The notes under the pieces: generated by a model
Database searches by the model: none
Seen by the model: only the letters and a program-made list of their open reading frames with translations
Told to the model about the DNA's origin: nothing
DNA from: an uncultured virus (IMG/VR IMGVR_UViG_3300020447_000005)
Taxonomy: Duplodnaviria > Heunggongvirae > Uroviricota > Caudoviricetes
IMG/VR virus record: IMGVR_UViG_3300020447_000005
Direction: 5' to 3' (one strand)
Length of the DNA: 64,000 bases
Made by a program: the position numbers and the translations under genes
Shown here: piece by piece, positions 1 through 64,000 of the stretch
Position numbering within the stretch: position 1 is the stretch's first letter
Layout of the letters: the number at the start of each line of letters is the position of its first letter

Positions 1-2
1 AT

Positions 3-1160
3 GGTAACACCAAGGGAACCAATCGTAACAGCAGCGTTTGCCCCAGTAACGTTATGTGGACCGCTTTGGTCAATACCGTTAGTGGTAGAAACCGTAATCT
101 GCGGCGGCGTGACAGTGTCAGTGTAGACTCCGCCACGAGTTACATTAACAAGATAAGTGGTACTAGTTATTGACGTATAAGTCGCCAAATTACCAGCATT
201 TGATGTTGCTTCAGACTTTTCATAGGCTTGCTCGACAACACATTTCCACTGCTGACCCTGGATCAAGTCATTGTGAGAAACACTATCGTCGTCGGCAGAC
301 GTAGAGCACGCAGGAAGATCACTGTCCGTAAATGTTACAGTAAAACCACGTGTACCGATTGTCGTGGCCACACCATTAGCAGCCGGTGTAACGTCCGATT
401 GATCATCAGTACCACTTGCAGATAGTACCCGCAGTCTAGCGACTGGAAAATTGCCGCCAGCAGAATTCTCAGTGACTATGATGGTATAGGTTTCTGTTAC
501 ATGACCGTCGACCATACCGTCATAAGCGGAACCACCTGCGATCTCAACGCAGTTGTTAGGACCCGCTTCCTTTGTAATGGTAACTGACTGACTTTGAGTG
601 CCGCCGTAAGCTGCGTTAGACGAATCCTCTGTTGCAGCAGCAACTACCGCTAAATCCTGATTGGCAATAAGCGCTTTAACACTTGTCCATAAAAGTACGT
701 CACTCGTGTTGTCGGAAGCATCTAAAGCACGAACACGAATTACGTCTCCAACTTTCACGTCACGATCTTTGAACTCAGTCGAGCGTGTGTACGCTCCCTG
801 GGTCGCAAAATTTAAGCCCGTTGCTTTAATACGATTTCGGTAACTTGCAACCGTAGATATAATTGCGTTACCCGACTCCATAGGGTCGTTGTAGTACCGA
901 AGCAGCGCGTTTTCGATGTAGATTTTTGTGTAATCTTCATCGATAAGGCCTCCGGCAGGTCGAGTCGGCCAGAGGTATGACGTATTCGAAGCAGCTGCGT
1001 AATAACCTAAAAATCCGTTCTCTTTTTCGTCCGCGTCGGTTGTTCTGGTTAAATAAGCATGCCCCCCGGCAATATGAGCTGAAAGCGGATTTGCAGCCGC
1101 TGAAGGGGCAATAGTAAAGTCTTGAAATACCAAGACCTGTGGGAGTACATAAGTAGCCAT
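3..1160 (-). CDS. Probable contractile tail sheath protein, N-terminal part (runs off the window's left edge; absent from the ORF track)
   Basis: Manual translation from ATG at 1160 (GGAG at 1171-1174) gives MATYVLPQVLVFQDFTIAPSAAANPLSAHIAGG..., open to the window edge. The N-terminus resembles the sheath-type MAxY.xPxVxV start. Thr/Gly/Ala-rich, and it follows neck/tail-completion candidates. Confidence 0.65.
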   Translation of the reverse strand, partial: MATYVLPQVLVFQDFTIAPSAAANPLSAHIAGGHAYLTRTTDADEKENGFLGYYAAASNTSYLWPTRPAGGLIDEDYTKIYIENALLRYYNDPMESGNAIISTVASYRNRIKATGLNFATQGAYTRSTEFKDRDVKVGDVIRVRALDASDNTSDVLLWTSVKALIANQDLAVVAAATEDSSNAAYGGTQSQSVTITKEAGPNNCVEIAGGSAYDGMVDGHVTETYTIIVTENSAGGNFPVARLRVLSASGTDDQSDVTPAANGVATTIGTRGFTVTFTDSDLPACSTSADDDSVSHNDLIQGQQWKCVVEQAYEKSEATSNAGNLATYTSITSTTYLVNVTRGGVYTDTVTPPQITVSTTNGIDQSGPHNVTGANAAVTIGSLGVT

Positions 1161-1196
1161 ATTAGATGGTCTCCATACCTTTTATTGTCGTGATTG

Positions 1197-1898
1197 TTAT
1201 TCGTTCCACTTGAGGTTTTGTACAACCTCACGTAGAGGCAAGGATTCTTCAAAGAGTTCCCAGGTTTTGTTATAAACCCAACCAACAGTCACAGGAATTA
1301 CGTAATTTTCAGACGCTTCCTCTAACTCGCTGATAGCCCCTACTTCTGTTACTTGAAAATCCATCAGTAACAATTGCTGACGTATGGGAGGTGCGAACAT
1401 CGTTAGTTCGTCCACAACCTCTGACGCCAGGATTTCACAACTTGCACCCGTTCCATGGATGCAGAAAATGGTATGACTACCTACCCAGTTCACTGTATGT
1501 AGGTGTATCGCACCTCTTTCGTTTTTATATAAAGAACCAGAGGTTCCTGCTCCCATCACCGCGTCGTTTATTCCTAAACGAGATTGACGATAGGCGTTTC
1601 GTTTGACCAAGATCGCGGGACGCTTCTCTACTAAGTCTCCACGCCACCTATATACGCTTTCAATAACTATACCTGATGAAGCATCCTCCTTCCATATGAA
1701 TTGCTTTAGATCGTTTGCTCGAATACTGTCTTCTGTAGAAAAATGACGTATAAACATATCCCTAAACAGGCCAGTCAATAAGAGCGGCTGCCACCCGTTT
1801 TCACACAACGAATCTACATCAAAATAAGGAGATTGCGTATGCGCTGGATCTTTAGACGGTGGTGTTGTCGTCTCGCACCAATCCTCTGGTGTGCTCAT
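1197..1898 (-). CDS. Putative tail completion/terminator protein
   Basis: 233 aa with a 'KRPAILVKR' motif. Position directly upstream of the sheath candidate is typical. Function inferred from synteny. Confidence 0.45.
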   Translation of the reverse strand: MSTPEDWCETTTPPSKDPAHTQSPYFDVDSLCENGWQPLLLTGLFRDMFIRHFSTEDSIRANDLKQFIWKEDASSGIVIESVYRWRGDLVEKRPAILVKRNAYRQSRLGINDAVMGAGTSGSLYKNERGAIHLHTVNWVGSHTIFCIHGTGASCEILASEVVDELTMFAPPIRQQLLLMDFQVTEVGAISELEEASENYVIPVTVGWVYNKTWELFEESLPLREVVQNLKWNE

Positions 1899-2141
1899 CA
1901 GTACTGTACTTTCGCTTAGGAAGACTACTAACTCGTGTCATTAAATTTAATACGCGTAACGGGTCCACGTCATATTTTAATGGGTCTAGCCGAGACATTA
2001 ATGCCGATTTTACTTTAGCTTTTCGTTCTACTGGATTCGTTTCACCCTTACCGCTACCTAAATAAGGTACGGTCGGTTTAGAGGCCGAGGACAAATCCGC
2101 ACGAGGTGCGGTAGACATAAATTTTGTAGGTATGTGAGGCA
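1852..2141 (-). CDS. Hypothetical protein
   Basis: About 96 aa, tiles between its neighbours on the coding strand. Confidence 0.5.
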
Positions 2142-2163
2142 TCGACAACTTCCGTTTAGAACA

Positions 2164-3018
2164 TCACCCTATTGAATCCTGCTGAGGTATTGCCACTGTG
2201 TATATAACATCAGTGTACGGAGCAGGACGTAATTCTACATTAGCAATTAAAGGGACTCCTCGCATTTCCGCCGCGTTCTGGATACTTTGAATATAGTATC
2301 TATCGTCAGTTTCTCGACTGACCCATACATCACGTGCTTGTAATAACGGAAAATGAAGCATTCGACCCGTTACTACTATATCATTAACAGTACCGCGAAC
2401 CCCTTGGTTATCTATATGTTTGTGGTGCGTTCGGGGGGATAAATCAGCCCATACGCAATCAATGGGATAGAAATATCCGCACTGAAATCCTGTTCCAAAG
2501 CATTCTGGACAATCTGGATTAGTTACTTCGTCTGTCTGAAGATCCAGGCATTTCGTACATCGAACGCCAGTGATCATTCTTTTTAGTAAATAACCGTCTT
2601 GGCTTGTGTACCGATAGCGTAAACGTTCTTTACGTACAATTTCACGAGCTAAACGCCAATCCCGCTGGCCAAGAATACCTTTCTTAGCTACTGGATCAGA
2701 AATGTACGTCCCCGCACTCGTTGTGAGCTTTACGCGATAATGAGTGTATTGTGTTTTACCGTAAACTCGTTTTGTACCGTCTACAGCATAATACGTATTC
2801 TCTATCGCTACTCCGACATTTTCCCAGTCATTAGCGTTGGAATTGCCAGTCTGACCAACTTGCAGCTGGAATTCATACGGAAGTGCGTCGGAAAATGTGT
2901 CTTTCAATGTCCAGCAAACACGTGTGCCGCCACGAATAAGGTAGCTCACATGCACCATGTCAAAAACAGATTGACATACCGGAGGACACTCGTTCTGACA
3001 CGTAGAAGTTGTACTCAT
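2164..3018 (-). CDS. Putative head-closure/neck protein with Zn-ribbon (CxxC...CxxCxGTG)
   Basis: Contains RCTKC...CPECFGTGF, followed by a beta-rich C-terminus (DVWVS...RYYIQSI) resembling head-closure proteins. Located in the neck region. Confidence 0.5.
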   Translation of the reverse strand: MSTTSTCQNECPPVCQSVFDMVHVSYLIRGGTRVCWTLKDTFSDALPYEFQLQVGQTGNSNANDWENVGVAIENTYYAVDGTKRVYGKTQYTHYRVKLTTSAGTYISDPVAKKGILGQRDWRLAREIVRKERLRYRYTSQDGYLLKRMITGVRCTKCLDLQTDEVTNPDCPECFGTGFQCGYFYPIDCVWADLSPRTHHKHIDNQGVRGTVNDIVVTGRMLHFPLLQARDVWVSRETDDRYYIQSIQNAAEMRGVPLIANVELRPAPYTDVIYTVAIPQQDSIG

Positions 3019-3215
3019 TCAGCAGACTTCTCTAAATCTAAAGTAGATGTAGACGTACACAGTTGATTACGTAACTCACATGAAGACGTCATACGTGTTT
3101 CCCAATACCGGCTATCTAGCGCTCGCGACACTTCATCATAGGTAGTGTGGGTCTCAAAAAAATCAGGGGGAATAGGCGACACTGACAAAGTAAAATGATA
3201 ATCGGGCAGCTCCAT
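3015..3215 (-). CDS. Small hypothetical protein
   Basis: AAGGAAGG precedes the ATG (MELPDY...). The stop overlaps the next start (ATGA). Confidence 0.45.
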   Translation of the reverse strand: MELPDYHFTLSVSPIPPDFFETHTTYDEVSRALDSRYWETRMTSSCELRNQLCTSTSTLDLEKSAE

Positions 3216-3228
3216 AACAATTCCTTCC

Positions 3229-4176
3229 TTAGAATGTACCGCCATAGCTAGAGCCTATAGCTCCAGAGAAGCCAGCAATATTAATTTCCACCTTCTTCGC
3301 TTGAACCATATCTCGAAAATCTTTCATCAACGCGTTTGCGTAAGCAGTGTAATCGCGAGCTTTATTTTTATCGTCAACTGATACACCACCTGCGTTATAA
3401 GGCAGATGATTACGCCGATAATTCGACGCAGCGATTTGCAACAAATAAGCTTGAATACCCTTTAACCACAATTCACGGAAAGGGAACGTCTTAGTTGTCT
3501 GCAATCCAATTGGGGGAGGAGTTTCATTCCAAAATTGAATAGGACGTAAAACAGCTTGCGTGATCTCTGCGGCGTCAAACTCAATGTCGTCTAACAGCAG
3601 ATTGTCGGTAGGAGCATTATCTCGCATAGACAGTCTAATCTCAGATATTGAAGGTGGCCCTAGATTCCATTGATTGCCAGACGACGAAATACCGAAAAGA
3701 CCTCGCCCTACAAAACAAACAGCTTGGTTGCTAAAAATAAGACGACAATCGTCTGAAAAAAGAGCCCATTCTTCCATATAAACACCAGGGTAACGATTGA
3801 TCGACTCAGGTAAGCTGTGAGCCTTCACAGAGCCTGTAGACGCTGTAACGATATCTACGTCCATACTGTAGATACAGTCTGTAGGGCCGTCGTAGCCGCT
3901 TAGCTCCCGCATACGGAGCGTTACGCCACACTCAGGCGATCCTGCGGCATCAAAGGCCTCAGCACAGGACTCAGCAGCAACACTACAGGACGTTGCACAG
4001 TCAGTAAGATTGACTGGTTCCCCATTTGGGGTTCTCATTACCCACTCTAAACGAGCATCTTGCCCCTGCTGTATCTCATGACACTGCATTTTGGGCAAAA
4101 CAGAACACCCGTCTACCTGCGTAATCGGGGGATTAATGATATTTTGATCATTACAGTCAGTGTCCGTTGGAGGCAT
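3229..4176 (-). CDS. Putative virion neck/head-tail connector protein with an N-terminal Ig/BppU-like domain
   Basis: N-part IQQGQD...GEPVNLT resembles BppU-like domains. C-part (EIRLSMRD...LLLDDIEF...NAGGVSVDDK) resembles adaptor proteins. Lies just downstream of the capsid genes. Confidence 0.5.
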   Translation of the reverse strand: MPPTDTDCNDQNIINPPITQVDGCSVLPKMQCHEIQQGQDARLEWVMRTPNGEPVNLTDCATSCSVAAESCAEAFDAAGSPECGVTLRMRELSGYDGPTDCIYSMDVDIVTASTGSVKAHSLPESINRYPGVYMEEWALFSDDCRLIFSNQAVCFVGRGLFGISSSGNQWNLGPPSISEIRLSMRDNAPTDNLLLDDIEFDAAEITQAVLRPIQFWNETPPPIGLQTTKTFPFRELWLKGIQAYLLQIAASNYRRNHLPYNAGGVSVDDKNKARDYTAYANALMKDFRDMVQAKKVEINIAGFSGAIGSSYGGTF

Positions 4177-4212
4177 CCTTAACTCCCTTTGTGAAATTAC
4201 GCATCCTTACGT

Positions 4213-4218
4213 ATTATA
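4213..4218 (-). promoter_or_regulatory. Possible -10 box (TATAAT) upstream of the neck genes
   Basis: Minus strand reads TGTTTATAATAC in the 4177-4243 intergenic gap. No clear -35. Confidence 0.3.
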
Positions 4219-4243
4219 AACAGCCTGGACTAAAAACCGAATG

Positions 4244-5473
4244 TCATATATCACATGTTCCAGGCTGTCTTTGTCCTTTTAAGGCACAAAGATGAAATCT
4301 CAAGTGTTTATAACCGTTATCTTTGTGCCAGTCCGATAGGTACTCTTCTGTAGTAAGTACTTGTTGAAATCTTGCGAAGACGTGGCCGTTTCTGTCCGCA
4401 TGCTTCTTATTAATATAAGGTAACATGCTTGCTTCACTATAATAAGATTTGTATGCCGGATCTGCAAAACCAATACCAGTAGTAGCATCAGGAACTGTAA
4501 TAATAACATAACCTCCAGGTACGAGAGCCTCGTAGACGCTGTTCATAAAATCAGCTACTTGCTCGCCATCTAACCACTGTAGATAATCTTTGATTTCAAT
4601 AACACCATAGCGCTCAAAACCAAATCCGTGACACAAATCTCGGTCGTATTTCCACCCAGACTCAACCAGCTCAACTATGTTAAGCGTTGCGTAATTCTCA
4701 CGGGAAACCCATTCACGGATTAAGTCCTCAGTGTATTTAATTTTATAGCTCCTGGATAATGTTTGTATTTGCTTGTTACGGCTATTAACAGTATTTTCCT
4801 CGTACGTGCGATATAAATAATGACAACCGTTGGTGTGCGTAAACGTAGCGCCGCTTAAGTAAGTTTTTATCATTAACTCCAAATCATCAATGACAGCAAG
4901 ATCACGATTGTGGCCGCCTGCTTTGTAATAAGCTTTTCGGCTCCAGCAACGAACATGATCAGGAGCGTAATATATTTCACACAAAGAACGCGGTGTTACA
5001 TTAAAAGCTCGAGTTGCTACTAACTCTCTGCCGTAAATATTAACCGCATAAGTTTGCCAGCCGTGGTCTTTGCTGTAAATAATGTTCCCGAATTCTTGGT
5101 GATTCTGAGCTGCCTTGTAAGAAAACACAGAAACGTCTGAATAAACAAAGCCTGCCCCACCCTCAAAAGCTTCGTTAATGGCAGAAAGTGAATTTCCCGG
5201 AAACAATAAATCGTCGTGGTCTAATTCAATAAATGCATCGCCACTGCAATTATCACACGCTAAACGTTTCAGAGCACCAATGTTATATAAGTGAGAACCA
5301 CCGTCCACAACCTTAACACGAGGATCATTCCGTATGTTATCAGGAATGACTGCTTTTCCTCCGTTAGGGACTAACACCCATTCCCATTTGGTGTAACTTT
5401 GCCTTAACAGAGACGCATAGGCTTCTGGAAGATGTGTGGGTAAGTGAGTAGGTGTGAATATGCTTAACTTCAT
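4244..5473 (-). CDS. GT2-family glycosyltransferase with C-terminal methyltransferase-like domain
   Basis: SIFTPTH...SLLRQSY...ELDHDD (DxD) and DDLEL motifs. C-terminal LVPGGYVIITVP. Confidence 0.8.
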   Translation of the reverse strand: MKLSIFTPTHLPTHLPEAYASLLRQSYTKWEWVLVPNGGKAVIPDNIRNDPRVKVVDGGSHLYNIGALKRLACDNCSGDAFIELDHDDLLFPGNSLSAINEAFEGGAGFVYSDVSVFSYKAAQNHQEFGNIIYSKDHGWQTYAVNIYGRELVATRAFNVTPRSLCEIYYAPDHVRCWSRKAYYKAGGHNRDLAVIDDLELMIKTYLSGATFTHTNGCHYLYRTYEENTVNSRNKQIQTLSRSYKIKYTEDLIREWVSRENYATLNIVELVESGWKYDRDLCHGFGFERYGVIEIKDYLQWLDGEQVADFMNSVYEALVPGGYVIITVPDATTGIGFADPAYKSYYSEASMLPYINKKHADRNGHVFARFQQVLTTEEYLSDWHKDNGYKHLRFHLCALKGQRQPGTCDI

Positions 5474-5500
5474 AAATAAAGTTTAGCGTAGAATCCATAT

Positions 5501-5536
5501 AAAAAAAGACTCGGCAGAGTGGGTCTGCCAAGCCTT
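5501..5536 (-). terminator. Intrinsic terminator after the capsid operon
   Basis: Minus strand AGGCTTGGCAGA-CCCAC-TCTGCCGAGTCT followed by a T run. Confidence 0.8.
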
Positions 5537-5574
5537 CGGAACACCTATGCGGGGTAGGTGAGTGAAAATACTGA

Positions 5575-5916
5575 TTAAGCAGTCGATTCCCAACAAGGAT
5601 CATCAACAGCCAGCGTAAAGTCTGTCAAAGTTAACATGTAACTCTCCCCATTGCTACTTTTTAGAATAGCTGATGGAGTACTGACAATCTCAATTTGCTG
5701 AGTATCAAGTGCCTTCTCAAGAGCCAAGACGGAACGACGAGATGTAGCTCTATCAAAGCCGTTAGCAACTGCATCAAGAATATTACCAAAAACGGTTGTG
5801 GTACCGTCGTCGGCTAATTCTTGTCCGTGCGGCGGAAGAAAACCAAACCTCTTCGTACCACCAGAAATATTCTTGACTGTACTATAAAGACAGTCTAAGT
5901 CCATGAGATAAGCCAT
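5575..5916 (-). CDS. Hypothetical, probably head-associated protein
   Basis: 113 aa with a GAGGAGG SD, in the capsid operon. Confidence 0.6.
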   Translation of the reverse strand: MAYLMDLDCLYSTVKNISGGTKRFGFLPPHGQELADDGTTTVFGNILDAVANGFDRATSRRSVLALEKALDTQQIEIVSTPSAILKSSNGESYMLTLTDFTLAVDDPCWESTA

Positions 5917-5919
5917 TAA

Positions 5920-6321
5920 TTAGCCCTCCTCTTTCATGTTTGCGAGGATAGCAGCTTCATTCGCTTTCAACGCAAGCACTGAGTTATAGAAGACAGGCTC
6001 TTGAGCCAACTGCGCCGCAGCTGACTTGTAAGACATATCTTCCTCTTGTGCTTGTGCATATTGCCCTTGAGGTGTTTCTCCCAAAACATCTGTCAAAGCA
6101 CCTACAGGATTAGCGAATCGGCTGTCACCCGCTTCTTTTTCCGTATCATCAACGCCACGCAACTTTCCGGCGAGCTCCAGCAAATCAGCGGCTTCCTTCT
6201 CGTTTTGAGGCTGTATGCCGTGGTTGGCTAGTTTGCCGAAAAATACATTTGCGTGAACGCCTTCAAACAAATTATTGTAAGCTTCCCCGACTTCTGGAAG
6301 AGCTTGTTCGTTATCTGCCAT
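5920..6321 (-). CDS. Hypothetical head-associated protein with K-x-A motifs
   Basis: Start revised to MADNEQ (GGAG at 6329-6332). Contains EKEA twice and YKSA. Confidence 0.6.
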   Translation of the reverse strand: MADNEQALPEVGEAYNNLFEGVHANVFFGKLANHGIQPQNEKEAADLLELAGKLRGVDDTEKEAGDSRFANPVGALTDVLGETPQGQYAQAQEEDMSYKSAAAQLAQEPVFYNSVLALKANEAAILANMKEEG

Positions 6322-6350
6322 AGCGTTACTCCGCATTGTTGAAAGCCTGT

Positions 6351-6390
6351 AAGGTGGCTTCCCGCTAAATACATAACGAGAAGCCACCTT
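6351..6390 (-). other. 17-bp RNA hairpin immediately after the major capsid gene
   Basis: AAGGTGGCTTCTCGTTA-TGTATT-TAGCGGGAAGCCACCTT. G-U pairs favour the minus strand. No U-tract. Confidence 0.7.
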
Positions 6391-6404
6391 GTATTGGCTT
6401 AGTT

Positions 6405-7343
6405 CTAACTAAAGGTTGCCTTAGCCAAACCGCTGGTATGACCAATGGTTCCGCCTAGAGTCTCATAAGCAAAGAACTCAATCATGTACGCTTCACGACG
6501 AATGTACATAGTTGTGTCTTCCAAAATATAACTCTTACCAATAAACTTCGGATCTGCAAAGTGATACATCGTATTAGTCGTGACCAAGTTCTTCTTGATC
6601 GTGATAATCCACTTTACGCCCATGAACTCAGCAAGAGCCCAACCGTTACGCATAACCTCTTCACTCAAGTCACCGCCCATTTCGTTGCGACTGAACTTAG
6701 CCACTTCCTTAATGGTGATGTTGTTGAGAAGCACAACGTGAACTTCAAGGTTCGACGGAGTGTTAGGCATGATCTTCAGGCTGTCCCAAAGCGTGTCGCG
6801 GGTGATTCCACCAGCGATAGCTTCGTGCTGGACGACCTCTGACGTAGGAACAATACCGCCAGCAGAACCAACAGCAGTGTTAACCGCAGTGAGAAACTTA
6901 CCGTCTTCCTCTGCCAGCATGTCCTTGATAGCATTGTCGCTAAGGACCTGTCGGATATCCATGTACCAAGTACGAAGCTCATCAACGTCCTTCGTGAAGC
7001 GAGGCGTCACGATACGGTCGAAGCTCACCTTGTAGCGAGGTCCACGAATGTAAAGGTTAGTCGGAAGAGTCGCGAAAGGAATCGAGATGGCCGCAGGGCT
7101 ATCAGGTTCCTTGTCCACGATCTTGACCGGCTTATCTGTATCGACCTGTCGGTCGAGTTCATCATTACTGATGGGCAACGGCGGAATAATCCGTCGATAA
7201 AAGCCATCTTCACGCATCTTTGTGCGTGTGAAATCGTTAACAGCATCAACGGCTTGCTTCTCCAGAAGTGGATCTCTTGATGCCAGCTTCTCGAAGATTG
7301 CCTCATTGAGGAGTTTTGATTCCTCTTGAGTGGTAGCGGACAT
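6405..7343 (-). CDS. Major capsid protein (HK97-like fold)
   Basis: 312 aa with strong SD AAGGAGGT. Pattern R.KMREDGF.RRI.P...F.RI.TP.F.KDVDEL...KDM.AEED.KF resembles large-phage capsid proteins. Gene order is protease-scaffold-decoration-MCP. Confidence 0.75.
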   Translation of the reverse strand: MSATTQEESKLLNEAIFEKLASRDPLLEKQAVDAVNDFTRTKMREDGFYRRIIPPLPISNDELDRQVDTDKPVKIVDKEPDSPAAISIPFATLPTNLYIRGPRYKVSFDRIVTPRFTKDVDELRTWYMDIRQVLSDNAIKDMLAEEDGKFLTAVNTAVGSAGGIVPTSEVVQHEAIAGGITRDTLWDSLKIMPNTPSNLEVHVVLLNNITIKEVAKFSRNEMGGDLSEEVMRNGWALAEFMGVKWIITIKKNLVTTNTMYHFADPKFIGKSYILEDTTMYIRREAYMIEFFAYETLGGTIGHTSGLAKATFS

Positions 7344-7392
7344 GGAATATTACCTCCTTGTAAAGGATAATTTAAAAACTGAGTCTTGCTGC

Positions 7393-7941
7393 TTAGGCGG
7401 TATTGATAAGCTTCGGCAAGAAATACGGCCAGAATGCGATGCAATCATGGCCATAACCGTTATCCTGAAAGCCCTTCCGGCTAACAACACCGCAGATGCC
7501 TACTCCTCCATTGTAAGTAGTGGCGTCAATTTTACCTGTCGTCAAACCAGTCAACGGAACATTAGGTTGATAATCTGACTCTGTAACGCCATCAAATTGA
7601 GTTGAAGTCAACTCATAAGCACCAGTAGCGACCAAAGCCATGATGTTACCAGACGGTGAAACAGGAACCCAAACACCCTTGTCACCATCTGGGGCAGCAT
7701 CGCCACCGTCGTTAGCAACATCAGGATCGTCGCTGTTCTGAAAAGTAAACAAAGGCACCTGATCTACTGCATTGCCCAGTTTATAATTTCCGCTAGTCGG
7801 ATCAACATGAACTACAGAACCTGCAAGAACTGTAGTAGTAATGCTTGAATCCAACTTCGTGGAATAATCTACTGCCGATTGCGAAGGCCAACCTTTAAGA
7901 GCGTTGAGCGTATTCGCGGTCATTTGCCGTGGAGCGGCCAT
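7393..7941 (-). CDS. Putative capsid decoration/cement protein
   Basis: 182 aa, Gly-rich beta protein (VLAGSVVHVD...GICGVVS) directly upstream of the MCP. Confidence 0.5.
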   Translation of the reverse strand: MAAPRQMTANTLNALKGWPSQSAVDYSTKLDSSITTTVLAGSVVHVDPTSGNYKLGNAVDQVPLFTFQNSDDPDVANDGGDAAPDGDKGVWVPVSPSGNIMALVATGAYELTSTQFDGVTESDYQPNVPLTGLTTGKIDATTYNGGVGICGVVSRKGFQDNGYGHDCIAFWPYFLPKLINTA

Positions 7942-7999
7942 GGTAAATCCTCCTTGAATTTAAGTAAACAGACTAATACTAGCCTGCGTCCATTTCATG

Positions 8000-8434
8000 T
8001 TACACAGGGTTATTAACAACAGCCCATATAGCCTCATCCGAAGCTTTCTTCTCAGACGTCCGACGTCCAACATAAGGGTCTTCGAGTGAGCTGTAGCTAC
8101 TAACGTTACTTACGCCAGATTGCCCCTCATCCACTCCACGACCTAGATCGCTTGCCGATTTTTCAAGTCGAGCGTGAGCGTCTGAAAGCTTTTCAACAGA
8201 GTTCCGAAGAAGCTCCATTGTACCTGTGTGTGACTGAAGCATACCAGAAGCAGCTTCTTTTTGATGTGCAGCCACACACCCTTTATCAACCATGTGATCA
8301 GCTAGAGAAGCCACTTGTGAGTTAGCTTCTTGCGCTGCCGTATGGTAACTACTATAAGAATCCAAAGCCCGCTTCTGGAGAAGCGAGTTAATCTGGATGC
8401 TTTTTACCAGCATTTCTGCAAGTTTGGGTTTCAT
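8000..8434 (-). CDS. Hypothetical head morphogenesis protein with K-x-A motifs
   Basis: Helical, with QKRA, QKEA, EKSA and KKAS. GGAGG SD. Confidence 0.55.
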   Translation of the reverse strand: MKPKLAEMLVKSIQINSLLQKRALDSYSSYHTAAQEANSQVASLADHMVDKGCVAAHQKEAASGMLQSHTGTMELLRNSVEKLSDAHARLEKSASDLGRGVDEGQSGVSNVSSYSSLEDPYVGRRTSEKKASDEAIWAVVNNPV

Positions 8435-8462
8435 GATAGAAACTCCTCCGTGAGCGTTAATA

Positions 8463-9809
8463 TTATCTACGTGAACGAGCGATGATCTCTTGGATGTAGT
8501 CTTTCACTGCGTTTCCGGCACTGCCCTTCTTAGCAGCAGCACGTTTATCCGCAGCTTCCACTTCCAAGCCAGCAGCTTCCTCAGGAGGAGCTTCCTCAGG
8601 GAGACCGCCCTCTAGGCCGCCGCCCCCTAAGCCGCCACCCTCTAGGCCAGCGCCCTCTAGGCCAGCGCCCTCTAAGCCGCCGCCTTCCTCAGCCGCCATC
8701 GCTTGCTCGAGTTCCTCAGGCGAAATACCCAATTCCTCAAGAATTGCAGCCAGCTGCTCTACGTCTTCTCCACCTTCCTCAGGAACACCTTCCTCGGGAA
8801 TACCTCCCTCGGCTCCCAGTCCAGCGCCCAATCCGCCAAGCTCTTCTCCACCGCCCATACCTTGGACAGCTTCCATAGCTGCTTCCTCTGGCATGCCGCC
8901 CTCTTCAGGAGCGCCACCGCCACCCATCATCGCAGCCAAAGCTTCTTCGTTAGCAGATTTTTCTGAGGCAGCTTTATTCTGACTATTAATCTCGTCGCTG
9001 TAGCTCACGAGAAAATGATTAACACGGTCTGCATCAGCAGACGCTGTCTTAATAATGTCAGTCAAAGTTTCCTCGACCATAGCGTCAGCAGCTTCTTTAT
9101 CGAAATCGCCAGTCAAAAGCCCAGCCAATTCCCAGCCAGCTTGAGCAGCAACGTCAGTTGCTTCTTTGCTCTCAGCTGCTTTGTCAGATTTCGCACTAAC
9201 TTCGTTCTCAGCAGTTTTGCTGAAATCGTGAACAGCTAGCTCAGCCAAGATAGCGTTGTTAAGATCAGAAGCAACTTTTGCAAGATCAGCCAACGGCATC
9301 TCTTCAAGCTGAGACTCAGCGTACTTCAACCCGTCCAAAGAACTATTCTCTGTGGTTGCGGGGTGAGTAGTTGGACCACCGGGTCCGCCTGAGTCCTCTT
9401 TTTCAGCTTTAACACTACTAGTCTCAACGGAAGGATCGTCCCCAGTCGGTTCTTTAACAGTTCCGATTTGAAGTTGATCATCTGCTGCTGAACCAGGACT
9501 TTGTGCCGGGTCACCAGCAGCCCCACCCTCAGACTTACCTTCGGCAGTCTTTTCAGGTGTAGCAATTGGTTGATTGTCGACGCTAGGTGGACCTTCGTCC
9601 GCTTTTACGTCTGCATCATTTTCTTTTGATCGAAAACCTTCGTCCGCGTCATCGGTATGATCATCCACGTCTTTGACGGGATGTTCTGTCGCACCACCGA
9701 CACTGCCTGCTTCAGTGTTAGCTTCAGCAGCTAATTTTTCGGTGGCCCCGACCTCCCGGATGAATTTATCAATCGTATTCATCGACTCTTGCGCTGTTAG
9801 GGCGGTCAT
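8463..9809 (-). CDS. Acidic scaffold-like prohead core protein
   Basis: Start revised to MTALTAQ (AAGGAG at 9818-9823). Very acidic and low-complexity with at least 8 K-x-A motifs. Lies between the protease and the MCP. Confidence 0.6.
   Translation of the reverse strand: MTALTAQESMNTIDKFIREVGATEKLAAEANTEAGSVGGATEHPVKDVDDHTDDADEGFRSKENDADVKADEGPPSVDNQPIATPEKTAEGKSEGGAAGDPAQSPGSAADDQLQIGTVKEPTGDDPSVETSSVKAEKEDSGGPGGPTTHPATTENSSLDGLKYAESQLEEMPLADLAKVASDLNNAILAELAVHDFSKTAENEVSAKSDKAAESKEATDVAAQAGWELAGLLTGDFDKEAADAMVEETLTDIIKTASADADRVNHFLVSYSDEINSQNKAASEKSANEEALAAMMGGGGAPEEGGMPEEAAMEAVQGMGGGEELGGLGAGLGAEGGIPEEGVPEEGGEDVEQLAAILEELGISPEELEQAMAAEEGGGLEGAGLEGAGLEGGGLGGGGLEGGLPEEAPPEEAAGLEVEAADKRAAAKKGSAGNAVKDYIQEIIARSRR
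8605..8684. repeat. Imperfect 15-bp tandem repeat encoding GLEGA/GLGGG
   Basis: Repeated ccctctaggccagcg-like units, giving GLEGAGLEGAGLEGGGLGGGGLEGG. Confidence 0.8.
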
Positions 9810-9879
9810 ATAGAGCACTCCTTGCGTGATTACAATTAGCAGTTCCGTGTTACGACAGAACCTCACTTAACATAACTCA

Positions 9880-11352
9880 TTAAGTATGATTCTGGCTTAC
9901 ACATAGCCTTGCTGTCAACGGAAATTCCTCATCAGAGGATGCAATTCTTGAAAGAGCGGCTAGTTTGTAGATTGCATAATCTATAGCCAACTTTTCAGCG
10001 TCCTCTGACACATTAGTTTCATTAAACAAATTAACCGCAGGAATAGCCTCTCCACGTAGTGAAGAACGCATACTCCTATCTGCTACGGCTTCCTTATCTA
10101 ACGAATGACTGCTTCGACAAGAAGCAGCCAATGTTCTTTGTTTAGCAGATGCAACTTTTTCTGAAAGTGGGTAAGGATTTGCTTCTACCCGGCTTTCAAT
10201 ATTACTATCCACTAATTTAGTATAAATTTTGGGTAAACATTGCGATGCCTCTTTGACATGCTCAGTTTTATTGGCTAAACGAGCCCAATCCTTAATATGT
10301 AAAACAATCTTTTGGTCTGCCAGAGCCCCAAGACCTTCTGCACATTTTGTCGTGCCCAAAGCACCCAACGCTTCAACATCAAACGGAGGTGTATCAAAGG
10401 CCCGGTAAATCTCTTTAGCCGAGTTGCGAGAAGATCTTTCCAGCTTAGAAAGACCGTAGGCAAGTTTAACCTGAGATGCAATTTTTTCGTTCCAAATACC
10501 AGGAAAACTTTCCTGGTACATAATAACGTGCAAAGGAGCGCTATCTGACTCAGCCATCTTTATATAATCGTTCAATTCAAAAAGGCCGTTATCTGCTGCG
10601 GCTTTAGTTAAATAGTCTGCCTTGGCACCGTATGCAATACGGTCAGCGGGACGAAAAACACGGCTAATATCAAACCAAGTAGGATTAGGATTATCGACAT
10701 GCAAATGATGCATGTCCTGCCCTACTTTTATAAGTCTTGTAAGGTTTGATTGACAACCACCCGCTGCACATTTTTCAGTGGTACAATAATCGGCTCTTGT
10801 TTTTGCCTGATTACCACACCATGAACAAATATCATAAGGCACACGACACGCCATGGAAACTGCAATATCGTCTCCGCGTGCCAATTTCTCTAGCTCTTGA
10901 TCTGCAATAAAGCCGCCATTACGATCCGCAGCGCTCTTCTCTTGGTTTAAAGCAACAAGAAGCTCAACACGTTTCATGGGTTCATTGTAAGCCGCTTTTT
11001 TAATAACGCCAAAATGAGGATCACCGCGTTCAGGTTTATTCTTGTGGTTTCTAAAGAATTTAGCGAACTTTTCGAACGATTGATGATGCTTTTTGCAAGT
11101 CGCTTCTTTAAACCCGTCGCCATTTCTATTAGGACCGTAAGCTTCACTAGCGCCTAAAGCAATAAGGTGTACTGGCACTTCGTCCTTCGCAAATTTAATG
11201 TTGTCAACTTCATCAAGAAACATGTGCCCCGCAGACTTAATAAAGTTACTGCGGTCAGTGCCGATGAGACCACGACTAGAAATAGGAATAGCCATCGCAA
11301 CAGGTCGATCCCATTCCCAACCAGACGGTGATACATATTTGATCATTGACAT
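9880..11352 (-). CDS. Prohead (head maturation) serine protease, HK97/assemblin-like, with Cys-rich insert and K-x-A-rich C-terminal tail
   Basis: Motifs GPNRNGDGF, FRNH (candidate catalytic His), VSMACRVPYDICSWCG (candidate catalytic Ser) and FDISRVFRPAD. Start revised to MSMIK (AAGGA upstream). Confidence 0.7.
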   Translation of the reverse strand: MSMIKYVSPSGWEWDRPVAMAIPISSRGLIGTDRSNFIKSAGHMFLDEVDNIKFAKDEVPVHLIALGASEAYGPNRNGDGFKEATCKKHHQSFEKFAKFFRNHKNKPERGDPHFGVIKKAAYNEPMKRVELLVALNQEKSAADRNGGFIADQELEKLARGDDIAVSMACRVPYDICSWCGNQAKTRADYCTTEKCAAGGCQSNLTRLIKVGQDMHHLHVDNPNPTWFDISRVFRPADRIAYGAKADYLTKAAADNGLFELNDYIKMAESDSAPLHVIMYQESFPGIWNEKIASQVKLAYGLSKLERSSRNSAKEIYRAFDTPPFDVEALGALGTTKCAEGLGALADQKIVLHIKDWARLANKTEHVKEASQCLPKIYTKLVDSNIESRVEANPYPLSEKVASAKQRTLAASCRSSHSLDKEAVADRSMRSSLRGEAIPAVNLFNETNVSEDAEKLAIDYAIYKLAALSRIASSDEEFPLTARLCVSQNHT

Positions 11353-11377
11353 ATAAACATCCTTGTCTACTGAGCAA

Positions 11378-12415
11378 TCAATTACCGAATTGTTGCTGTA
11401 TATCCCTAATTCTATCTTGTGCGCCTTCAGTGTTCGCATACCCCTTAGCAGCAAGCCATGATGCAATTAATGCTGCCGGAATTCCCACTAAAGCCCCCTT
11501 ACCACGCATGTATTTAGGTATATTTGGCAACGATTTTGGTAGTTTATTCATTGTTCTAGCTAAAGAAGAACCCCCTGCATTTCGAGGCGCTTTGCGGGCT
11601 GCCTCTTGCAAAGCATACTGAGAAGCAGTCATAGGGCGAAATACTTCGTCAACATCCCGAAGCGATTGCATTGCCTTTAACGCGTCAGGACGTTTCGACA
11701 GTGTAACTAAATCTTTGTTATTGCCAGATTGTAATAGCGTTAAAATATCCTTCTGTGCGGCGTCGCCCACCACCCCCTTAAGCATTCCTGGAATTTGAGA
11801 CGTCTTGCCTTCAGCACTTTGCTGAGCAAGAACTTTAGCAACATTTCTCCAAGCACCAGGAGAAGTGTTCTTACCTTGAGCAGCAAGCCCCATTCCCGTT
11901 CCAACATCCGCCGCACCACCAATTCCCAGGGCAGACAAAACAGGATGATCTTTTGCAGTTTGCCCTGCCCAATGTAGCGGGGAATTAAGAAACGTAGGCT
12001 TAGCCTGTCGATCAAGATTTTGAACTTCTTCTATGTCTTTAGCTAACTCAGCAGTATTAGGTGCAGCGGGAAATATTTCATCTGAGATATTTTTACGGTC
12101 GCCTAAAAGCCCTAAACCACCGCCAAGTGCTCCACCGGCAAGAGCGCCAGTTAAAGCATCACGAAAAGGATGTTTCTTCCCGCGACGGAATAAACTAGAT
12201 CCAAGGCCTAACGTTCCGCCAACACCTGCACCTATCAGTGCCTTTTGTGCAGCAGGATTATCCTTCAACCAGTCTCCCGCTCCCTGCAAACTTGAGGACA
12301 AGTCAAAAGCAAGCTTGTCCATTGGCTTACTAAAACCATGACGCAATCCCACCTTTCGGCGGGCTAACGTTAGTGCAACGTCATCTACACTTTGATTGTT
12401 AAAGGATTGAGTCAT
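11378..12415 (-). CDS. Glycine-zipper internal virion protein candidate
   Basis: DKLA motif, then GxxxG-rich hydrophobic segments (IGAGVGGTLGLG, GALAGGALGGGLG). No Cys. Confidence 0.55.
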   Translation of the reverse strand: MTQSFNNQSVDDVALTLARRKVGLRHGFSKPMDKLAFDLSSSLQGAGDWLKDNPAAQKALIGAGVGGTLGLGSSLFRRGKKHPFRDALTGALAGGALGGGLGLLGDRKNISDEIFPAAPNTAELAKDIEEVQNLDRQAKPTFLNSPLHWAGQTAKDHPVLSALGIGGAADVGTGMGLAAQGKNTSPGAWRNVAKVLAQQSAEGKTSQIPGMLKGVVGDAAQKDILTLLQSGNNKDLVTLSKRPDALKAMQSLRDVDEVFRPMTASQYALQEAARKAPRNAGGSSLARTMNKLPKSLPNIPKYMRGKGALVGIPAALIASWLAAKGYANTEGAQDRIRDIQQQFGN

Positions 12416-13910
12416 CTGATTTCATTATATTAGATTTAGTGCCAGCAAGTGTTTTTTCAATATCGCCAATCTCTTTGACTTCAAAAGGCTCAACATTGCC
12501 AGCTAAACGTTTTGCTAGTAATGGTTGTACCGCAGCCGGTTGCTCTGCAATACGAGGAGCTAACTGAGCTAAATCGTTATACGCAGCAAGTACTTCCTCG
12601 GGGTCATGCCCGCTAATAGGATTCTCCGAATCAGACATCATCTCAGCCAACATTACTTGAGCACGAATCTTCCGTAGTTCATTCTCGTGCTCCGGAGCAC
12701 CTAGCTTGTCCTCCGTGTCTTGGACGCTACGCTGCCTTCCTTCGCCGCCAATCAAGGCTTCCATCGCAGGCTTAGCGCCACCACCAATGAGTGCCCCAGT
12801 CAAAAGACCGCCAGCCGCTTCCTTCTCCCGTTCCCAATCACGTGTAGGAGGATTATCAAACTCCTCACGTACCCACTCTTCATGAGTCTGGTCAGGGTGT
12901 ACGCCATGACAATCATGACGTGGTAGTTGGCCTGCGGGCTGATCGCCCCCTTCTTTGCCGTCAATCAAGAATGGAGAAAACTCCACATTCTCTTGGCTCG
13001 ACTGGCTGGGGGCTTGCGAAAAAGGGTGGAGGGCTTCCTTTGCGTTGTTAAAGACTTCCTCAGATACATCCAAGGCAGATTTAGTAAGGTTCAGCTCTTT
13101 CGCCGCCTCAACCGCATTACGAACGAAAGTGAACGGCTCCGCATTCATATCGATGGGAGCCTCCCAATATCGTTTCGCATCGGCAGCTCGTTTCTCCTTA
13201 GGGAATCGGTCTGAAACCACGTTCATCAAAGCTCTGCCCTGCGACCCGTAATAGGTTGCAACCGTCTTGTCCACAATATCAAAGGGAAGACGATCTTGAG
13301 CAAACTTTTTAAAGTAGTTCGACAGTATATTCAACCGAATGCCCAGGTTGTCTTTAGCTGCTGCGTGCTTACTACGTTGATCCTCGTAAGTGCGGCGAGT
13401 CATACTAAAGGTAGACCAAGCTGAGCTTGCCCGACGATCCGAATCATGACGAAATTCATGATCGCTTGCTTCTTTAACAATATCATCGTTAGCATGAATA
13501 TGATCTAAAGATGGAATATCGAGAGCAGCTAACTTCTGCTTGTCCCGCATATCCACCCACTTAGGCTCCGAAGCATAATCCTCGTGTACCGTTGTGCCCA
13601 GCGACAAGTAATGGTCATTAGCCTTTTTCTCGTCGCCACCCCAAACGGTATCGTGAATTACATCGTAGTCTGCGAGTTCAAACTCGGCCAACTTATCCAG
13701 TACAGGCGTATTAGCCTTCCACTGAGCAACTTGGCGTCCGTTATTAAACGCACTAACAGCAGCACGTGCCTGTCCAGGCAAAAGGGACAAATCACGCGAC
13801 ACCTTTACTAATGCATCATTTGGCGACATGTTATCGTCGTCCACATAACGAACTGCTTGACGTACACCGTCAACCAATTTTTGTTCGTCGTTACTATTTA
13901 GACTTGGCAT
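12399..13910 (-). CDS. Hypothetical head protein with multiple K-x-A motifs
   Basis: GGAGG SD before MPSLN. Contains EKKA, QKLA, VKEA, KKFA, EKRA and EKEA. Confidence 0.6.
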   Translation of the reverse strand: MPSLNSNDEQKLVDGVRQAVRYVDDDNMSPNDALVKVSRDLSLLPGQARAAVSAFNNGRQVAQWKANTPVLDKLAEFELADYDVIHDTVWGGDEKKANDHYLSLGTTVHEDYASEPKWVDMRDKQKLAALDIPSLDHIHANDDIVKEASDHEFRHDSDRRASSAWSTFSMTRRTYEDQRSKHAAAKDNLGIRLNILSNYFKKFAQDRLPFDIVDKTVATYYGSQGRALMNVVSDRFPKEKRAADAKRYWEAPIDMNAEPFTFVRNAVEAAKELNLTKSALDVSEEVFNNAKEALHPFSQAPSQSSQENVEFSPFLIDGKEGGDQPAGQLPRHDCHGVHPDQTHEEWVREEFDNPPTRDWEREKEAAGGLLTGALIGGGAKPAMEALIGGEGRQRSVQDTEDKLGAPEHENELRKIRAQVMLAEMMSDSENPISGHDPEEVLAAYNDLAQLAPRIAEQPAAVQPLLAKRLAGNVEPFEVKEIGDIEKTLAGTKSNIMKSDDSIL

Positions 13911-14925
13911 CATCAACCTCCGTGTCCTCACGGCTTTCTATTGTTAAACTAGCTATTTCATTAATACTACTAGGAACTTCCCCGCTCCCAATCAGTATCA
14001 ATTCTTCGTCGTTAATTTCTGCTGCGGAACTGTCTAAGTCCCCCATAACAGAACCAGCATATTGCTCCGCACCACGACGACCAACAGTCCAAGGCAATTG
14101 AGACAACATCGTAGAAACATGGCGAGTAAACGAAGATCGTCTTTCCTCACCACTCTCTGCGCCTTTTTGCAACTCTATAATCCTAGAGTGCGTAGCAAAA
14201 AGTTCCATCACGTTGTATCGATTCACCTCAAACACACCCGCTGATTGAGCACTACGACGCTGTATCGTAGCTCTCCACTGATCGTCTAACCAACTGGAAA
14301 TTTCGTCAGCATTTTGCACAACATTTCCACGACGGAACCCGCTAATCATAAAATCACATAGAATAGGTCCGCCAAAGTATGCAAAAAACTTTAAAGTCAT
14401 ATCCAAATGTGGTCGAACAACTAAAGGTGTGCCTTGCGGGACCGGTGCAGCAGCATCGTCATCGTCATCTTCGTGTTCAACGAAGCGATCAGAAGAGGGA
14501 AGCAATACATGCTTTACAATCCAATCATGATGACGAAGAAACGGAGAAACGTTGAAAAACAACTTCTCGTACCACGAAACAGTCTCTGGCAATGTTTTCA
14601 ATCTGTCTGCAATCTCTTCTACAGGCTGACTAGCTAATAACCGGGCTTCTAGCATAAACTTCACTTCGGGGTCCATATGCAAATTAGCAAATATGGAATG
14701 AGCGTAGTAAAGCCCAGGATTCTCGTCCAAAAGACTCTCTCGCCATTCTTCGCCTCGATTCCACCGAAGCATGAATGAACGAGCTTCTTTAATATGAGAA
14801 TCGTCCCGTTTAGTTGTACGTCCAGGTGTTGGAACCCTACTCACAAGACGCAAAATCCTCTCAAATCGCCAATCGGGGCGAAGAAAGGGATCGTACATCC
14901 TTACGTCCGTGTAAGTATTAGCCAT
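13894..14925 (-). CDS. Hypothetical protein
   Basis: 343-aa ORF in the structural block, preceded by a TAAAT-N6-ATTTA element. Confidence 0.65.
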   Translation of the reverse strand: MANTYTDVRMYDPFLRPDWRFERILRLVSRVPTPGRTTKRDDSHIKEARSFMLRWNRGEEWRESLLDENPGLYYAHSIFANLHMDPEVKFMLEARLLASQPVEEIADRLKTLPETVSWYEKLFFNVSPFLRHHDWIVKHVLLPSSDRFVEHEDDDDDAAAPVPQGTPLVVRPHLDMTLKFFAYFGGPILCDFMISGFRRGNVVQNADEISSWLDDQWRATIQRRSAQSAGVFEVNRYNVMELFATHSRIIELQKGAESGEERRSSFTRHVSTMLSQLPWTVGRRGAEQYAGSVMGDLDSSAAEINDEELILIGSGEVPSSINEIASLTIESREDTEVDDAKSK

Positions 14926-14933
14926 ACTACCCG

Positions 14934-14949
14934 TAAATTCTACTATTTA
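14934..14949 (-). promoter_or_regulatory. 16-bp TAAATAGTAGAATTTA element (candidate late promoter/operator)
   Basis: Identical over 18 bp to 31224-31241. Lies 8 nt upstream of the ATG at 14925. Confidence 0.6.
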
Positions 14950-15648
14950 GAATATAAACTCAACGTTGACCGTGTAAGCGACTTCAAACTTCAATCCAGT
15001 AGCGACACCTGCTGGCTGAAGATCCAACCACAATGCTGTAGCTTGAGTTCGCTTAGTAACATCCTGATTATCGTCGTTTTCGTAAACGCGATTCATATCA
15101 AAATTGGCAGATGCATTGCCTGCGGTTCCAGTGTTCCCTGACATTACTAAATGCATTGTCGGATCATGAATAGGAAACACCTTGGGATCATTATCCTGCC
15201 AATATCCGTCCGTAGCAGCACCTGCATAAGAAAAGTTAGTAGATATTAATGTACCAGCAGCATTATCGACTGACAAAATAGTATGTGGCGTGTTACCGTT
15301 AGCCGCAGAGTTATAAGCACTCGACAACCCTTTTATCCAGAGCTTATCGCCTACTTGAAGCCTATAGCCATAAGGCTCAAATTGATCATGTGTAATTGTA
15401 AATTGAGCGTCTCCGCTGTTACTCGCAACGGATGCTATTGTACCGGCATTGACATGCAAGTCATTGCCCGTAGGACACGCACCCTTGCGATTGTAAACGG
15501 TGTAATCGAAATCAACATCAGTGCCGTCTGTCTGTTTTAGTATAAGACGATCTAACGTGCCTCTTGCAGGCATCGGTAGCTCTATACAATTAGAGACACC
15601 ACCAGTAATTGACGACGCTTTAACAACACGTGAGTATGTACCAGCCAT
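14947..15648 (-). CDS. Probable virion structural protein (beta-rich)
   Basis: 233 aa, Gly/Asn/Thr-rich. LQVGDKLWIKG motif is typical of phage structural beta domains. Confidence 0.5.
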   Translation of the reverse strand: MAGTYSRVVKASSITGGVSNCIELPMPARGTLDRLILKQTDGTDVDFDYTVYNRKGACPTGNDLHVNAGTIASVASNSGDAQFTITHDQFEPYGYRLQVGDKLWIKGLSSAYNSAANGNTPHTILSVDNAAGTLISTNFSYAGAATDGYWQDNDPKVFPIHDPTMHLVMSGNTGTAGNASANFDMNRVYENDDNQDVTKRTQATALWLDLQPAGVATGLKFEVAYTVNVEFIF

Positions 15649-15651
15649 TTA

Positions 15652-18255
15652 TTAGTTCCTTGCAGATTCCTCGAGACCAAGATCCGCGCTTCCTTCAAAC
15701 GGCGATTCAATCGTTTTCTCTTTAAGGAAAAGAGTAATGTCGCCCAGTGCTTCAAAGGAGTTTCGCAGGCTGTCTTCGAGTTCCGGCATGTCAGACTTAC
15801 CGTAACGATCCTCAAACTCTTCTTGATGCCAATAAAACAAGAATAGAATTCGACCTAAACTATTAAGCGCTTTCATCAAATCGCCAAGATAACGATCTAC
15901 TAAAGAATCCTGTCGAACTGCCTTTAAGAGGCCACCAATCATGCTTGTATCGAAAACTTCTTTCTGTCCCTCTTGTGCTGCTTGCTGAGCAGTTCCCATC
16001 GTCTTCTGGAAATCTTCAGCAGTGTAATTCTGCCAAGGATCCCACACGTTAGGATCTGTATTGCCAGCCATCATTTCCGGCACAATCTCCTGAGATTCTT
16101 GCGGAGATTGCGTTAATACCGGAGTCCTGCCGCCCAATGTTTCCATACCCATTTCTGGGGGGAGACTAGCGGGTGGAGCACCTGGCCCAGGCTGTAACGT
16201 ACTAAAAGCAGATTTAACTAAATTAGCTTTATCGCCAAAGCCAGGGGCATACTGAACACGATACACAGCGCCGTGTTTTCTTTCAGCGTACTGGAGCATA
16301 TCCTTCGCAGTCTTCTCCGAAAAACCATGCGTTCTAATAAGGTTTAAAAATGCAGATTTCTTACTCAACCAATCTGTCCCTGTTGCTGAAGAGATAGAAA
16401 CATCTGAGCCATTGTCATAAATCTTTAATCGTGCGGTTTTTTCATAAAAGAGAGTTTGAATATCTTCAATATTTCCAAATTGTATAGGAGATGGATCGCT
16501 ATGATCACCGTCGCCGCAACCACAAGGAATTAGGAGACTTCCTCCGGATTCGCTGTATGGCTTTTTAAGCTGTAAAAACTTAGCCGCTCCAGGTACACGC
16601 AACTCACCGCCAATCGCACGAAGCTTAGTACCAGCTTTGCCCTCAGCATCGACGCGTAAAATTGCCCCGTAAGGACTAGGGGAAGGGTCAAAACCACCGG
16701 GATAGTTACCATTCTCTACGCGAGGCTTTTGGACAATCCTTGTTTCGTTATAGTCAGGATTATTTTGAAAATCTACCTTGTAGACTCCGTCCCCATAATT
16801 ATCACGGACGACGAAAGGAACTGTGCTGCTATGGGTAGGAACAACAGCTATATAGGTGCCGCCGTCCTTTAACGAATCAGAGTCTGAAAGACCATCAAAC
16901 CAGTCATCCCACTCAGGTCGATCACCCTCTTGGTCAGCAAAAACATTACCTTGGTAACTGTTAAGCCACGCTTTGTTATCGCCATCTTCTAGCCGTACAG
17001 CTGTTACCATATCCTGTGCCCCGTTGTTCGACAGAGGATTAACAGCTACATACATTTTGCTAAAAGAACCGGGCTTCTCTAATACCCGGTACAGATTAGT
17101 TTCGTCAGGGTTGGATAATCGCATATCCACCTGAGTGTTATAAGCCTTACTGACTTCTTTGCCTTCACGATGATCTTTGATTAAAACCGTATCATTCATT
17201 AAACGCTCACGCTCAGCATCATCAAGCTCAGGTGTGTCGTTTACAGTTACATGCTCATACACATACATACGGAGCTTGCCAGATTTAATCGGATGATCTG
17301 GACGGTCGTCAATCTCTGGAATCAAAGACTTGCTTGATTTACTATAGCTTGGCGCTTTAGGTACAGACATCTTAGGCATAACACTGTTAGCCGAGTCCGT
17401 AGCATGCTTTTTTAATTGTTGTCCCCACCGGCTAAAACAATCATCGCCGTAGAATTTAGTAAACCCTTCGGCAACCCCTGCGAACTTTTGTGATAGATCA
17501 AAAGCAGCCTTCAACAAACCGTAATGCGTCGGAATAACTTTGTTAAGATCTAACTGCTGAGAGACAGAGGCTAAAGCCGCCTGATAAGGCTGTGCAACTA
17601 AAGAATCAATTGCTAACTTAGCCTCCGGGGAGGCTTCTTTGTATAAGCTACGTGCCGATCCAGTCTTTACCGCTGCGTACAAAGGAAGGAAAGGATGAGA
17701 CCATTTGTCATACCCTGCTTTACCCAAACCGGGAGACATGGAAAGTCTGCTAATGTTGGGTGTCAAACCGCCAAGGTCAAATGCATCTTGCGAAGAACCT
17801 TCGCCAAGAACATGCGGTTTCCGAGAAATTAGATAGTTAACCCAGTTCTCTTTCATCGGCACAAAGGCATCTTTGTTCTTTAGATAGAGAAGCTCGTGCC
17901 CCTTTAAATCGCCATTGAGAAAGAACACAGGAGCGTAAAGCCATTGGTCGCCCACCTGGAAACCAAATACACCTACCGCCTTTGTGTTATCGTCATTACG
18001 GTCAACAAGCTGGAACCCAACAATATAGTCCAACAAACGAGGCGCTTTATCTTTCAAATAAGCGTAGGCTAAGCTTGAAAATGCTTGTTCAAACTCAGTT
18101 TCGTTGCTGCCCCCTACATTAGCCGCCTTAAAAAGGCCGTCATTTACGTGACGTTTTAACGCTACTTTAAGTTGGGCCGGAGATGCATCGGAACGCCAAT
18201 GCGTTCCTTGAGCATTAACTGCTTCATACCGAATGGGAGTCATAATACCATCCAT
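15652..18255 (-). CDS. Large hypothetical head protein with K-x-A motifs
   Basis: 867 aa. FKAA, YKEA, KKHA, EKTA and VKSA appear to fall at domain boundaries. Confidence 0.65.
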   Translation of the reverse strand: MDGIMTPIRYEAVNAQGTHWRSDASPAQLKVALKRHVNDGLFKAANVGGSNETEFEQAFSSLAYAYLKDKAPRLLDYIVGFQLVDRNDDNTKAVGVFGFQVGDQWLYAPVFFLNGDLKGHELLYLKNKDAFVPMKENWVNYLISRKPHVLGEGSSQDAFDLGGLTPNISRLSMSPGLGKAGYDKWSHPFLPLYAAVKTGSARSLYKEASPEAKLAIDSLVAQPYQAALASVSQQLDLNKVIPTHYGLLKAAFDLSQKFAGVAEGFTKFYGDDCFSRWGQQLKKHATDSANSVMPKMSVPKAPSYSKSSKSLIPEIDDRPDHPIKSGKLRMYVYEHVTVNDTPELDDAERERLMNDTVLIKDHREGKEVSKAYNTQVDMRLSNPDETNLYRVLEKPGSFSKMYVAVNPLSNNGAQDMVTAVRLEDGDNKAWLNSYQGNVFADQEGDRPEWDDWFDGLSDSDSLKDGGTYIAVVPTHSSTVPFVVRDNYGDGVYKVDFQNNPDYNETRIVQKPRVENGNYPGGFDPSPSPYGAILRVDAEGKAGTKLRAIGGELRVPGAAKFLQLKKPYSESGGSLLIPCGCGDGDHSDPSPIQFGNIEDIQTLFYEKTARLKIYDNGSDVSISSATGTDWLSKKSAFLNLIRTHGFSEKTAKDMLQYAERKHGAVYRVQYAPGFGDKANLVKSAFSTLQPGPGAPPASLPPEMGMETLGGRTPVLTQSPQESQEIVPEMMAGNTDPNVWDPWQNYTAEDFQKTMGTAQQAAQEGQKEVFDTSMIGGLLKAVRQDSLVDRYLGDLMKALNSLGRILFLFYWHQEEFEDRYGKSDMPELEDSLRNSFEALGDITLFLKEKTIESPFEGSADLGLEESARN

Positions 18256-18271
18256 GGACTAATCCTTGTCG

Positions 18272-19459
18272 TCAATATCCTAACTCACGTAACTGCAATT
18301 CGCGACGTCTAGTGGCGCTAGGCCCTCCCCACGGAGAACCTGAACCTCCACCAGCCATAGAACCTAATCCAGAAGCACTAAGATACCGTCGTCGATCACT
18401 AATAGTTTTCTGTAGATCAGCAGCAGAAGGACGTTCTCTGGTAAACCAACCAGTCGTTCCTCCGTACTCCCCGCTACTTAATTCACTTCTAAGTTTCTCA
18501 ATCTTTGCCTTCGCCATAGCTTTTTCTACCATACGACGACCGGCTTCGTTACCTTCGTAAGGAGTATCACTCCAAGGCCATCTACCTTCAGGAGCGTCAG
18601 GGTATGTTCCACCCTCATAATCCGCACGTGCTTTTTCTAGCTCTGACCTTTTACCCTCTTGTAATGTTTTGTAACGAGTTCTCGCCTCTGTAAGCTCTCG
18701 TTGTTTTCGAACCGCTGCTGGACCAACTGCTTGAGGAGCGTATGTCTGACGTTTAACCCCAGCGGATGATGTTGTTGTCGTAGGATCACCGTACCCCACC
18801 GGGCTTGCATCAGGATCTCCAAACGGAAGAGAGGCTAAACTCTTTACGGGACTCCCCAGTGCATTAATAGCCGCTTGTGCAGCACCGACATTAGCAGGAT
18901 TAATAGCTTGTCGTTGATAGTCTAAACCACCTCGTCGCATCCCGCCTAGTTCGTCCTTATTGTTCCAACCGCCAAATGGTAATGTGGCCAAATCTTTGGC
19001 ACCCATAACACCAGTACCAAGTGCTCCTGCTCTAGCTAATGTGGATAGTAAACCCTGACCTCGTGTTGCTTTTGGGTCAACCAAATTAGGATGTACAGAA
19101 TGAGCAGCTCGCTGCACCGCTTGCGAAGTTCTGTTTGCACCACGAACAGCAAGAGTTTTTAGCGCGTCGGATGTAGTATTAGGAATAGTTTTGCCAGTAG
19201 GAGCAAAGGACTTCACGTCTAATGCGGGTCGCTTCCACTTTGGCTTCCCTAGTATTGCTTCGCCGACAGGGCCTCTCTTTGCTTTCCATGCACCCTTAGC
19301 CCCTTCCCACGCACCCTTTGCCCCCCTACCAATAGCGCCTTTATACTTGAGTAAATCTCGCCCAACACCAAATAACGTTTGCAATCCGATTGCTTCTTTT
19401 TCTAGCATAGAATGATTATGCCGGGCGGCTTTAGCAGCTAATTTAGAGACATCTGACAT
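18272..19459 (-). CDS. Basic Gly-rich internal virion protein candidate
   Basis: Start revised to MSDVSK (AAGGA upstream). SKLA and EKEA near the N-terminus. No Cys. Confidence 0.55.
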   Translation of the reverse strand: MSDVSKLAAKAARHNHSMLEKEAIGLQTLFGVGRDLLKYKGAIGRGAKGAWEGAKGAWKAKRGPVGEAILGKPKWKRPALDVKSFAPTGKTIPNTTSDALKTLAVRGANRTSQAVQRAAHSVHPNLVDPKATRGQGLLSTLARAGALGTGVMGAKDLATLPFGGWNNKDELGGMRRGGLDYQRQAINPANVGAAQAAINALGSPVKSLASLPFGDPDASPVGYGDPTTTTSSAGVKRQTYAPQAVGPAAVRKQRELTEARTRYKTLQEGKRSELEKARADYEGGTYPDAPEGRWPWSDTPYEGNEAGRRMVEKAMAKAKIEKLRSELSSGEYGGTTGWFTRERPSAADLQKTISDRRRYLSASGLGSMAGGGSGSPWGGPSATRRRELQLRELGY

Positions 19460-19596
19460 ATTGCGCGTCCTTGCACCACTTAATCTACTGTTAATCAATA
19501 GTTGCACGGAATTTCTAGTTTATCTGTTTTATATGCTTTTTTGCAACACCACTGGGTTATTATAACGTCAAACACTATCCTACAAACATCGCAAAG

Positions 19597-22494
19597 TTAC
19601 CGATAAACTCCTTCACGATCTTTTAAAGCTTGTTGATAGGCCTCTTCTTCATGACCGCCCTCAAACCACCCCCAGTTATCTCGATCATAACTGTCTAAAG
19701 AACGTTGAGGCTTGGGAGGCGCATTCTTTGCCCATATCTGAGAGGGATCCCAATTCTCTCGACGAGCTTTCTCTGCTTGATACTCAGGTTCCTCGTGGCC
19801 CCACTCAAACCAATTGGATTTACGATCATAATCTTCAAGAGGACGTTGGTTATGAGCATTATAAAATGCGTCACTCAAGCCGCCCAGCCTAGCCGTTGTA
19901 TTCTTACCTTCTGATAATGCTGTCAATGCGCCTTGTGGATTTAATCCTGCGGCTAAGGCCATTCCGCCTGCTGCCCCGCCATAGCCCTGCACCGCTTGAG
20001 TAAACCTTGGGCCAAAAAACGGAGTATTAAACAAACCGGGAAGCTGCTGCTGTGATTGCACACCTCCCTTTCGATAACCTTGCACACGTTGTGCAGGATT
20101 ATAAGGCTTCGCAACATTGCCAGTTATAAAACTACCGTCACTTAAATTTTGCTTTGCTGCGGGGACATTAACGGGCATCGGTTTTGGAGTATGTGGATTA
20201 GTCACGGGGGGAACACTCCCTGTATTTTGTGCGGGGGGAACTGTGTTCTGTGTATTACCTGAGGTACTTGTCTGAGACGGAGGTGTAATTGTAGCAGGAG
20301 GTGTATACGGATCTGGCTGAGGCGACGTGTCTAGAATATTCGAGGACTGCATCGATTCGGATATTTGATGCACCGGCGACCCAGGACGGGGGCCGGAATG
20401 CCCGTAAGTGTTTTGATAGTTCCTTAACTGTTCGTGTTGCCATTTTCTCTGTTGTAACTGTTTGCTCCGAGAAGGAGACAGGGAAGAATAACGATTCGGA
20501 TCGTAGGTAAAGTCTCCGTAGCTGTGAATACGATTCCACTCAGCATCTTGTGTATTTTGTGCGGGGGGAACTGTGTTCTGTGCTGTCTTAACTTCACCAA
20601 TTTCTTCAACAGGATACCCAGGACTAGGCGGTCTAACGATAGCTCCAGGAGCACGACCAAAATCTACACTACGCGAAATGCTGGGAACAAAACTAGTTCC
20701 ACGTTCTTCGCTTACCGCACCTCGCTGCGCGCCGGTCAATAAACTCTTCTTCAAACCAGAACCATAGAACCGCGTCAACCAATCCGGATCATGCTGTAAG
20801 TTAGACATACCCCGGATCATCTCAGGCTCAAATGGCGGCGGATCATTATGCACCGCAACTTCATCCACCCCAAAAGCATTGAACTCTGCCAACATCGAAG
20901 GTCGTATTTTTGTACCAATTGTATAGTGAAGCACAGGTTGTTCTAAATACTTACCTACTGCTTGTTTTGGCTTAACGCTTCTATGTCCCTCACGTGGCTT
21001 CCACTTATGTTCCAATGTGGAGTAAGGAACAACATCGTCAGGAACGTTGTCGCCGTATTCTTCTGTTAGACGAACATGGTTAATAAGCCCACGTGAGAGT
21101 ATTTCAATATTGCGGCGATGTGCGGAAAGATTAGCTCCTTCCATCGCCTCTTTCAAAGCCTTAACAAAATACTTCCGTCCGTCACCAATACCTTTATACT
21201 GTGTCACCAACGAAGGGTTAGGGAATCCCTCGCTAATAACATCTCCGGCTTCGACTTTATCGCCCTTCTTAACGTGGATATCGTACCCATCAGCAACGTA
21301 ATGCTGCTTATCGTTAACAGTGACGTATTTACCGCCAGCCGGTGCGTCTTCTATACGCTGTACAGTGCCATCTTCTGTTGTGTGAGCTGCACCACCCTTA
21401 AACGTCTTAGGTACTTGTATCAACTGGTTAATATACTTAAAGCCACTAACGGCCTTTTCTTCGCCTGCTACCCCGCCGCTGTGCTTTGCCGACAACTGTC
21501 CCTGACTCAAAGGTTCGCTCAAAGACTGCGCTGCCTGTAATCCAACCTGCGTGCCTCGCCCCGGCAAACGGCCTGTTTCTCGAACACCCACATCTCGTGC
21601 ATAAACGCCACCAGAGGGCGAACCGCCCACAAGCGGCGAACGGATAAGAATCTTATTCTTACCCAGTCGCTTTAAATGCTTTCGCACCTTCGGAGTAATT
21701 ACAGTGTTCTTCTCGTAAGGGCCAGTATCTATAGCTAGTAAAGCTCCCTCACTGTCTGCGTCCTCGGTATCAACCGGCATTCCACGTTTAATGCCACGTT
21801 GACCCTCGTCTGCATAATCCTTATCCGTAATCACTAATCGATGAGCTACTTGATTCAATTGTTTAGCTAAGAAACCCGCGTCTTGTGTGGCGAACTTCGT
21901 CGCTATAATTCCTTTGCGAGCCCCATACGAACCTGCCCAATACTCAGCAGGAGATAACCCCTCGGAATAACTTCTCGTTACTGGGATAGGCAATGGGTCA
22001 TCACGTTGATCGGCGTACAGTAAATCGCTACCCAGTAAACTTGACAAATTCATACGATTGCCACGAGTACCCGACAGAACTTGGAAAGCAAGAGGATTTT
22101 TGTCCTCTAAAGCCTCGGCCATGATTTCTGCCTGCTGAGGGGCCATTTCTGACCCGACTGCACGCACAATGAGTTCATTACGTTTTTTATCCGTAATATC
22201 ATCACGAGATAGAATTGCATCCATCTTGGCACGGACGCGTTCTCGAATACGATGACCGGCTTTAGATCGCTTTAAATGACGTAAACCAAAAGAGAAGCTA
22301 CCGCCCTCTTGCGCACCTTCACGACCTATATTATTTAATGCAAAAGAAATCTCGCGATAATCGTTTGGATACCGAGTAGCAACTTCATGCAAAACTTTTT
22401 TAAGCTCTTTCTTGTCTAATACACGATCGTAGTCCCGGAGATCTTCCGGAAGAGCTTCGTTTACAAAGAGTTGACCCACCGTAGCATTCAGCAT
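19597..22494 (-). CDS. rpoC: DNA-directed RNA polymerase beta'-like subunit, C-terminal half (bridge helix, trigger loop) with a low-complexity C-terminal extension
   Basis: ATVGQ (cf. TTVGR), SGTRG (SGARG), YGARKGIIATKFATQDAGFLAKQL (bridge helix) and AAQSLSEPLSQGQLSAKHSGG (trigger loop), plus RRNIEI (KHIEV). Confidence 0.93.
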   Translation of the reverse strand: MLNATVGQLFVNEALPEDLRDYDRVLDKKELKKVLHEVATRYPNDYREISFALNNIGREGAQEGGSFSFGLRHLKRSKAGHRIRERVRAKMDAILSRDDITDKKRNELIVRAVGSEMAPQQAEIMAEALEDKNPLAFQVLSGTRGNRMNLSSLLGSDLLYADQRDDPLPIPVTRSYSEGLSPAEYWAGSYGARKGIIATKFATQDAGFLAKQLNQVAHRLVITDKDYADEGQRGIKRGMPVDTEDADSEGALLAIDTGPYEKNTVITPKVRKHLKRLGKNKILIRSPLVGGSPSGGVYARDVGVRETGRLPGRGTQVGLQAAQSLSEPLSQGQLSAKHSGGVAGEEKAVSGFKYINQLIQVPKTFKGGAAHTTEDGTVQRIEDAPAGGKYVTVNDKQHYVADGYDIHVKKGDKVEAGDVISEGFPNPSLVTQYKGIGDGRKYFVKALKEAMEGANLSAHRRNIEILSRGLINHVRLTEEYGDNVPDDVVPYSTLEHKWKPREGHRSVKPKQAVGKYLEQPVLHYTIGTKIRPSMLAEFNAFGVDEVAVHNDPPPFEPEMIRGMSNLQHDPDWLTRFYGSGLKKSLLTGAQRGAVSEERGTSFVPSISRSVDFGRAPGAIVRPPSPGYPVEEIGEVKTAQNTVPPAQNTQDAEWNRIHSYGDFTYDPNRYSSLSPSRSKQLQQRKWQHEQLRNYQNTYGHSGPRPGSPVHQISESMQSSNILDTSPQPDPYTPPATITPPSQTSTSGNTQNTVPPAQNTGSVPPVTNPHTPKPMPVNVPAAKQNLSDGSFITGNVAKPYNPAQRVQGYRKGGVQSQQQLPGLFNTPFFGPRFTQAVQGYGGAAGGMALAAGLNPQGALTALSEGKNTTARLGGLSDAFYNAHNQRPLEDYDRKSNWFEWGHEEPEYQAEKARRENWDPSQIWAKNAPPKPQRSLDSYDRDNWGWFEGGHEEEAYQQALKDREGVYR
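20221..20582. repeat. 32-bp exact direct repeat (20221-20252 and 20551-20582) encoding QNTVPPAQNT
   Basis: tgtattttgtgcggggggaactgtgttctgtg occurs twice. Confidence 0.9.
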
Positions 22495-22508
22495 CTTGCT
22501 GCACCGCT

Positions 22509-22524
22509 TAAATTGTACTATTTA
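22509..22524 (-). promoter_or_regulatory. 16-bp TAAATAGTACAATTTA element upstream of the beta'-C gene
   Basis: 15/16 match to the 14934 element. Its TAA is also the stop codon of the upstream gene. Confidence 0.55.
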
Positions 22525-22923
22525 CTCATCGTCGTCATCGTCAACTGTGCCTGTCGGTCCCGAAAACAAGTCCGACAACTCTTCTTGATTTAACTCTTCC
22601 ACTTTGACGTTTTTTCCTCGGGAGGTTGCTTTCTTTTTAGTAGACTTTTTAGCTGCCTTCTTCTTGACGGGCTTCTTTTTTATTTTTGGAGTTTCACTTG
22701 TAGTTTCCTGTTCCGTAGCCTTCTTCTCCACAATAGGAGGAAGAGTTTTCGGTGTCTCCTGAAGAAGTTCGTCTACAATATCCGGTTCTGCGGCGGTTAC
22801 CGGTTCGGGTTTCGGAGAAGGTGGAGCTGCTGCTACTCTAGTCGCAGTACTTCGCTCCATACCCAGTTTTTTTCGCTCCGCTCGACTTCGAGGAATAACT
22901 GAATTAGGGTTGTTAGGATACAT
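22522..22923 (-). CDS. Lys/Pro-rich disordered hypothetical protein (histone H1-like Lys/Ala tract)
   Basis: KIKKKPVKKKAAKKSTKKKATSRGK followed by an acidic tail. Confidence 0.55.
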   Translation of the reverse strand: MYPNNPNSVIPRSRAERKKLGMERSTATRVAAAPPSPKPEPVTAAEPDIVDELLQETPKTLPPIVEKKATEQETTSETPKIKKKPVKKKAAKKSTKKKATSRGKNVKVEELNQEELSDLFSGPTGTVDDDDDE

Positions 22924-22931
22924 ATAAAACC

Positions 22932-23150
22932 TTATAGCTGTTTACAAATTACGGTGATGTCTAAACCAATGCTTTTTAATACTTCATTAAAGTCATCATC
23001 ATCCACATTAGCCAAAACTAAAACTCCTTGAGGTCCCCGCTCCGCTGCGATTTGCACTGGAGCCCCATTATCTCCCTTCACCACTACTTGGGAAGCGTTC
23101 AAAATAATAGGCTCGCTACCTATGCCGTCAGGAATAATTTCAAGCCGCAT
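22932..23150 (-). CDS. Small hypothetical protein
   Basis: 72 aa, coupled to the upstream stop. Confidence 0.55.
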   Translation of the reverse strand: MRLEIIPDGIGSEPIILNASQVVVKGDNGAPVQIAAERGPQGVLVLANVDDDDFNEVLKSIGLDITVICKQL

Positions 23151-23151
23151 A

Positions 23152-23847
23152 TTAAGTCCCTGCGGACATCATTTGCCAGAGCGCAGCAGCTTTATCCGCG
23201 TTTGACTGGTGTTCTGCGACAACGTCTTGTTGAACATCTACAGCACGGCCATTTTCCCAAGAACCCATTTTTTCAGGGGACGCAGGCATTGCCGCACCCA
23301 TCGGGGCAATAGGTTTAATAGCGCTTGCTTCGCCTCCGCCGCCTGCCATAGCACCAGCACCAGCCGAATTACCTTGGGCCATTGCGGTTAAATCCTCGGG
23401 AGTAGCCACCATATCAGCGGCAGGAATATGAATGCCCAAGGCATCAGAGATCTTAGCAAGAATCTTCTTTATCTGCATAATCTCAATATTGACATCAATC
23501 TTGGGCTTAATTTGACCCTCACCACCCATGCCGCCCCCCATGCCACCACCTTGTGCAGCCAAAGCTGCTTGCACAGCTTGGTCAATCATTGGTTGCATGG
23601 CAGCCATGGGGTCCATCGGAGGAGCACCACCCATAGCGGGGTCCATCGGAGGAGCACCGCCCATAGCGGGGTCCATCGGAGGACCACCTGGAGGAGGAGC
23701 GCCGCCCATCATACTAGGATCTCCACCCGTCATAGCAGGGTCGCCTGCTGCTACAAACGCTTGCTTCTCCTCATTTCTCGCATACTTCTGAACATTATCG
23801 AGCGCTAAGCCCACAAGTTCAGGATTAACACTTCCATAATTACCCAT
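23152..23847 (-). CDS. Met/Pro/Gly-rich hypothetical protein with K-x-A motifs
   Basis: AAGGAG SD. QKYA and EKQA motifs, GGAPPMDPAM repeats. Confidence 0.65.
   Translation of the reverse strand: MGNYGSVNPELVGLALDNVQKYARNEEKQAFVAAGDPAMTGGDPSMMGGAPPPGGPPMDPAMGGAPPMDPAMGGAPPMDPMAAMQPMIDQAVQAALAAQGGGMGGGMGGEGQIKPKIDVNIEIMQIKKILAKISDALGIHIPAADMVATPEDLTAMAQGNSAGAGAMAGGGGEASAIKPIAPMGAAMPASPEKMGSWENGRAVDVQQDVVAEHQSNADKAAALWQMMSAGT
23608..23683. repeat. 30-bp tandem repeat (about 2.5 copies) encoding GGAPPMDPAM
   Basis: ggggtccatcggaggagcaccRcccatagc repeated. Confidence 0.85.
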
Positions 23848-23878
23848 AGCTAGTTACTCCTTTAACTCTAGCAAGTCA

Positions 23879-26800
23879 TTACTTTTCTAGTACCTGAACT
23901 CGATCTGTTAAAGACAAATCTCCCCGATCATATGCTGTTCGAACGTCTGACATGGAACGGAATATCTTTCGCGATTTTTCACTTTTTCGCTTTGTCGCGT
24001 GCCATAAACCTCCAACATACTCGTTAGAGGGTGCATGTACCACCGACTTAAAATCGGAAGGGCTTAGTAAATTACGGCTCGGCAGTAAACGTTCAAAAGA
24101 TTCTTTTCTCGCCTCCTCTGTCGTAGGGACGTGATAATTCATCGCGTCTCCGTCAAAATCTGCATTAAAGCCCCCCACTATTAAAGGTGATACCTGTAAA
24201 GTATTACCTTTAGTCAATTGAGGTTTAAACGCCATGATGCCAAATTTATGTAACACAGGGGCACGATTAATGATAACAGGTCGGTGCTCCATTTCCTCTA
24301 CCAATGCATTACGCGCTAATTCAGACCTGTCCTTGATGTTCTGCATCGCTTGAGTAATTGGCATTCCTTTTCGTCGCAATCGTCGAACAACAAACTTCTG
24401 ATATACGTCAAAAGCTTTATCTTCAGGAAGACCTACCGAATCCATGTCTAAATTAGGGTTCGGCGATATGACAGCTCGACCTACATTATCCACCGTGCTG
24501 CCAATAAGTTTTCTTTGTACAGTACCAAACTTAGGACTACTGCCAAAAACCTCTTTTAGAATACCGCGAACTTGTTTATCTCGGGATTTTTGACTAATTG
24601 GATCGCCAAGGCCGGTAACCGCTTTAAAAGCGTTATAAACTGCCAATCTTTCGTCGCCAACAGCGTCCCCTACCGATTTCCGCATATCCTCTAAATTGCT
24701 ATTAGCCTCAAACAATTCTTTGTATAAATAGTTAGCGTCATTAACTAACGGCATATCATCGCCCATCGTACTCACAGGGCGAAACATAGGCGGCAAAACA
24801 GGAACTCGCTTTAACATCCAGTCAGAAGGATGAATACCTAACTTCTTGGCGCTTTTGAGATACCCTAACTTGCGGATAGCAGTATCGCGTTCAGTCCGGT
24901 TTCCGTTTTCAATTAATGAACGGGACTCAGCCAATGCTTTATTTAGATCTAGAGATGTTAACGCTTTATGCACTGCTTTAGGACCAGTACCATACCCAGG
25001 CAATTCATTCACGCCTGCTATAACATCCTCAAACCCTTTTTTAGTTAAACCCAACGTTCTACGAATAGGTTCTTCCATTACTGGGTTAGGCATTGGCTCA
25101 GCGAGTTTAATGGCTGACCATTGATTACCATTATGTCCGCCAGTTAAAGCAGGATCAAATAAACCTCCTGCTACCGGGCGTAACCCCTCGTTCCAATTAA
25201 CGCCGCCAGAATTCTTTAACTCACGTGACCCTACTAAAGTATCAACGTCATTATTCGTTAACGCCATAATGTGTGTTTGCGTGCCCGATCGCTGTACGTT
25301 TACACCCGCAGCTTTTAACTGACTTACAAACTTTTTATACACCATTGGAACTTTAGGATCTTTCGGGTTATACCCCGACATAAACTGCAACCAATAGTCT
25401 TCATTGCGTTGGCCGCGAATAGCGCCTACATCGCGTAACGTCTCAGTAGCTCCATGAGATAGAAGAGCGTTAGTATCTAATAGAGCAACTCGCTTAGAGC
25501 CAGTTTCGCCGCCCTTAGCCGGAGTATCCTCCATTGAGTATGCGCCGCCTCCGCGAGCTTGTCCTTTTGATTCTGCTGTGTGATGTAGCTTCATAAAGAA
25601 ACGATTGCCTGTCGCAATGTCCTTTATTTTCTTATCCCGAGTAGGGTCGTAAACAGCATCAAGATCGGACATACCTTCACGACGTAACTCGTCATACACC
25701 CATTGAGACATATCGCGGCTGCTATCAAAATCTTGGATTTTAATAGGCGAGCCTCGCTTAGCCGCTATTTTGCCTAAATACAACTCAGCCATCTGAGCTG
25801 GATTAGTACGGCTAATTACTCCGAGTGGATTGAGGAGAACCTCATAGGGCTTACCATCCGTGTCGTGCGGCATCTGGTCGTCGGAGATGACGTCAGCAAT
25901 GACGCCTTTATCTCCGTATCTACCAGAGAGCTTGTCACCGACTTGCATGGAGCTGACGGTTTTGGTAACGACAACCGGCCCCTTCTTCCCCAGAACAACG
26001 TCGGTAACAACCCCGGTATCGTGATGATCCCATAAGATACTTGCGTCTGCATATCCGGACTGTCCTTTCTTATGCACTTTATGTTTAGATCCTTCGCGAC
26101 GTCTTATACCAAGTATAAGCGGATCTCCGTGCTTCACAACAGTTCCGGGTTTTATGACCCCATTATCGCCAAACCGAGACAACTCTTCTTTATTATACTT
26201 CCCAGGAAATAAACTAATGTAGGAATTCTTTCCTGATTTTGTCTTTTTATCAAATTCAAGATCGTATTGATACATGTGTTCGGAAGACATGCGATTTGCA
26301 AAGCCTTCTGATATGACAATTGCGTCTTCAAAATTCTTTCCCTGCCAAGCCAAATAAGCTACACGAGCATTTTTACCTAATGCTGTTGTTCCGCCTTTAT
26401 CCGTAAAATTGGATCTGCTAAGAAGCTGTCCTTTCTTAAACGGCATCCCTGCTTCAACAGTAGGAGTTTGGTGCAAAAATGTTTTTCTGTTGAAAGGAAA
26501 ATTATTATACAACTCTAAGTCTTCCTTTGTACCGTCATCATATCGAACTTTAATGCTATCGTCAGAAATGCTTAATACTTCGCCTCCCGACTTGGCATGC
26601 ATACTACCCATTTTAGAGCTGTACTCTTCTTCGTAACTACGTTTACCTTCAGTTCCTGGTATAGCCGATTGAACTAAAGGAGCTTCAGGATCAATCAAAG
26701 GTAAAGCTTGTGTAGACATACGACTCGCCATGACAAGTCGTTGTCCTTTCATCATCCCTTTGAGTGGGACAATGTTAGCCAACGGACTAAGTGCATCCTC

Positions 26801-28303
26801 AAAAGAAGGTAGCACTAAATCAATATCTTTTTTCTTAGCCCACCCCATCTTGCCCGCCTGCATAACTGCAACCCGCTTCCCAGCTTTATCCATACTCTCC
26901 GGAAAAGCGACAGTTAAATCAGACACGTCCTGAGGTGTTCGCCAAACTTTTTTAGATGTCCTAGGGTCAATGAACTGTGTGTATATTTTGCCGTCTTTAC
27001 CTTTTTGAGTACTCCGCGACATATACAGATCAACGCCAGTTCTAAACGACTCAGGAGTACGTAGCGGATCAATGTAACCCATGTGACTAGGCTGCACGTC
27101 GCGTGCTTCGTCAGGGATCGCATCAAGGGTGGGGATGCCTCCCTCACCAAGGCGACTGACCGAATAAAGCTTGTCATAGATCTCAGCAGGATTAATTTCC
27201 TCTAACGGCTGCCCTAAACCAGAAGACAACAACGTTGCCTCTATTTGTGATTTCAAAGCTGATGACGGCATACCCGATAAATTGCCCTTATTAGCCGCTT
27301 TCCACAACAAACCTCTTCTTATGCCGCCATAATCTTTAGCCACACGCTCTGAAAACAAATCCTCAGGACCCAGGAACTTTTGATAAGGAAGTGCGTCCCG
27401 ATTATCTACGTCTGCCTCGCCTTTGGATACATTCACAAGTTTCTTAGTGATATCCAATACTGCATCTAAAGTTAACCCTTTGTAAGGTTTCCCCAGTGTC
27501 CTACTTGTCACTTCAGGATCAAGTGTCATGTTTTTAAACTTATGCACTATCGCCTTACGAGCATTATTATCGTGCTCCTCTAAATCTTTTTCACTTAAAA
27601 ATTTCTCTTGTAACTTTGTGTGTGCGGACGCTTCGTCCTGAGGAAAGTTCGCCGCGTAAATGGCATCTCCCCACGTCTCTTTAAGTTGCTTGGGAGTGGC
27701 CCCCATTGTTTTGACGAGAGGCATAAGCGGTATCTTGGCCTGACCAGCTCGGAGATAGAAGATGCCTGTTTCTGGGTTAAGATAATAGCGGTGCGAAAGA
27801 CCTTTCCCAGGCATAATGTTGGCATGCGCTTCGATTTCTCCGTTATCCCGAACTCTAGTAAACACCCCCGGCCTTAGTCGTTGCTGATTGCGTAACGTAT
27901 ACTCACTACCTTTATGAATATATGTCCCACGCTGTGTAAGATGCGGCACAGTCATTAAAACAGATTTCTTACTGTCAACAACGTTGCCCGTTTCATTATC
28001 GGACAGCTCCCACGTGCCACGAAGACGACGACCTCTAGTCTCTCCGCTTAGCACTGCTGCCTTTTGATCTTTTAAAGAAAGCTTATCGGGGTCTTGATAA
28101 TGAACGTCACGTAACGCTAACGAATAATTAGCGTTCGTAACCGGTTCTAAACCTTGAACCGCCTCTTGTACGCGAGTATAGATATTACGTCGCGCCGCAG
28201 TTGTGTCGCCCACCCCTCGGCGTTCTTCCTTAGAGGCAACTGGCTGCAACGGAGAAAGTAACGACTTAGGCGACGAGTCTAAAATATTCATAGACATCGC
28301 CAT
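23879..28303 (-). CDS. rpoB: DNA-directed RNA polymerase: beta subunit fused to the N-terminal half of beta' (carries the catalytic NADFDGD)
   Basis: Beta motifs RDVQPSHMGYIDPLRTPE, NFEDAI, GDKLSGRYGDKGV, LNPLGVISRTN and MKLHH. Beta' motifs VPVLPPMFRP, NRAPVLH and FNADFDGDAM (NADFDGD at 24146-24166). Confidence 0.95.
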   Translation of the reverse strand: MAMSMNILDSSPKSLLSPLQPVASKEERRGVGDTTAARRNIYTRVQEAVQGLEPVTNANYSLALRDVHYQDPDKLSLKDQKAAVLSGETRGRRLRGTWELSDNETGNVVDSKKSVLMTVPHLTQRGTYIHKGSEYTLRNQQRLRPGVFTRVRDNGEIEAHANIMPGKGLSHRYYLNPETGIFYLRAGQAKIPLMPLVKTMGATPKQLKETWGDAIYAANFPQDEASAHTKLQEKFLSEKDLEEHDNNARKAIVHKFKNMTLDPEVTSRTLGKPYKGLTLDAVLDITKKLVNVSKGEADVDNRDALPYQKFLGPEDLFSERVAKDYGGIRRGLLWKAANKGNLSGMPSSALKSQIEATLLSSGLGQPLEEINPAEIYDKLYSVSRLGEGGIPTLDAIPDEARDVQPSHMGYIDPLRTPESFRTGVDLYMSRSTQKGKDGKIYTQFIDPRTSKKVWRTPQDVSDLTVAFPESMDKAGKRVAVMQAGKMGWAKKKDIDLVLPSFEDALSPLANIVPLKGMMKGQRLVMASRMSTQALPLIDPEAPLVQSAIPGTEGKRSYEEEYSSKMGSMHAKSGGEVLSISDDSIKVRYDDGTKEDLELYNNFPFNRKTFLHQTPTVEAGMPFKKGQLLSRSNFTDKGGTTALGKNARVAYLAWQGKNFEDAIVISEGFANRMSSEHMYQYDLEFDKKTKSGKNSYISLFPGKYNKEELSRFGDNGVIKPGTVVKHGDPLILGIRRREGSKHKVHKKGQSGYADASILWDHHDTGVVTDVVLGKKGPVVVTKTVSSMQVGDKLSGRYGDKGVIADVISDDQMPHDTDGKPYEVLLNPLGVISRTNPAQMAELYLGKIAAKRGSPIKIQDFDSSRDMSQWVYDELRREGMSDLDAVYDPTRDKKIKDIATGNRFFMKLHHTAESKGQARGGGAYSMEDTPAKGGETGSKRVALLDTNALLSHGATETLRDVGAIRGQRNEDYWLQFMSGYNPKDPKVPMVYKKFVSQLKAAGVNVQRSGTQTHIMALTNNDVDTLVGSRELKNSGGVNWNEGLRPVAGGLFDPALTGGHNGNQWSAIKLAEPMPNPVMEEPIRRTLGLTKKGFEDVIAGVNELPGYGTGPKAVHKALTSLDLNKALAESRSLIENGNRTERDTAIRKLGYLKSAKKLGIHPSDWMLKRVPVLPPMFRPVSTMGDDMPLVNDANYLYKELFEANSNLEDMRKSVGDAVGDERLAVYNAFKAVTGLGDPISQKSRDKQVRGILKEVFGSSPKFGTVQRKLIGSTVDNVGRAVISPNPNLDMDSVGLPEDKAFDVYQKFVVRRLRRKGMPITQAMQNIKDRSELARNALVEEMEHRPVIINRAPVLHKFGIMAFKPQLTKGNTLQVSPLIVGGFNADFDGDAMNYHVPTTEEARKESFERLLPSRNLLSPSDFKSVVHAPSNEYVGGLWHATKRKSEKSRKIFRSMSDVRTAYDRGDLSLTDRVQVLEK

Positions 28304-28307
28304 TCAA

Positions 28308-30002
28308 TTACTCCTCCTCCTCATCGATAGGTGTAGGAACTGCGTACAGTTCAGCTGGACGCGACTGCTGTTGTTTTAGTGCACGACTGCGTTGAGCTTT
28401 CTCTAAGATTTTACCGCGACTACCTCTATCCGCTAACCCTTTGACAAGCAGATAACCTAAAATAGAGCTGGGAATGGCGTAAGTCGCGTAAGCCCCTAAA
28501 GCACGCCCTCGTGTGTCAGGGCTTACGATACTATCTAAATCAAGAGCTTCTTTATTCATCTTGTTATATAGCTCGTCTAATGCCACGCCTAACTCGGAAT
28601 CGCTTCCTCGTTTGTACTGCGAGACTAGCGCCTCTTGAAATTCATTGCGAGACTCATCCACTTCATCGTCAATCTCTTGACGACGTCTTTTGTCTAATAT
28701 GTGATCAATTAACTTCCATCCCCCGTAGCCTCCAAGAGCGCCAGCGCCAAGCATAGAAGGCATGTACCACCACAAACCGGGCTTAGAAGTCGGCCCAGGT
28801 TTAGGCATATCTATCGCTTGTTTATCAGCGCTATATTTTCGGAATGAGAACCCGTTGTTATCTTCCCCTTCTTGACGAGCCTGCTCAGCTCTTTGCTCCA
28901 AAACTTCTATTTCCTCGTCTTCTTTGCTTGCCCGTTCTCCCGGCGACTTACCGAACAACGCCTTAGTTGCTTTATTACCCAGGACACCGCCTCCAATACC
29001 GCCAGCAAGTAAACCAGCAAGTGCCCCAATACCCTGCGACCTAGAACTAGACTTAGTTCCCCTTAATTTCGCAATTAAATTAGCTACCCCAACACCGCCC
29101 CCAGCACCCAACAAGCTTCCCACCGTAGCGCCAGCTCCAGTACCAAGACCGCGCGTCCCGTGATGCAGCATATTTGGAAGAACTTCGCCCTTAGGGGCTG
29201 TCCCTGCGCCGTACCCCGCACCAATACCGCCGCCTAGTAACATTGCCGGAGTAAAGGCTTGCTTGTCACGAGCTGCCTTAAAGGGCTGATTCAACCTTAC
29301 TTTCGACCGATCGTAAGCCCGCTGCGCACTATCTACCCCTTGTTGCCCCGCAGCACGTGTTTGATTTCCCGCGTTCCACGCTTGACCGGCTTGCTGCTTG
29401 CCCTGTCTATGACCGCCACGTGCAAAACCACTTACATAACCTCCTGCTGCCGTAACTGGCGCAACCATATCCTGACCGAGTCCTTTCCACCAGGACCCAG
29501 TATTTGCCATTTGCTTATCTCCCAAAGTCTGTTGCGCAGCCTCCCTCCTGTCATAATTTTTACCGTACTGCGATGCAGCCTGTTGCGCTCCTGCTGTACC
29601 GTGCGGCACCAAATTTTTCGTTCGAGCCCCCATTTGTCCAAATGTCTTAGTTGGACCTGAAGTCCCGCCACCAAACGTTTTATTGTATACACCCTTGAAA
29701 AACTCAGCTTCCTTCTCTTCTCCGTTTTCGTCTTTAAAAGAAGGACGATAAGGGACAGGAAGAGGAGCAACACCAGGGCGAGTGCTTAATTTTTTACTGC
29801 TTCGTGTCAACAGATTCCACAATCCTTGCCCGCCACGAGCCGTGCCTGCTACGCCAGCACCCAACAAAGCGGTATTTAAAATGTCTCGCATAGCTTCGCT
29901 ACGCAATTGCTTTTGAAGCTGTGTTTGCATATCAGCAATACTTGACATGCCTTTCTTTTCTTGAACTTTTGCAATAACATGCTTTGCTTTTTTGCTGTCC
30001 AT
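28308..30002 (-). CDS. Glycine-zipper internal virion polyprotein candidate
   Basis: Several Gly-rich hydrophobic segments separated by EKEA, DKQA, DKQA and NKEA. No Cys. Confidence 0.6.
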   Translation of the reverse strand: MDSKKAKHVIAKVQEKKGMSSIADMQTQLQKQLRSEAMRDILNTALLGAGVAGTARGGQGLWNLLTRSSKKLSTRPGVAPLPVPYRPSFKDENGEEKEAEFFKGVYNKTFGGGTSGPTKTFGQMGARTKNLVPHGTAGAQQAASQYGKNYDRREAAQQTLGDKQMANTGSWWKGLGQDMVAPVTAAGGYVSGFARGGHRQGKQQAGQAWNAGNQTRAAGQQGVDSAQRAYDRSKVRLNQPFKAARDKQAFTPAMLLGGGIGAGYGAGTAPKGEVLPNMLHHGTRGLGTGAGATVGSLLGAGGGVGVANLIAKLRGTKSSSRSQGIGALAGLLAGGIGGGVLGNKATKALFGKSPGERASKEDEEIEVLEQRAEQARQEGEDNNGFSFRKYSADKQAIDMPKPGPTSKPGLWWYMPSMLGAGALGGYGGWKLIDHILDKRRRQEIDDEVDESRNEFQEALVSQYKRGSDSELGVALDELYNKMNKEALDLDSIVSPDTRGRALGAYATYAIPSSILGYLLVKGLADRGSRGKILEKAQRSRALKQQQSRPAELYAVPTPIDEEEE

Positions 30003-30008
30003 AGCTAT

Positions 30009-30380
30009 TTAGCTCCTAGGCAATGTTGCTTTCGTTGGCTGACCGTCTTCAAGGAAATACTCCAACCATTCCATGTAAACGTGATGATGTTTATCGTCAT
30101 CTTCTCGCCAACGTTCGATGAAAACAAGGTGAAACCATCCGTTGGCCACCCCGTCCATCACTTCTAAATACTGTTTGTTCTGTTTATCGTCGCCCGTGTA
30201 GAACATTGAGTTCTTGGGGTCTGCAACTCGAACTAACCTATCCTCAAACTCCTCGTCACGAAGGAGTGGTGCCTGTGTACCACGAAACGGTAATCCATCT
30301 AAATCTGCTCGTCCCCAAAAAAGATTACCACGTCCATTACCTTCTGTTTTGTTAACAAACTTAATCAAGTTATTTGGCAT
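30009..30380 (-). CDS. Hypothetical protein
   Basis: 123 aa with a GGGGA SD. Confidence 0.65.
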   Translation of the reverse strand: MPNNLIKFVNKTEGNGRGNLFWGRADLDGLPFRGTQAPLLRDEEFEDRLVRVADPKNSMFYTGDDKQNKQYLEVMDGVANGWFHLVFIERWREDDDKHHHVYMEWLEYFLEDGQPTKATLPRS

Positions 30381-30389
30381 AGTTCCCCA

Positions 30390-30824
30390 CTACAGATATA
30401 TACCGCCGCTAGATTTACGACGGTCTCGATATGCTCTTAGAGCTTTCGATTGTCGAAGTCTATCGGCTTGACGTCTATACTCGTCGATTAACTCCTGCTT
30501 TTTAACATCATCCACGTCTTCTTCGTCAACGTCTGTCATCTTAGACATGCCGTAACCAGCTACACCACCTAATGCCGCAGGACCAAATATTGCAGCACTT
30601 GTTCCTAAATCCAACCCTTTTTGAAGAACAGGCTTTGCAAGTCCTGCTGCTCCTCTGAGAAGGTCTTTAAGAATTCCGTAGCCAGGAATGTCCGCCTGCT
30701 TCTCAAATACATCTAGCTGATCCGAAGCAGTCTTAACGCGAGAGAGGGCCTCCTCCGTACTAATACCCTCCTCAACACATCGAGTTAGAAAGCCAGCTTT
30801 AAAAGATTCTAGTCCTGAGAGCAT
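30390..30824 (-). CDS. Small glycine-zipper protein with N-terminal pro-segment (FKAGFL...EKQA)
   Basis: VKTA and EKQA motifs, followed by PAALGGVAGYG. Confidence 0.6.
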   Translation of the reverse strand: MLSGLESFKAGFLTRCVEEGISTEEALSRVKTASDQLDVFEKQADIPGYGILKDLLRGAAGLAKPVLQKGLDLGTSAAIFGPAALGGVAGYGMSKMTDVDEEDVDDVKKQELIDEYRRQADRLRQSKALRAYRDRRKSSGGIYL

Positions 30825-30836
30825 CCTTGCTATCTC

Positions 30837-31220
30837 CTAAAATGTGCGTAAATCTGGAACAACAACGTTCAACGGCTTACGTCGTTTCGCGTCTGCTATC
30901 GCTTCCTTAGACCCAGCTTCGCCTTGAGTTTTAGCAATGTTAGAAAGATCCACCGCTTCTTCTATAAAACGCTGTTGGCGATCTAACTCGTCTTTGTGAG
31001 CGTATCCATCCGTAGCAAGCTCAGTCTTACTGTTACCCACCATGTCGTTAACAGCTTTAAGACGATGTAAGAAAACTCTAATGGGCATACTCTCGTAACT
31101 ATTGTCACGAGAATCTTCCATATGAATCAAACCTCGATCCGCCCACCATCTCTGACATTTTGGGTTGCTTCGCGGCCCAAAGAAAATAACATTATGTGAA
31201 ACACCAAGTAGATACGACAT
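30837..31220 (-). CDS. Hypothetical protein
   Basis: 127 aa. No SD, preceded by a TAAAT-N6-ATTTA element. Confidence 0.6.
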   Translation of the reverse strand: MSYLLGVSHNVIFFGPRSNPKCQRWWADRGLIHMEDSRDNSYESMPIRVFLHRLKAVNDMVGNSKTELATDGYAHKDELDRQQRFIEEAVDLSNIAKTQGEAGSKEAIADAKRRKPLNVVVPDLRTF

Positions 31221-31223
31221 AGT

Positions 31224-31239
31224 TAAATTCTACTATTTA
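31224..31239 (-). promoter_or_regulatory. 16-bp TAAATAGTAGAATTTA element
   Basis: Lies 3 nt upstream of the ATG at 31220. Confidence 0.6.
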
Positions 31240-31241
31240 GA

Positions 31242-31667
31242 TTAGGTGGTAGGTTCAACCGGAGTGTCAGGTGTGTCCGGAGCATCTGGCGTAGGAGGCC
31301 AACCACCCTTGTTAAAGATAGCTACAACAGCATCAATAGTGCCGTCGGCCACTACGATGAGAAGCTGCTTCAGACCTTTATCAATAATAGGCTCAATAAA
31401 GTTAGGAATCTTGTCGATATCAACAGGAGCTATAACTTCGTCATAAAACATATCAATAGCTGCCAGCACCGCAGCCTTCTTAGCACTCCCGTCACCGTCA
31501 TGAAAAGCTTCTGCAACAGTAACCATTTCACTGACAGCAGTGCCTAACAGAGCAATAACGTCAGAAACGGATATTGATCCATCTTCTTTAGCTTCTTTGT
31601 ACGAGGCGATGATACTCGTAATAGCTTCTGAGAATTTCGCATACAGAGTGTTATCATCCGTGCTCAT
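31242..31667 (-). CDS. Hypothetical acidic helical protein
   Basis: AAGGAG SD and a G.AKKAAV motif. Confidence 0.65.
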   Translation of the reverse strand: MSTDDNTLYAKFSEAITSIIASYKEAKEDGSISVSDVIALLGTAVSEMVTVAEAFHDGDGSAKKAAVLAAIDMFYDEVIAPVDIDKIPNFIEPIIDKGLKQLLIVVADGTIDAVVAIFNKGGWPPTPDAPDTPDTPVEPTT

Positions 31668-31682
31668 TTTAGTAACTCCTTT

Positions 31683-32750
31683 TTAATTGAATAATCTAGG
31701 AACCAAGGTGTTGATAATACCTAGAGCGGCTCCCGTACGTTTTAGTATAGTTTGCGTGCCTGGCGGCATTCCTGTTAAAAGCCCCAGGCCCTTACCAACA
31801 GCCCAGCCCGTAGCATAACCTTTTGCCCCGCCACCAGCAGCACCCATCATAGTGCCAAGTAACCCAGTTTGACGAGGAGTAACATACCCCGGACCAACAC
31901 CACCAGGCAACTGTTGTGCTGCGTAAACACTCGACATTGTAGCTGCTGCGGTCTGAGGAGTCGCCCCTACATCCCACAAAGTCTGACCTAAACGATTAAT
32001 ATTAACAGGCTGCACGTTCTCTGCCCCCGCCCCATGGCCAAGAGTATTAAAGGCATTCTTAATAAAAGACGCCGATGCTTTCTCTCTCCAGTCCGAAACA
32101 TCAATACGATTTCTAGCGGATCTATCTACTTTATTTTTTAGTAACTCATTGCTATTCACAGGGAGACCGCTCTTTTGATTGGTCATCGCCCACAAAGCAC
32201 CAGGAGATGCCCCCATCAGTGCGCCTAAAATAGCTAGAGATTTTCTTGTTCTCCCTGAGCGATGCGTCTTCTCCGGCATAACTTTTTCACCCGCCCAGCC
32301 TAGCCCATAACCTAACCCTGCCCCCATTAGACCGCTTGTCAACATAGCAGCTAAAGGACTGGGCTTGTTCCAAGGAATATCGTTAGAAGGAAAGAAGTTA
32401 AGCAACTCCCCCATTCGAGCCAACGTCGGACTGTACGCTACTTTTATCCACGTACCGTCAACAACATCGGCATCAGAAAGAAGGCCACTCTGTACGTGAT
32501 CTACACCTACTGCGCGATCAAGAGCGGACTTGCACCAAGAGGCCTCAGTAACATCTGTAACAGGGCGAATGTGAATTGCAGCTTTTTCAATTTCAGGGTT
32601 CCAGTAATAACCCACGTGATTACGAGTATAAATGCTACCTACTTTAGAACGTATGTCCCACGCAGGGGCAGCACACTTCTCAACCAAAGAATCTATTCGC
32701 TCTGGAACTTGGCTCCAGAGGTATGCATCAATCTCTTCGAAATTAGGCAT
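31683..32750 (-). CDS. Glycine-zipper internal virion protein candidate
   Basis: EKCA, EKAA, IKVA and IKNA motifs with GxxxG segments. Cys occurs only before IKVA. Confidence 0.6.
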   Translation of the reverse strand: MPNFEEIDAYLWSQVPERIDSLVEKCAAPAWDIRSKVGSIYTRNHVGYYWNPEIEKAAIHIRPVTDVTEASWCKSALDRAVGVDHVQSGLLSDADVVDGTWIKVAYSPTLARMGELLNFFPSNDIPWNKPSPLAAMLTSGLMGAGLGYGLGWAGEKVMPEKTHRSGRTRKSLAILGALMGASPGALWAMTNQKSGLPVNSNELLKNKVDRSARNRIDVSDWREKASASFIKNAFNTLGHGAGAENVQPVNINRLGQTLWDVGATPQTAAATMSSVYAAQQLPGGVGPGYVTPRQTGLLGTMMGAAGGGAKGYATGWAVGKGLGLLTGMPPGTQTILKRTGAALGIINTLVPRLFN

Positions 32751-32850
32751 GTTACGTCCCAACACCGGTAAAAATATTTCTACCTCGTAATAATAACATA
32801 AAAAGTACTGAAACCGTTACGCTATTTACTACTTAGCTCTTAAAGCCCCT

Positions 32851-32885
32851 AAAAAACAAGCCCCCATAATAACGGGGGCTTGTTT
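32851..32885 (-). terminator. Intrinsic terminator separating the RNR region from the structural block
   Basis: AAACAAGCCCCC-N8-GGGGGCTTGTTTTTT on the minus strand. Confidence 0.85.
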
Positions 32886-32910
32886 CACTTTCTAGCTTTA
32901 AAGCGTACTG

Positions 32911-33333
32911 CTACTCAACGACAACACCAAGGCCAACGCTATTCAAAATTGAACTTGGGCTAGGAATGCGGACGTCCAAATTCACAATACCGTCCAAAAT
33001 ACCTGGAGAGTGTACTTCCAACAATGCGCCGTCCTCAACCTCAGGCGTAATATCACACCTACCGCCTTCACAATTCCTGCGAGCAGCTCGCGGTCTTTTT
33101 CCATCAAGCAGTATACTACGTTCGCCTTCAAGCCGCTCAATTCGATTTGAAATTCGAGCGACGCGTCTTGCATGAATACGGCTTACAATACTTCCATTGA
33201 ACAAACCACAACCGTTAAACAAACCGCCTCCACCAAACAAACCACTACCACCACAGCATCCTGCTCCAGCGGAATTCGGAATGGCTAGTAGACCACAAAC
33301 AACTAAAGCACCTAACAACAACTTGGCTTTCAT
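32911..33333 (-). CDS. Secreted hypothetical protein (signal peptide; GGLF repeats)
   Basis: MKAKLLLGALVVCGLLAIPNSAGA signal-like N-terminus. AAGGAG SD. Confidence 0.6.
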   Translation of the reverse strand: MKAKLLLGALVVCGLLAIPNSAGAGCCGGSGLFGGGGLFNGCGLFNGSIVSRIHARRVARISNRIERLEGERSILLDGKRPRAARRNCEGGRCDITPEVEDGALLEVHSPGILDGIVNLDVRIPSPSSILNSVGLGVVVE

Positions 33334-33345
33334 CGGAAAACTCCT

Positions 33346-35325
33346 TTAGATTGAGCATTTGTCGCCAGTACACGCATACTGTTGACTCAGCTCGGTCATG
33401 TCCTCTGTTTCATACGTTACTAATTGAGACCAGTCAATCACAGGAAACTCTGCTGCGCGAACTGTGTACTCATCTTCTGTAATAGTCTCATACGGTGCAA
33501 GGGGGTAAACACCACCAAAGTAAGGCAAAAAACTAAGGCCTCCTACCTCATCCCAATGCGAGTAAACCCACTCACCTACAACATCCCATTCGTCGTCCTT
33601 AACATAAATTGTTACAGAAGGATTATGCTCTGTCCAGCTGCGCTTATACCGTAACCACAACTCTAATTGACCTAAAGCTGTCTGCTCTGCCAGCGTAACC
33701 CCGTTCTCCGGGCTTTGCATTGGAAATTCTAATACTAACAATCCGCTATTGTCATAATCATCATGACATGGAACGCCAGCATCCTTCAACATACGTGCTA
33801 CAGGATTTGTAGCGCTAGTCCGCATCCTACGAATATAGTGTTTTCCGTGATGTCCTTTAAAACCAGCCGCTGTATCAAAGAAAACACTGCTATCACCAGA
33901 AGGTTTAATACACGTTAAAGCAGCAGAACAGTTAATATCTAAAATTTCTGCCCAATAAATGTTTGTCTCTTTTACAATATCCCGTAAATACGTAAGAACT
34001 TCCTCGCTGCTTTCCCCAGTCAGCATGGGATGATCAAGAAAACCCAATAGATCAACGCCAAGTAACCTTTCTTCTTCACTGTTCTTCTGCCACTCAGGAC
34101 TTAGATATTCAAACTTTGTCATAGTTGCCTGTAACGTCCCCCAAATAGTCGCCAATCGTACTTTGTTAACAATAGCCTCTAACGAATCGTCTGGACGAAC
34201 TACTGCAATAGACAAGTTACAGAACTGTTTGTGGCGAAGAACAATTTCTCCGCAAGGGTTAGTCCCAAAGACATGCCCTTTAGTTATACGCCTAGAAGGG
34301 AACTGCTTCTCTAGGCTACCGCGATTAAATATACCTCGCTCCCCGCTACCACTGGCATGAATGGCTTTCCATTCAGCTTGCCAGACCTCTCGCTCCGGCT
34401 TGTCGCGATAGACTGCCGAATTATTCGCTTGGTTACGCTGCGGATTTGTCTCCCAAAACTCACCTACCTTAGAGTTTTGCATATCGATGTCATTTAAATC
34501 AGAAAGAGAAATACCGCTTGCTCTACGCACACCACCCATCTGCACAATACGATGAGCATAACAATTGATGTCGTGCAAATCTAAGCTCGTTAAACAAGTA
34601 TCCTGACGACTTAAAATACGATGACGAGTGAATCGCAATAAATCTCGAAGAGGACCGGGACCAGAAGACCGACCACCCTTTATTTTAAGCGGCGTGCCCT
34701 CAGGACGTATTAAACTGAAATCAAATTCAATATCGCCACCGGCAAGCCACGTCTCCAACCCAAGCTTGTACGCGTCACACCACCCCTCAGTCGTATCCGA
34801 AATTTCGTGGTATGCAATTTCTTTGTTATGTTGTTGTTGCACACGTGGCCAATGTTTAACACTTTCCTCGTATTCAACGGAGAACCCTACACCAGTCCCC
34901 TGCATAAGAATGTATAACTCTTCTGCCATATCTTGCGGACCACGCAAAAATTGAAAGGCACAGTTATATACGCCAACGTGACAACGATCTAAAGCGGGAC
35001 CGCTCATCTGAACGCAACGCATCGAAGGACTTGCTTCTAGATTTAAAAGGCCATCAGCTAGCTGAGACCAAGTCTTGCTTGAAATCTTAAATGCGTTGGC
35101 TTCGGCATGAGTACGAAAAAAAGAAATGACCCGCTCTACTGTTTCGGGCCAAAGTTCTCTGCGTTGCTTTTCAGGTATGTATCTTGCAAATTTGTCAAAT
35201 GCTTGAAATAGTTGTGCATGACCGTTAGGTCCCGAAAAATGTTTTTGACTACTGTCAAACTGCTGTTTTAGCTCGTTGTTAAATTCATGGAGAGACACCG
35301 ATCCTTGCACAACCTTAGGCTGCAT
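33346..35325 (-). CDS. nrdJ: Class II (adenosylcobalamin-dependent) ribonucleotide reductase, monomeric RTPR-like
   Basis: YNC, GTGVGFS, GGVRRAS, GTNPCGEI, CNLS and IKPSG motifs with a C-terminal CTGDKC. No beta-subunit gene nearby. Confidence 0.9.
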   Translation of the reverse strand: MQPKVVQGSVSLHEFNNELKQQFDSSQKHFSGPNGHAQLFQAFDKFARYIPEKQRRELWPETVERVISFFRTHAEANAFKISSKTWSQLADGLLNLEASPSMRCVQMSGPALDRCHVGVYNCAFQFLRGPQDMAEELYILMQGTGVGFSVEYEESVKHWPRVQQQHNKEIAYHEISDTTEGWCDAYKLGLETWLAGGDIEFDFSLIRPEGTPLKIKGGRSSGPGPLRDLLRFTRHRILSRQDTCLTSLDLHDINCYAHRIVQMGGVRRASGISLSDLNDIDMQNSKVGEFWETNPQRNQANNSAVYRDKPEREVWQAEWKAIHASGSGERGIFNRGSLEKQFPSRRITKGHVFGTNPCGEIVLRHKQFCNLSIAVVRPDDSLEAIVNKVRLATIWGTLQATMTKFEYLSPEWQKNSEEERLLGVDLLGFLDHPMLTGESSEEVLTYLRDIVKETNIYWAEILDINCSAALTCIKPSGDSSVFFDTAAGFKGHHGKHYIRRMRTSATNPVARMLKDAGVPCHDDYDNSGLLVLEFPMQSPENGVTLAEQTALGQLELWLRYKRSWTEHNPSVTIYVKDDEWDVVGEWVYSHWDEVGGLSFLPYFGGVYPLAPYETITEDEYTVRAAEFPVIDWSQLVTYETEDMTELSQQYACTGDKCSI

Positions 35326-35376
35326 AATACATCTCCTCGTCAGAACACACCGTTGTCAAAATAGCGGATTCCACCA

Positions 35377-35838
35377 CTAGTCACTTTGTTTAGGCCACCA
35401 ATCACCACTTATATGATCGACCACCAACGAGACATCCTCGCCTGACGGAGCCGCTGCGAAAAGCTGAAACCGCACGTTATTGCTGCCACATGATCCATCT
35501 ATTCGCAACTGAGGTCCTTCAAGTCCGCCATTATAAACAGACGGCTGTATCCATACCAGATCCTTCACTACAGAAAATTCGGAGAGTACGGATTGAATGT
35601 TTATTTTAAAGCCGGGATGAACAATCGTGCCGTCAGAAGCTCCGCCACGTACTTCATTAGGGCATGGATAAACGCCTACAATCCACTTACCCAATACATT
35701 TACTTCATGATCAGGTGCTAGCCAACGATAACCTAAATGCCCCATCAGACTTATAGGCTCGATACTACGCATTACATGATCAACTAATTCTTTTAGCCAC
35801 GCTGGAGGTGGAATTGTCTGATGTACTTCTAGATTCAT
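35377..35838 (-). CDS. Hypothetical protein resembling a planctomycete conserved hypothetical
   Basis: Start revised to MNLEV (GGAG SD). The LG..W...EVRGG..DG...GP.L.IDG pattern is recognised from memory only. Confidence 0.55.
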   Translation of the reverse strand: MNLEVHQTIPPPAWLKELVDHVMRSIEPISLMGHLGYRWLAPDHEVNVLGKWIVGVYPCPNEVRGGASDGTIVHPGFKINIQSVLSEFSVVKDLVWIQPSVYNGGLEGPQLRIDGSCGSNNVRFQLFAAAPSGEDVSLVVDHISGDWWPKQSD

Positions 35839-36419
35839 CCAGATCTCCAAACAGGACCACCCGCAAAAAATCGACCGTGGAAATCCGAACAAAACGGATC
35901 ATCGCTGTCCTCTACGGCTAACAATAAATGTGGCGCTGCTTTATTAACATAGTCCTTAGCGGATAGTAAACACTCACGACGATGTTTTCCTAAAATTAAA
36001 ACACAATTAAAATAACCTTGCGGAGCAGGTGGTTGAACGTAATGCTCCAGACGTTCTTCATACCACACGTCTGCATCCGTTTGCGATCGAATCCAGTTTT
36101 CATCGTCTGCTCGTGAAATAACGCCGTGTAATTCAAAAGAAACACTACGTTTAAATTGAGATAAAACTTGATTGACGTGCACAATATCTCCTGCACGTCC
36201 CCACACAAGACACCGCATACCATCAGATTGGGCGGCAAACCGAATGAATCCAGATAGAAGGCGGTGCAATTGCCGAATAACAACGCCCGGATGAGAAGGA
36301 TAGACGTAAAAATACGTCGAAGAACATTCCTGCAAAGAATCTACTGTCTGAAGCCTAAGATCTTCAAAAGTTCTTCTAGGGTATTGCCCTAAATTAATAT
36401 CAGGCATTTCCATGTACAA
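35835..36419 (-). CDS. Hypothetical protein, possibly a degenerate methyltransferase-like fold
   Basis: 194 aa. FNCVLILG.H...C.....YV resembles the C-part of SAM-dependent methyltransferases. Confidence 0.5.
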   Translation of the reverse strand: MYMEMPDINLGQYPRRTFEDLRLQTVDSLQECSSTYFYVYPSHPGVVIRQLHRLLSGFIRFAAQSDGMRCLVWGRAGDIVHVNQVLSQFKRSVSFELHGVISRADDENWIRSQTDADVWYEERLEHYVQPPAPQGYFNCVLILGKHRRECLLSAKDYVNKAAPHLLLAVEDSDDPFCSDFHGRFFAGGPVWRSG

Positions 36420-36918
36420 GTCCTGCCCAATCTATCCGCTCCTGCGCTGCCCATTTCTCAATCTCGTCAACCGATCTCACTGGAACGGGCTTACCGTTAT
36501 GTACTAAACGAGATCCTGGGCCAATTGCGTGCGTAACCTGATAGTAACTAACAAAAACCTCGTCGTCTGCGTTGATAGGTTTAAGCGCTACAACAGCAAG
36601 ATTATCTCCGTCTTTCACAAGACGAGCATTAGGCTCACGACCGTGATTAGTGGCCATAGACGCTTCTGTCATCTCCCAATCATCAGTACCTAGGTCAGCA
36701 TTATTATCTTTCTCGCCAGCATGAAACAATTCTTCGCCTACTTCGAAGTCCTTTTCAGCAAATAAGCCCTTCCCAACTTTCTTACTGGCAGCAACGTACC
36801 AGTTCTCTTCGTCTTCTGCTCTCTTCACGGGAATAATATCCCTGTTTGCAGCTTCTTTTAGCAAACAGAACAAACTTCCTTTAAGTGCAGATTCTTTAGG
36901 CGGTATTTTATTATTCAC
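36400..36918 (-). CDS. SET-domain protein (putative protein lysine methyltransferase)
   Basis: S...GKGLFAEKDFEVGE, NHGREPN (NHSxxPN) and ALKPINADDEVFVSY (ELxxxY). GTG start with GGAGG SD. Confidence 0.85.
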   Translation of the reverse strand: MNNKIPPKESALKGSLFCLLKEAANRDIIPVKRAEDEENWYVAASKKVGKGLFAEKDFEVGEELFHAGEKDNNADLGTDDWEMTEASMATNHGREPNARLVKDGDNLAVVALKPINADDEVFVSYYQVTHAIGPGSRLVHNGKPVPVRSVDEIEKWAAQERIDWAGLVHGNA

Positions 36919-36966
36919 AATTAAACAACCTCCACGCAACAATGTAGAAATTTTCTCACAACGCTA

Positions 36967-36996
36967 TTGACGATGTCCCCCGAAGGAGACTAACAT
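36967..36996 (+). promoter_or_regulatory. Candidate sigma70-type promoter for csrA
   Basis: TTGACG-18 nt-TAACAT, about 47 nt before the csrA ATG. Confidence 0.45.
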
Positions 36997-37043
36997 AATT
37001 CCAGCACTTAAATGGAATGTAACCCCCCGGAAGGAGTCTGGAA

Positions 37044-37250
37044 ATGCTAGTCTTGTCCCGTAAGAAAGATGAAACCATTGTTATCAATAATGGGAACGAC
37101 GACATCCACATTACTATTGTGGACATCAGGGGTGATAAGATTCGAGTGGGCATCAACGCTCCTCCAGAAGTTTCCATTCATCGAGAAGAAGTTGCAACAG
37201 CTATAAAAAATAAAAAAATAGCTTCTAAAAATGTCACAACTACTAGCTGA
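37044..37250 (+). CDS. csrA: Carbon storage regulator CsrA/RsmA (RNA-binding translational regulator)
   Basis: MLVLSRKKDETIVI...DIRGDKIRVGINAPPEVSIHREEV. AAGGAG SD. Confidence 0.95.
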   Translation: MLVLSRKKDETIVINNGNDDIHITIVDIRGDKIRVGINAPPEVSIHREEVATAIKNKKIASKNVTTTS

Positions 37251-37635
37251 TCTCAGCTACTAAAGCTATCACACTCAAAGTTGCGGTGATTATCATCACA
37301 ACAAGTCCTGCAATTACTTGACTACGACTCAACGTCCGTGCTGCCGCAATAGTCGTACAGTTAGTTGCAACTTCTTCCAGCCACGAATGCTGTGAAGCCG
37401 TCTTTTGCTCCAGCGTAGTAAGTCGCTGTGCTATAGAAGGCTGTCCATTACCATCGCGCACAAGCTGACAAAGAGACTCTACATCATCCTTCATATCTAC
37501 AGTTTTTTGATCTAGCGCAGATAGTCGCTGAAGAATCTGATTGTTAGTCTCAGAAACTTTGTAGTAATCTTTACGCAAGCCATTGAAAAGCTCAACAGTA
37601 GCTCGGTCAAAACCGTTATCTTCTGTTTGTCCCAT
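37243..37635 (-). CDS. Coiled-coil protein with C-terminal transmembrane helix (holin/XhlA-like architecture)
   Basis: Heptad pattern, DGNG motif and hydrophobic C-terminus VIAGLVVMIITATLSVIALV. AGGAG SD. Confidence 0.55.
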   Translation of the reverse strand: MGQTEDNGFDRATVELFNGLRKDYYKVSETNNQILQRLSALDQKTVDMKDDVESLCQLVRDGNGQPSIAQRLTTLEQKTASQHSWLEEVATNCTTIAAARTLSRSQVIAGLVVMIITATLSVIALVAEIS

Positions 37636-37696
37636 CCTGGGCTCTCCTATCATCCATGAAAACTGATGACCTTCTAGGATCCCCTGCCCTAGAACC

Positions 37697-37886
37697 GTGA
37701 GTGGCCGCCGCTAAGCAACCAAACTTGTAATGAACCATAGGACGTTTTCATTACACCACCTATTACCGGGCCTTTTCGCCAGGGTAATACGCCTGTCGTT
37801 GAATGACTTCCGTGCATAACACCGACTCCTAACCTATTGACGTCCGCAATAAAGTCATCCAGCCCATCATAACGGCAACTACACTC
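37697..37886 (-). ncRNA. Candidate structured RNA (about 190 nt, multi-stem with loop-loop pseudoknot)
   Basis: Stems GGATGACTTT/GAAGTCATTC, TATTG/CAATA, TATTACC/GGTAATA, TGTAATGAA/TTCATTACA, TGGTTGC/GCGGCCA and GAGTG/CACTC. Loops GGACGT and ACGTCC are complementary. Confidence 0.55.
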
Positions 37887-38137
37887 TAACGTCGAGTATA
37901 GTTTTTGTACGCTCGCCCACCTACCGACTCTTGGTGCCGATGATAAGCCGCAGGACACTCGCACTCTGTAGAAAGCTGTGCGAGTACTCTACGAATAGAA
38001 GCCTCTCCTTGGCCCCACACAGGACCTACCATGGTAGAAGACGCATGGCATTCTGCAAACACACAAGGTTGTTTATGCCCTTTGTCGTTTTTTCTGACCA
38101 CAAAATGTATCGTCGCACTCGACTTTCGTCGCCACAT
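37886..38137 (-). CDS. Small hypothetical protein (Cys/His-containing)
   Basis: MWRRK...ECHAS...CECPAAYH, on the coding strand. Confidence 0.5.
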   Translation of the reverse strand: MWRRKSSATIHFVVRKNDKGHKQPCVFAECHASSTMVGPVWGQGEASIRRVLAQLSTECECPAAYHRHQESVGGRAYKNYTRR

Positions 38138-38150
38138 AAGAAGCCCCAAT

Positions 38151-38189
38151 AAAAAAGAACTGAGAAAGGTTCCACCTCGCTCAGTCCTC
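38151..38189 (-). terminator. Intrinsic terminator
   Basis: AGGACTGAG...CTCAGTTCT followed by TTTTT. Confidence 0.7.
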
Positions 38190-38264
38190 TACGGTGTGTC
38201 CCCCTAAAGGAGACGCCTACAATATAACAAGACTATGCTTAGGTAACTACCACCCTACACCATT

Positions 38265-38744
38265 TTATCCGGTTTCTCTACGGAATTCTTGTCCTATAAG
38301 CTCTTTAACCTTTTCTAAATCCGTTGCGTGTCTTTGATCAACTAAACTTAACATCTTTGCTACCAGCGGCTCAAAACGCTCTTCCTTAGTAATCCCCACA
38401 GAAATAAGCTCATGAAGCATAGCTAAAAAAAAGGCAACCATATGTCTGCTCCACACACTAGCCTGCTCAGTCTCCACGGCCAATTCATCAATAGGACTTA
38501 TTTTCTCCACTTCGACGGTGTGCCCAGCAGAAAGAAGCAGTTGCTTAGCATCATCCAAATAAACAAATACGCACACAATCGAAGTATCCACAATTGTACC
38601 GGAAACCATACACGGAAAAGAAGAAGGAGAATCTGTATCCCCCCATGTGACCGTATCCGACTCAATGCCGTGTTGCAATAAAAAATCCGCTTTAAACTTT
38701 TCCCACTCTTCGATCGTCGTCAATGTTAGTAAACGTGACGTCAT
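38265..38744 (-). CDS. Hypothetical protein
   Basis: 159-aa ORF on the coding strand. Confidence 0.6.
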   Translation of the reverse strand: MTSRLLTLTTIEEWEKFKADFLLQHGIESDTVTWGDTDSPSSFPCMVSGTIVDTSIVCVFVYLDDAKQLLLSAGHTVEVEKISPIDELAVETEQASVWSRHMVAFFLAMLHELISVGITKEERFEPLVAKMLSLVDQRHATDLEKVKELIGQEFRRETG

Positions 38745-38754
38745 GTTTACACTT

Positions 38755-38961
38755 TCAATCGTTAGTAACGTTCAGCAAATACCAAGTAGCAATCTCAGTC
38801 TTTGAATGCACGTTCAATTTTTTTCGAATACGAGCGGCATAGGTTTTAATAGTCTCATAACCGAGACTTAACTCCACAGCAATCTCACGGTACTTCTTTC
38901 CTTTAACTATCAAACGTATTACATCTAATTCACGATCACTTAAAGTAATATCAGTAGCCAT
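38755..38961 (-). CDS. Stand-alone LuxR/GerE-type HTH transcription regulator
   Basis: LSDRELDVIRLIVKGKKYREIAVELSLGYETIKTYAARIRKKLNV. Confidence 0.9.
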   Translation of the reverse strand: MATDITLSDRELDVIRLIVKGKKYREIAVELSLGYETIKTYAARIRKKLNVHSKTEIATWYLLNVTND

Positions 38962-38977
38962 AGACTTCCCCCCTCAA

Positions 38978-39838
38978 TCAGTAAACTGATTCCAACTCTA
39001 AAGGCCACTGACGAATATGTGAACCACTTATAGTACATGCCGCAGCGTCTTTTCCTGCGACGTCCACAACTTCATTTGGAAACATGTACCCGCCTAATAT
39101 TTCGTCAATCTCGTGAGACCAAGCCAATACTTGTTCTCTTGTCCAAGTTAACGGTAATCTACTTCCTTGCATCCGATGATATTCAATGCCTCGCTGATTG
39201 TCACTATGTACTCCCTGCATAAATAACAACCCCTCCTCTTTACCAGATAAATGACGATATTTTTGAGCAGGAAATACAGAAGCTAAACTACCAAGAACCA
39301 CAGCGGGCCAATGCCCGTGTGGATGACCATGCAACAAAGCCTCACAACAAAAATCATCTCGGCTAACAATCAAGCTACTGACCGCGCATTTCGAGACGGG
39401 CGTGCCTCCTGGCTGCCGATAATCTGTAACGAACAATTCATCGGTGTCATAGAAATAATAAAAAGACAGCTCTACAACCGTGGCAGACTCTTTTGATTTC
39501 TTTAATTGAGATGATAGTCGGGTAGAGTGAGACAAATTATCGTCCGACCAAACCGCGATATAATTGCCAGTAGATTGCTTAAAAGCCTCCAACGCACTCA
39601 AGCTAATGTTTATTTTGTCCGAAAGTATTAACTTGATCCTCTTGTCCTGTGAGACAAACTCTCTAACTGCCTCAGTATTAAGCCAATCTGCGATTTTGTT
39701 GCGGTATTCCCCGTCCATAACTGCTATCAATAGTTCGCTATTCTCGTAGTCCTGCATTGCAAAATTACATATAGCTCTCTGCAATAAACCAAAGCGAGAC
39801 GGCTTAGAAACACATATAGCAGAAATCATGTCGGACAT
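38978..39838 (-). CDS. GT2-like glycosyltransferase (divergent)
   Basis: ISAIC...QDYENSELLI...GNYIAVWSDDNLSHSTRL. Confidence 0.7.
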   Translation of the reverse strand: MSDMISAICVSKPSRFGLLQRAICNFAMQDYENSELLIAVMDGEYRNKIADWLNTEAVREFVSQDKRIKLILSDKINISLSALEAFKQSTGNYIAVWSDDNLSHSTRLSSQLKKSKESATVVELSFYYFYDTDELFVTDYRQPGGTPVSKCAVSSLIVSRDDFCCEALLHGHPHGHWPAVVLGSLASVFPAQKYRHLSGKEEGLLFMQGVHSDNQRGIEYHRMQGSRLPLTWTREQVLAWSHEIDEILGGYMFPNEVVDVAGKDAAACTISGSHIRQWPLELESVY

Positions 39839-40689
39839 TAGATAGCCTCAGGGTCTAACCAAGGTTTAATATCCGTCGGTGCCTCGGCACATACAGAGTA
39901 CCAGTTAGCAATAACATTTCGCAGGGATAGTCCATCAGCTTTTAATCGCAAAGCTGAATCCCAACGGCTTGTTTCTTCCGCAGAAAGCGGAGGGCGACCT
40001 AAAAACGAAAAAAGCTGAGGAGACAAAGAAGAAAAATCCGTCATTAACTCCTCGTAGGAAAGCTCTAATCTGTCCTCGCACATTGCGGCTACTTTAACTT
40101 CAGCAGCCAAATGTTCTCGCACAAAGTCATACAGTTCATCTAAGTCTAAATGTACTGGTGACACAGCACTAAAGAACCTTGCAGGCAATAAACTAGGGTG
40201 GCCCACAATATCGGTATATCCTCGATCAAACTTCGAGGCGGACGGCGGCGATAGAACATTGCCCGCATTTTCCCATATCTTTAAAGACGTAAAACATGCA
40301 ACCGGATTACGCTTTAAATGGATGACACAAAAATCACCTGTGCGATCCCACCCAGAAAAATAATCCCACAAATCCCTGGCGTATAAATGCGGATAAAGCA
40401 CAGACACTCCGATAACCTCCTCATGATTAAGGGGGTTATCGAAAATTTTATTGGTTAAATACTGTTCCCCAGAAATGTGACCTTCTACTAACCAATCTGG
40501 TGTACTACCTGCATCGCCAAAATAACTCTCATGATAGTACCTACGCACAGCATCATCCGGGTCCAACAATACGGAGTGACAAGTCATTTTGGGGTGATCA
40601 CACAGAATTGCTGACAAATACTTGTCGCCGCAGCAAACCTGCCCCGTAACAACTATATTTAATGTCGTAGGAGGTTCAAATAACACCAT
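39838..40689 (-). CDS. Sulfotransferase-like protein (Stf0-like, degenerate P-loop)
   Basis: VIHLKRNP...S and LELSYEEL motifs. The 5'-PSB loop reads GQVCCGD instead of the usual G..RSGS/T. Confidence 0.6.
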   Translation of the reverse strand: MVLFEPPTTLNIVVTGQVCCGDKYLSAILCDHPKMTCHSVLLDPDDAVRRYYHESYFGDAGSTPDWLVEGHISGEQYLTNKIFDNPLNHEEVIGVSVLYPHLYARDLWDYFSGWDRTGDFCVIHLKRNPVACFTSLKIWENAGNVLSPPSASKFDRGYTDIVGHPSLLPARFFSAVSPVHLDLDELYDFVREHLAAEVKVAAMCEDRLELSYEELMTDFSSLSPQLFSFLGRPPLSAEETSRWDSALRLKADGLSLRNVIANWYSVCAEAPTDIKPWLDPEAI

Positions 40690-40694
40690 GTAGT

Positions 40695-42176
40695 TTAAAC
40701 GCCTGCCGGTTCAACTTTCTCCACTGCGTCTTCGTTAGAATGCATTCTAATAGTTGTGGCTAAACCCGCCTTTTCCATAACACTTCGAGTGTATTCCAAA
40801 TGATCAGGTGGAATATCCGAAGCAACGCTATTCGCGTGGGCGACAGAAGCAAACCGACCAAAAAACTCTTCCCGAGACGACTTATTCCTTGTGTGATAAT
40901 ACGCAATAGTTGTACAAGGACCAGGAAACCAATCCGGCGAAGTGGGTAATACTACAGTCTTAGCTTTGCCGAAATTACGCTCGATAAATTCCCGGTCTTC
41001 TCCGGCATCTATCATATCAGCGTCATATAAATTTAACTTACCGTCATCACGCGTTCTAGGAAACAATACGGTGCCCGGCAACCCGCTAGGATCCGCAAGC
41101 AGGCACAACATGTTACGCTCGATATCAATACGTACTTGCTCAGAAAGTGTGACGCAACATCCAGGTTGCCGAACAGCCATCTGAATAAAAATACGATGTA
41201 AATGATTATGGTCGTCATCGTCTATCGTAAGAATCCACTCGCCGCTAGCTTCCTCTATGGCTTTATTTCGCAACGCGCCGATAGTGGGATATTGAACAGG
41301 ATCAACACGAAATTCTTTTAATCTATCCCACTTATCATCTAGAACAGCGTAAGTAGGAGAAGCAGATACAATGATTACTTCGAAATTTGGATAGGTTTGG
41401 CGTAAAAAGGACGTTACCGTAGAACGAGCTAGATTAATACGCTCATCCTCGCCTGTAACCAAAATCGCCGAAACCTTGGGCATCAGCTGCCCCACAGAGT
41501 GGTCTGCGAGACCTCGCGGGCCGTCTAAACTAACCTTGTCCATGTCTATAGCTCCTTCCTTAGGCGTAAGAATTAAAAATCCTTGCTGTCTATAATCTCT
41601 AGTAAAGTTATGCGTACCACCAAAAGCCTCCTCTATAAATCCAATACCTCCCATGCCATATTTTTCATTAAACCCAGGAGGATTAGGTATCTCAACTCCG
41701 CTATCACCCACACGTACTTGAAGATCGTCAATAATAAAAACATCTGATGATTTTGGCCTTAATGATTTTATAACTTCAATCTCACCCTCTAGGGGCATAT
41801 GAATAGAAGGTTGATCTGCCATATGATCATGATCATTAAGGCCCAAATCTGCCCCAGGAAAGTGTGCGTCTAACCAAAAGAGTATAGGCACGTTCACATC
41901 AACATCAGAAAGAACACTTTTCAATCCAGATATTGTATCAATACGTAATAACGATAATCTATCATCAACAATAGTATTTTTACAGTGTTCGTGTAGCTCA
42001 TCAACGTACTCAAAAGAATATAATTCAAAAAAAGAATATCTCAACGCATGAGTTATTCCAACACCAAAACCAGTTCCTGATTCAATAAAAACAGCGCACC
42101 CGTAATTATCCATATAAGTCTGTAAATTATGTAAAAACAAATCGCTCACGATTAATCTACCGTAACAACTAAACAT
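40695..42176 (-). CDS. Fusion of a methyltransferase-like domain and a GT2 glycosyltransferase
   Basis: N-part FIESGT..G.G, FWLDAH and IIDD. C-part FLRQTYPNFEVIIV, IGALRN and IDDDD. Confidence 0.75.
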   Translation of the reverse strand: MFSCYGRLIVSDLFLHNLQTYMDNYGCAVFIESGTGFGVGITHALRYSFFELYSFEYVDELHEHCKNTIVDDRLSLLRIDTISGLKSVLSDVDVNVPILFWLDAHFPGADLGLNDHDHMADQPSIHMPLEGEIEVIKSLRPKSSDVFIIDDLQVRVGDSGVEIPNPPGFNEKYGMGGIGFIEEAFGGTHNFTRDYRQQGFLILTPKEGAIDMDKVSLDGPRGLADHSVGQLMPKVSAILVTGEDERINLARSTVTSFLRQTYPNFEVIIVSASPTYAVLDDKWDRLKEFRVDPVQYPTIGALRNKAIEEASGEWILTIDDDDHNHLHRIFIQMAVRQPGCCVTLSEQVRIDIERNMLCLLADPSGLPGTVLFPRTRDDGKLNLYDADMIDAGEDREFIERNFGKAKTVVLPTSPDWFPGPCTTIAYYHTRNKSSREEFFGRFASVAHANSVASDIPPDHLEYTRSVMEKAGLATTIRMHSNEDAVEKVEPAGV

Positions 42177-42199
42177 ATACCTTATAAGGTATACTCACC

Positions 42200-42505
42200 T
42201 TAACAATGTAACACTCCTGGGACATTCGTCAAAGTAACCGCAAGGCCGTCTTCCCATATAGAACAGTCCACAGGAACGGCTAAAAAATCGCCTTCTGCTA
42301 CTGTTTCCGAAGACGCTCCCTTATCCGTTAAACGAATAAAAACAACGCTCCCCCACGACACCAAAAATTCATGCTCTAAAACGTCTAAGGGATACGTACA
42401 ATTAGAAGCCCTACCATTAACCGATATTAGAAGGTTACGGTATTGTGTGCCAGTCGTCAGCTTGGAAAAAACGACTTTAACCTTACATCTGTCAAACTGA
42501 GACAT
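42200..42505 (-). CDS. Hypothetical protein
   Basis: 101 aa. No SD; the ATG abuts the ncRNA closing stem. Confidence 0.4.
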   Translation of the reverse strand: MSQFDRCKVKVVFSKLTTGTQYRNLLISVNGRASNCTYPLDVLEHEFLVSWGSVVFIRLTDKGASSETVAEGDFLAVPVDCSIWEDGLAVTLTNVPGVLHC

Positions 42506-42805
42506 AAAAACGGTAATTTGCAGGGGGATTGTAACCCAAAACTGCCATGGAAAACAGCATTAGCGAAAATCAAGCTTATTGTTCGGGAAGTTTGATTAAA
42601 CGCTACCATCTTTAGAGACTTTCAGCAACAACATATCAAACAACTGTTGTAAGGAATCCAGCTAGGCTTCGGGGGCCTGGCCGAAAAACAACTGTTTACT
42701 TGTCCCGTCGCATACATACCCGTTACCTCATCATCCATGATAAAGTGCGAGAAAAGTCGCTAACGTCTTAGTTAGACCACGCAAATTACCGTCCAAGAAG
42801 AAAGC
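42506..42805 (-). ncRNA. Candidate large structured ncRNA (about 290 nt) with its own promoter
   Basis: Perfect 12-bp closing stem ACGGTAATTTGC/GCAAATTACCGT (42510-42521 with 42781-42792) followed by a U run. Many internal stems whose G-U pairs favour the minus strand. No ORF. Confidence 0.65.
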
Positions 42806-42811
42806 GTAACG

Positions 42812-42840
42812 AAGCTAGCACACCCTACAACAACCGTCAA
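42812..42840 (-). promoter_or_regulatory. Sigma70-type promoter driving the ncRNA
   Basis: TTGACG-17 nt-TAGCTT with an extended -10 TG. Confidence 0.7.
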
Positions 42841-42870
42841 TACACCGAGAATAGTTCGTATTTTACGAAC

Positions 42871-43170
42871 TTAACGGCACCAACAATTGCCATAAGGCCC
42901 ACGAGAATAAAACGGAGCCGAATTCCAGTGCATTCGGCCCGGAGCCCAATGCAGATGATTGCCATGGCGGTAATAGCGGCCTGAACTCCAATTCCATTGA
43001 CCGCCCCGATATGGATTACCGTAGGGACTCACACCAAATCCCAGTTGAAAATTAAACAAACCAGTAGGCCTAACAGAAAACCCGGAGCGAAAATTTTGGG
43101 CTGCCCCTTCATTCACACTGACTAGCCATAAACCTATTACCGCAACAAAGACAAGAGCCAATTTTTTCAT
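42871..43170 (-). CDS. Secreted Gly/Tyr/His-rich small protein
   Basis: Signal peptide MKKLALVFVAVIGLWLV...GAAQ, then YYRHGNHLHWAPG. AAGGAG SD. Confidence 0.65.
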   Translation of the reverse strand: MKKLALVFVAVIGLWLVSVNEGAAQNFRSGFSVRPTGLFNFQLGFGVSPYGNPYRGGQWNWSSGRYYRHGNHLHWAPGRMHWNSAPFYSRGPYGNCWCR

Positions 43171-43228
43171 TACGTTTCTCCTTTAGTAATGAAGCTTAGA
43201 ATTATGAAGTCCATTTCACTAAATACTC

Positions 43229-43351
43229 TTACCACCATCCTACCTTAGTGCCAATCAAATACACACCAGCCAATACACCTCCTACAGCCGCTACTCTTCG
43301 GACAATCCGATACTTTCTCAAAAAATCCATGATAGGTCTGTTTCGCGACAT
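43229..43351 (-). CDS. 40-aa membrane peptide (not in the ORF track)
   Basis: GGGAG SD. MSRNRPIMDFLRKYRIVRRVAAVGGVLAGVYLIGTKVGWW. Confidence 0.55.
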   Translation of the reverse strand: MSRNRPIMDFLRKYRIVRRVAAVGGVLAGVYLIGTKVGWW

Positions 43352-43394
43352 TGAATACTTCTCCCGCTACAAATTTCTAGTTACCAACCGTCTA

Positions 43395-43748
43395 TCACTT
43401 CTCGCCTGTGTATACTCGCCAAATGCGAGCATAATGCGCTCCCCAGCTATCTCGATGAGGACGACGCTCCGGAGTTCCATTCTCTAACTGATCCGTCGCA
43501 TGCGCCCACTCGTGCATTAATGTATCAATTGCCGTATCTAGCGACAATCCACGAGCTACCTCAATTACAAACTTTTTTGTTTTTCCTCGTGTCGTCGTAG
43601 ACGAATAACAAGCGCCAAATAGTAAGTCACCGCTATCAACGCACCGCAGCTTTTCTACAGTTCTAACAACTACAGGAACCCCTAACGGAAACTCCTTACG
43701 AAGAAACCTAGCAACCTTGTCAAATTTTTTGCCGTATACACTGCCCAT
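43395..43748 (-). CDS. Small zincin/SprT-like HExxH metalloprotein
   Basis: DTLMHEWAHA...PHRDSW. Confidence 0.75.
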   Translation of the reverse strand: MGSVYGKKFDKVARFLRKEFPLGVPVVVRTVEKLRCVDSGDLLFGACYSSTTTRGKTKKFVIEVARGLSLDTAIDTLMHEWAHATDQLENGTPERRPHRDSWGAHYARIWRVYTGEK

Positions 43749-43778
43749 CTACCTACATCACATACAGGATTAGAGTGA

Positions 43779-44540
43779 TTATCTTTTCTTCCACCCCTTA
43801 ACCTTTTTATGTTTATAAACCTTCCCATGATAAACATACTGCTTGTCCACAACACAAATCTGTTCGACATGAAAACGAGCGCCATTGAACCAGACAACGG
43901 ACCAGCCATTCTGCCAGTCGGGTTTTACAACGTATTCAGGGTCTAACGTGCAAAGACACCCGTTTTCCCAGGCACCCATCATATCGCCATATGTGCGGTG
44001 ATAGTGGGCACCAAGCCGATGAGTATGGCCGTGAATGACGTTACAGCCAAACTTATCCATATGGCCCTTGGCAGAAGCGCCGCTAGCGCGGCGAACAAGC
44101 TCCCCGTGTATGAATAGAAGAGAACCTACTTTATAGGGGCTATGCGCATCAACCCACTCGATATCGTAGTCTCGCAGCTGTAATAGCTCTTCAAACGCTA
44201 AAGTACGTAAATGACTAAGCGCACGAGCCTGACTCCAAAGATACCGGCGAAGTCTATTCTCGTGGTTACCCTCGGAATAAATAATACGTGATTTTGGGCA
44301 AACACTGCGTAGACGTCGAAAATAAGACGCCGCTCCGTCTAACTCATCCTGTAACGTTACAAGACGGGTCGGGTCCTTGTCGAACCGAGACAGTGAATAA
44401 AAATCAAGTACGTCGCCGAGTAAATGGATAGTCGTAGGCTTGTGTTCTTTGAGAAAATCTACAGTAAGATCTTCAAGAACAGGATCTTGAAAGGGAATGT
44501 GTTGATCACTCAACACGACATGCATTTCGGATGTCGCCAT
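43779..44540 (-). CDS. Calcineurin-like metallophosphoesterase
   Basis: SDQH, GDVLD, GNHE, HG and GHTH motifs. Confidence 0.9.
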   Translation of the reverse strand: MATSEMHVVLSDQHIPFQDPVLEDLTVDFLKEHKPTTIHLLGDVLDFYSLSRFDKDPTRLVTLQDELDGAASYFRRLRSVCPKSRIIYSEGNHENRLRRYLWSQARALSHLRTLAFEELLQLRDYDIEWVDAHSPYKVGSLLFIHGELVRRASGASAKGHMDKFGCNVIHGHTHRLGAHYHRTYGDMMGAWENGCLCTLDPEYVVKPDWQNGWSVVWFNGARFHVEQICVVDKQYVYHGKVYKHKKVKGWKKR

Positions 44541-44636
44541 TCACTGTTCCCTCCGTGGTGAGTGAATAGTCCATGTAGCGTGTGCTTAATTTAGCATTAT
44601 TCCCCTTAGTAATGGAATAGAAATACGTGGTTTAAT

Positions 44637-45680
44637 CTAATCTATCCACAACCAATGCTCATTTTTGTCATACCATTTAATTATACGTTCAAGAGTTTGA
44701 TCAAAGCTGAATGGCGCAGAAAAACCCGTAGATTTAAGGTTTTTATCGATCAAAGCATAACGTCGATCATAACCTGGACGAACCTCGTCCCCCCGTACTA
44801 AAGAATAATCTAAATCTTTGCCTATTTTTTGCGCTACGAGCTTGGCTAAAGAAAGAACATCCAGTTCTGTTTCACCTACAACATGGAACTTACATGGTCG
44901 ATCTGCCCCGTCATCCATAAACACAGGATCGACCGTCTCGCAAATATGCGTTAACGCAGCACCCATGTTTTTTACGTCCAACCAAACACGGCGTGCAATC
45001 TTATCCTCATCGTCTGCGTGCACCTGAATCGCCTCACCCGCATGCAAACAAGAAACCACACGAGGTAGAAACTTCTCTGGGTCCTGCATCTCACCTATTA
45101 CATTCATTGTGTTCGTAATCATCACGGGCAGCTTGTAAGTACGCCAGTAAGCAACTGCAAGTGCCTCCTGAGCCGCCTTGCTAGCAGAGTAAGGATTACT
45201 AGGAAGAATTGTCGCCCATTCTTCGTGCCCTGGGCCATCCCAGCCAGCATCGCCGTATACCTCATCTGTGCTAACTTGAATGAACTTCTTAACTTGTAAA
45301 AGCCTACCAAGCTCTAGCATGTTATATATCAAATGGCAGTTGTTGATCCAACAACGACCAGGTTCGGAGATACTTCTCGTTACATGACTATCACTTGCCA
45401 TGTTGATGATGTAATCAACCGCTTTACCGTGCTCCAGAATAAGCTGACGTTTAAAGCTCTCGCTAAACTCGTCGGACAAATCCCACCGATAGATAGTCAA
45501 ACGAGTTCTTTCCGCATCAGACAAATCAGCAAGAATCTCGGTCAACCTATTACGGTCACATTTATGATGCGGTTTCCAGCTATCAATGCCGATTAACTCC
45601 CAGTCTGTGTGCTTGAGAATCCATTCAGCAGTGTGTGCGCCAATAAACCCACCAATTCCAGTCAGTAGCAGTTTCGGCAT
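44637..45680 (-). CDS. rmlB: dTDP-glucose 4,6-dehydratase
   Basis: TGIGGFIG, ASDSHVTRS, STDEVYG, PYSASKA and RPGYDRRY. Start revised to MPKLL. Confidence 0.85.
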   Translation of the reverse strand: MPKLLLTGIGGFIGAHTAEWILKHTDWELIGIDSWKPHHKCDRNRLTEILADLSDAERTRLTIYRWDLSDEFSESFKRQLILEHGKAVDYIINMASDSHVTRSISEPGRCWINNCHLIYNMLELGRLLQVKKFIQVSTDEVYGDAGWDGPGHEEWATILPSNPYSASKAAQEALAVAYWRTYKLPVMITNTMNVIGEMQDPEKFLPRVVSCLHAGEAIQVHADDEDKIARRVWLDVKNMGAALTHICETVDPVFMDDGADRPCKFHVVGETELDVLSLAKLVAQKIGKDLDYSLVRGDEVRPGYDRRYALIDKNLKSTGFSAPFSFDQTLERIIKWYDKNEHWLWID

Positions 45681-45682
45681 CT

Positions 45683-45698
45683 TAAATTCCACTATTTA
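45683..45698 (-). promoter_or_regulatory. 16-bp TAAATAGTGGAATTTA element
   Basis: Lies 2 nt upstream of the ATG at 45680. No SD. Confidence 0.55.
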
Positions 45699-45700
45699 GC

Positions 45701-46597
45701 TTACTTTGAAATACTCTCTACGTCTGGGTACTCGGACTGGGACCAGCCCGCTAACTTGTTTATGAAAACCGATGGATTTGCCATTAAATCCTCGTAAAAC
45801 GCTTTGTACGGATAGTTAGGGTCCGCGTAAAAGTCCCCGTAGCCGTATTTTCCGCCATGCCTGAGAGAATCGTGGGGGGTGAGACGGTATTTCTCAGGGC
45901 GCAACTGCTTCTGCCCTCGCCCCGCCCCAAAAGTATGGTGGTAGAACATGTCGTAGTATACCCCACAAGCAACAAAATGAAGATTATATTGATTTGTGCG
46001 CATCAAAGGAAACACTCTATCCCGTAAAGCAGCCTCCTGATAGTTAATGTGCACATCATGCTCAACATGGCCTAGAAAATCTTTACCTAAAGACGCAAGA
46101 TAATTTAACTCTGAAAACCTGAACTCCAAGTTATTCAATCCCGCCCTAGTTGTGTACAAAACAGCTATATGCCACCGAAACTCACACAGCTCGGGCCGCA
46201 CCATTACGGCTATCTCTTTTTCTTGCGAAGATGGGCGGCAACGACCACACATCTTATCCGACAACAAAGGCTCCCAATTTTTTCTAATAGGAAAAGCGTC
46301 GTTGTCTAGAAATAGAAACCGGTCGTACTCGTTTTGAACACTAAGAAAATAATTGTGAAGTCCTATAAGACCTTTTAAATGCACTAAAGAATCGTGCATA
46401 TGCAAAGGATCTTCGGACAATGTACCAACAACTTTAACTTTATTATCAAATGCGCTAGTGTCAGAGTAACTAACAAAGGCCACTTGGTCAAAGTTCTGTG
46501 TCGTCGCTTGGAGATATGCTGATTGTAATTGAAACCATTCTTGTTGTTGTTTTGAACTGTTAGCATAAACACTACCCACTAACAATTTATGAGCCAC
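45701..46597 (-). CDS. Putative GT-A fold glycosyltransferase
   Basis: FLFLDNDAFP (DxD), in the glycan island. Confidence 0.55.
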   Translation of the reverse strand: MAHKLLVGSVYANSSKQQQEWFQLQSAYLQATTQNFDQVAFVSYSDTSAFDNKVKVVGTLSEDPLHMHDSLVHLKGLIGLHNYFLSVQNEYDRFLFLDNDAFPIRKNWEPLLSDKMCGRCRPSSQEKEIAVMVRPELCEFRWHIAVLYTTRAGLNNLEFRFSELNYLASLGKDFLGHVEHDVHINYQEAALRDRVFPLMRTNQYNLHFVACGVYYDMFYHHTFGAGRGQKQLRPEKYRLTPHDSLRHGGKYGYGDFYADPNYPYKAFYEDLMANPSVFINKLAGWSQSEYPDVESISK

Positions 46598-46599
46598 AT

Positions 46600-47730
46600 T
46601 TACCCCTTCAATGAAGTTACCGGTACCTTTAAATCGCCTAAGTTATTTGTATTACCAAGTAATATCTTTTCACAAATAAGACGAAAATTACTCAACCAAG
46701 ACACCACCGTCTTGTCGGAAGGCACATAGTACTGACGCAAAACTTTCTGGGCGTCATACGCTAATCCCACATACTCATCTAAATTGTTTAGTATGTAAAT
46801 AAGCACATCCCGTAAATCACTGCAACACGGGGCACAATATTGCACATAACCATGTAAAGGATCATATATATCGACAAGAGTACGAATATTCGAGCACTCG
46901 GGTTTGACAACAATAACGCCACATAATAAAGCCTCAAAATCAATTTTAGAGAAACCCCCAGGCCCCCACGGACTAACCAGAATCTTTGTATTCGATAAAG
47001 ATGCAAGGTACAAAATATAGTGAATACCGTAATCTGGTGTACTAGGTATTTCTTCCGGAAACAGCTCTCGCATCATCGTTGAATTAAGCCCATATGCCTG
47101 CCGTTTCAGCAATTTTATTTGCGTATCCACGCCCTCCCAGTCATTGAAAAGAACATCCAACGGCCTATCTAGCACAGGAGGTTGACCGTCTATAAACTCC
47201 AAGTGTTTTGAAGTCATGGCAGGAAGGACCGGGTTACAGACAACAATCTTTTTAATGACTTCATCTAGATATTCGTCGGATGAACGATGCGATACGTCAG
47301 GAGATAAACCGTTCATGTTACTAGATAACACGTGATTGTAATACGAACCGCCCTGCGCTTGTCGAAAGTAAACTGCCGCATCTCGAAAAGTGCTGGAACG
47401 CAAATACGCCTTTACCTCAGGCTTAGCCACTTCTTTCGCGATCGGTATCGGCAAATGTGTAATGTCATAAGAATCAAACAAAATGACTGGTGTGTCAAAA
47501 TGCTGCGGGCAAGCCTTGCGGGGTTGGATTACCGATTCGGTATTTCGCAAGAGAATATCACACGGGCCTCCATCCACGTCTACCTCGAAACCGATCCCGA
47601 TTGCAGCTAACGATTCCAACAAGTCGTCAGCTTTCGACCAAGGTGTGAACTCCCCGTAACGCTCAAGCCCTACACAGATACGAGTTTTTTCCGTCTGAAC
47701 TGCCGTCGGAGATTGCGGTAAACGACTCAT
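46600..47730 (-). CDS. Putative GT-B (glycosyltransferase 1-like) protein
   Basis: TKILVSPWGPG...DFEALLCG motif. Confidence 0.6.
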   Translation of the reverse strand: MSRLPQSPTAVQTEKTRICVGLERYGEFTPWSKADDLLESLAAIGIGFEVDVDGGPCDILLRNTESVIQPRKACPQHFDTPVILFDSYDITHLPIPIAKEVAKPEVKAYLRSSTFRDAAVYFRQAQGGSYYNHVLSSNMNGLSPDVSHRSSDEYLDEVIKKIVVCNPVLPAMTSKHLEFIDGQPPVLDRPLDVLFNDWEGVDTQIKLLKRQAYGLNSTMMRELFPEEIPSTPDYGIHYILYLASLSNTKILVSPWGPGGFSKIDFEALLCGVIVVKPECSNIRTLVDIYDPLHGYVQYCAPCCSDLRDVLIYILNNLDEYVGLAYDAQKVLRQYYVPSDKTVVSWLSNFRLICEKILLGNTNNLGDLKVPVTSLKG

Positions 47731-48377
47731 TTTCCAAGCAGCTCCGAATATCTTCGGTTTGCCAAAAGACGACGCATGTTCGAAACAACTTCGCTATCAG
47801 ATGATCCCAATCCGTCATTAGATACAGAACAGCCAGAAACATTACACGGAGGAACACTTCCCGTTAGCTGAGACACAGACTCGCCACATGCGTCAAGTAA
47901 GCTGCGCTCCCCGTCCTCCGCCTTCACACATGTGTCTTCATACTTTGAAAGCATAAGTATTTTCTCCGCCCACTCGAAAACAAAATACAATGCAGCTTCC
48001 TTAGGGCAATGATTGTACTCACCCTCCAACTTACGGGCGTGGCGAGACATTACCTGATACCACTGTTCCATGTATGTATTATGTGCAGGTGAAAAAGCCC
48101 CAAGCCAAGAAAGACTGCGTGCTACTAACAAAGGATGTCGTTCTAGTCTAACAATCTTAACGTTCTGAAGTGCCGGGTGACGAATAAACGGAGCACTAAA
48201 CCAACTCACTTCTATATCGTGGGAAGCCTCGGCTACGGCCTTATAAGTGTATTGATTACTGGAATCCTCCGTAAACACAGAACAAAACTCTACATTGCAA
48301 CCGACGTTTTTTAACACTCTATAGGCCCAGCGAGTAGCTCCTCTAGGATAACCCGTTACTAAGGTTTTCAAAGGCAT
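47727..48377 (-). CDS. Sulfotransferase-like protein
   Basis: LVTGYPRGAT P-loop and VRLERHPLLVARS. Confidence 0.6.
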   Translation of the reverse strand: MPLKTLVTGYPRGATRWAYRVLKNVGCNVEFCSVFTEDSSNQYTYKAVAEASHDIEVSWFSAPFIRHPALQNVKIVRLERHPLLVARSLSWLGAFSPAHNTYMEQWYQVMSRHARKLEGEYNHCPKEAALYFVFEWAEKILMLSKYEDTCVKAEDGERSLLDACGESVSQLTGSVPPCNVSGCSVSNDGLGSSDSEVVSNMRRLLANRRYSELLGK

Positions 48378-48816
48378 CGTCACAAACCCTAATGTCTAAA
48401 CTAGAGCGGGGTGGCCACAGCAACATGATAACTGACTTTAAAGTTTTAACAAACGTGCCCTCCGACTCAGTTAGGTTACACGCTTCCCGCATGAACAACA
48501 AATGACGCAATAAATAGACATAATCAGCATCACGGCGTAAAGTATATTCTTCTTTAGCCGCTAAAACTTTGCCTAAAATCTCGTCGTCGTGATCAATACT
48601 GCGGTATACTAGACGGACGCCTACCATACGAAGTTCTACACGGACTGCACCGTACCAGTACTCCCTACGACAACGACGCCAACGGCGATAGACACGCTGC
48701 GATACAAATACGACAACTCGGCCTTCTTTGTACGTACATGTCTCTTGCCTAAGAAAACGATATTTACCAGGCAAAAAAGAAAATAAATTCCCTAGCCACA
48801 TCCAAAATCGTTTCAT
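48343..48816 (-). CDS. Hypothetical basic protein
   Basis: GGAGG SD before MKRFW. Confidence 0.45.
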   Translation of the reverse strand: MKRFWMWLGNLFSFLPGKYRFLRQETCTYKEGRVVVFVSQRVYRRWRRCRREYWYGAVRVELRMVGVRLVYRSIDHDDEILGKVLAAKEEYTLRRDADYVYLLRHLLFMREACNLTESEGTFVKTLKSVIMLLWPPRSSLDIRVCDDAFENLSNGLS

Positions 48817-48851
48817 ACGAACCTCCATGTTCGGCACGAACGATAAATAAA

Positions 48852-49385
48852 TTAATCAAATAACACGTCCTCGGGTAATTCAGCCAAAAGGGGTGCGTTT
48901 CTATCCTTCTCACTAACAATTCGAGCTTCAATGGGAACGGGCCAACGAATAGCTACATCCATGTCGTCATGTCGAAATACCCGGTCACTGTCTTTATCAA
49001 AAGGTGCTGACTGTAAGTAAACCACGTCAGCTAGTGGCGAAACAACAATAAAACCATGAGCAAACCCAGGTGGGATCCATAATCGTTGCCCTTTATCTCC
49101 GTCTAACTGAAAAGCTCTCCACTCTTTGAACGTTTTACTGGACTTTCTAATATCCACTGCAACGTCCAATATACGCCCATGTAAGCATACAACAAATTTA
49201 CCAACTGGATTAGGCTGTTGCCAATGCATTCCACGTATAACACCGATAGTGCTACGTGAGTGGTTAACCTGCGCCATATCTTCTGGTAGAGGGTGGCCCA
49301 TCCGTGGGCCGTTAAATACTTCCTGAAAAAACCCTCTTTCGTCTACAAAACGATGCGATTCATTATAGTAGACTAAACCTTCCAT
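48852..49385 (-). CDS. rmlC: dTDP-4-dehydrorhamnose 3,5-epimerase
   Basis: DERGFF, RGMHWQ, DVAVDIR and WIPPGFAHGF. Confidence 0.93.
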   Translation of the reverse strand: MEGLVYYNESHRFVDERGFFQEVFNGPRMGHPLPEDMAQVNHSRSTIGVIRGMHWQQPNPVGKFVVCLHGRILDVAVDIRKSSKTFKEWRAFQLDGDKGQRLWIPPGFAHGFIVVSPLADVVYLQSAPFDKDSDRVFRHDDMDVAIRWPVPIEARIVSEKDRNAPLLAELPEDVLFD

Positions 49386-50041
49386 TAAAAATCTTTCAGC
49401 TTCTGTTGTTTTCGAAAATCTTCCCAGCCGTCTGATTTTTTAAACCCTTTCCTTACCGCATTAAAATAAACAGGTGGCACAGACCTGTCTATGTAAGTGC
49501 CTTTTTCTTTGTTTCTAATCCTCCTCGTACCTCTTTTTTCAAAATCCCACGGCGAATAACGAGGATCTAGTGTATCCATTAAAAACTCTTTCCGCCATAT
49601 CGAAGGCTGCATGGAAATCAAATACTTACTGTGCGTCGCAATTTGATCATATTTAAGATTACCTACTCCAACGTATTTTTGATACCCACTAACAGAAATC
49701 TGAAGCCTATTCATCTTATGTAACTTCATGTCTTCTACGTAGGTATTTAACTGCTGCTCAGAGTAAGAATAGTGAAAAAAGTAATCGTCTAAAATAAAAA
49801 AGATATAGTCTTCTGACGCCTTTATCCCCTCCCGCATTCTTCGGCCCCACGAAATATCTTTACCACACAATATCGTTTCAAACTTTGTATTAACGTAATC
49901 AGGAACAGAAATAGTCTCCCCAACAAAAATGTTTTGCGTATGATGCTGCCAATACCTATCGAAGCAAATAGAAAAGTTCTCCCACAAACTACGGTAAGCA
50001 TCACACGTACCGATTAACACGCTTAAGTTATTCATTGTCAA
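49385..50041 (-). CDS. Putative glycosyltransferase (GT-A-like)
   Basis: YIFFILDDYF, SMQPSIWRKE and SPWDFE. Confidence 0.55.
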   Translation of the reverse strand: MTMNNLSVLIGTCDAYRSLWENFSICFDRYWQHHTQNIFVGETISVPDYVNTKFETILCGKDISWGRRMREGIKASEDYIFFILDDYFFHYSYSEQQLNTYVEDMKLHKMNRLQISVSGYQKYVGVGNLKYDQIATHSKYLISMQPSIWRKEFLMDTLDPRYSPWDFEKRGTRRIRNKEKGTYIDRSVPPVYFNAVRKGFKKSDGWEDFRKQQKLKDF

Positions 50042-50901
50042 ACCAATGATTTAATCTCTTTCACAGTGAATTGTTCAACTTCGTTAGAGTACGGCCCCTC
50101 TTCAAGAATCTTCTCGTGCATATTCTCGCCGGGCTGTAACCCAATCTCCTCGATCTCTATCTCCTGCCCATTCGAGTACTTCTCGATCATCGCTTGAAGT
50201 AGGTCTGCTATTTGAATTGACTTCATCGAAGGGCAATACGGAGAACAATCTTTCGCGTGAAGTAAACAATCCTCAATTAACACTATCGCTTGCTCAATCG
50301 ACCAGAAGAACCTTGTTGCGCCAGGGTCAGTAACAATAATCTTCTTACCCTCAGTAATTAACTTCTTCCACTTACACAACACAGAACCCGTAGAGTATAA
50401 GACGTTCCCATAGCGGACAAGTCGATAAGCACAGGATGGGTTTAGCGACTGGAACTGCTGGCAAATACGCTCCATTAAGAACTTAGACGCCCCGTAAACA
50501 CCGTTTATTTGAGCAGCTTTGTCCGTGGATATAGCTAATATGAAATGAACATCGTAATTCAAAGCCTCTTCGTACACGTTTAAAGAGCCCATCACGTTAG
50601 AGCGTATACACTCTATAGATTGTGTCTCCGCTAACCCAACATGCTTAAACGCGGCTAAATGAAATATCCCGTGAACATCCTTGATCGCTTGTCGAACGCT
50701 AAACCTATCCGCCACGTCTCCTGTTAGAATTTCGACGTCTGGGTAGTCTTCCTTCAAATAAATCAGGGCGCATTCACTTCGAGATAGAACTCTAGCAAAT
50801 GCGCCCTGTGTTGTAATGTAATCAACAAGCGGCTTTCCAAGGAATCCAGAACCACCGGTAACTAGGTATAACTTATCCTTCTCTACCCTTATCTGCTCCA
50901 T
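50038..50901 (-). CDS. UDP-GlcNAc 4,6-dehydratase-like (PseB/CapD, polysaccharide biosynthesis SDR)
   Basis: TGGSGFLG, FHLAAFKHV, STDKA, YGASK, RYGNV, TRFF and GENMHE. Confidence 0.85.
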   Translation of the reverse strand: MEQIRVEKDKLYLVTGGSGFLGKPLVDYITTQGAFARVLSRSECALIYLKEDYPDVEILTGDVADRFSVRQAIKDVHGIFHLAAFKHVGLAETQSIECIRSNVMGSLNVYEEALNYDVHFILAISTDKAAQINGVYGASKFLMERICQQFQSLNPSCAYRLVRYGNVLYSTGSVLCKWKKLITEGKKIIVTDPGATRFFWSIEQAIVLIEDCLLHAKDCSPYCPSMKSIQIADLLQAMIEKYSNGQEIEIEEIGLQPGENMHEKILEEGPYSNEVEQFTVKEIKSLV

Positions 50902-50940
50902 AGGATTAACATCCGTGTATTAGGACTCCACTAACTATAA

Positions 50941-51312
50941 TTAATTCGGGCAGTGCATAATACCTTTGCCCCAAACACCATCTTTTATAGTTTCTGTCAA
51001 ATACCCTTTAAGAGTGAAGTAACCGTCCGACCCGGATAATGTAAGGCGGATATCGCAAGCGTTCAAATCAAAATTAACGCAACCATCGGCTGCAAGGGTT
51101 GAATCGCCTCCGATAGCTACCCATGTCGTTTCATCGTCAGGAGACATTTCAAACTTAACCCTTGCAGTCTCTGCTCCGCCAAAAATTCCTGCGGTAGTCT
51201 TCACAACCATCTGTCCCACGCCTCCCGGCCATTGAACGACAGTACTAGAGGTGTCGTCGCTGCCACCCGCAGCACTCCAAGTTTTCACTAATGTAAGACT
51301 AGTATTAGCCAT
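50941..51312 (-). CDS. Small beta-sandwich probable structural protein
   Basis: AAGGAG SD. Gly/Thr-rich, with FEMSPDDETTW. Confidence 0.55.
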   Translation of the reverse strand: MANTSLTLVKTWSAAGGSDDTSSTVVQWPGGVGQMVVKTTAGIFGGAETARVKFEMSPDDETTWVAIGGDSTLAADGCVNFDLNACDIRLTLSGSDGYFTLKGYLTETIKDGVWGKGIMHCPN

Positions 51313-51354
51313 GAATATATTCTCCTTGAAATTAGTTTAGTAACTTATATTGAT

Positions 51355-51606
51355 CTATAGGGGTGGATCTTCACTCCATCCACTACTTAACTCACTTTTT
51401 ATTTCTTCATGAGTCAGAATACCACTTAGATGAGTTACTGCTGCAACACTTGCTGGAATAACCGGCCCATCCCATTTAACAAAAGCTTTGTCTCCTGCGA
51501 GGTTGGTTATTGCTGTATCAATACTCGTCTCACAAACTTCCGCAAAATCAATATTTGATAAATCGGATGGCGCAATCAAAACCCAATGTCGATTCTCATG
51601 ACTCAT
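51355..51606 (-). CDS. Small protein commonly adjacent to LamG fibre genes
   Basis: IDF..V.ETS.DT...KAFVKW...THEEI...W pattern. Coupled to the 2091-aa gene. Confidence 0.55.
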   Translation of the reverse strand: MSHENRHWVLIAPSDLSNIDFAEVCETSIDTAITNLAGDKAFVKWDGPVIPASVAAVTHLSGILTHEEIKSELSSGWSEDPPL

Positions 51607-54600
51607 AATCCAAATCTCCTTTTATCACCGTTGTAGAGGTCTTCTACTTCCGCATCAGTAAGTGGCCGGTCATACATTAATAACTGGGCAATGTTCATTT
51701 CAAAGAAAGTATAAGTATTGTATGTACCGATCCATAACGCGTCGGTGGGGGCAGTATCTTCAGAGTAATCAGTTTTTGCCCCCGTATCCTTGTCGTTATT
51801 GACGTAACAATCCATGGTTCCATCGTTTCGATTAACCAGGACGAGTTGACGCCATTCGTCAGCTGCGAACTTGGTAGTACCGTCATAAAAAGTCCCGTAC
51901 CCCGACGGGTATCCAAAGCTCTGAAATCCCGAAGCCGCAGTATTTCCTACGGTGTTTTGAATAATGAAGGAAAGAGCATAGCTTTCAAAAGAAGCGAACC
52001 AGTTGGGCCCATTTACTAGGGTTGTTGGCTTGATCCACATCACTACAGTAAAGCCGTCCACAAGTGCACTATTGTCCCGATCTAACTCAACATAATCATT
52101 CGACCCGTCAAGTACTAAACTGCCTAGATTTTCCGGATCAAATGCTGGTCCGTTTATCAATGATGCCTCTGTGCCGTCAACTGTATTAGTCCAGACTGTT
52201 GGCGTATTAATGTTGTAAGAATTCGGGTCGGCAGCATCTAACTTCGCAACCATCCCGCTAGTGACAACAGGCTCTTGATATCCATGACCAAACCTCAATT
52301 TGTCACCGTCGTAAAGTTCACCAACTTCGGTGTCAGTAAGTGCGCGGTCATAAACTAATACTTGAGCTATTTGTGTCTCTAAAGGATTACCACCGCCTGA
52401 ACCTTGGCTGGCGAAGTAGAAATTATCGCCAGGGGCACCAGTGGAGAAACCGCTTTCAGCCGTTGAATCTTTCACGCCATCCACCCACGCATCAATGTCG
52501 CCATCGTCATTGTTTCGCCACACAAATTGATACCATGTGTCCGTCGCAACTCGTGTATCACACCAGTCACCCCAAGCTTTCCCAAACCCATAGCTAACGA
52601 GACCAGAAAGCGATCCAGCACATCTGCTTGGTGTCACGCCAAATTCCGGGCTATAGGTGCCAAAGTTCATAAGCCAACCTTGATCTGATTGACCACTCCC
52701 AGATAACTCCCCTAACTTCACCCACATCACAACAGTAAATCCGTCGGTCAAATCTGAGTTATCTCTAGCTAAACTCGCGTAGTCATTTGTCCCGTCAAAT
52801 TGTAAGCATCCGCCCTTTTCAATATCGAATGCTGGTCCGTTAATTAGAGACGCCTCAACAGAGTCAATTACGTTAGTCCAGACTGTAGGATCTGCTACAT
52901 CATAGGAGGCAGGATTGGCAACATCTAGCGATACGACCAACCCGCTTGTAACTGCTGGCGCTAGATATGCCAGATTAAACCTCGCCTTGTCACCAGCCCA
53001 AAGTTGACCGACTTCTGTGTCAGTTAGCGCCCGGTCGTAAATTAGCACCGTAGCTATTTTACTTTCCAAAAATGCCCCCACCCACATTGGGGTGTTGTCT
53101 TCGTTAGTCAGGCATGAATAATATAGATTATCGAGAGGGGCGGTATCCGTATCAAAACCAGTCGGAGGCGACGAATCCTTAAGATTATTCAAGAAGCCGT
53201 CAATCGTTCCATCATTCTGGTTAACGAAGGCTACCATGTGCCAATCGCCGATAATAAGCTTTAAATCAGACCATTCTTGAAAACCGGCTGGCCCATAACC
53301 ATTACTCACGAGTTGGTCATAAGACGCAACGTGCCCAAGGGTCAGACGTGTGCCCCCGGCATTCCCAGTGGTCTGTACATAAGCATAACTTTCACCAGTC
53401 GGAGCGCGCTCTAGTGGCTTGTACCAAAAGACCATAGTCCACCCTGAATCTAAATCAGAGTTGTCCCTGGGGAAATTGGCGTAGTCGCTAACCCCATCAA
53501 ACGAAATGCAGCCTATACTTTCAAAATCAAATGCTGCTCCGTCTACCAATGATGCGTCAGTGTCATCAATTGTATTAGTCCAAACTGTCGGCGCACTTGA
53601 GTCATAACTATCGGAATTCGCTGGATCTAGCAGTACGACCAAACCGCTTGTAACTGCTGGCGACTCATAACATGCGACCTGTATTAGTTCAAAGTTAGCC
53701 TTACTCTCGCCGTAAACAGTTCCTGGCTGGCCACCCTGAGCGGAGACAGAAGTAATCCTGATCTTGTAATCTGTTGCGCTGGTAATGTCACACGACACAT
53801 CCCAACTATAAGTACCAGTGTTTGATTCACTGGATGAAAGTGTTGTGTCTAAACTGCTGCCCTTGTACAGCTCAATCTTTACATTACCAACTATACTAAT
53901 ACTGGTCCAAGTAATATCCTGTGTGGTACCCACAGTGAAGGCTTCACCACCAGCAGGATTTGTGATCGTGAAAGAAGGCAAACGACCAAACCGTTCCTGG
54001 CCTGCTTCCCAAAGTGAGGTAACTTCCGCATCAGTTATCGACCGATCGTAGACTAGCGTTTGTGCAATCTTACACATATGCTCGAGCGACCCACCACCTA
54101 ACGATGCTAGATACATGTCATCGTTTGGAGCCGTATCTACGTGGAAGACCCCCGGAGGACCAGTGTCTTTAACCCCGTCAACAAACAGATCAATCGTTCC
54201 ATCATTTTGATTGACGAACGTGAGAAAACACCAAGTTTGATTGTCAACGGAAGAATTAGTACTCCAAAGAGAATTTGCAGAACCAAACCCCCAGGCCTTA
54301 AACTGCCCGTTCTGCTGGTGTGCTAGGTTCAAGTCATTCCCCGTATACGCAGCCGTCCCGTCACCAAACGCGAAAAAATAAGCGGTCGCTACAGGAAGAG
54401 ACTTAGTGTAATACCAGAGACTAATCGTGAACCCGCTATCTAAATCTGAGTTATCACGAACAATCTTAAAATAGTCGTCCGTCCCGTCGAAAGATATGTT
54501 TCCTGCCTTTTCAATATCGAATGCTGGTCCGTTCTCTAGATCTCCCTCAACAGAGTCAATTGTATTAGTCCAAACTGTAGGATCTGCTACGTCATAGGAA

Positions 54601-57600
54601 GCAGAATTAGCAGCGTCCAACAATACCACCAATCCGCTCGTAACTGCTGGCGCTTCATATGCCAGATTAAACCTTGCCTTATCGCCAGCCCAAAGTTGGC
54701 CAATTTCTGTGTCAGTTAGCGCCCGGTCGTAAACTAGTGATTGCGCAACCGTAACTTCAATATTGTACCCCGGCCCATAATAAGTACCTAAACCCACAAG
54801 CCGGAAATCATCAGGAGGGGCAGTATCAATATCGAAATCACTGGGCGGGCTAGTGGCCTTGATATTATTCACAAAGCCATCCATTACTCCATCATTTTGG
54901 TTCACCCACGCAATCATGCTCCAGTCATTTAAGTATGTATACTGTCCGCCTGTGTAGGTTGAATAACCTGAAGTTCCAAACCCGTATGCCATCAACTTAT
55001 TGTTACTGATAATCCAACCAAGCTGAAAATCGTGGCCAAAATTAAACATATTTCCGTAACTGTTATTGCCTGTTACTATCTCCTGTGGTCGAACCCAGTA
55101 CACGACAGTAAAGCCCGAATCCAAATCAGAATTGTCACGAACCAGTTTATATGAGTCGTCAACCCCGTCGAATTGTAGTGACCCCCCGCCAGCAGTATCA
55201 AATATAGCTCCTCCGGCAGTCGTACCATCAAGCAGTTCCCCATCAACATCGTCGATGGCATTTGTCCAAACTGTCGGCGCACTTGAATCGTAAGAGTCTG
55301 GGTCCGCAGCGTCTATCTGAACGACAAGACCACTTGTGACTGCCGGAGGACTATACGATCCACCCGCTGTTACGGTAAAGGTCGCGTCACTCTCATCGTA
55401 AACACTGGTATCTACTAACGAAGTAATCCTGACCTTATAGTCTGTTCCGGCTGCAAGAGAAGATGATATGGCCCAACTGTAACTATTATTGTTTGCTGTG
55501 TCAGACGTAAGTGTTGAATCCAGACTGCTGTCTTTGTAGAGTTCTATCTTAACGTTGCCGGTTACGTTAATACTGCTCCAAGTAATACTCTGCGTGGTAC
55601 CCGTAGTCCAATCTTCACCACCGTCAGGAGCCGTAACTGTGATAGAAGCCGGTTCAGATACAGTAAAGTTAGCGTCACTTTCATCGTAAACACTGTTGTC
55701 ATCGATTGACTCAATCCTGATCTTGTAATCTGTTCCGGCTGCAAGAGAAGATGATATGGCCCAACTAAAAATGTTATCATTGGCCGTAGCGTTTGAAAGT
55801 GTTGAATCATAACTACCGCCTTTGTACACATATATCCTTAAAGCTCCGGTTACGTTAACACTTGTCCAAGTAATGTTATGTGTAGTACCCGCAGCCCAAT
55901 CTTCGCCGCCGTCTGGACTTGTGACCGTGATGGAAGCTGGTTCAGTTAAAGTAAAATTAGCGTCGCTCTCATCGTAGACAGTTCCGTCCGCTAGCGAAGT
56001 AATCCTAATCTTGTAGTCTGTCGCGCCTGCTAAACCTGACGCTATAGCCCAGCTGTAAGTGCCGGTGTTTGCTGTATCGGACGTAAGTGTGAAATCTAAA
56101 CTTCCACCCTTATACAACTGTATTTTTACATTTCCAGTCAAGTTGACACTACTCCAAGTAATACTCTGTGTAGTACCCGTAGTCCAATCTTCACCACCGT
56201 CAGGACTTGTGACTGTGATGGTGGAAGGCTCAGATAAAGTAAAGGCTATATTACTTTCATCAGAAACACTAGCATCTGCTAAAGATGTAATTCTAATCTT
56301 GTAATCTGCTCCAGCGGTCAGCCCAGACGATATAGCCCAGCTGTAGCTATCGTCGTTTGCTGTGTCAGACGTAAGTGTTGAGTCTAAACTACCGCCTTTA
56401 TACAACTCGATTTTTACGTTGCCAGTTACGTTAGTGCTGCTCCAAGTAATACTCTGTGTGGTACCCGTAGTCCAATCTTCACCACCATTAGGAGCCGCAA
56501 CGGTAATAGACGGTTGAAAACCTAAAGTAAAGTTAGCGTCACTTTCATCATAAACACGTTCATCCTCCAAACAAGTAATCCTGATCTTATAGTCTGCGGC
56601 GGATTCCAACCCCATACCTATAGACCAGAGATAACTGCCGTCATTTCCTTCGCCAGCGTCAATTACGGAATACAAACTGCCAGCCTTATACAACTCGATT
56701 TTTACATTTCCAGCCGGTTCTATGTTTTTGCTACTCCAGGTAACCCAATGGGAGGAACCCTTATACCAATTTTCGCTGCCGTTAGGGCTCGTGACCGTGA
56801 TGGAAGGCTCAGGAGTCGGTTCGGCTTGACCAGTAACTAAGCGAGAGGGATTATAAGACACTAATCCGGCGGGACTCCGCACAATCTTGCCCATTCCGCC
56901 CACAACTCGGACCAGAAACGCGTATGCCCCAACGTTATAGTTAGCACCCTGCGGTATATCCGTTCCAACAATGTCTGAGGTGACGGCTGCAATAGCTAAC
57001 CCAGTACTCCTTGCCAGAGAGTCAGCTGGAAGCCGGAAGTCTCCATTGGGTGCGTCAGCCCAAATATCTGCTTCAGCAACATTGATTTGGTTTCCTGTGC
57101 CACCATCATCGTCAGCCGTGGCGTCGGTTGATATGTTGTTTCCAACCGTGATCGAATCCCCACCGCCAATCAAAAAATCAGTCGACCCGCTTTCGCCCGC
57201 CACAATATTTTGCGCCACCAGCGTATCGACTTGACTGCCCCACGTAAAACTCGCGTGTAATCCTCTAGTGGTCATCCCGTAGATCGTGCAGTTGCGGACA
57301 GTATAGTTACTATCAGGTGAATATGAAGCAGACGACAAATATATGCCGGTGGTGCCCCTCCAGATCACGCAATTCTCGAACGTCACATCTGTATCATCGG
57401 CTGAAGATGCGTTTGTTGAGAAATATACGTTCCCAGCGGTTGGCGTTACATGCGTTTTTTTTAACCACAGCCGTTTGAATTCAAGTTTCATGCTGCTCGC
57501 AGCACCGCCATGCAAAATGCAGCCTTTATTGTTCTTGCTGGTGAGACACAGAATCCCCTCGAATGTGAAATAATCAGCCCGATAACCGTATATCTTGATA

Positions 57601-57878
57601 TTTTCGGTGGTTGTTACTGAACTGTAAGCACCACTAGTCGTGGACCACGAACCGTTGTGTTCATGACCCGGCGCAGCGTAGATTTTTATCCGTCCCGCTT
57701 CGGACGACGGTTCCTCGGCCCACGCGCCTTTGGAGAATAAACCCAAGTTTGTCCCGCTATAGCACACCGCGTGCCACGGGTCGGCGTTGGTGGATGAAAT
57801 TGCCGCCCCGTTTTCAAACCCCTCTAGGTCTGTGTAGTCGCCACCATCCGCTTTAATGTGTTTTAACTGAATCGTCAT
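51603..57878 (-). CDS. 2091-aa repeat protein: beta-helix + 6 Ser/Thr-rich Ig-like repeats + 5 LamG/ConA-like domains (fibre/adhesin)
   Basis: Six ITVTxPxGGExW...ITW...YKIRITS...DESDANF units and five VTSGLVV.LD.A...SY...FDG.DDY...YDRALT..E units. Confidence 0.85.
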   Translation of the reverse strand: MTIQLKHIKADGGDYTDLEGFENGAAISSTNADPWHAVCYSGTNLGLFSKGAWAEEPSSEAGRIKIYAAPGHEHNGSWSTTSGAYSSVTTTENIKIYGYRADYFTFEGILCLTSKNNKGCILHGGAASSMKLEFKRLWLKKTHVTPTAGNVYFSTNASSADDTDVTFENCVIWRGTTGIYLSSASYSPDSNYTVRNCTIYGMTTRGLHASFTWGSQVDTLVAQNIVAGESGSTDFLIGGGDSITVGNNISTDATADDDGGTGNQINVAEADIWADAPNGDFRLPADSLARSTGLAIAAVTSDIVGTDIPQGANYNVGAYAFLVRVVGGMGKIVRSPAGLVSYNPSRLVTGQAEPTPEPSITVTSPNGSENWYKGSSHWVTWSSKNIEPAGNVKIELYKAGSLYSVIDAGEGNDGSYLWSIGMGLESAADYKIRITCLEDERVYDESDANFTLGFQPSITVAAPNGGEDWTTGTTQSITWSSTNVTGNVKIELYKGGSLDSTLTSDTANDDSYSWAISSGLTAGADYKIRITSLADASVSDESNIAFTLSEPSTITVTSPDGGEDWTTGTTQSITWSSVNLTGNVKIQLYKGGSLDFTLTSDTANTGTYSWAIASGLAGATDYKIRITSLADGTVYDESDANFTLTEPASITVTSPDGGEDWAAGTTHNITWTSVNVTGALRIYVYKGGSYDSTLSNATANDNIFSWAISSSLAAGTDYKIRIESIDDNSVYDESDANFTVSEPASITVTAPDGGEDWTTGTTQSITWSSINVTGNVKIELYKDSSLDSTLTSDTANNNSYSWAISSSLAAGTDYKVRITSLVDTSVYDESDATFTVTAGGSYSPPAVTSGLVVQIDAADPDSYDSSAPTVWTNAIDDVDGELLDGTTAGGAIFDTAGGGSLQFDGVDDSYKLVRDNSDLDSGFTVVYWVRPQEIVTGNNSYGNMFNFGHDFQLGWIISNNKLMAYGFGTSGYSTYTGGQYTYLNDWSMIAWVNQNDGVMDGFVNNIKATSPPSDFDIDTAPPDDFRLVGLGTYYGPGYNIEVTVAQSLVYDRALTDTEIGQLWAGDKARFNLAYEAPAVTSGLVVLLDAANSASYDVADPTVWTNTIDSVEGDLENGPAFDIEKAGNISFDGTDDYFKIVRDNSDLDSGFTISLWYYTKSLPVATAYFFAFGDGTAAYTGNDLNLAHQQNGQFKAWGFGSANSLWSTNSSVDNQTWCFLTFVNQNDGTIDLFVDGVKDTGPPGVFHVDTAPNDDMYLASLGGGSLEHMCKIAQTLVYDRSITDAEVTSLWEAGQERFGRLPSFTITNPAGGEAFTVGTTQDITWTSISIVGNVKIELYKGSSLDTTLSSSESNTGTYSWDVSCDITSATDYKIRITSVSAQGGQPGTVYGESKANFELIQVACYESPAVTSGLVVLLDPANSDSYDSSAPTVWTNTIDDTDASLVDGAAFDFESIGCISFDGVSDYANFPRDNSDLDSGWTMVFWYKPLERAPTGESYAYVQTTGNAGGTRLTLGHVASYDQLVSNGYGPAGFQEWSDLKLIIGDWHMVAFVNQNDGTIDGFLNNLKDSSPPTGFDTDTAPLDNLYYSCLTNEDNTPMWVGAFLESKIATVLIYDRALTDTEVGQLWAGDKARFNLAYLAPAVTSGLVVSLDVANPASYDVADPTVWTNVIDSVEASLINGPAFDIEKGGCLQFDGTNDYASLARDNSDLTDGFTVVMWVKLGELSGSGQSDQGWLMNFGTYSPEFGVTPSRCAGSLSGLVSYGFGKAWGDWCDTRVATDTWYQFVWRNNDDGDIDAWVDGVKDSTAESGFSTGAPGDNFYFASQGSGGGNPLETQIAQVLVYDRALTDTEVGELYDGDKLRFGHGYQEPVVTSGMVAKLDAADPNSYNINTPTVWTNTVDGTEASLINGPAFDPENLGSLVLDGSNDYVELDRDNSALVDGFTVVMWIKPTTLVNGPNWFASFESYALSFIIQNTVGNTAASGFQSFGYPSGYGTFYDGTTKFAADEWRQLVLVNRNDGTMDCYVNNDKDTGAKTDYSEDTAPTDALWIGTYNTYTFFEMNIAQLLMYDRPLTDAEVEDLYNGDKRRFGL

Positions 57879-58315
57879 CGGGGTGTCTCCCGCAAGTCCG
57901 CTTTCAATTTCACGATACCGCCTGCTCGCAGGACATCAGTTTTCTTGTTGATGTCCAGCGTGTCGAAGCGTTCGGCACGGTCCAGATCGTTTACGTCTAA
58001 CTGCATTGTTGACCTCTCGATCATGGCTTCGTGACCGTTCTCGTCTGGCGGTCCCATCACAGCAAACGGACGCGACCGCATCGGGAACGGTTCACCAGCA
58101 TCACGTTCGGCCATCATCTCATCGTGTATCGCCACAATTGTCTCTGCGAACGGCAGGGAATAATCGTCTGAATTAATTTCAACAATTCTGTCTTCGGTCA
58201 TAGTAGTGTCAGACCATGGACCGCCGGGTAGCTTAACCGACAAGACATCGTTTGCTTTGCGCAAACCAAGCTCGCCCCTTAACTGTAGTGCGATATGTGC
58301 TTCGATTATCGCCAT
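57875..58315 (-). CDS. Hypothetical protein
   Basis: GAGGG SD before MAIIEA. Coupled to the fibre gene (ATGA). Confidence 0.55.
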   Translation of the reverse strand: MAIIEAHIALQLRGELGLRKANDVLSVKLPGGPWSDTTMTEDRIVEINSDDYSLPFAETIVAIHDEMMAERDAGEPFPMRSRPFAVMGPPDENGHEAMIERSTMQLDVNDLDRAERFDTLDINKKTDVLRAGGIVKLKADLRETPR

Positions 58316-58369
58316 ACCTATTCCCTCACTGTAAAATAAACCACTTTGCCCCAACCATTCTACACAGAA

Positions 58370-58519
58370 CTATTCTTTTCGTATAACGCAATTAGTGACC
58401 ACCACAACTACGGGAACTAAGACCACAGTATTCGATTCAGACTCTCCGAACGCCTCTTTCAGCGCTTCACCAGACTTTACTATCGCTGCATGAATCTGCT
58501 CCTTCAGCTCTTCCTCCAT
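58370..58519 (-). CDS. 49-aa hypothetical protein (not in the ORF track)
   Basis: AGGAG SD. MEEELKEQIHAAIVKSGEALKEAFGE... Confidence 0.4.
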   Translation of the reverse strand: MEEELKEQIHAAIVKSGEALKEAFGESESNTVVLVPVVVVVTNCVIRKE

Positions 58520-58528
58520 TATTATCTC

Positions 58529-58852
58529 CTAGCCAAAAAATAAATAGTAAAGAAGCCAAAGCTGAAAAGCCGCTACCCCTCCCACTGCCATAACACCAAC
58601 TCTCGGGTTACGGCGATAGACTATGCGACCAATTACCACCACCAAAAACGTTGAAACAACTTTGACCCCACAAAGAAACGCTACACCACTTGCTGTTATC
58701 GAGTTACCCACTTCGACAACGTAAGCAGCTATGGGGTTTTCTTCGTGCTCTAAAAGTATTTCCTCCAGCGAAATAGACCAAAAAATGTCTACTGCCGCTA
58801 CCAGAACAATGAGCACTAAACAACAATCAACGAACAATCTAGCTACTGCCAT
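58529..58852 (-). CDS. Small membrane protein with an E.NP motif (DUF5658-like)
   Basis: Three hydrophobic helices, D.....EENP.A and a conserved-looking K. AAGGAGG SD. Confidence 0.6.
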   Translation of the reverse strand: MAVARLFVDCCLVLIVLVAAVDIFWSISLEEILLEHEENPIAAYVVEVGNSITASGVAFLCGVKVVSTFLVVVIGRIVYRRNPRVGVMAVGGVAAFQLWLLYYLFFG

Positions 58853-58934
58853 ACGGCCCTCCTTGGCACAAACAGGCATAAATTACGCGGGAATTGTTAC
58901 TCGCACTGGCTACTCCCTCCTGCTATGTAAACTC

Positions 58935-58950
58935 TAAATAGTACTATTTA
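58935..58950. promoter_or_regulatory. Perfectly palindromic 16-bp TAAATAGTACTATTTA element
   Basis: Intergenic, same format as the other four copies. Confidence 0.55.
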
Positions 58951-58961
58951 ACCCGCAGCCA

Positions 58962-61334
58962 CTACTCTCCTAACTTGTCTAAAGCAAATTTCAGATTCGA
59001 AGATATCCTACCTTGCTCACTAACAGGCAACGCTTTATTAGCCAGCAGCGAAGAACATAAATCCTTACTTTCTGAATAATGGCCCACATAATAAGCACAA
59101 ATCGATAACTCGTCTTGTATCCTCCACGTAGTTATCGCAGTGTTAACAAACAAATTATCTTCGGCAGGGGCTGGTTTATCGATTAATGTCTTAGCCCACG
59201 CATATCCAGAATGGAACTTGTCGCTTTCTCGGCACGCTTTAATTATTGCAAATGGAGCTTCAAATCGTTGGGGCCTGTACTCATAAGCTTCAATTAATAA
59301 CCCAAACGGTACTTCACCTTTAACTACCCCGTAACATTCAGCTTTTCTCAAGAGAGATATATACACCTCTTCACCCCAGCCACCCGCTTTAACTCGCTTA
59401 CTGAACCACTCTATAGCCTGAGAGTAGTCACCAACCGTATGATAAGCCTGCGCTAAATAAAACATGTATCTTACATTATCTGGCTCTTCCTCAAGAGCTT
59501 TTCGCATCAACGCGATGTCTCTTTTCATTTTTGCTTCTGTACCGTCTTTGTTGCGGTCACCTGCAAAAGTTGGCTTAACACAATAATTCCCCTCAATCCG
59601 CTCATGTGTTACCGCTTCATCGCAAGTCGCGTACTCATGTAAAACACCCTCGTACCTCCAGTCCAAACTATTGTTAAACAACTGAGGACGCCACCAACCC
59701 TCCCCTCCCGATAAAGCACTGTTGTAAAACAAATTGTACATGTCCTTCGTTAAACGGTCAGGAAGAACTAAATCACCGCAAATTTCATCGTCTGCATCGA
59801 TCACCCAAGTGTAATCCCCTTTACCTTTCGCAAGTTTACAGGCCTCAGTGCGATTCCACCCGAAATTCTTCCATGGCACATCGTGAATTTCGCCGGGGAT
59901 ACCGTGGCAATCAAAAAATTCTTTTATTACGTCCTGTGTATGATCTGTGGAACCCGTATCAACTATAACGTAATAATCTATGTACTTATAGATAGTGTTT
60001 AGAGAGGTATGAATACAATGCGCTTCATCTTTTACAATCATGTTTAGTGTAATACTCTGGTTATCTGCTCCTTTTCGCTCGCTGATATTCTTTACGACAT
60101 CAACCTCGCTGATATTCTTTACGACATCAACCTCGCTGATATTCTTTACGACATCAACCTTGTCTGCCTTGTCAGAGTATTTTGTTATGACCCCTAAAAG
60201 AAACGTACCATTCTCTCTCTCATCGTCGCCTTCATGAAAATCTACCTCCATTAAAGTGCCGCCCCATTTTTTTGCGCACTGCCCAATGAGTTCAGACTCA
60301 TTGCGATACCCTAATTCACCCGCAATAATAATAGTTCCTTCCCAGGCACTGTTAGAATAAATTCTTTTGACTAAAGGTTCGTGGTCCGCAGGGTTATTGG
60401 GCCAACAGTAATAAACTTCCGCCTCAGGCAGGTCGATATCATCACTGAAGTAATTTCCGCTAACTACATCTAACCCTCGCTTCTCCGCGTGTTGTCTTCG
60501 CTCGCCCTTAACCTCCAATCCGATTACCTTCTTAGCAAACCGACTCATAAAAACCATGTTGTCGCCTTCGGCGCACCCTAATTCACAAACAAGCTTACCC
60601 TTTATAATCGGGGCTATTGCCTCAGAAACAGCCATTGGTGATCTGTACGGGCATTTAGAGACTGGAGTCATATCCACTACAAAACGCTCCCTATATAAAG
60701 TATCATCTATAAGCTCCGAACAATCTCTATACTCGAGATCGCAAAAATCGGATACCTCTCGCAAAACCGACGAACAATCGTCTAATACACGGTTATACTT
60801 CACCATAAGCATTTCTCCTGCAACAAACTGCTTATGAGACGCCTCGTAAAGCGTTCTTGCCACCTGCGGAGTTGCTCGTCGATGGGCTTTCACAAGAGAC
60901 TGGGTACACTCCTCTATTGCACGACTAGCAAACAGGATACGCAAATCAAGCTGCATACGATCTGCAATCTCTCGCAGAAAATCAACGAAAAACGTCAACC
61001 GAGGATCCTTTATCAACATAAGACTGTCATTGACAAATTCTGTTTTCAACAAATTTTCATATAGCGTTAGCTGTGCTTCAGTGTATTGCCCTACTTCACG
61101 CACAGAAAAAGGACGAACTCCGTTGGCAGCTAAGATGCGATTGTGAAACTTAGTAAAAGCGTCATTCTCCCAGTACCCACGAGGATTCTGCCAGTTTTTA
61201 TCCTTATTCTTTGTGCGCCCTATAGAGCAACCTAACCGCTCCAAGCACGAAGCTAAAAGCGACGTTCCACAACGATGCATACCAATGATAACAACCAACT
61301 TTTTCACACCAACAACCTGCAATTTTGCTGTCAA
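58962..61334 (-). CDS. Multidomain sulfotransferase + SAM methyltransferase + GT2 glycosyltransferase + TPR protein
   Basis: GMHRCGTS...KDPR (sulfotransferase); ELGCAEG (methyltransferase); LNMIVKDE...DTGSTD...IDAD...GVLHE (GT2); RYMFYLAQ (TPR). Start uncertain (TTG 61334 or GTG 61307). Confidence 0.85.
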   Translation of the reverse strand: MTAKLQVVGVKKLVVIIGMHRCGTSLLASCLERLGCSIGRTKNKDKNWQNPRGYWENDAFTKFHNRILAANGVRPFSVREVGQYTEAQLTLYENLLKTEFVNDSLMLIKDPRLTFFVDFLREIADRMQLDLRILFASRAIEECTQSLVKAHRRATPQVARTLYEASHKQFVAGEMLMVKYNRVLDDCSSVLREVSDFCDLEYRDCSELIDDTLYRERFVVDMTPVSKCPYRSPMAVSEAIAPIIKGKLVCELGCAEGDNMVFMSRFAKKVIGLEVKGERRQHAEKRGLDVVSGNYFSDDIDLPEAEVYYCWPNNPADHEPLVKRIYSNSAWEGTIIIAGELGYRNESELIGQCAKKWGGTLMEVDFHEGDDERENGTFLLGVITKYSDKADKVDVVKNISEVDVVKNISEVDVVKNISERKGADNQSITLNMIVKDEAHCIHTSLNTIYKYIDYYVIVDTGSTDHTQDVIKEFFDCHGIPGEIHDVPWKNFGWNRTEACKLAKGKGDYTWVIDADDEICGDLVLPDRLTKDMYNLFYNSALSGGEGWWRPQLFNNSLDWRYEGVLHEYATCDEAVTHERIEGNYCVKPTFAGDRNKDGTEAKMKRDIALMRKALEEEPDNVRYMFYLAQAYHTVGDYSQAIEWFSKRVKAGGWGEEVYISLLRKAECYGVVKGEVPFGLLIEAYEYRPQRFEAPFAIIKACRESDKFHSGYAWAKTLIDKPAPAEDNLFVNTAITTWRIQDELSICAYYVGHYSESKDLCSSLLANKALPVSEQGRISSNLKFALDKLGE
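60078..60160. repeat. Exact 27-bp tandem repeat x3 (VDVVKNISE) in an interdomain linker
   Basis: ctcgctgatattctttacgacatcaac repeated three times. Confidence 0.95.
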
Positions 61335-61339
61335 GCTAC

Positions 61340-61374
61340 AAAAAAAGAGCTGAGGACGTCTCCTCAGCTCTTTT
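61340..61374. terminator. Bidirectional intrinsic terminator
   Basis: AAAAGAGCTGAGGA-CGTC-TCCTCAGCTCTTTT. Confidence 0.85.
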
Positions 61375-61500
61375 ATTTACATCTTAAGCTCTGTATTGTC
61401 TACCAGCCGCAGAGCATATTCGGCGTGTATATTTACGGCAATACCTAGATTACCGGTTACGTACACTTTAGCACTAAAAATACGCAAAGTAAACGCCACC

Positions 61501-61755
61501 TCACTTGGGCCATTTTGGTATTGAAGGAGAACAACGACCTGTAAGAGCACACAATCGTTTTTTTAACGGTATGATCTTTTCCGCGTGACGTAAAATATCT
61601 TTTTGCTTCGCCTCCGCCCCTGGCAAAGCACTTATAAATCCAACGGCGCTGGAAGGAATGTAGTTAGTTCTCTGTATCACAACGATAGCGTTTTGATATC
61701 TACGAATGTAATACTCGATCTTTTCGATCTCACTCCACGCCCCTAGCCTTTTCAC
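61501..61755 (-). CDS. Hypothetical protein
   Basis: 84 aa, GTG start with AAGGAAGG upstream. Confidence 0.4.
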   Translation of the reverse strand: MKRLGAWSEIEKIEYYIRRYQNAIVVIQRTNYIPSSAVGFISALPGAEAKQKDILRHAEKIIPLKKRLCALTGRCSPSIPKWPK

Positions 61756-61852
61756 GATTTAAGAATTTCGCCTTCCTTGGCTAAACCCTAGCTTTTTTAT
61801 TTCTCTTGTTAGTTATCTACTAATAATTCAATTTATCCAAGCCGAATTTTTG

Positions 61853-62446
61853 CTAGTCTTTGTCTCCGCGTTCGTCCCTAAACTTTTTAAAGGCCTCGTC
61901 TAGCTCAAATCCCCCTCGTTGATACAAACGGGGGGGATAACTAAAACAAGATGCGACTTGTTCCTCGGATAATGTTCGTAATAGCTCTAAGCTACTGTAC
62001 ACAAACCCTGGAATAAGAAGAGCCACTCGACGATACAGATCAAGCGGTGTATCTCCTTCGATCACGGGATAAGTTACTTTGCTGATAATAGCACCAGCAT
62101 CAAACTCTTCCGTCATTCTATGGAACGTAATACCTTGCTCGCGATCGCCGTTGGCTAACGTGTGCGATAATATGCTAAGTCCGCCGTACTCAGGCAACAG
62201 CCCAGTATGCACATTATAAGCACGGTCGATATTTAACAATCTTCGATCATACTGCACCGATAGTTTAATATCGTGGTCGATGTCATTCAGAAAATCGTCT
62301 GGCAATCGAGGAAGCTGAATCTTGCCTGGAATCGTAGTCTTCTTAGCCGGAACATAACCCACAAGACAATACTCATGCCTTAATCGCTCCACCACCAACT
62401 CGGTTAAGTACGACGAACCCAAGATAATTATTTTATAGTCCGTCAT
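61853..62446 (-). CDS. Formyltransferase (Fmt-like N-domain; probable sugar N-formyltransferase)
   Basis: YNVHTGLLPEYGG and GITFHRMTEEFDAGAI. Confidence 0.85.
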   Translation of the reverse strand: MTDYKIIILGSSYLTELVVERLRHEYCLVGYVPAKKTTIPGKIQLPRLPDDFLNDIDHDIKLSVQYDRRLLNIDRAYNVHTGLLPEYGGLSILSHTLANGDREQGITFHRMTEEFDAGAIISKVTYPVIEGDTPLDLYRRVALLIPGFVYSSLELLRTLSEEQVASCFSYPPRLYQRGGFELDEAFKKFRDERGDKD

Positions 62447-63360
62447 CTTTGCGCTAAATATGATTCCGACTTTTTCTCTAAAAGATTTACCGTTGCATCG
62501 TAAACCATATCGACTGTTATACCAGCCATGCAGTCATGCCTTGGGTTTTCATAGGTCTGGTCAGGTGGATTTGGACATATACCTCCAGGCACGACTGAAA
62601 TACCTGGGTTTTCCCTAAAGCACGGCTGACAAGGCAACTGGAGGGAAATGTTTATATTATGGGAATAACCCAATGCGTCGTACTGAGTTGACCCCCAAAG
62701 TATAACGCCACTTTTCTTAGCCCCGCCGTCCCACCTAATATTAGTGGTGTGCTGTAGTAACGAGTCTACACCGAGATGCATCACGCTGTAAGCTTGAGCA
62801 GCTAAATTGTCCTCAAACGATCTACCACAAAAAGTTCCGTCAATGTTTGCCAGTGGCGGATCATACGGTCCACCAACCTGATAAACCCCCACCTCCGGTA
62901 TCTTGCGTCGCATTTTATTAATCAATTGCTGCCAGCCATGCCATTCCTTGTAAATAGACCAACCAGTTTTATTTTGAATAGTAACATACGGCGTACCACT
63001 AAAAGAAACATTAGTTTCTGGGGTAGAACACACAAGAGCATCAAATGAGGCCTCTACACCTATATCATCTGCAAAGAACTCAATAAGGTGTTTCCGCATC
63101 TTAACCTCAGGGTATCCCTCGTGAATTGGGTAACCCCGGCAATAAACAACTTTGTCGTAGTCGTCGGCTACGAAGTCCCCAGGCGTATGCATCCCGTCAA
63201 CCAACTTATTACTCAAAAGAAACTCACCTAAGGTATCCCACGTCTCTCGTTGAGTAATCAAGTAAATCTCGTCAAATTGCTCCCGCAACTTAGGTAAACA
63301 ATTAGCTAGCATTATAATGTCACCCAGGGCACCATCCCTTAAAAGTGCGATCCTACTCAT
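62443..63360 (-). CDS. GT9 (heptosyltransferase-like) glycosyltransferase
   Basis: RDGALGDII, GVDSLLQH and LPCQPC...CM. Confidence 0.85.
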   Translation of the reverse strand: MSRIALLRDGALGDIIMLANCLPKLREQFDEIYLITQRETWDTLGEFLLSNKLVDGMHTPGDFVADDYDKVVYCRGYPIHEGYPEVKMRKHLIEFFADDIGVEASFDALVCSTPETNVSFSGTPYVTIQNKTGWSIYKEWHGWQQLINKMRRKIPEVGVYQVGGPYDPPLANIDGTFCGRSFEDNLAAQAYSVMHLGVDSLLQHTTNIRWDGGAKKSGVILWGSTQYDALGYSHNINISLQLPCQPCFRENPGISVVPGGICPNPPDQTYENPRHDCMAGITVDMVYDATVNLLEKKSESYLAQR

Positions 63361-63372
63361 TTTTCTTCTCCC

Positions 63373-63999
63373 CTACCAACCGCTTTCGATGGTATCAACA
63401 ATGTACTGTCTCTCGTCCTCCCCTACCCACCAACCACACGGAATGTTAATCATGTCGGACATAACCTCGTCCGTACCGGGAAGAAGGGATTTGTACTTTG
63501 ACAAGCACGCATGCTTATCGTTCCGATCGTGTACTTGACTCGCCGCAATGCCAGCACCAGCTAGTTTCTTAATAAAGGCCTCTCTGTCTTGTACACGTAA
63601 TGTGTATATCCAGTACGACGGTTCTGCTGCCGTAGGTTTGTTCAGCAAAGTAATGCCGTCAATACCCTTTAGTGCCTCATCAAAGAAGTAACCATTTAAC
63701 CGATGTTTCTTAATAACGTCAGCAACAGTTTCAAAGTTGTATAAACCAATGGCAGCACTGATATCATTCATGTGAAACTTATAGCCCCAATCACTTACGT
63801 TCTGCTCGCATCGCATGTCTGGACCTCTGTCTCGGTCTAAACCAAACCACCGCAAAAGACGTGCTTTTTTGTGGTAGTCCTGCGTAGGAGAAATAAGCAA
63901 ACCACCATCACCCGTTGTGAAATGCTTGATAGCCTGAAAGCTATACATCACAAAGTTATTATGATTACCTAATAACTTACCATTCCACTTAGCTCCAAA
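63373..63999 (-). CDS. DegT/DnrJ/EryC1/StrS PLP-dependent sugar aminotransferase (5' end outside the window)
   Basis: SFQAIKHFTTGDGG and GYKFHMNDISAAIG. The frame stays open to the window edge. Confidence 0.9.
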   Translation of the reverse strand, partial: FGAKWNGKLLGNHNNFVMYSFQAIKHFTTGDGGLLISPTQDYHKKARLLRWFGLDRDRGPDMRCEQNVSDWGYKFHMNDISAAIGLYNFETVADVIKKHRLNGYFFDEALKGIDGITLLNKPTAAEPSYWIYTLRVQDREAFIKKLAGAGIAASQVHDRNDKHACLSKYKSLLPGTDEVMSDMINIPCGWWVGEDERQYIVDTIESGW

Positions 64000-64000
64000 A

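What the first reader, a model, noticed from the sequence alone, without database searches (positions are those of the whole stretch)
42506..42871. Stand-alone ~290-nt structured ncRNA with its own sigma70 promoter and a perfect CsrA loop
Seen: a hairpin (AGTTCGTA/TACGAACT, 42853-42871) ends the upstream gene. Then come TTGACG-17-TAGCTT with extended TG, a 12-bp closing helix and a U run. Inside are GTCT/AGAC, CGTTAGCGA/TCGCTAATG (alternatively GACTTT/AAAGTC), TCGCA/TGCGA, a long irregular central hairpin and AATCAA/TTGATT. Possible pseudoknots are CGGGA/TCCCG and GTAAC/GTTAC. One hairpin presents TCATGGATGA (42731-42740), an exact CsrA consensus. I cannot assign it to tRNA, tmRNA, RNase P, SRP or 6S. 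Inference: an undescribed large phage ncRNA, possibly linked to CsrA.
Basis: partly seen in the sequence, partly recalled or inferred. Interest (0 to 1): 0.75.

Follow-up and report, generated by a model that had tools for sequence, protein, structure and literature searches.

The report
tRNA-shaped phage RNA with CsrA hairpin
A group of large marine bacterial viruses carries an uncatalogued, roughly 290-letter folded RNA whose outer shape resembles a transfer RNA and which displays the same protein-binding signal found at the start of the virus's shell genes, so it may act as a decoy that times virus assembly.

Summary
The RNA is real. It lies on the minus strand (about 42805 to 42509) of a marine phage of about 200 kb. 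Three metagenomic homologues (82% identical) keep the promoter with a variable spacer, and 98.5% of predicted pairings, with 8 compensatory pairs. Rfam has no match.

The U run is not conserved, both pseudoknots break, and the RNA is not stand-alone: a conserved C2-fold gene starts 4 nt after the closing helix.

New here: the outer frame is tRNA-like (D-like arm, variable arm, T-loop hairpin). The T-loop hairpin is traceable in front of 11 of 13 C2 homologues with readable upstream sequence, and two of them have a true tRNA-Ala in between. The CANGGANG loop is kept in 4 of 4 copies. The phage encodes CsrA, as do 19 of 20 near-complete relatives, and 10 of 12 Shine-Dalgarno sites in the window, including the capsid gene's, are CsrA-type.

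Best guess (0.4): a tRNA-framed, single-site CsrA decoy. Against it: only one site, CsrA-bearing relatives show no detectable copy, and no transcript data were available.

The parts
42835..42840 (-). -35 hexamer TTGACG
   Evidence: invariant in 4 of 4 copies, spacer variable
42812..42820 (-). extended -10 (TG-C-TAGCTT)
   Evidence: invariant in 4 of 4; only 3 of 6 consensus matches
42509..42805 (-). ncRNA, predicted primary transcript from about +1 = 42805 (inferred from promoter spacing); 5' leader 42794-42805 largely conserved
   Evidence: ends not mapped experimentally
42780..42793 (-). P1 5' strand (acceptor-like closing helix)
42765..42777 (-). P2, D-arm-like hairpin (4 bp, 5-nt loop without the GG of a true D loop), preceded by U-purine
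42752..42763 (-). P3 5' strand; pairs with 42612-42623, or alternatively with 42559-42567 as an anticodon-stem-like helix
   Evidence: P3 pairs never vary, so covariation cannot choose
42719..42751 (-). P4 hairpin; loop C-AYGGAY-G at 42732-42739 (CsrA consensus CANGGANG)
   Evidence: consensus from PMC4894983 passage
42625..42711 (-). P5, long variable hairpin, loop with CCCGA at 42668-42674
   Evidence: 6 of 8 compensatory pairs
42612..42623 (-). P3 3' strand (invariant)
   Evidence: lies in a block also kept in more divergent contigs
42561..42605 (-). P6 hairpin, loop with second CCCGA at 42581-42589
   Evidence: loose end keeps the stem and the CCCGA part of the loop (read by eye)
42541..42558 (-). 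P7, variable-arm-like hairpin containing self-complementary CCAUGG
   Evidence: its 3' part is reflected in MAV-type peptides of distant homologues
42525..42537 (-). T-arm-like hairpin, GGG / 7-nt loop / CCC; U54-, A58- and U60-equivalents invariant
42509..42522 (-). P1 3' strand; no encoded CCA
42200..42505 (-). conserved 101-aa gene, C2-domain-like beta sandwich, ATG 4 nt after P1, no Shine-Dalgarno
   Evidence: (Z 10.0, rmsd 2.9, 93 aligned)
42205..42232 (-). second promoter of the same type (TTGACG-16-TACATT) at the end of the C2-like gene
   Evidence: hexamers largely kept in L114 and L115 but inside coding sequence
37044..37250 (+). phage csrA gene; keeps the HREE motif with the R44-equivalent arginine
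   Evidence: Pfam CsrA E 1.5e-22; alignment to solved CsrA; R44 role from PMC7366521 passage
36967..36996 (+). promoter-like TTGACG-18-TAACAT upstream of csrA
   Evidence: conservation not tested
7352..7361 (-). CsrA-type ribosome-binding site of the major capsid gene (6405-7343); similar sites at 7948-7957 and 8444-8453
   Evidence: capsid label from a 30%-identical annotated match

Best explanation
A phage-encoded ncRNA built as a tRNA-like frame (closing acceptor-like helix, D-like arm, variable arm, T-loop arm) around a 180-nt insert that displays one CsrA-type hairpin. Steps: (1) host-type RNA polymerase transcribes it from the TTGACG promoter, together with the C2-like gene [promoter conservation shown; transcription inferred]. 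(2) The tRNA-like frame lets tRNA-processing nucleases release a stable RNA of about 270 nt and frees the C2-like reading frame, whose start is otherwise buried against P1 [frame shown by comparison; processing inferred]. (3) The phage's own CsrA represses capsid and other late genes by binding their CANGGAGG ribosome-binding sites [gene and site enrichment shown; repression inferred from CsrA biology]. (4) The accumulating RNA binds CsrA through its loop and lowers free CsrA, acting as a threshold or timer for late translation [inferred]. That it is a real structured RNA: about 0.93. That the frame is tRNA-like: about 0.7. That CsrA binds the loop: about 0.55. The confidence given is for the whole chain.
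For: Structure: 98.5% of cells paired, 8 two-sided pairs, 0 of 500 shuffles reach the covariation score; slid controls pair 32-52%. RNA 82% identical against 77% for the adjacent gene and 45-52% for the 60 nt upstream. Frame: relaxed ARAGORN draws a cloverleaf with a 183-nt insert at position 34/35; scores reached by 0, 2, 1 and 21 of 100 shuffles. A T-loop hairpin is compatible with 11 of 13 N-terminal read-through peptides of C2 homologues (31-79% identity), shuffle mean 2.3, 0 of 1000. In P0013 and P0020 a canonical tRNA-Ala(GGC) lies between that hairpin and the gene. A T-loop suffices for RNase P cleavage without a D-loop (PMC4919913 passage). CsrA: loop fits CANGGANG in 4 of 4, both changes falling on N positions; csrA in the window and in 32 of 50 related records, 19 of 20 near-complete; 10 of 12 SD sites in the window carry CAN against 6 of 118 internal GGA[GT]G, p 1.8e-9, and 5 of 6 relatives are enriched at p<0.05 uncorrected; capsid-gene RBS is CAN-GGAG in 40 of 42 distinct contexts, CAY in 36. 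Titration of CsrA by a leader with few sites has precedent (flaA leader, two sites; PMC4894983 passages).
Against: Only one GGA is conserved, whereas CsrA is a dimer and known antagonists have two or more sites. The model finds no copy in 50 related phage records, most of which have CsrA and the RBS motif, so the RNA is not required for the CsrA circuit, or is too diverged to detect. Two changes at N positions among four related sequences is thin (about 1 in 28 by chance, my estimate). About 85% of the RNA, including invariant P3 and two CCCGA loops, is not explained. The ARAGORN score (92.4) is below threshold, and real intergenic DNA of relatives gives 66 relaxed calls of 84-94 in 90 kb; L115 gave a different, weak call. 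The T-stem has 3 pairs only, there is no D-loop GG and no CCA. P1 extends 13 or more pairs, which may hinder RNase P (inference). The T-loop pattern was widened after seeing the peptides. Four sequences at 90% column identity are related, so shuffle counts overstate significance.
Confidence: 0.4

Rival explanations
1. A cis-acting 5' leader of the C2-like gene: P1 hides the start region, and processing or a switch between the two folds (P3+P6 versus the anticodon-stem-like helix), perhaps driven by CsrA, sets translation of that gene.
For: ATG 4 nt after P1, no SD and no terminator in 4 of 4; link to the gene kept in distant homologues; both folds are compatible with every copy and within about 2 kcal/mol (ensemble) in 2 of 4.
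Against: P1 is present in both folds, so the switch does not uncover the start; in P0013 and P0020 a whole tRNA separates RNA and gene, and in P0030 and P0034 the distance is 52-55 nt; P3+P6 is favoured by 5-10 kcal/mol in L114 and L115.
Confidence: 0.2
2. A structural or oligomer-forming RNA of the GOLLD/ROOL type, co-transcribed with tRNAs; the GGA loop is incidental or a tertiary contact.
For: GOLLD and ROOL are phage RNAs near tRNA islands that assemble through kissing loops (PMC12286853 passages); here there are two CCCGA loops complementary to an invariant CGGG, a self-complementary CCAUGG, and AUGG/CCAU complementarity; tRNA-Ala neighbour in two homologues.
Against: All these contacts are 4-6 invariant bases, so untested by covariation; the AYGGA/UCCAU kiss has a mismatch in 2 of 4; no Rfam similarity and much shorter than GOLLD.
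Confidence: 0.2
3. A tRNA mimic without an anticodon that decoys host tRNA-targeting defence nucleases or tRNA-binding factors.
For: The T-loop arm is the most deeply traceable part; no usable anticodon loop.
Against: No evidence here on host defence systems; no D-loop GG or CCA; does not explain the conserved insert.
Confidence: 0.1
4. A functional tRNA interrupted by a self-splicing intron, or an unusual tmRNA.
For: ARAGORN places a 183- and a 181-nt insert at 34/35, ending in G, in 2 of 4 copies; size is tmRNA-like.
Against: Spliced anticodon loop is not conserved and has U at 37; no group I match in Rfam at E up to 10; no tmRNA call even at 80% threshold; no conserved tag frame, no G3-U70, no CCA (read).
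Confidence: 0.04

Closest known systems
CsrA-titrating RNAs: CsrB/CsrC and RsmX/Y/Z, and the Campylobacter flaA leader (PMC4894983, passages)
   Same: CANGGANG in an apical hexaloop; same motif at target ribosome-binding sites
   Different: one conserved site instead of many (or two); phage-encoded next to a phage CsrA; embedded in a tRNA-like frame; no terminator
YrlA / bacterial Y RNAs (PMC4201824, passages)
   Same: ncRNA with a tRNA-like module, found in phages, lying next to a protein gene; RNase P substrate precedent
   Different: no Rfam match; partner gene is C2-like, not Ro60; much longer; ends meet in the acceptor-like helix with a large internal insert
tmRNA
   Same: about 300 nt, tRNA-like ends with T arm, large insert where the anticodon loop would be
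   Different: no alanine identity, CCA, tag frame or ARAGORN call; has D-like and variable arms
GOLLD and ROOL RNAs (PMC12286853, passages)
   Same: large structured phage RNAs of unknown function near tRNA genes
   Different: much shorter than GOLLD, no model match, tRNA-like frame, CsrA loop
allo-tRNAs and tRNA-Sec (PMC5389517, passages)
   Same: 8-bp-compatible acceptor, weak or short T-stem, long variable arm
   Different: no anticodon loop, no CCA, 180-nt insert

Membership tests
Any Rfam 15 family | score at or above gathering threshold | tested here: not met
   0 in the window; only two chance snoRNA hits at E 2.6 and 5.3; 0 at E up to 10 for L115 and L111
CsrB/RsmZ-type sRNA | multiple GGA-bearing hairpin loops | tested here: not met
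   one conserved GGA
CsrB/RsmZ-type sRNA | CANGGANG in an apical loop | tested here: met
   4 of 4 copies, loop unpaired
CsrB/RsmZ-type sRNA | binds and sequesters CsrA | not testable with these tools
   needs binding assay
CsrB/RsmZ-type sRNA | own intrinsic terminator | tested here: not met
tRNA | cloverleaf with acceptor, D, variable and T arms in register | tested here: inconclusive
   relaxed ARAGORN 92.4, 87.7, 90.8, 81.6, all below 100; shuffles and intergenic controls mixed
tRNA | 7-nt T loop with U54, A58, pyrimidine 60 | tested here: met
   4 of 4 copies; 11 of 13 read-through peptides; position numbering recalled
tRNA | 7-nt anticodon loop with conserved anticodon, D-loop GG, 5-bp T stem | tested here: not met
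tmRNA | G3-U70 acceptor with CCA and a conserved tag reading frame | tested here: not met
   0 calls at 80% threshold; frames differ between copies (read by eye)
Group I intron in tRNA | P3/P7 core and a spliced, conserved anticodon loop | tested here: not met
   no Rfam hit; spliced loop differs between copies; core elements judged from recall
YrlA Y RNA | adjacent Ro60/TROVE gene | tested here: inconclusive
   none among the 29 window proteins scanned, which include all neighbours within 6 kb; whole genome not held
Retron msr-msd | reverse transcriptase gene next to the a1/a2 repeat | tested here: not met
   downstream gene is a 101-aa C2-like protein; no RT among 29 proteins scanned

The most novel reading that the evidence does not exclude
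A natural tRNA-scaffolded CsrA decoy forming, with a phage-encoded CsrA and CsrA sites on capsid-gene ribosome-binding sites, a self-contained post-transcriptional timer for late gene expression in a widespread group of roughly 200-kb phages; the RNA is a new ncRNA class that may also oligomerise through its paired loops.
Probability: 0.3. Interest if true: 0.85.

Novelty: new variant of a known kind. Interest (0 to 1): 0.68.

Why it matters
Phage csrA genes are known, but the passages read from a 2020 survey (30 of 2517 phages, PMC7366521) give them no target or regulator. This locus supplies a candidate target set (capsid-operon ribosome-binding sites, conserved across the group) and a candidate RNA antagonist, so the role of phage CsrA becomes testable with one small protein and two short RNAs. 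It also adds an uncatalogued tRNA-framed RNA of a size suited to SHAPE and cryo-EM.

Tried and rejected
No RNA holder was listed among 24 sequencing runs; this says nothing about expression.

No DNA match in cultured phages or plasmids. BLAST and the covariance model over 50 of the 75 capsid-related records gave chance hits only; the other records were searched only with the C2 protein profile (0 of 30; 0 of 50). nhmmer on 185 intergenic gaps of six relatives and the window found only the window copy.

Pattern scans: viral contigs gave 2, 1 and 2 loci and genome contigs 37; none held a full-length model match. 6 of 10 metagenome hits were chance. 0 of 150 Planctomycetota genomes matched the RNA model and 0 of 401 the C2 profile; these searches had no positive control. 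L120-L122, L236 and L237 were weak protein hits without the RNA.

A look-alike hairpin in G007 at 90494 is antisense to a coding gene: rejected. G001 24757-25195 is coding: rejected. An RNase P CR-V resemblance (recalled consensus) is lost in a divergent contig. No antisense target longer than 13 nt in the window. The C2-like protein had no convincing Atlas or viral-fold match. Cluster names for the C2 homologues could not be looked up, so their hosts stay open. Earlier findings: none returned.

Literature: searches listed no paper describing this RNA. In PMC10690425 the motif was not found in 6 supplementary files, but files 1, 2 and 4 were not searched, and 157 places mention Planctomycetes hosts; a fragment could be among those candidates.

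Full report
Setting. The window is part of a large phage: two multi-subunit RNA polymerase genes, a ribonucleotide reductase and a csrA gene, and a capsid protein 30% identical to an annotated major capsid protein. The identical C2-like protein occurs on contigs up to 196,776 bases, and the runs holding the DNA are marine by label. A planctomycete host is a weak inference: the phage CsrA is 55-68% identical to the best hits in 25 of 61 Planctomycetota genomes, but no other phylum was sampled. The feature is on the minus strand, in the 365-nt gap between genes 42871-43170 and 42200-42505.

Is it real? Rfam and default ARAGORN find nothing. Laying four runs on the region showed divergent contigs matching mainly in blocks inside the RNA. 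A pattern built from those blocks returned 10 metagenome loci: one identical to the window (L112), three homologues (L111, L114, L115) and six chance hits. The four distinct copies keep both promoter hexamers while the spacer changes. The RNA is 82% identical, the adjacent gene 77% and the 60 nt upstream 45-52%. The consensus fold has 99 pairs; 98.5% of cells pair, 8 pairs change on both sides, and no shuffle of 500 reaches the covariation score. The structure was derived from the same four related sequences, so these controls lean favourable. One-sided changes give G-U pairs on the minus strand, and z-scores are lower there in all four.

The U run is not conserved and no terminator is called. 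Both proposed pseudoknots break in the homologues, and TCGCA/TGCGA has a mismatch in two. The upstream hairpin is not kept. The gene at 42200-42505 is real and folds as a C2-domain-like beta sandwich (pLDDT 81; best Z 10.0, rmsd 2.9, 93 aligned). Its ATG lies 4 nt after the closing helix, without a Shine-Dalgarno sequence. A loose end in two runs, read by eye, translates as the start of a divergent member of the same family, so the link holds there too.

Anatomy. P1 closes the ends. Inside, in order: U-purine, a 4-bp D-like hairpin, the P3 domain holding the GGA hairpin (P4) and the long variable hairpin (P5), P6, a variable-arm-like P7, and a 3-bp hairpin with a 7-nt loop followed by P1. An alternative helix pairs the P3 5' strand with the strand before P7, giving a cloverleaf with a 183-nt insert at the anticodon position. 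Both folds fit every copy; energies tie in two copies and favour P3+P6 in two.

How tRNA-like? ARAGORN scores (92.4, 87.7, 90.8, 81.6) are under its threshold of 100. They beat 100, 98, 99 and 79 of 100 shuffles, but intergenic DNA of relatives yields 66 relaxed calls of 84-94, the window's being second best, so this test alone is inconclusive. Better evidence came from C2 homologues whose predicted N-termini read into upstream DNA. Of 39 homologues, 13 had such extensions; 11 are compatible with a G-G-U-(G/U)-N-N-A-N-Y-C-C hairpin, 7 of them 17-23 nt from the start codon as in the window, against a shuffle mean of 2.3 (the pattern was widened after seeing the peptides). In P0013 and P0020 a canonical tRNA with anticodon GGC and G3-U70 lies between this hairpin and the gene (P0013 tested by script, P0020 by eye). 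This is peptide-level evidence for the 3' end only. It is not a working tRNA, tmRNA or intron-bearing tRNA: no conserved anticodon, D-loop GG, CCA or tag frame.

The CsrA link. The loop reads C-AYGGAY-G in all four copies, matching the high-affinity CANGGANG hexaloop (PMC4894983, passages). The phage csrA lies 5.3 kb away, keeps the RNA-binding arginine and has a similar promoter-like site. CsrA is found in 32 of 50 related records and 19 of 20 near-complete ones. In the window 10 of 12 recognisable SD sites carry the CAN prefix against 6 of 118 internal sites; five of six relatives show the same enrichment, G002 does not. The capsid RBS matches in 56 of 71 loci on a crude start pick and 40 of 42 distinct contexts on a refined one, 36 with CAY (L071-L076 left out, none of which matched). 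CAY is not expected from anti-SD pairing (recalled). Against: one conserved GGA only, and no detectable RNA in those CsrA-bearing relatives.

Mechanism. Most likely (0.4 for the whole chain) the RNA is a tRNA-framed, nuclease-matured decoy that titrates phage CsrA from late-gene ribosome-binding sites. Shown: conserved promoter, structure, loop, T-loop hairpin, csrA and RBS enrichment. Inferred: transcription, processing, binding and timing. A T-loop can suffice for RNase P (PMC4919913, passages), and leaders with few sites can titrate CsrA. Rivals: cis-leader of the C2-like gene (0.2), GOLLD/ROOL-like structural RNA (0.2; PMC12286853, passages), tRNA decoy against defence (0.1), spliced tRNA or tmRNA (0.04).

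Novelty. It belongs to no Rfam family and fails the defining tests for CsrB-type RNAs, tmRNA, tRNA and retrons. It works, if anything, like a blend of a CsrA antagonist and a tRNA mimic such as YrlA (PMC4201824, passages). Searches listed no description; three supplementary files of PMC10690425 were not searched. PMC5389517 and PMC7366521 were seen as passages. I rate it a new RNA family made of known kinds of parts, interest 0.68.

Noticed in passing
window 7352-7361, 7948-7957, 8444-8453 and L001-L070: csrA is nearly a core gene of this phage group (19 of 20 near-complete records), and the capsid-gene RBS is a conserved CsrA consensus site; this circuit is of interest independent of the RNA.
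   Followed up: yes
window 42200-42505: A phage family of stand-alone C2-domain-like proteins (39 homologues) without a Pfam match; C2 domains are mostly known from eukaryotic membrane-binding proteins.
   Followed up: partly
window 37650-37659: A second TCATGGATGA covers the start region of the gene convergent with csrA (37243-37653).
   Followed up: no
window 36967-37043: csrA leader has two CCCC(C)G(G)AAGGAG-like segments; the first shares CCCCCGAAG with the P5 loop of the window RNA.
   Followed up: partly
window 42175-42192: Perfect palindrome just downstream of the second promoter; not kept in L114 or L115, whose next gene also lacks the N-terminal methyltransferase-like half of 40695-42176.
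   Followed up: partly
window 23879-28303 and 19597-22494: RNA polymerase split unusually: one protein carries Rpb2-type domains followed by Rpb1 domains 1-2, the other Rpb1 domain 5.
   Followed up: no
window 36400-36942 and 38755-38961: SET-domain protein and LuxR-type helix-turn-helix gene near csrA.
   Followed up: no
window 43081-43324: Second island where many divergent contigs match, over the start of gene 42871-43170 and the short ORF 43229-43351.
   Followed up: no
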